A stretch of 4,532 nt of DNA, taken from a virus (lineage: Duplodnaviria > Heunggongvirae > Uroviricota > Caudoviricetes). The translations under genes were made by a program, and so were the position numbers. Where the stretch lies: the IMG/VR virus record IMGVR_UViG_2711768008_000012; one strand, 5' to 3'. This document shows positions 1-4,532 of the stretch, piece after piece (position 1 is the first letter of the stretch; the number at the start of each line of letters is the position of its first letter). The notes beneath the pieces are model-generated. The model saw nothing but the letters and a program-made list of their open reading frames with translations, was not told where the DNA came from and did not search any database.

Positions 1-60
1 CTCTCGTCTGGGGAATATCTCCCCGGCAGCCTTCAGGGAAAAATATCATCAGATGGCTGC

Positions 61-414
61 TTAAAAAAAGAACAAATGGTAGTGTCCGCTATTGCCAGTA
101 CACCTCAATTGCTCTGCGGCTTCGCTCAGAGCTGGCGTATGTTCCCGGCCTACTGATTCACACAGGTAATCAACGAAACCGGACACCAGTTTTCGTTCGC
201 GAGGCGTGATCGCCCCACCGACCGGAGTCCAGTAATCGAAACCCAGTTGCAGGAGTTTGAAAAAACGCTTGTGGAATGCGTAGTTACACACACGCTTAAA
301 GTCTGCGTGTATCCACTCACCTATTTTGATTTGATGCAGAAAATCGCAACTCTCCGGCGTCGCCGGGAGAAGTAATCCGGAAGAGGTTTGTTTGACCAGT
401 TGTATATGTGCCAT
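61..414 (-). CDS. hypothetical prophage protein, about 117 aa from the ATG at 414 (ORF-track frame extends to 456)
   Basis: Open minus-strand frame 61..456. The ORF-track start at 456 is actually TTG (plus 454-456 caa) overlapping the upstream stop and gives an odd Cys-rich N-terminus (MNSCCVTPCH). The first ATG is at 414..412 with GGAG 7 nt upstream (plus 423-426 ctcc). No family recognised from sequence alone. Confidence 0.5.
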   Translation of the reverse strand: MAHIQLVKQTSSGLLLPATPESCDFLHQIKIGEWIHADFKRVCNYAFHKRFFKLLQLGFDYWTPVGGAITPRERKLVSGFVDYLCESVGREHTPALSEAAEQLRCTGNSGHYHLFFF

Positions 415-452
415 CGGCTTTCTCCGGTGGCACGGTGTTACACAGCAGGAGT

Positions 453-740
453 TCAATCCTGCTCAAGATTGTAGATGAGTTTATTCTTCAGCAAAAGCAG
501 AAAACCAGCCTTAAAACCAATCTCTTTCAAAACCCGTAATGATGTGACAAATTCGTCCTCACGCAAAATAAAACCGTCCGTCAGAAGTCCATTACAAAAA
601 TAAAATAACACAGCACCGCTCTTCCTTTGTTGAGATTGCAAACATCTAATGCGGCAATGGCTGACAATCGCTCCATTCTCAACGCGCACAGCATAGAGGC
701 CATTTTCACTAAAAATTTCACGCAATTCTTCGATTTTCAT
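453..740 (-). CDS. hypothetical small prophage protein (95 aa)
   Basis: ATG at 740..738 preceded by GGAAGGA about 8 nt upstream; TGA stop at 455..453. A sigma70-like promoter lies upstream (822..849). No recognisable family. Confidence 0.5.
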   Translation of the reverse strand: MKIEELREIFSENGLYAVRVENGAIVSHCRIRCLQSQQRKSGAVLFYFCNGLLTDGFILREDEFVTSLRVLKEIGFKAGFLLLLKNKLIYNLEQD

Positions 741-821
741 CTTCAGAATCCTTCCAGATAAATAGCTCTCCCCTGTTCGGGGTCCATCCCTCTTCTCCCT
801 GCGCGCTACTTAAGTGAGTCG

Positions 822-849
822 ATTCTATCTGCGAAGGTGCGCGAATCAA
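822..849 (-). promoter_or_regulatory. putative sigma70 promoter for the 453..740 gene
   Basis: Minus-strand TTGATT (849..844), 16-nt spacer, TAGAAT (827..822). It sits just past the hok terminator and about 80 nt upstream of the ATG at 740. Confidence 0.35.
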
Positions 850-861
850 ATTCACCGGAAA

Positions 862-912
862 TAAACAACAAAAAACCCGCCGAAACGCTGAGAGATCACA
901 GCGATGGGCGGG
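862..912 (-). terminator. Rho-independent terminator ending the hok transcript
   Basis: Minus-strand RNA forms a GC stem CCCGCC/GGCGGG (plus 876-881 with 906-911) enclosing an inner CGCTG/CAGCG helix, followed directly by UUUUUUGUUGUUUAUUU (plus 870-875 A6 and flanking). The plus orientation lacks a U-tract, so it is unidirectional. Confidence 0.6.
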
Positions 913-916
913 TTAA

Positions 917-933
917 GTGCGGGTGCGTTGAGG
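917..933 (-). promoter_or_regulatory. hok mRNA 3' fold-back (fbi-like) element
   Basis: Plus gtgcgggtgcgttgagg is the near-perfect reverse complement of plus 1304-1319 (cctcaagcacccgcag). On the minus-strand transcript this gives 15 bp of 5'-3' pairing with one bulged C. Confidence 0.45.
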
Positions 934-989
934 ATGCCTGACACATCAGAGGTGGGCGGGGATGGGATCAGCTCCCCGCCCGGTCACTC

Positions 990-1145
990 TTACTTCCTGG
1001 ATTCGTAGTCTACGAAGACAGCGACCTCCGTCTGGCCGGTTCGGATTCGTACCTCACAGAGGTCTTTCCTCGTTACCAGTGCCGTCACTATGACGGTTAA
1101 ACAGATGACGATCAGGGCGATTAACATCGCCTTTTGCTGCTTCAT
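990..1145 (-). CDS. hokD: Hok/Gef-family type I toxin (51 aa), hokD/relF-like
   Basis: Translation MKQQKAMLIALIVICLTVIVTALVTRKDLCEVRIRTGQTEVAVFVDYESRK matches my recollection of E. coli HokD/HokC over the first ~44 residues (single TM helix, conserved RKDLCEV and TEVAVF). ATG at 1145..1143 with AAGGAG 9 nt upstream; TAA stop at 992..990. The 70-aa ORF in the track is an in-frame 5' extension from the ATG at 1202. Confidence 0.85.
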   Translation of the reverse strand: MKQQKAMLIALIVICLTVIVTALVTRKDLCEVRIRTGQTEVAVFVDYESRK

Positions 1146-1303
1146 AGCCTGCTTCTCCTTGCCTTTCGGCATGTAAGAGGCTAACCTACATGTGCAAAGC
1201 ATGAAATTGGCCTCAGATTAATGTTAAGCGTCTTGCCGGACGCGTAATGTTAACTGGGGCTTTTCTCTATCTGCCTTTTGGTGTTCATGCCTGAAGCAGA
1301 TAG

Positions 1304-1319
1304 CCTCAAGCACCCGCAG
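1304..1319 (-). promoter_or_regulatory. hok mRNA 5' element (tac-like) complementary to the 3' end
   Basis: Lies immediately downstream of the predicted transcription start and pairs with 917-933 (see that feature). Confidence 0.45.
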
Positions 1320-1321
1320 TC

Positions 1322-1351
1322 ATTCTACTTACCTCGCCAATATGAAATCAA
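1322..1351 (-). promoter_or_regulatory. putative sigma70 promoter of the hok transcript
   Basis: Minus-strand TTGATT (1351..1346), 18-nt spacer, TAGAAT (1327..1322). Predicted start near 1315, about 170 nt upstream of the hok ATG, giving an mRNA of about 450 nt ending at the terminator at 862-912. Confidence 0.4.
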
Positions 1352-1372
1352 TCAGAAAGGTGCCCCATAAAA

Positions 1373-2059
1373 TCACTCCTTCTCTTCTTTACCGTAGTGG
1401 AGTTGACCAATTTTGATAAGAGGGCGTCCCTGAGATTTGCGGTGTAGATTGGTATCGCGCAGAGAATACACACAGCCACAATATTCCTGCTGATAGAATT
1501 TTTCGCGCTTGCTGATTTCAATCATACGGGACGAGCCGCCCTGCTTGCGCCAGTTATAATCCCAGTACACCATGCCCGGATAATGCGCGACGGCTCGCCG
1601 CCCACAGTCGTTAACCTGCTGCATATTTTTCCAGCGTGAAATGCCCAGTGAACTGCTGATCACACTGAAACCATTTTCAGCGGCGTACAGCGCTGTCCGC
1701 TCAAAACGCATGTCAAAACACATGGTGCAACGGATCCCTCGTTCGGGCTCCCATTCCATTCCTTTGGCTCGTTCAAACCAGTTGTCTGTGTCGTAATCAG
1801 CATCAATAAACGGCACGCCGTGTTGTTCAGCAAAGCGAATATTCTCATCCTTACGAATTAAATACTCTTTCTGAGGATGAATGTTCGGGTTGTAGAAAAA
1901 GATGGTGTAGTCGATTCCCGAGGCCTGAAGCGCCTCCATCACCTCACCGGAACATGGAGCACAGCAAGAGTGCAGTAGTAGTTTGTTTGCCCCGTTTGGG
2001 AGCTCCAATTTGGGCCGTTTGAAATCAGCAACTGTCATAAATATGTTTATTGGGGTCAT
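1373..2059 (-). CDS. queH: DUF208 / QueH-like protein (epoxyqueuosine reductase family), 228 aa
   Basis: Contains the motifs I associate with QueH/DUF208: [11 protein letters not shown] near the N-terminus, [23 protein letters not shown], and [11 protein letters not shown] near the C-terminus. ATG at 2059..2057 has no obvious Shine-Dalgarno; an internal ATG at residue 8 is an alternative start. Confidence 0.75.
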
Positions 2060-2206
2060 AAAAATATCAAAGAGTGTAGCATTAGAACGGGGCTATCGGA
2101 AACAGATGTGTGACTGCTCCCCGCCCTTTCGGGTGGTCTCCTGATGATTTGAGGGTGCAGAAATCCCTCCGGTTAAGGATTAAATTTTTAACAGTGCTAA
2201 ATTTAA

Positions 2207-2620
2207 TTATTCAGTTCTGGATTTTGTCGCCCTGCGTATCCGCGCTTTCGCGTTACGCTCAATCTGTATCAGCTTTTCTATATTTCTCCGCCTTTCCTGT
2301 TCCTCCTGGCGCAATAGCCTTACATCATCTGCCAGTCTGGTTTCTCTTTTTGCCACAGAGAGCATCCAGTCAAACGGCTCCACAACCGCACCGCAGATTT
2401 TACAGCGGACCTGACGCTCTTTTTCGTCAACCCGTACAGAGGCGTGATGGCAATATGGTCTTTCCGATGGCTCATAAAGAAAATTAACCTGATTACGAGG
2501 GTCATCCTCTTTTACCGGAAATAAAACGATATTGCTTAACTCATCTTCTGGTTTTATTTCCATGCTCCTCTCCTTTGATGCGAATGCCAGCGGTAATTGA
2601 AGCCTGATAGCTAATTTCAT
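2207..2620 (-). CDS. hypothetical Zn-ribbon-like / basic coiled-coil protein (137 aa, or 118 aa from the ATG at 2563)
   Basis: ATG at 2620 abuts the stop of the upstream gene (TGAATG), with AGGAGG 11 nt upstream. The internal ATG at 2563 has a better-spaced GGAGAGGAG site. Protein has an acidic N-terminus, a CHH-x13-CxxC cluster (YCHHASVRVDEKERQVRCKICG) and an Arg/Glu-rich helical C-terminus. No family recognised. Confidence 0.55.
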   Translation of the reverse strand: MKLAIRLQLPLAFASKERSMEIKPEDELSNIVLFPVKEDDPRNQVNFLYEPSERPYCHHASVRVDEKERQVRCKICGAVVEPFDWMLSVAKRETRLADDVRLLRQEEQERRRNIEKLIQIERNAKARIRRATKSRTE

Positions 2621-3043
2621 TCACAGTATCGCCTCCTGAAAATTACCCTGATAGAAAGCCAGTACACGCTGCATAGCTTCGCTCTTCCGGCACTCGCGAC
2701 AGATTATATTCAGGCGCCTGTCGTAGCGGCGTATTTCTCCGTCAGGTAATGACCAGATAAGGTCCGGATCAACAACAACCGGTTTCCTCACCTTTACTCT
2801 CGAGAGTTTTTTGCGGGCGCTTTGCCAGTCCTTGCGAGCCTGTTCAGACGGGAATAAGCCGTAGCCAGAATTATATACATCACCACTTGCGACCAGTTCT
2901 ATGCATAAGCGACCGACAGACGCACGACTGATACCTGTTTCATCTGACAACTGCCGAATCGTGACCCGACCGTCCTGATGCACGAGTTCCACAATTCGCG
3001 TCTTCAGTTCTTCCCGCTGTTCGGGAGTAAAAGGTTTCGCCAT
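2621..3043 (-). CDS. Ren-like protein (lambda Ren family), 140 aa
   Basis: C-terminal ICRECRKSEAMQRVLAFYQ resembles the lambda Ren C-terminus as I remember it (KECRQSAAMKRVLAVYG), and the N-terminal half looks like a winged-helix/HTH segment. Sits directly downstream of the helicase-loader gene as ren does after P in lambda. AGGAGG 5 nt upstream of the ATG at 3043. Confidence 0.55.
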   Translation of the reverse strand: MAKPFTPEQREELKTRIVELVHQDGRVTIRQLSDETGISRASVGRLCIELVASGDVYNSGYGLFPSEQARKDWQSARKKLSRVKVRKPVVVDPDLIWSLPDGEIRRYDRRLNIICRECRKSEAMQRVLAFYQGNFQEAIL

Positions 3044-3057
3044 AAATCCTCCTGAAA

Positions 3058-3744
3058 CTACTTAACAACCCTCGAATGGCTAACATTCGGACGCCAGCTC
3101 TCCCAGTTAAAATTCACCCAGCGCCCGCCGTNNNNNNNNNNNNNNNNNNNNNNNNNNNNNNNNNNNNNNNNNNNNNNNNNNNNNNNNNNNNNNNNNNNNN
3201 NNNNNNNNNNNNNNNNNNNNNNNNNNNNNNNNNNNNNNNNNNNNNNNNNNNNNNNNNNNNNNNNNNNNNNNNNNNNNNNNNNNNNNNNNNNNNNNNNNNN
3301 NNNNNNNNNNNNNNNNNNNNNNNNNNNNNNNNNNNNNNNNNNNNNNNNNNNNNNNNNNNNNNNNNNNNNNNNNNNNNNNNNGATAGCTGCCGCTAAGTGA
3401 TTCTTCCCGGTACCAGGTTTTCCGCTGAACGCAAAATTTGTACACCCGGTCATCAGTTCATCGGCGATGGATTTCGCCTGGCTTAACGCGTATCGCTGGC
3501 CGTCGTTCTGCACCTGGTAATTCGCAAACGAGCATTTACGGTGCAACGGCTGGATGCCTGAGCGATTCAGAATTTTTTCCACCCGCAACTGGCGATTCAG
3601 GCGGTTGATCTCCTCGCTACGTTTCTGGCCTTCAGCAAGTTGCCACTCGCGCCACTCCGCTACCGTTCTGAATGGGGCGGTTACATGTGGCGGGGTCAGT
3701 CGGCGGATGCGTTCCAGAACGCCGCCTGTCGCAATATTTTTCAT
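3058..3744 (-). CDS. dnaC: DnaC-like replicative helicase loader (AAA+ ATPase), interrupted by the N-run
   Basis: The N-terminal 121 residues align closely with E. coli DnaC as I recall it, up to the Walker A motif (NRSGIQPLHRKCSFANY...FSGKPGTGKNHLAAAI). The C-terminal tail after the gap (RWVNFNWESWRPNVSHSRV) matches the DnaC C-terminus (LWVIFNWDSYRSRV). The central ~84 codons are N (3132-3381). The ATG at 3744 is 6 nt downstream of the upstream gene stop. Confidence 0.85.
   Translation of the reverse strand: MKNIATGGVLERIRRLTPPHVTAPFRTVAEWREWQLAEGQKRSEEINRLNRQLRVEKILNRSGIQPLHRKCSFANYQVQNDGQRYALSQAKSIADELMTGCTNFAFSGKPGTGKNHLAAAIXXXXXXXXXXXXXXXXXXXXXXXXXXXXXXXXXXXXXXXXXXXXXXXXXXXXXXXXXXXXXXXXXXXXXXXXXXXXXXXXXXXXGGRWVNFNWESWRPNVSHSRVVK
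3132..3381. other. 250-nt run of N (assembly gap or masked sequence)
   Basis: Directly visible in the sequence; it lies inside the DnaC-like CDS and its content cannot be assessed. Confidence 0.99.
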
Positions 3745-3750
3745 GGTCCG

Positions 3751-4427
3751 TTACCCCCTGAAGCCTGGCGGGATCGCACTGTCCGGCAACGAGACGGTGT
3801 TAACCTGTCGGAGCAACGTCTCAGGCCGAACACCTTTCGGCGCGAACAGGCCCTGGTATTCATTGGCGATGCTGTGTCGAATCACCTGCTCAGGTGTAAA
3901 ACCCTGCTGACGGAATTTTTCCAGTTCCCGTATCGCCCCGTTAGCGCCCTGCTCCGTTCGAATCGGTTTTCGCAATGCCTGTCTGAACCGGACCCACTCA
4001 TGCCAGAGTGTTTCCGGCAACCAATCGGGCAGCTCAATAGCCTCCGGCTCGAATTTTTTAGACGCTCGTTTTTGGCGAGGGGGAGATCAGTATTTAGATC
4101 TTCCTCTTCCTCTTCCTCTGGTAACGCTTTTTGATCCGTTTGTGTAACGCTGGCAGCGTTACCTTTTCGTTTCAGTTCGCGTATTTTTGTTACTCGCTCG
4201 TTTGTAACCGCCCGTTTTTTTTAGAGCTTTTTCCGTTATGACGTTCAAAGTTAGGTAGAGAAAGCCCTCCGTCATTTTCGACCAGCCATCCAACCTGAAT
4301 TAACGCATCAGCAAAACCAGACATAAAAGTGATGCGATCTATTGCACTTTTTGTAACGCCGCGAGCGTTACAATCTGCATTACCGTCTATCATTTGTTGA
4401 TCCGCCCATGCCCAGAAGCGAATAACC
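3751..4427 (-). pseudogene. phage replication-initiator gene with DnaT-like C-terminal domain; 5'-truncated by the IS and frame-disrupted
   Basis: The C-terminal segment (frame of ORF 3751..4020) ends ...VNTVSLPDSAIPPGFRG, matching the E. coli DnaT C-terminus as I recall it (...NTVSEPDSQIPPGFRG). The N-terminal segment (ORF 4190..4453) is in a different frame. An intermediate frame encodes a plausible acidic linker (…ALPEEEEEEDLNTDLPLAKNERL…). The apparent start at 4453 is a GTG inside the IS terminus, so the true 5' end is missing. Confidence 0.6.
4099..4119 (-). repeat. (GAGGAA)3 hexanucleotide repeat encoding a poly-Glu stretch
   Basis: Plus-strand tcttcctcttcctcttcctct; on the minus strand GAG GAA x3 in the linker frame of the replication pseudogene. 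Confidence 0.8.
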
Positions 4428-4532
4428 TGAGGTAGCCTGAGTTTAACGGACACTCCTTCCTGAAATAGAATGGCATCAGAAGGAGCTAATAATGAGCAGA
4501 AAAACCCAACGTTACTCTAAAGAGTTCAAAGC
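4428..4532 (+). mobile_element. left end of an IS3-family insertion sequence (IS600-like), continuing past the window
   Basis: Starts with TGAGGTAGCCTGAGTTTAACGGACAC, i.e. a TG terminus and a GGACAC motif about 20 nt in, as in IS3-family inverted repeats. About 64 nt later comes AGGAG then ATG at 4492 encoding MSRKTQRYSKEFK, a typical IS3-family OrfA N-terminus (compare the IS911 KRNFSAEFK pattern). Confidence 0.65.
4492..4532 (+). CDS. IS3-family transposase OrfA, N-terminal fragment (runs off the window)
   Basis: ATG at 4492 with AGGAG 7-8 nt upstream; translation MSRKTQRYSKEFK. Confidence 0.6.
   Translation, partial: MSRKTQRYSKEFK

Follow-up and report, generated by a model that had tools for sequence, protein, structure and literature searches.

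A very probably complete hok/mok/sok type I toxin–antitoxin module, of hokD/hokW subtype, in a fragment of a lambdoid prophage

The hok/mok/sok system of plasmid R1 (parB) is plasmid-borne and acts in post-segregational killing. Related cassettes are found in the Stx2 phages 933W and Sp5 (VT2-Sakai), both inducible phages. In Sp5, growth was arrested when HokW was induced, an effect that SokW made from its own promoter prevented; mitomycin C depleted SokW and increased HokW, in a way that depended on RecA, and deleting the hokW locus halved phage release (PMC8621323). More generally, hok genes are reported to be enriched in prophages (bioRxiv 10.1101/2025.08.07.668861). In Escherichia coli K-12, hokD (relF) lies in the Qin cryptic prophage, where it follows relB-relE in strain MG1655, and hokC/mokC/sokC (gef) is chromosomal, with IS186 immediately downstream.

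We analysed a stretch of viral DNA of 4532 bp (the window), with nearly all of its genes on the minus strand, and detected in it a region that is very probably a complete hok/mok/sok type I toxin–antitoxin module of the hokD/hokW subtype, lying in a fragment of a lambdoid prophage. By sequence homology, every hok/mok/sok element is present and positioned as in the known systems, whereas transcript ends, processing, refolding, toxicity and Sok control of this copy are proposed by analogy with them. The features are as follows.

61–456: fragment of a DUF1367 gene (Pfam; profile positions 1–102 of 198 matched, i.e. the first half alone)
453–740: 95-aa ORF with no Pfam match
866–914, minus strand: putative intrinsic terminator, with outer stem AACCCGCC/GGCGGGUU, inner hairpin and six U
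866–1315, minus strand: predicted full-length hok mRNA of ~450 nt, from G1315 to the U-tract
921–933, minus strand: putative fbi element CCUCAACGCACCC, forming the 3' side of the fold-back helix (one bulged C), 57–69 nt past the stop codon
954–981, minus strand: 3' GC hairpin of 9 bp with a 10-nt loop, between the hok stop and fbi (arms 954–962/973–981)
990–1145, minus strand: hok toxin ORF, 51 aa (Pfam HOK_GEF), with Shine–Dalgarno GGAG at 1158–1155
990–1202, minus strand: mok ORF, 70 aa (from the ORF list), reading in the hok frame to the same stop codon
1159–1187, plus strand: putative sok promoter read from the sequence, -35 TTGCCT (1159–1164), 17-nt spacer, -10 TAACCT (1182–1187)
1194–~1264, plus strand: predicted Sok antisense RNA of ~71 nt, with a 5' tail, a long hairpin and then GGGGCUUUU
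1254–1260, minus strand: ucb, or anti-Shine–Dalgarno box, GCCCCAG, which pairs with the mok Shine–Dalgarno in the predicted closed form
1304–1315, minus strand: putative tac element GGGUGCUUGAGG, forming the 5' side of the fold-back helix and paired with 921–933 in the MFE structure
1322–1351, minus strand: sigma-70-like hok promoter, -35 TTGATT (1351–1346), 18-nt spacer, -10 TAGAAT (1327–1322)
1373–2059: QueH gene (stop codon 1373–1375)

The original prediction of a hok-type toxin ORF agreed with both profile searches. The 51-aa product matches Pfam PF01848 (HOK_GEF) with E = 9.8e-23 (79.9 bits vs a cutoff of 22) and its alignment retains the invariant C15, T25-R26-K27 and L29-C30-E31 that make up the conserved TRK-LCE core, while Rfam family RF01794 (‘sok’) reaches 117 bits (gathering score 59; E = 3.9e-27) over the full model, positions 1–157, at 1315..1140. 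This Rfam match runs in the hok sense and its final three positions coincide with the hok AUG, so the model describes the leader of the hok mRNA and its complement contains Sok. Identity of the protein is 98% to HokW (50/51), 90% to K-12 HokD, 78% to HokC and 45% to R1 Hok. The locus is thus of a known kind and of essentially known sequence, the hokD/hokW type being common among E. coli and Shigella lambdoid prophages: a match to it occurs in 4713 of the 5426 complete E. coli genomes (median 2, maximum 9 matching places per genome), the exact Hok protein occurs in 3093 blocks of a public assembly collection, and a megablast search against phage genomes returned 79 records. Two RefSeq E. coli genomes contain the identical 533 bp, annotated as ‘type I toxin-antitoxin system toxin HokD’.

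Two in-frame ATGs upstream of hok, at 1202 and 1172, had been noted together with the absence of an out-of-frame mok. The ATGs are there and lengthen the hok frame to 70 aa, but mok is not missing: the in-frame ORF is itself mok, preceded by a Shine–Dalgarno sequence (GAGG at 1214–1211, 8 nt upstream of the ATG at 1202). The same layout is found in 933W, where mokW (213 nt) and hokW (156 nt) have the same end coordinate, and in K-12, where mokC (210 nt) is an in-frame extension that shares the hokC stop (16751–16960 vs 16751–16903). The idea that an in-frame mok is a new variant was rejected, as mokW and mokC are likewise in frame. By analogy with these loci, translation of mok and hok may be coupled here as well; the second ATG (1172), a GTG in 933W, is probably irrelevant.

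On the plus strand we predict a cis-encoded antisense RNA, Sok, that overlaps the mok start and has a promoter and terminator of its own. Taken as 75 nt, this RNA folds at -30.2 kcal/mol (z = -4.9) with an unpaired 5' tail that faces the mok start region, and the annotated 933W sokW aligns at 1198–1264 in a local alignment, its start mapping to 1194. The sok promoter was not reported by the consensus promoter scan, in which it falls below threshold because TAACCT matches three of six positions. We accept it on homology to R1 and Sp5 and on published mutagenesis: it is homologous to the TTGCGC-17-TATCCT of an R1-type plasmid, with the R1 sok promoter at the homologous place, and the Sp5 study silenced sokW by mutating the same TAACCT box with primer YO-421 (PMC8621323). 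The Sok/mok-start segment (~1196–1212) departs from hokW at several positions, and the sok -10 is weak by consensus. The earlier reading of this DNA listed no antitoxin; the Sok gene was found at 1194 to ~1264.

Aligned with characterized hok loci, the region is 92% identical in DNA to the stretch of 933W (AF125520) annotated as mokW, hokW and sokW, which also lies in a lambdoid phage genome. This identity begins at the -10 box and ends a few bases past fbi, and the flanks are unrelated, with QueH upstream and a Rem-family ORF downstream in the window, and L0139 and a YgiW-like gene in 933W. Because the identity stops at both cassette edges, the conserved unit is exactly the hok cassette. The 933W and Sp5 loci share with the window locus the 70-aa in-frame mok, the position and -10 box of Sok, and the tac and fbi sequences. 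In 933W, several substitutions distinguish the Sok/mok-start segment, and the ATG at 1172 is a GTG; the 3' GC hairpin differs in both sequence and loop, and 933W runs into the next gene, whereas the window copy has its terminator directly after fbi.

The original prediction described K-12 hokD as a truncated copy behind relBE, which proved accurate: sequence of relE replaces everything beyond ~15 nt upstream of the hokD ATG, and since similarity starts at that point, the K-12 copy is without promoter, tac, ucb, mok and sok. All of these are present in the window, where there is no relBE, and with every regulatory element kept the locus does look self-contained, a clean intact counterpart of the truncated K-12 hokD. 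The 3' regions of the two loci are collinear, with a hairpin, the same fbi sequence (CCTCAACGCACCCGC) and a homologous terminator stem, and both are followed by a Rem-family gene. The K-12 terminator reads CCCGC-TTCG-GCGGG-TTTTT, and the window copy has ~23 nt more in the loop, which form the inner hairpin. The R1 system has the same order as the window locus, namely promoter, tac, ucb, Sok target, mok, hok, GC hairpin, fbi and terminator, though the R1 tac has GGCGC where the window has GGGUGC, with a matching change in fbi. A hairpin of different sequence occupies the same place in 933W, K-12 hokD and R1. The K-12 hokC tac sequence equals that of the window; our tac-probe survey (described below) did not detect a canonical fbi at the usual position in K-12 hokC, and other Escherichia hokC-type loci do have one.

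The promoter expected for the toxin gene is readable as TTGATT-18-TAGAAT and appears in the consensus scan with 9 of 12 matches. We placed the predicted 5' end of the hok mRNA at G1315, 7 nt past the -10 box, from the start of the RF01794 model and the homologous R1 5' end (GGCGCUUGAGG), and its 3' end from the terminator. An earlier start (~1318) was considered, from complementarity that reaches 3–4 bp upstream of G1315; it would leave just 4 nt to the -10 box, so 1315 was kept as the predicted start. The terminator, claimed at 862–912, folds at 866–914 (-22.8 kcal/mol, z = -5.1), with an 8-bp GC-rich outer stem (914–907 with 881–874) and an inner 5-bp hairpin. A consensus terminator scan of 700–1500 reported nothing, because the scanner takes loops of at most 8 nt and the loop here is longer. 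The arms of the 9-bp GC hairpin at 954–981 were found, as described before, to be 100% complementary, and by analogy this hairpin likely stops 3' exonuclease trimming; in R1, function is lost when the final stem-loop of the truncated mRNA is mutated (PMC9841398).

Central to the original prediction was an inverted repeat, 1304–1319 versus 917–933, read as the tac/fbi interaction that links the two ends of the mRNA. The repeat is present, with a core (918–926 vs 1310–1318) that is perfect over 9 nt, and extends by eye to the whole of the claimed segments with one extra base (G927). Since the RF01794 model and the R1 5' end both start at G1315, 1304–1315 alone is likely transcribed, which makes the RNA helix 12 bp with a bulged C. 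The 451-nt RNA (1315 to 865) folds at -191.5 kcal/mol in its MFE structure (z = -8.8 vs shuffles), and the proposed 5'–3' pairing forms in that structure, with nucleotides 1–12 (1315–1304) paired with 933–921 around one bulged C. We then looked for the same pairing across the family, in 80 loci coding for Hok relatives from species-representative genomes, by probing the region past each stop codon with the locus's own 13-nt 5' motif. This 13-nt tac probe replaced unrestricted RNAduplex comparison of long segments, which yielded uninformative whole-length duplexes. In 60 of the 80 loci the best duplex lay 35–80 nt past the stop codon, with the homologous duplex starting 45–60 nt past it. These 60 loci reduce to 30 distinct tac/fbi combinations, among which the tac motif is conserved. 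At tac position 4 the pair is U-A in 7, C-G in 19 and U-G in 3 of the 30 combinations, and at position 12 it is G-C in 20 and A-U in 6, so that both positions show double compensatory changes across the family.

The predicted full-length fold matches the published closed, untranslatable form of the R1 mRNA (PMC9841398). In it the mok AUG is paired just 5' of fbi, and ucb, whose role as anti-Shine–Dalgarno is taken from the R1 model (PMC9841398), is predicted to pair with the mok Shine–Dalgarno through G56-C106, C57-G105, C58-G104 and C60-G102. In the MFE structure of the trimmed RNA (948–1315) the Shine–Dalgarno and ucb stay paired and tac lies in a local hairpin, so the published open form, in which tac pairs with ucb, was not reproduced. 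Forcing tac onto ucb costs ~9 kcal/mol above the MFE in the trimmed RNA versus ~20 kcal/mol in the full-length RNA, which suggests that removal of fbi lowers the barrier to this rearrangement.

The mechanism that we propose is borrowed from the R1 and Sp5 systems and matched here element by element. The hok promoter would yield an mRNA of ~450 nt whose 5' end, tac, is paired with fbi close to the 3' end while the upstream anti-Shine–Dalgarno box holds the mok ribosome-binding site. In this closed mRNA neither mok nor hok would be translated, and Sok would be unable to bind. Slow 3' trimming to the GC hairpin would strip off fbi and let the 5' region refold, whereupon tac would pair with the anti-Shine–Dalgarno box and free mok for both translation and Sok binding. 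Translation of mok would then lead to the membrane-damaging 51-aa Hok, since translation of hok would be coupled to it, unless the short-lived Sok from the opposite strand paired with the mok start region, led to decay of the mRNA and so blocked Hok production. Once Sok was no longer replenished, the stable pool of hok mRNA would kill or lyse the cell.

The locus sits among prophage genes. Upstream, the gene described before as QueH-like has a Pfam E-value of 1.9e-65, and genes for a small zinc-ribbon-like protein and a DUF977 protein were also identified with Pfam. Beyond DUF977, an ORF is broken by a run of N (3132–3381); its counterpart in a matching E. coli genome is ydaV, which encodes an ATP-binding protein. 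There, these genes belong to a lambdoid prophage and are found beside Cro/CI-like regulators, YdaT, the RrrD lysozyme and a holin. Downstream of hok, a neighbour of the same length as the 95-aa ORF (453–740) is precomputed as ‘Rem’ (PF27490) in the public assembly collection. The two ends of the window, 1–107 and 4428–4532, match the two ends of an IS600 copy from a reference E. coli genome at 100% identity, and both stretches (107 and 105 bases) have the same orientation. Judged from these ends, the hok locus sits in a piece of prophage that IS600 has cut on either side, at the ends of the window. The identical allele is found elsewhere in lambdoid prophage remnants variously broken by elements of the IS3, IS1, IS21, IS66 and IS110 families. 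In two of the eight contexts that we read, an IS21-family insertion 34 nt past the hok stop, within the GC hairpin, severs fbi and the terminator, whereas nothing interrupts the window copy up to the end of the terminator. Seven of the eight contexts share, without any difference, the 396 nt that begin 240 nt upstream of the hok ATG and end with the stop codon.

The tac/fbi repeat is short, 12 bp and a bulge, and 9 of 2000 shuffles of the 200 nt downstream of the stop codon gave the 13-nt 5' end an equal or stronger duplex than the real 200 nt, as a chance match with no structural role would allow. We regard such a match as next to impossible here, given that the helix belongs to the MFE structure of the whole transcript, that 60 loci have this pairing equally far past the stop codon, and that it corresponds to the R1 stem established by experiment, with which the family covariation agrees (PMC9841398); the compensatory double changes at two positions effectively refute the chance reading. 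The origin of transcription is a separate matter. The QueH stop at 1373 lies ~20 nt from the -35 box, and the consensus scan found no terminator-like site between it and the hok promoter or 1315, so read-through from the prophage early operon is also likely. It could then be argued that hok has no start of its own, that it is served entirely by transcripts from QueH and the operon upstream, and that the promoter-like hexamers, with just 9 of 12 consensus positions and an 18-nt spacer, are fortuitous. This seems very improbable to us: 933W, whose upstream gene is unrelated, retains the -10 TAGAAT at 7 nt from the conserved 5' end, the RF01794 model starts exactly at G1315, and in R1 the fold-back and later refolding require tac at the extreme 5' end (PMC9841398). 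With the -10 box and its spacing conserved and a fold-back that needs a 5'-terminal tac, transcription of hok from its own start is likely.

The locus might be structurally intact and functionally silent, a relic in a decaying prophage that is weakly transcribed or permanently repressed and has no role in post-segregational killing, phage release or defence. The native hokA, hokB and hokC loci of the chromosome reportedly neither mediate post-segregational killing nor respond to rifampicin (Pedersen and Gerdes 1999, cited by bioRxiv 10.1101/2025.08.07.668861). Prophage genes by the IS600 ends of the window, such as the DUF1367 ORF, look cut, and the IS21-family insertion that removes fbi and the terminator from the same allele elsewhere suggests that loss of regulation is tolerated. 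Moreover, Sp5 and 933W are inducible phages whereas the host element here is an IS600-cut fragment, so the role in phage release described for Sp5 may not apply. Against silence stand the integrity of all regulatory elements and the conservation of the 396 nt across contexts, together with the near-identical HokW, which is toxic and regulated by SokW in its native prophage (PMC8621323), and even the truncated K-12 hokD is transcribed and edited (PMC5630033). We therefore consider a silent relic rather unlikely, though a serious contender, and from structural integrity and the HokW precedent we favour a functional module as the better bet, with activity of this copy inferred by homology. A further suggestion, which we put forward as speculative and doubtful, is that the allele is retained, or acts as an addiction module, in a decaying prophage: the diverged Sok/mok-start segment could insulate it from the Sok RNAs of other hok copies, and an antitoxin specificity of its own would stabilize the remnant and the QueH gene against deletion.

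That the locus is free-standing and possibly active is not a new idea, as RefSeq already names it hokD and the Sp5 copy is an experimentally working type I system (PMC8621323), and the locus itself will not surprise a specialist. Its value lies in annotation. RefSeq marks just the 51-aa hokD coding sequence, to which sok, mok, both promoters, tac/fbi and the terminator can now be added with coordinates. If active within an IS-bounded prophage fragment, the module would also provide a data point on the role of chromosomal and prophage hok loci. The allele is sequence-identical in many IS-riddled prophage remnants that differ in their IS breakpoints.

The hok locus lies in a lambdoid prophage fragment that is bounded at both window ends by pieces of an IS3-family insertion sequence. 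In E. coli FDAARGOS_943, an IS600 copy has ends that are 100% identical to these pieces (1-107 and 4428-4532), which share the same orientation, so the 4.3-kb prophage segment is flanked by two direct IS600 copies. The features of this segment and its flanks discussed here are as follows.

Features of the prophage segment and its IS600 flanks (window positions)
1-107: IS600 left end, with the transposase 3' end and its stop codon at 61-63
822-849, minus strand: second promoter-like site, TTGATT-16-TAGAAT, its hexamers identical to those of the hok promoter
1005-1008, minus strand: Hok Tyr47 codon TAC plus the next G, forming TACG, the motif edited by TadA
1373-2059, minus strand: epoxyqueuosine reductase QueH gene, the immediate upstream neighbour of hok in the prophage
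3132-3381: run of 250 N (masked sequence) interrupting an ORF
4428-4532: IS600 right end, with the orfA start at 4492

The IS600 copies appear to truncate both a DUF1367 ORF (61-456), in which the profile match covers the first half only, and, at the right end, the region of replication genes. In the matching E. coli genome, the counterpart of the ORF interrupted by masked sequence is ydaV, which is annotated as an ATP-binding protein. The junction between QueH and hok is common to E. coli genomes, with the listed matches spanning positions 69-531 of the 533-position query, up to the QueH end, and the phage-borne QueH may function in queuosine modification of tRNA.

Insertion sequences were also found at the hok locus itself in other genomes. 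In two carrying the identical hok allele (loci L088 and L092), an IS21-family element sits within the 3' GC hairpin, ~34 nt past the hok stop codon (locus position ~6190), and parts hok from the fbi element and the terminator. This insertion is similar to the IS elements reported directly downstream of K-12 hokA, hokC, and hokE. Just past the hok terminator in the window, the second promoter-like site lies upstream of a 95-aa ORF (453-740), identified as Rem (PF27490) by the collection's precomputed Pfam hits; the gene order hokD-rem is the same in K-12.

The Rfam family RF01794, named "sok", matched 1140-1315 on the hok-sense strand, with its last positions forming the hok start codon, so its matches mark the hok mRNA leader. 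The Sok gene itself lies on the opposite strand, a point relevant to the interpretation of automated annotations.

Within hok, the TACG site at Tyr47 is contained in a near-palindrome (997-1008/1010-1021). In K-12 hokC, hokD, and hokE, the homologous Tyr has been reported to be edited to Cys (PMC5630033). Such editing could provide a second cysteine affecting Hok toxicity.

Among the Hok relatives from species-representative genomes, several loci almost identical to those of E. coli (L009, L022, L027, and L065-L067) came from assemblies assigned to Veillonella, Acinetobacter, Xanthomonas, Ferruginibacter, Streptomyces, and Oscillibacter. Many lie on very short contigs. The taxa named are most likely not the true hosts but the result of contamination or mis-binning.

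Follow-up and report, generated by a model that had tools for sequence, protein, structure and literature searches.

The window analyzed in this study, a 4,532-nucleotide stretch of viral DNA (IMG/VR record IMGVR_UViG_2711768008_000012), raises the question of why a temperate phage should carry a gene for the last step in the synthesis of queuosine (Q), the reduction of epoxyqueuosine (oQ), when its hosts already have an enzyme for that step. A first-pass annotation, made from the sequence alone, had described the gene as a QueH-type epoxyqueuosine reductase carried as prophage cargo and had offered two possible roles for it, a change in the queuosine status of host tRNA or action on a 7-deazaguanine-type modification of nucleic acid.

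Identity of the protein as QueH

The protein gave a full-length match to the Pfam family PF02677 (QueH, formerly DUF208), covering profile positions 1 to 174 of 175 (1.9e-65; 220.6 bits, compared to a gathering score of 23.5 bits), as expected from its initial description as a QueH/DUF208 homolog. In the PDB, the QueH of Thermotoga maritima was matched over aligned residues 27 to 203 with 31% identity (E value, 5e-22). None of the NCBIfam models matched the protein, and the family is thus assigned from the Pfam and PDB matches and from the fold.

The protein was aligned with 49 homologs of 35% identity or more. Fifteen columns of the alignment were invariant, and all of these residues are present in the prophage protein: C32, C33, C36, N59, R69, E106, R110, C111, C114, R118, K144, Q191, C194, G195, and C196 (residue numbers are those of the 228-amino-acid open reading frame [ORF]). 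The seven family-invariant cysteines (C32, C33, C36, C111, C114, C194, and C196) lie in the motifs HxCCAPC, RCxxCF, and QxYCGC. The PDB contains C9S and D13N mutants of T. maritima QueH, which suggests that those positions are mechanistically important, and the ligand assignments made here come from the alignment together with the existence of these crystal mutants. Cys36, which corresponds to Asp13 of the T. maritima protein, was considered as a deviation from the crystallized enzyme, and this interpretation was rejected. Cysteine was found at this position in 71 of the 77 ungapped sequences among 86 family representatives, so that CCAPC is the family norm and the crystallized enzyme is the exception.

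The alignment was used to build an AlphaFold2 model (pLDDT, 94.6; pTM, 0.90), which superimposed on the crystal structures 7LC5 and 9D86 with a root mean square deviation (rmsd) of 1.2 Å and a TM score of 0.92 normalized to the crystal chain. The best Foldseek matches were 9D86, 7LC5, 7LC7, 9DCO, and 9DEU (rmsd, 1.2 to 2.0 Å; target-normalized TM, 0.90 to 0.92), and the E values of the next-best folds, TtuA, LarE, and PP-loop ATPases, were ten orders of magnitude weaker. The structure prediction that had been proposed as a check on the cysteine ligands thus found all of the cysteines in place and a close fit to T. maritima QueH. By every sequence and structure criterion, the protein is a member of the QueH family. 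This identity is not new, because the gene is already named “epoxyqueuosine reductase QueH” by PGAP, and the RefSeq entry, which covers at least 1,000 contigs, names it QueH, “MULTISPECIES ... [Enterobacteriaceae].”

The only PHROGs entry for the family is phrog_3217, which has 188 positions, is labeled “unknown function,” and matches residues 41 to 228 (window positions 1373 to 1939). The profile is QueH without the first 40 residues and hence without the CCAPC motif. Its start at residue 41 suggests that the gene calls behind it were truncated and began at the internal Met41. The entry could be reannotated as QueH.

Gene start and translation signals

The longest ORF, on the minus strand from 1373 to 2059 (228 amino acids), is intact, as first described, but the true start of the gene is probably further downstream. 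In an alignment of the upstream regions, ATG 2059 was replaced in some sequences (CATTAC in strain A10 and Enterobacter hormaechei), whereas ATG 2038 was invariant among the alleles and is the start chosen by PGAP. Thus, the gene most likely encodes 221 amino acids (Table 1).

The lack of a clear Shine-Dalgarno sequence was evident at both candidate start codons. Anti-Shine-Dalgarno duplex energies were +0.6 and +0.7 kcal/mol, compared to −9 to −11 kcal/mol for the neighboring genes, and translation of queH may therefore be weak. The gap between the upstream stop codon and ATG 2059 is exactly 147 bp (2060 to 2206), the length originally given for an AT-rich spacer; its AT richness is only mild (GC content, 42.9% compared to 49% for the window).

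Table 1. Features at the queH locus (window coordinates)
Feature	Position	Strand	Remarks
hok CDS	990-1145	minus	Pfam HOK_GEF, 9.8e-23; PGAP hokD
sok RNA	1140-1315		Rfam match, 117 bits
hok/sok type I toxin-antitoxin module	990-1351	minus	complete; directly after queH
Sigma-70-like site, TTGATT-18-TAGAAT	1351-1322		begins 22 nt past the queH stop
Mobile queH cassette, ~743 bp	1367-2109	minus	stretch common to differing prophages and the closest chromosomal copy
queH CDS	1373-2038	minus	221 aa; all conserved motifs inside; PGAP start; WP_012421537.1
Putative extended −10, TGcTACACT	2073-2081	minus	34 nt upstream of ATG 2038; comparative alignment
Noncoding spacer, zinc-ribbon ORF stop to queH start	2039-2206	minus	GC 41-43%; no Shine-Dalgarno; no intrinsic terminator
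Zinc-ribbon ORF	2207-2620	minus	118/137 aa; PGAP start 2563, good Shine-Dalgarno; weak match to phrog_1621 (unknown function)
DUF977/Ren-like gene	2621-3043	minus
Run of 250 N	3132-3381		inside DnaC-like ydaV

Prophage setting

Upstream of queH, on the same minus strand, the window contains an O-like replication gene, the DnaC-like gene ydaV, the DUF977/Ren-like gene, and the zinc-ribbon ORF. Downstream are hok, with its match to sok RNA, and then a NinB-like gene. This gene order agrees with the first-pass placement of queH between replication/ren genes and hok. Because 250 positions within ydaV are masked as N, that gene is not fully readable from the window. The sigma-70-like site between queH and hok is probably the promoter of the hok mRNA.

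An exact match was found in strain FDAARGOS_944, in a complete lambdoid prophage adjoining ybhA/modC. The first part of this prophage consists of integrase, cI/cro, ydaT, the O-like gene, ydaV, DUF977, the zinc-ribbon ORF, and queH, and the part after queH consists of hokD, a nin-like region, four tRNA genes, lysis genes, and head and tail genes. The tRNA genes of this prophage (L001, 17102 to 17412; Gly, Thr, Arg, and Ile) follow a Q-like antiterminator region and precede the lysis genes, and none of them specifies a queuosine-modified species.

The same slot is occupied by queH in an O157:H7 strain, an ST131 strain, and the wild-bird strain A10, and the genes after the slot differ. Phage markers were present in all of the 82 related loci that were compared, which comprised 80 IMG/VR viral loci and the loci of Escherichia albertii and Shigella flexneri. 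The gene immediately upstream of queH was DUF977 in 63 of the 82 loci; the zinc-ribbon ORF was interposed between DUF977 and queH in only 15.

The site downstream of queH holds variable cargo. It is occupied by hokD in most prophages (67/82) and by a Dcm methylase in 13 of the 82 loci. In some prophages, that of the O157:H7 strain among them, the methylase is accompanied by an NgoMIV-family restriction enzyme (L012, 3806 to 5816). In strain A10, a DUF1971 gene is found there.

Occurrence in Escherichia coli and in phages

DNA with 90 to 100% identity to queH was detected in 995 of 5,426 complete E. coli genomes (18%), with a median of one copy per genome and at widely different chromosomal positions. 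The strains that carry it include ST131, APEC O1, EAEC 042, and some O157:H7 and O111 strains. In contrast, queG was present in all 5,426 genomes, and prophage QueH therefore always coexists with QueG in E. coli. Surveyed for phage versus chromosomal context, queH in E. coli is thus an accessory gene, invariably placed in lambdoid prophages behind the replication module and DUF977, that stands alongside a universal queG, which upholds its description as prophage cargo and is not the distribution of an ordinary core gene of the host.

In IMG/VR, 188 viral contigs encoded a protein with 99 to 100% identity, and the gene neighborhoods examined were 80 loci from these contigs. One isolated phage, Escherichia phage HannyBb, carries queH (95.6% nucleotide identity; annotated as “hypothetical”). 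HannyBb was the only credible phage among 25 tblastn matches in a phage collection of 50,697 records. The other matches were distant; two of them were inspected and proved to be bacterial, and the rest were short fecal “Bacteriophage sp.” fragments.

A wider occurrence in phages was considered and rejected. The two inspected records, MT835504.1 and CAKLQH020000001.1 (“Acinetobacter phage MD-2021a”), are bacterial chromosome labeled as phage. In one, the homolog is flanked by genes for ABC transporters, argH, asd, and topA, and in the other by soxR, dadA, and tadA. The QueH homolog in CAKLQH020000001.1 bears the label “putative prophage protein.”

Chromosomal relatives and origin of the gene

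The QueH family is strongly conserved in Gammaproteobacteria, with 77 to 92% identity over many genera. The initial statement that enterobacteria normally use QueG for this step is correct for E. coli, but many Enterobacterales have a native chromosomal QueH that is 77 to 86% identical to the prophage protein, including Erwinia, Pantoea, Serratia, Rahnella, Pectobacterium, Dickeya, Proteus, Providencia, and Photorhabdus. Within most of these lineages the gene is syntenic. Judged from these genome comparisons, QueH is not foreign to the order Enterobacterales; it is native in several of its families and sporadic in Enterobacteriaceae proper.

Among 80 species-representative genomes, queH was found in a prophage context only in E. 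albertii and Shigella. At the other species-representative loci, none of 33 proteins of the L001 prophage was encoded within 8 kb of queH. Grouping of these loci by the synteny of their flanks yielded groups of Erwinia/Pantoea/Izhakiella (15 loci), Rahnella/Ewingella/Rouxiella (14 loci), Pectobacteriaceae (9 loci), and Serratia (9 loci) and smaller groups of Sodalis/Acerihabitans (5 loci), Enterobacter (3 loci), and Proteus (3 loci). In Providencia, queH adjoins tmcA, and in Photorhabdus and Lysobacter it is surrounded by ordinary chromosomal genes. The phage appears to have captured a housekeeping-type queH, since homologs with 77 to 92% identity are native and syntenic in Erwiniaceae, Serratia, Pectobacteriaceae, and Proteus.

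The nearest nonphage relatives are those of E. hormaechei (92% amino acid identity) and of Scandinavium and Kluyvera (91%). In E. hormaechei B56, the region around queH (L097, 7283 to 8690) has an ORF of 200 amino acids from the Phage_integrase family directly upstream of the gene, and a LysR gene and the budABC operon are located downstream. Because these flanks are common to no other species in the set, the E. hormaechei gene may sit on a small mobile islet. In Enterobacter quasihormaechei (L100) and Enterobacter pasteurii (L101), the queH flanks cluster with those of Rahnella, Ewingella, and Rouxiella and not with those of other Enterobacter species, which may point to transfer of a larger block or to a conserved neighborhood held in common.

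A mobile cassette with a promoter-like element

In most of the loci compared, nucleotide homology upstream of queH stops sharply at position 2109. Downstream it ends at 1367 to 1369 (HannyBb and strain A10), at about 1210, or at about 908. The chromosomal copy of E. hormaechei matches positions 1366 to 2102 with 83.5% nucleotide identity. From these sharp boundaries, the mobile unit can be delimited as queH plus about 70 nucleotides upstream of ATG 2038.

The short upstream part of the cassette contains a conserved element. The sequence CTCTGATGCTACA is invariant in all of the prophage alleles and in the chromosomal copies of E. hormaechei and Scandinavium, and the sequence around it diverges. 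The full invariant stretch, CTCTGATGCTACA(C/A)T, reads as TGn-TACACT, with TACAAT in Scandinavium, and it stands at a fixed distance from the gene in the 10 closest loci. Other lineages have −10-like hexamers of their own at the same place, for example, GTGACA-N17-TAAACT in Erwinia. The −35 sequence for the queH element is poor, and a scan for consensus sigma-70 promoters and terminators did not flag the element and found nothing in the spacer. On the comparative evidence, TGcTACACT may be the native queH promoter that traveled with the gene.

The scan detected no intrinsic terminator-like site between 900 and 2700, and the region after the queH stop codon folded no better than shuffled sequences (z = 0.29). 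With no terminator after queH, the cassette is not a textbook promoter-plus-terminator moron. Like a moron, it is a discrete and variable insertion between conserved phage genes.

Selection on the prophage copies

In a strict test, 86 of 87 prophage or viral copies of queH were intact. The one exception, the locus L014, and divergent chromosomal copies were flagged as possible pseudogenes, and this was rejected: the flag arose from differing C-terminal lengths, and L014 is intact according to PGAP. The 86 intact prophage or viral copies comprised 20 nucleotide alleles and only 6 protein variants. Pairwise dN/dS among the prophage alleles was 0.02 to 0.03 at a mean dS of 0.12, which indicates strong purifying selection on prophages and argues against a decaying passenger.

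Proposed function and alternative explanations

The explanation that we consider fairly probable is that the prophage gene encodes a functional, cobalamin-independent oQ reductase that acts on host tRNA and that was captured by the phage as a moron-like cassette. The cassette would have passed, with its own −10 element, from an Enterobacterales chromosome to a temperate lambdoid phage that resides in E. coli, Shigella, and E. albertii, where it occupies an accessory slot downstream of the replication/Ren-like module. The enzyme is predicted to bind, through the seven conserved cysteines, a [4Fe-4S] cluster with an iron site next to it and to convert the epoxide of oQ34 by reduction into the cyclopentene of Q34. 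It would act on those host tRNAs (Asp, Asn, His, and Tyr) in which the host enzymes Tgt and QueA have already formed oQ. In lysogens, queH would be transcribed from its own promoter, and during lytic growth it would be expressed by read-through from pR.

The genes tgt and queA are both present in E. coli, which has no de novo synthesis of the corrin ring. Because QueG depends on cobalamin, QueH would make the last Q step independent of external B12. Strains that carry prophage QueH thus probably possess a second enzyme that can stand in for the B12-dependent QueG of the host. Corrinoids are usually accessible to E. coli in the gut, and since every host also has queG, the benefit of B12 independence is conjectural.

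In work of Zallot et al. from 2017, queH genes reportedly complemented an E. coli queG mutant, with Q restored, and Acinetobacter baylyi is said to have both QueG and QueH. The Q pathway has been summarized (PMC9508795), and the final step in E. coli is described as cobalamin dependent in a passage of PMC4646009 that cites Frey 1988. QueG is counted among the few cobamide-dependent enzymes of E. coli (PMC11841063). In Staphylococcus aureus, QueG and QueH are redundant, and their differing expression profiles have been attributed to cofactor availability (PMC13443448). We infer catalytic activity of the prophage copy, its expression in lysogens, and a benefit from B12 independence, the evidence for expression in lysogens being the conserved −10-like element.

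It is possible, though we regard it as unlikely, that queH serves mainly as a tuner of translation in the lytic cycle and not in lysogenic conversion. QueH would then be produced chiefly from pR after induction or infection and would quickly convert the oQ-tRNA pool to Q-tRNA, either optimizing how the NAU/NAC codons of phage late genes are read or countering a host response that works through the Q level. In favor of this, queH belongs to the early-right operon, shares its strand with the replication and nin genes, and has no terminator on either side, and the presence of tRNA genes on the prophage indicates an investment in translation. Furthermore, in infection of Shewanella by a phage, the oQ-to-Q step (queG) was the regulated Q step and Q affected the outcome (preprint 10.64898/2026.03.05.709803), which makes a lytic-cycle role plausible. 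However, the NAU fraction of the prophage (0.54) was within the host range (0.53 to 0.65), so that these small samples showed no prophage-versus-host difference in NAU/NAC codon usage. In addition, the absence of Q-tRNAs from the set encoded by the phage speaks against such a role, and retention of the native −10 element argues for transcription independent of pR. The enzymology would be the same as in the preferred explanation, reduction of oQ in host tRNA, and both may operate together.

It is quite improbable that queH is a near-neutral passenger, a housekeeping gene acquired by illegitimate recombination that is redundant with QueG and of no benefit to phage or host. The universal presence of queG in E. 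coli, the missing Shine-Dalgarno sequence, and the fact that HannyBb was the only credible carrier in the phage collection would all be consistent with such a passenger. However, nonsynonymous or disruptive changes would then be expected, and these are what the intactness of the copies and the low dN/dS at the observed dS contradict. The cassette has also spread over mosaic prophages with different neighbors with its boundaries still sharp, and its presence in 18% of complete E. coli genomes is likewise difficult to reconcile with neutrality.

Of the two roles suggested initially, that in tRNA is favored over one in 7-deazaguanine-modified DNA. We know of no epoxyqueuosine-type base described in DNA. 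Although phages do put 7-deazaguanines in DNA (PMC6884629) and a restriction-modification cassette sometimes adjoins queH, it is highly improbable that the DNA of the phage contains a 7-deazaguanine derivative on which QueH acts and which shields the DNA from restriction, given that the annotated genes of the complete prophage include no DpdA/TGT-type transglycosylase, FolE, QueD, QueE, or QueC, that the protein is 77 to 92% identical to housekeeping QueH of the tRNA pathway, and that there were no PADLOC matches. The suggestion of a DNA substrate thus found no support. DpdA/TGT and preQ0 synthesis genes were also absent from the 16.7-kb stretch of HannyBb. A role in defense or antidefense was rejected because neither QueH nor its neighbors gave a PADLOC match.

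Implications

A 2019 survey of viral 7-deazaguanine genes found no homologs of QueA, QueG, or QueH (PMC6884629), and prophage QueH would qualify that absence of Q-specific enzymes in viruses. Literature searches that paired the enzyme family or its substrate with phages, as well as searches on the WP accessions of the protein, returned no report of a prophage QueH, and the phage-borne location of QueH appears to be unreported in the searchable literature. We offer as a tentative proposition that this is the first virus-borne queuosine-specific tRNA enzyme, that about one-fifth of E. coli strains gain cobalamin-independent Q-tRNA from it, and that lysogeny alters tRNA modification. The case of a temperate phage with an auxiliary gene related to translation is solid and testable but does not represent a new kind of system.

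To our knowledge, the last queuosine step is the only one that depends on B12. If a prophage removes this dependence, this would be lysogenic conversion directed at the translation machinery and not at toxins or surface structures. Queuosine status influences how Asn, Asp, His, and Tyr codons are decoded, and in E. coli it also affects metal and oxidative-stress phenotypes (PMC9508795). If the proposal is true, lysogeny would shift NAU/NAC decoding and Q-linked stress and metal phenotypes when corrinoids are scarce. A direct prediction is that lysogens with queH make Q, and not oQ, in B12-free medium.

Comparison with known systems

The queH cassette resembles lambdoid morons and auxiliary metabolic genes, such as lambda bor and lom and the cargo of Stx phages, in being a discrete unit that derives from a cell, is inserted between conserved phage modules, and has other cargo (hok/sok and restriction-modification genes) beside it. 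It has a promoter-like element of its own and may be expressed autonomously, but it differs from them in having no flanking terminator.

The DNA modification clusters of phages (DpdA with FolE, QueC, QueD, and QueE; Hutinet 2019) draw on the same wider repertoire of queuosine and archaeosine enzymes. Those clusters are without Q-specific enzymes, whereas the present prophage has QueH and none of the DNA modification genes.

With T. maritima QueH (PDB 7LC5, 7LC7, and 9DEU; IPR003828), the prophage protein shares the fold, the Cys/Arg/Asn motifs, and the length class. It differs from this cellular reference in being encoded by a temperate phage and not by a cellular chromosome, in having Cys36 in place of Asp13, and in a basic C-terminal tail of 25 residues that is common to the gammaproteobacterial homologs.

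QueG (YjeS), the cobalamin/[4Fe-4S] reductase of E. coli, is predicted to carry out the same reaction on the same tRNAs in the same cells. The two enzymes are not homologous, and QueH functions without cobalamin. QueG is part of the core genome (5,426/5,426), whereas QueH is accessory (995/5,426).

The native QueH proteins of Enterobacterales are the closest counterparts (77 to 92% amino acid identity), and the closest of these copies have the same −10 element and almost the same span of DNA. The native genes are in chromosomal neighborhoods that are conserved in most lineages, whereas the copy in the window is on a prophage that is found at variable chromosomal sites.

Follow-up and report, generated by a model that had tools for sequence, protein, structure and literature searches.

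A widespread Escherichia coli prophage gene encodes a predicted zinc-ribbon coiled-coil protein

The locus and the start of the gene

We analysed a 4,532-nucleotide stretch of viral DNA (the window; IMG/VR record IMGVR_UViG_2711768008_000012), which covers the early-right region of an E. coli/Shigella prophage remnant of the lambdoid (Rac/Qin) type. Every gene of the window is encoded on the minus strand, and a 4.3-kb segment is bounded by IS600 ends. The surroundings are degraded, with a truncated DUF1367 gene at one end and, at the other, an O-like replication gene that is truncated and split into two frames. Among complete genomes, E. coli FDAARGOS_943 matches the window most closely (99.7% nucleotide identity); its annotation places a 357-nt RefSeq 'hypothetical protein' gene (WP_001343130.1) between DUF977 and QueH, and this is the gene studied here. 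As a sequence it is ordinary and already catalogued, both as that RefSeq entry and within the PHROG family phrog_1621. In gene order, the features are as follows:

4190-4453 and 3751-4020, minus strand: two fragments of an O-like replication gene
3058-3744, minus strand: DnaC-like loader, partly N-masked
2621-3043, minus strand: DUF977 gene, also called 'Ren-like' or LygF
2541-2624, minus strand: 27-codon mini-ORF, VNEISYQASITAGIRIKGEEHGNKTRR followed by a stop, a relic of an Ead/Ea22-like gene (translation, shared tail, PF13935 upstream ORFs, deletion junction)
2592-2620, minus strand: first 10 codons of a 137-amino-acid (aa) ORF, outside the conserved gene unit; the relic mini-ORF read out of frame
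2564-2591, minus strand: 28-nt leader, GCTGGCATTCGCATCAAAGGAGAGGAGC, with Shine-Dalgarno AAGGAG at 2570-2575; conserved, with diverging sequence beyond it
2207-2563, minus strand: predicted coding sequence of the phrog_1621 gene, 118 aa, MEIKPEDELSNIVLFP to RIRRATKSRTE and a stop (phrog_1621 membership, RefSeq WP_001343130.1, orthologue starts, dN/dS)
2121-2206, minus strand: 3' flank that travels with the gene, with breakpoints at 2121 (49 loci) and 2159-2163 (27 loci)
1373-2059, minus strand: QueH
after QueH, minus strand: hokD with its sok RNA
after hokD/sok, minus strand: phrog_340 gene
last in gene order, minus strand: truncated DUF1367 gene

The initial annotation described a 137-aa ORF at 2207-2620 whose start abuts the stop of the ren-like gene. 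That frame is indeed open on the minus strand, and the DUF977 TGA (2623-2621) is followed directly by an ATG (2620-2618). Four lines of evidence agree, however, that the start is 2563 and not 2620. The phrog_1621 profile match begins at M20 of the 137-aa ORF; the RefSeq form is 118 aa; orthologues from Klebsiella, Kluyvera, Serratia, Erwinia, Yersinia and other genera align from the methionine at 2563; and nucleotide homology to the window stops at 2591-2593 in 35 of the 93 copies among the fetched loci. Beyond this point, many DUF977-linked loci have GTG or GTA in place of the '2620 ATG', and in-frame stops lie upstream of the 28-nt leader in many contexts, including Ea22-linked ones. The leader itself is the sole conserved upstream sequence, identical or almost identical across all E. 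coli-type contexts, and its AAGGAG is well spaced from the ATG at 2563, a genuine start with a good Shine-Dalgarno sequence. On sequence evidence, then, the real product is predicted to be 118 aa long. Ribosome-binding sites had been assigned to both candidate starts. This stands for 2563; the AGGAGG at 2632-2637, credited to 2620, lies 11 nt from that ATG and only 7 nt from a GTG at 2624.

The apparent 57-nt upstream extension is instead part of the 27-codon mini-ORF, which is read in a different frame. The mini-ORF begins at GTG 2624, overlapping the DUF977 stop as GTGA, and its conserved tail AGIRIKGEEHGNKTRR runs into a stop that falls 23 nt inside the phrog_1621 coding sequence. The leader also forms the 3' end of this Ea22-like frame. 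Of 117 distinct E. coli-type contexts, 115 have an upstream ORF closed by a tail of the form AGIRIKGEEHGNKTR, then R or G and a stop; this conservation is partly forced by the ribosome-binding site and first codons of the phrog_1621 gene. These 115 tail-bearing ORFs include 46 of more than 100 aa and 51 of the 27-codon form, and PF13935 (Pfam Ead_Ea22) is matched by 26 of 110 unique upstream ORFs. The N-terminus of the mini-ORF, VSEI(N/S)YQA, is the usual Ea22-like start, and paired loci reveal a deletion junction at which VSGIDYQ continues either into ASITAGIRI or into ELAAANAFL. Together, the conserved tail, the Ea22-like N-terminus and the paired junction identify the mini-ORF as an internally deleted Ea22-like gene.

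The ATG at 2620 is a by-product of this relic, created when the AAT-G of its second codon is read out of frame. Collapse of the upstream Ea22-like partner accounts for both the misleading TGAATG and the apparent 137-aa ORF, which we regard as annotation artefacts of a kind worth watching for. Translational coupling to the Ren-like gene, previously proposed from TGAATG, does not survive, since the junction is not conserved; any coupling would run from DUF977 through GTGA into the 27-codon ORF and on to its stop within the phrog_1621 gene. A promoter and terminator scan of the gene's strand found none, and the gene, lacking a promoter or terminator of its own, is read within the rightward early operon. 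We also considered the co-travelling 3' flank as an RNA element or terminator, and rejected this on a fold z-score of -1.08 and the absence of a terminator on the gene's strand.

Family membership, constraint and gene linkage

Placement in a family had been left open by the initial annotation. The protein and 64 homologues, scanned against Pfam, NCBIfam and PADLOC, gave no family above threshold, but the protein fits phrog_1621, a family itself without known function. The match has an E-value of 5.1e-56 (189 bits) and aligns residues 20-136 of the 137-aa ORF with positions 1-120 of the 134-position profile; the 118-aa form matches over residues 1-117 (E 3e-56). Among the 150 aligned homologues, phrog_1621 is matched by every one, phrog_8538 and phrog_4865 by 146-147. 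By sequence, the protein is assigned to the phage-specific phrog_1621/phrog_8538/phrog_4865 family, which carries no functional annotation. The profile and structure searches proposed at the outset thus yielded a family, though no solved relative and no informative fold match. PDB searches with 32- and 150-sequence profiles returned nothing below E 0.04, all matches being coiled coils; Foldseek against PDB and BFVD gave no match at E<=0.001; PADLOC-DB 2.0 defence HMMs gave no family at E<=1 for the protein; and a literature search found no paper on it. Sub-threshold scan matches consisted of zinc ribbons and generic coiled-coil noise (ZapB, DivIC, EzrA, SMC-like).

The family is large and tightly constrained. 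A profile search of 1.84 billion cluster representatives returned 256 at E<=1e-10 and 1601 with the cut-off relaxed to E<=1e-3; these roughly 1600 family clusters are clusters at 50% identity. Of 5426 complete E. coli genomes, 1679 (31%) carry the coding sequence, with 2135 copies in total and up to five per genome; carriers include CFT073 and Stx2a phages. Distant members, wherever they could be placed, lie on phage contigs in arrays of small early genes. One 186-aa homologue directly upstream of TerL raised the idea of a small-terminase-like identity, which we rejected, as three other long forms lie in ordinary early-gene arrays. Compared with 78 other alleles in the 118-aa frame, dN/dS is ~0.02-0.1 at dS up to 0.3, a sign of strong purifying selection on the family. 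The window's ORF is unbroken, and its allele recurs unchanged on at least 1000 contigs. With the ORF, the cysteine-histidine cluster and the helical C-terminus all present and selection this strong, the gene is real. It ranks among the more widespread and tightly constrained E. coli prophage genes without known function.

We then turned to its neighbours. A module with the QueH-like gene had been suggested, to be judged by co-occurrence across prophages. The order DUF977, phrog_1621 gene, QueH is present in 2 of the 5426 complete genomes, against 1679 that carry the phrog_1621 gene. In many genomes QueH follows DUF977 directly, and most copies of the phrog_1621 gene precede other small genes. 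Among fetched loci, QueH follows the gene only where DUF977 is 99-100% identical, that is, in the same lineage. These observations refute the linkage: QueH is an unrelated cassette, adjacent by chance in this lineage. Where DUF977 lies beside the gene, its amino-acid identity ranges from 54% to 100%, while that of the phrog_1621 protein stays at 97-100%. The gene is a self-contained mosaic cassette with sharp boundaries, spanning 2592 to 2121, or to 2159-2163 elsewhere.

Judging from sequence comparisons, the recurrent partner appears to be an Ead/Ea22-like gene rather than QueH or DUF977. In the usual arrangement, an Ead/Ea22-like gene, or another gene with the AGIRIKGEEHGNKTRR tail, precedes the phrog_1621 gene with the 23-nt overlap. 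The order PAPS reductase, Ea22-like gene, phrog_1621 gene is found in phage ArgO145 (99% identical protein) and in Enterobacter phage Tyrion (33% identical). Rare natural in-frame fusions of the two also exist (P0002, P0292, P0295 and P0298). The link is not universal: NinG, YbcO, RusA, DUF551 or a small unknown gene lies upstream in other genera, and most Ea22-like genes, including those of lambda and 933W, have no such partner. We rejected the possibility that the protein is a detached C-terminal domain of Stx-phage Ea22 (933W L0065), having found no similarity to 933W Ea22 or to its downstream gene. The pairing with Ea22-like genes is newly noted here and, together with the wide distribution and tight constraint, slightly raises what was a modest interest in the locus.

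Predicted architecture of the protein

The protein had been described as a small zinc-ribbon and coiled-coil protein outside any characterized family, and this description is supported by homologue alignments and AlphaFold2 models. The models depict a two-hairpin ribbon followed by one 55-residue helix, with a mean pLDDT of 73.8 from 32 sequences versus 84.6 from 150. Three segments stand out:

2516-2533, minus strand: N-terminal motif N-I-V-L-F-P, residues 11-16, with consensus [VI][VI]xFP after an acidic run
2393-2452, minus strand: predicted zinc-ribbon core, residues 38-57, C38-x-H40...C54-x2-C57, with two beta-hairpins (conserved columns, AlphaFold strands)
2213-2377, minus strand: predicted single long helix, residues 63-117 (pLDDT 92-98, heptads, conservation)

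The N-terminal motif, ΦΦxFP, is a short conserved linear motif inside an otherwise variable N-terminus. Among 64 diverse homologues, positions 12 and 13 are hydrophobic in 98-100% and position 15 in 95% (mostly F), and the pLDDT of the motif climbs to 70-85 with a deep alignment. By-eye comparison with beta-clamp (QL[SD]LF), SSB-tip and TonB-box motifs revealed a misfit in spacing, and we set these candidates aside.

The CHH-x13-CxxC cluster noted initially is present, at residues 57-59 and 73/76 in 137-aa numbering and 38-40 and 54/57 in 118-aa numbering. As a metal cluster it holds in part: the first histidine of 'CHH' varies, and the conserved ligand pattern is CxH...CxxC. In 150 homologues, some only ~25% identical, the columns of C38, H40, C54 and C57 show complete or at least 90% conservation. 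AlphaFold models place strands at 43-46 and 51-54. This conserved Cys/His pattern and the ribbon geometry point to a zinc ribbon. Other columns conserved over the ~25-100% identity range are R50 and the stretch D/E62-P-F-D.

The charged helical C-terminus was correctly anticipated, and is modelled as one helix from 63 to 117 with pLDDT above 90. A 3-4 heptad repeat spans residues ~67 to 116, with hydrophobic positions at 67, 70, (74), 77, 81, 84, (88), 91, 95, 98, (102, which is E), 105, 109, 112 and 116. The conserved E102 occupies an 'a' position, and conserved K/R residues occupy b, c, e and g. The class assignment follows from this continuous 3-4 hydrophobic heptad repeat on a long predicted helix, and the protein is likely to be a coiled-coil oligomer. 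The helix half comprising residues 84-110 is almost invariant, including most of ERNAKARIRR (102-111), and is more constrained than the zinc ribbon. Among Enterobacterales sequences that are 45-60% identical overall, 18 of its 27 positions are invariant, on every helical face. The near-invariant end reads ERNxKARIR, within a wider L98-x-R-x-E-R-N-x-K-A-R-I-R, and a search with a degenerate ERNAKARIR DNA pattern recovered enterobacterial copies only. From the sequence, the protein is dipolar: residues 1-37 carry a net charge of about -5 and residues 91-118 one of about +8.

Possible roles and comparison with known systems

Taken together, these features suggest a genuine phage early gene whose product would be a zinc-ribbon coiled-coil oligomer with a basic helix end that binds nucleic acid or a host factor. 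We favour this reading tentatively, stopping a little short of calling it probable, and we infer the mechanism from the predicted architecture. The head would comprise the ΦΦxFP segment, probably as a cap, with the zinc ribbon (CxH/CxxC) and the initial hydrophobic part of the helix. The stalk, a coiled coil of ~6 heptads, would oligomerize the protein. The tail, the basic and almost invariant helix end (L-x-R-x-ERN-x-KARIR), would be the working surface, most likely clamping nucleic acid, either DNA or, as arginine-rich motifs do, RNA; less likely, it would grip a host protein. Basic helices bind acidic proteins too, so nucleic acid is the likeliest ligand among several. The protein would work at an early stage of infection or induction, plausibly modulating development of the phage alongside Ea22-like proteins or downstream of them; such proteins have been reported to be pro-lysogenic (PMC8614690). 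Should the recurrent pairing with Ea22-like genes mark a shared function, the gene would offer a candidate route for the exo-xis/Ea22 effect on the lysis-lysogeny decision, and hence on the induction of Shiga-toxin phages. A bolder version is in our view improbable: phrog_1621/8538/4865 proteins, as coiled coils headed by a zinc ribbon, would form a new class of factor by which phages control their development or their host, and would serve as effector partners of Ea22-like proteins; their 'reversed bZIP' or arginine-rich helix end would bind a specific DNA or RNA target (or block a conserved host machine). If true, it would give a molecular handle on the long-unexplained pro-lysogenic exo-xis/Ea22 system.

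The strongest competitor, which we consider somewhat unlikely, is a host-takeover or anti-defence inhibitor that makes protein contacts only, with the coiled coil and helix end blocking a host enzyme or immune sensor, ΦΦxFP docking and nucleic acid playing no part. Such a role would suit a gene that is always found among tightly packed small accessory genes of the early region in very different phages, that also occurs in the exo-xis and nin regions, where host-modulating genes are known to reside (PMC8614690), that moves as a cassette with sharp mosaic boundaries and that carries a conserved linear motif in a variable N-terminus. Set against this are the lack of a PADLOC match (although that library covers defence, not anti-defence), the lack of a nameable target and the by-eye misfit of ΦΦxFP with beta-clamp and SSB-tip motifs. 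In addition, a protein conserved so strongly and evenly in phages whose hosts differ widely is more likely to have a universal ligand, nucleic acid or the phage's own machinery for instance, than an immune protein specific to one host.

We find it very improbable that the protein is a transcription modulator that binds RNA polymerase like a TFIIB ribbon or like TraR and lambda Orf73, docking through its acidic N-terminus and zinc module. The only resemblance detected is to the TFIIB zinc ribbon. The match to PF08271 scores 21.1-21.5 bits (E ~2e-4), under the 29-bit gathering threshold, and reaches E<=0.01 in 7 of 64 homologues; the top Foldseek match, 1pft, covers 37 columns at a non-significant E of 0.4 (probability 0.63), a generic zinc-ribbon resemblance only. 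The domain order of acidic N-terminus, zinc module and C-terminal helix recalls TraR, and in some Stx phages the gene occupies the same genome region as Orf73. However, no match to the DksA/TraR zinc finger (PF01258) was found at E<=0.1, and conservation peaks at the basic helix end rather than in the acidic N-terminus.

The model put forward initially, a 137-aa protein translated from 2620, coupled through TGAATG to the Ren-like/DUF977 gene and acting as a module with the QueH-like gene, is barely credible. It can draw on the TGAATG and the open frame, on the 132- or 137-aa forms annotated by some submitters and on the recurrence of the exact arrangement within the window's own prophage lineage; it founders on the rarity of that arrangement, the loss of ATG 2620 and the in-frame stops in relatives, and homology that begins at ~2592. 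Overall, the initial observations were partly confirmed and their interpretation partly supported. A decaying or non-functional ORF, as the degraded remnant around it might suggest, receives next to no credence, being contradicted by the intact ORF, its conservation on so many contigs and the low dN/dS.

Among known systems, the closest relationship is to phrog_1621/phrog_8538/phrog_4865, of which the protein is a full-length member with nothing differing; membership is silent on mechanism. The TFIIB-type ribbon (PF08271, Zn_Ribbon_TF; 1pft) is a two-hairpin ribbon of similar length and the best, though weak, match in both sequence and fold. It differs in that the first knuckle here is CxH, not CxxC/H, and in that the ribbon is followed by a coiled coil and not by a B-reader and cyclin folds. 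TraR/DksA proteins, including lambda Orf73 (exo-xis binders of the RNA polymerase secondary channel), are likewise small zinc-containing early proteins with the same domain order. They carry a C4 CxxC-x17-CxxC finger and a DxxDxA tip, whereas the phrog_1621 protein has C-x-H-x13-C-x2-C, lacks DxxDxA and is most conserved at its basic helix end.

With bZIP proteins and arginine-rich motifs (GCN4; P22 and lambda N peptides), the protein shares an unbroken helix in which a heptad zipper is joined to a highly conserved N/K/R-rich stretch, ERNAKARIRR, that appears to resemble locally the 'NAKTRR' of the P22 N peptide. No homology to either group was detected. Here the basic stretch follows the zipper on its C-terminal side, opposite to the order in bZIP proteins, and the bZIP signature N-x2-A-A-x2-[CS]-R does not fit N104-A-K-A107-R108-I-R-R-A112, in which only the alanine at +3 agrees.

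The comparison with Ead/Ea22-like proteins (PF13935) is of a different kind. The mechanism of Ea22 is itself unknown (PMC8614690). The phrog_1621 protein has no PF13935 match of its own, PF13935 being confined to its upstream neighbours or to the N-termini of fusions; it is also unlike 933W Ea22 and the gene downstream of it, and lambda and 933W lack the partner gene. What the two share is their setting and general form: they occupy common neighbourhoods, often with overlapping genes and occasionally fused in frame, and both are coiled-coil early proteins.

Junctions upstream of the zinc-ribbon gene

We found that the boundary between DUF977 and the 118-residue zinc-ribbon/coiled-coil gene (the target) is occupied by a small reading frame.

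2541-2624, minus strand: relic of an Ead/Ea22-like gene, 27 codons, VNEISYQASITAGIRIKGEEHGNKTRR*

This mini-ORF shares the stretch GTGA with the DUF977 stop and overlaps the start of the target by 23 nt. It recurs in 51 distinct contexts, and the DUF977 alleles adjoining it are widely divergent in sequence. In the IMG/VR locus L023 (near 4816-5000), the mini-ORF begins as VSKISYEVVNKNWPPS... but then diverges into TGAAGTGGTCAACAAAAACTGGCCACC, a probable IS3-family inverted repeat. This would indicate that an IS element has inserted between DUF977 and the target at this locus.

A AGIRIKGEEHGNKTRR tail overlapping the target is common to upstream genes whose N-terminal parts are unrelated (E. 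coli genomes H102, H103, H110 and H111; loci such as L048:4532-5023). Among its carriers are Ea22-like genes, together with others that bear the annotation 'RseB domain-containing' (N-terminus MQLFSRRQ...). Because unrelated N-terminal parts carry the same tail, the comparison points to recombination junctions within the 3' ends of these upstream genes.

Natural fusions of two kinds were present among the homologous proteins (P0286-P0290; P0002, P0004, P0292, P0294, P0295 and P0298). The first kind, 278 residues long, joins DUF977 to the 137-residue ORF that begins at ATG 2620; it arises by loss of the DUF977 TGA stop, which is in frame with that ATG. The second places an Ea22-like N-terminus before the full target (201-264 residues). 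Six loci (L039, L050, L061, L062, L083 and L084) carry two target-family copies within a single prophage early region. The two copies are near-identical in some pairs, whereas in others the second is ~33% identical and lies downstream of a DUF551 (EaA-like) gene.

The QueH cassette and copies filed under other taxa

Downstream of the target lies a second exchangeable unit, also found in locus L016 (3461-4126).

1373-2120, minus strand: prophage-borne QueH (epoxyqueuosine reductase) cassette

The QueH gene is a mobile cassette in its own right, with its junction at 2121, and in many E. coli genomes it immediately follows DUF977, without the zinc-ribbon gene.

Sequences with 90-97% identity to the zinc-ribbon gene of E. 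coli, or to its flank, were filed under unrelated taxa: Collinsella (L008, a MAG), Ursidibacter (L012), Campylobacter sp. (P0276) and Actinobacillus (phage vB_Apl-pPE4). These copies most likely reflect contamination or mis-binning, not true host range.

A prophage fragment between IS600 copies

Further features define the remainder of the window.

1-107: IS600 (IS3-family) terminus, left end
990-1315, minus strand: complete hok/sok type I toxin-antitoxin locus
990-1202, minus strand: HokD-like ORF (PF01848, E 1e-22)
1140-1315: sok antisense RNA family RF01794 (117 bits)
4428-4532: IS600 (IS3-family) terminus, right end

Because both window ends are IS600 termini, which lie in direct orientation, two IS600 copies bracket a 4.3-kb prophage fragment. 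The left copy truncates DUF1367, and the final 15 codons of ORF 61-456 are IS-encoded. At the other end, the O-like replication gene (3751-4453, minus strand) is truncated by the right copy. This gene is split between two reading frames (4190-4453 and 3751-4020) and contains an A8 run near 4215-4222. It is probably a pseudogene created by a frameshift, in keeping with a defective prophage remnant. Within the DnaC-like (ydaV-type) loader gene, a 240-nt run of N (3142-3381) masks the central part.

Follow-up and report, generated by a model that had tools for sequence, protein, structure and literature searches.

Decay of a YdaU-family replication initiator gene in a Rac-like prophage of Shigella sonnei through an IS600 insertion and two small indels

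In Escherichia coli, in phage Rac and in S. sonnei, the replication initiator gene of Rac-like prophages lies between ydaT and ydaV (ydaT - initiator - ydaV). This places it upstream of a DnaC/P-like loader, which is the position of an initiator in a lambdoid replication module. The intact genes are annotated under several names: 'phage replication initiator YdaU family protein' in one E. coli record (WP_001737256.1), ydaU in phage Rac 442/2 (QGT53750.1) and 'DNA replication protein O' in vB_EcoS phages. Two features of Shigella genomes bear on such genes. During genome reduction, the expansion of IS600, IS1, IS2 and other insertion sequences drives pseudogene formation, and transcriptional slippage can occur on long A/T runs, as in mxiE. 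Among publications on replication of the ydaU/Rac type and on pseudogenes formed by IS600 in S. sonnei, we found nothing specific to the locus described here. The window analyzed is a stretch of 4,532 nucleotides from a Caudoviricetes virus record (IMGVR_UViG_2711768008_000012). With high confidence, we read its initiator locus as a non-functional replication-initiator remnant of a Rac-like lambdoid prophage of S. sonnei that carries three independent real mutations.

The remnant lies on the minus strand at positions 3751..4427 and, by homolog alignment, corresponds to codons 36-262 of a YdaU-family, lambda-O-like initiator gene. A megablast search of complete E. coli genomes and phages returned intact genes of 789 bp encoding a product of 262 aa. 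At the DNA level, the intact E. coli copies were 97-98% identical to the window remnant and the phage Rac copy was 93% identical. The product of an intact gene (L001:1398-2186; L numbers are our own handles for the compared loci) matched phrog_2509, 'replication initiation protein', over residues 1-262 (E 1.2e-89). Its last 93 residues matched the C-terminal domain of DnaT (PDB 2RU8, E 9.5e-5; 9ZBT, E 3e-4), in an alignment that covers DnaT residues 92-179 and takes in the terminal NTVS-PDS-IPPGFRG motif. The likeness to DnaT, the primosomal/replication-restart protein of E. coli, is limited to this domain. The sole NCBIfam match for the intact protein or its fragments was a sub-threshold one to the DnaT model, at 16 bits against a cut-off of 201, and the protein is therefore not DnaT. 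At E <= 0.01, neither the intact 262-aa homolog nor the fragments matched any Pfam family, PF07120/DUF1376 included. By contrast, the K-12-type YdaU of 285 aa, present in L010, has PF07120, and the C-terminal 124 residues are the only part that the two variants share (81% identity). The absence of PF07120 and the match restricted to these 124 residues indicate that the N-terminal half is a different initiator module. The intact gene encodes an initiator whose N-terminal half is O-like and whose C-terminal domain is DnaT-like, with a poly-Glu linker between them. A first-pass annotation of the window had proposed an initiator of replication with a C-terminus like that of DnaT, and phrog_2509, PDB 2RU8 and the ydaT/ydaV neighbours bear this out. 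Compared with other YdaU-family initiators, the window copy is a non-functional member, in which codons 1-35 are absent and the reading frame is broken by two indels; in place of an uninterrupted ORF we found IS600 at codon 36, an A-run longer by two bases and a 10-bp deletion.

The downstream partner of the initiator is ydaV, a DnaC-like helicase loader gene at 3058..3744 on the minus strand, identified from the homolog annotation (ydaV/ATP-binding protein). In the S. sonnei loci, its product carries the Pfam domains IstB_IS21/Bac_DnaA. The gene is partly masked in the window: 250 N at 3132-3381 replace 310 bases in each relative compared (L001, L004, L006 and L029). The mask thus makes the ydaV ORF seem 60 bases (20 codons) too short for a gene that really measures 747 bp, and positions on one side of the masked run differ by 60 from those of the true sequence.

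Homology to ydaU stops at 4427/4428. The segment beyond this point, 4428..4532, begins TGAGGTAGCC and is the 5' end of an IS600 on the plus strand, inserted into codon 36, with the ATG of orfA at 4492 encoding MSRKTQRYSKEFK. A complete 1.2-kb copy of the element is held by S. sonnei locus L006. This copy is 100% identical over 1,243 bases to sequences from S. sonnei plasmids that bear the annotation 'IS3-like element IS600 family transposase', and its transposase matched NCBIfam transpos_IS3 (E 1.1e-99). The start of ydaU and its first 35 codons are found in L006 beyond the far side of IS600. The flanks of the element there read ...GGGAAGGT, IS600, GGTTATTCG..., against GGGAAGGTTATTCG in the intact gene, with GGT on both sides. 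According to these flanks, the GGT at 4425..4427 of the window (minus strand) is one copy of the 3-bp IS600 target-site duplication. The insertion also changes the reading of the 87-aa ORF at 4190..4453 (minus strand), which by translation is chimeric, with an IS600-derived start, ydaU from codon 36 onward and an out-of-frame tail past the A8 run described below. Because 4428-4532 is IS600, this ORF takes its GTG at 4453 and its first 8-9 codons from the IS. The first-pass annotation had taken 4453..4190 for the N-terminal frame of the gene itself; the true first 35 codons lie across IS600, and both the truncation by IS600 and the 10-bp deletion had been missed.

A second IS600 copy bounds the other end of the window. 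Its 3' end, at 1..108 on the plus strand, has the same orientation as the first, is 100% identical to the end of the L006 element and cuts a DUF1367 gene; homology to the intact E. coli prophage begins at 108, within that gene. The DUF1367 gene (61-456, minus strand) is cut after about 102 of its 199 codons. A 4.3-kb prophage segment is thus enclosed by directly oriented IS600 copies, so that many draft assemblies yield it as a contig of 2-5 kb. In the S. sonnei drafts L010 and L013-L015, several of them Illumina assemblies, with IS600 at about 4806-5962, the left side of the element is joined to a different Rac-like module that comprises the 285-aa DUF1376 YdaU and a truncated ydaV, and in L013 the remnant appears twice. 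These joins probably reflect either rearrangement mediated by the IS or chimeric assembly across copies of IS600.

Positions 3700-4532 were translated in all three minus-strand frames. Frame 1 covered 4453..4190, frame 0 opened at 4220 and carried ...KKRAVTNERVTKIRELKRKGNAASVTQTDQKALPEEEEEEDLNTDLPL..., and frame 2 covered 4086..3751, ending with FRG and a stop codon at 3751. Each of the two transitions between frames amounts to a net -1 shift. This recomputation agreed with the manual tracing of the first-pass annotation as to the three frames, the T8 run at 4215-4222 and the T6 run at 4054-4059. The repair suggested there, one base added at each run, does produce a continuous ORF, but the resulting peptide differs from the true protein: it reads SSKKK at the first run, and it has LAKNERLK in place of the true LNPPRQKRASK.

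At the first break, the coding strand was seen by alignment to have A8 (T8 on the plus strand; 4215..4222, minus strand) where three intact homologs carry A6 (GCTCT-AAAAAA-CGGG). A8 instead of A6 means two extra bases, which is the frame equivalent of one missing base. The run is therefore not one base short, as had been proposed, since intact homologs carry A6 and not A9. None of the 147 complete E. coli genomes that cover the A-run stretch was at least 99% identical to it, and the matching subjects measured 122 bases against a query of 124. A single E. coli assembly (H81) gave a match of 123 bases, consistent with A7. The A8 run was absent from the 5,426 complete E. coli genomes searched and present in 10 of the 10 S. 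sonnei loci read. When contigs of species-representative genomes were scanned with an A-run of variable length, only S. flexneri SFBU1023 and E. coli ECMA0423 were retrieved, both with A6.

The second break lies at a retained 7-bp direct repeat, TCCCCCT, at 4078..4084 (minus strand), which alignment identified as the junction of a 10-bp deletion (TCCCCCTAAA). Homologs read GATC-TCCCCCT-AAA-TCCCCCT-CGCC, against GATC-TCCCCCT-CGCC in the window, and TCCCCCTAAATCCCCCT is the undeleted form of the site. One copy of the 7-bp repeat and the 3-bp spacer are lost, with a net shift of -1. Read along the coding strand, the deletion comes about 20 bases before the T6/A6 run at 4054..4059 (minus strand), to which the second break had been assigned. 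This run is not a lesion: L001, L002 and the S. sonnei loci have the identical A6, not A7, and phage Rac (L003) has AAACAA, a Rac-type variant. A 47-nt query spanning the deletion junction had no match in the 5,426 complete E. coli genomes, and the junction was present in all ten S. sonnei loci read. Contigs with partial C-terminal products all begin within or just past the CCCCCT repeat. In a BLAST comparison of E. coli FDAARGOS_944 with window positions 3382-4428 (1,047 bases, including part of ydaV), we counted a single mismatch and two gap openings with 12 gap bases in all. Once two A's were removed and TCCCCCTAAA was restored, the translation matched the intact protein of 262 aa exactly over residues 36-262.

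The first-pass annotation had offered two main readings of the breaks, sequencing undercalls in a draft assembly or genuine decay. Miscalled homopolymer lengths in a gene that is really intact could be suspected, since the first break sits in an 8-base homopolymer and the window resembles a short, IS-bounded draft contig. However, the ten S. sonnei loci come from different assemblies, including contigs of 4.8 Mb, and all ten carry both A8 and the deletion junction, which excludes a sequencing error. Outside the masked N run, the window was 100% identical to S. sonnei L006, L007, L014 and L015. The exact 87-aa ORF, which depends on both the IS junction and A8, was found in 481 index blocks and on 492 contigs, and its protein is named 'putative bacteriophage protein [Shigella sonnei]', for example FORC11_0721. 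Moreover, the second lesion is a 10-bp deletion and no homopolymer miscall. The rest of the window, compared with the intact E. coli prophage over 3,024 bases, showed 4 mismatches and 0 gaps, and 14 of 14 other window homopolymers of 5 or more bases were unchanged, so that no further indel accompanies the two breaks. Whatever the status of these indels, IS600 interrupts the gene. An artefact of sequencing or assembly is accordingly extremely improbable, and the undercall reading is refuted by identical sequence in many independent S. sonnei assemblies. The lesions were read directly in these assemblies and are common to all those examined with the codon-36 IS600 insertion; the suggestion of genuine decay was correct.

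Two functional readings of the A-runs were weighed against decay. According to one, already mentioned in the first-pass annotation as a less likely alternative, the three frames would be joined at A-rich heptamers, either by two programmed -1 frameshifts of the ribosome or by transcriptional slippage. Both shifts are indeed -1, and the first break has A AAA AAC, which in the upstream frame formally fits the X XXY YYZ heptamer pattern. Against this, all intact homologs have one continuous frame with A6, which excludes programmed frameshifting. The second frame change comes from the 10-bp deletion, which precedes the proposed heptamer by about 20 bases; A AAA AAT at that second site fits the heptamer only in the frame created by the deletion, and a shift there would give the wrong peptide. 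In addition, the native start, the ribosome-binding site and 35 codons are lost to IS600. The split-frame arrangement is not conserved, as it is confined to one clonal lineage, intact homologs being single-frame and A8 and the junction being absent in the 5,426 complete E. coli genomes. The single-frame homologs, a second 'slippery site' that is not the lesion and the lost 5' end together refute slippage, and we give recoding of either kind practically no chance. The other reading starts from variation of the A-run, which in a few contigs labelled S. sonnei (L016-L018), all without IS600 at codon 36, is an in-frame A9 (SSKKKRAV). All three have the same prophage, and the upstream sequence of L017 and L018 was 99.87% identical to L006; strains with A9 include GCA_025275415.1, GCA_043803265.1 and SRR32959839. 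In L018 (L018:1431-1868), an IS600 end directly follows codon 136 (GATCAAAAAGCG joined to TGAGGTAGCC), and this is an independent insertion in the same gene. Given the A9 allele in contigs without the codon-36 element, the source of A8 could be A9, with one base lost, or A6, with two gained. A hypermutable run might have made the prophage initiator alternate between on and off states until the gene was otherwise destroyed, in the manner of a contingency locus. Three run lengths in close relatives (A6, A8 and in-frame A9), together with the E. coli match from H81 that is consistent with A7, speak for such a history. Runs longer than A6, however, were found only in copies that are also broken by IS600, which is what neutral drift would produce once the gene is dead, and E. 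coli genomes with the intact gene are essentially uniform in A6. We regard this history as very unlikely. Even less likely is the extended idea that the A-run serves as a phase-variable switch on replication in otherwise intact prophages, with the S. sonnei copy frozen in the 'off' state.

Decay by three real mutations is therefore the reading that we retain. An IS600 copy entered codon 36, duplicating GGT, and cut off the promoter, the start codon and the first 35 codons. The coding-strand A-run at 4215-4222 would have slipped to A8 from the A6 seen in functional homologs. The 10-bp deletion within TCCCCCT-AAA-TCCCCCT, in which one repeat and the spacer are lost, is as expected of slipped-strand mispairing. 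Both slippage mechanisms, as well as the order of the events, are what we infer from the sequence comparisons. If correct, no initiator-like product could be made from this copy. The locus is a pseudogene produced by IS600 insertion and two small slippage-type indels, which is ordinary decay of a kind already known. It resembles other IS-driven Shigella pseudogenes in the presence of IS600 with a 3-bp duplication inside a prophage gene, in the further flanking IS600 copies and in the added small indels; we found no difference, and the S. sonnei initiator remnant is a typical instance. Its biological weight is small, as one more prophage gene inactivated in an IS-laden, decaying S. sonnei genome. 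What it offers is three lessons of method. In a zone where frames overlap, the frame is repairable at any homopolymer, so that frame arithmetic alone misplaces the lesions; a net -1 shift may stem from +2 or from -10; and an apparent start codon may belong to an inserted IS.

Several other features of the segment were recorded. The poly-Glu linker is encoded by a tandem repeat, (GAGGAA)n, at 4099..4119 (minus strand), for which TRF gave a period of 6 and 3.5 copies. We counted n=3 in the window and in intact E. coli homologs, n=6 in L008, L009 and L011, and n=7 in L012, the latter four being S. sonnei assemblies. The sequence is a variable-number tandem repeat lying within the pseudogene, and a potential typing locus; as both the A-run and (GAGGAA)n vary between strains, they are possible minor typing markers. 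Two 19-bp palindromes, GTAACGC-N5-GCGTTAC, were located at 4144-4162 and 4353-4371 (0 expected by chance), and a cluster of five GTTAC/GTAAC motifs was observed within 88 bases at 4121-4208, in the linker-coding part of the initiator gene. This layout is conserved in the E. coli homologs and recalls the ori-lambda iterons inside gene O; by analogy, the cluster may mark a putative prophage origin. Finally, two genes appear intact in the otherwise decaying prophage segment: a hokD-type toxin ORF at 990-1202 (minus strand; 70 aa as listed, HOK_GEF) and a gene for QueH (epoxyqueuosine reductase) at 1373-2059 (minus strand).
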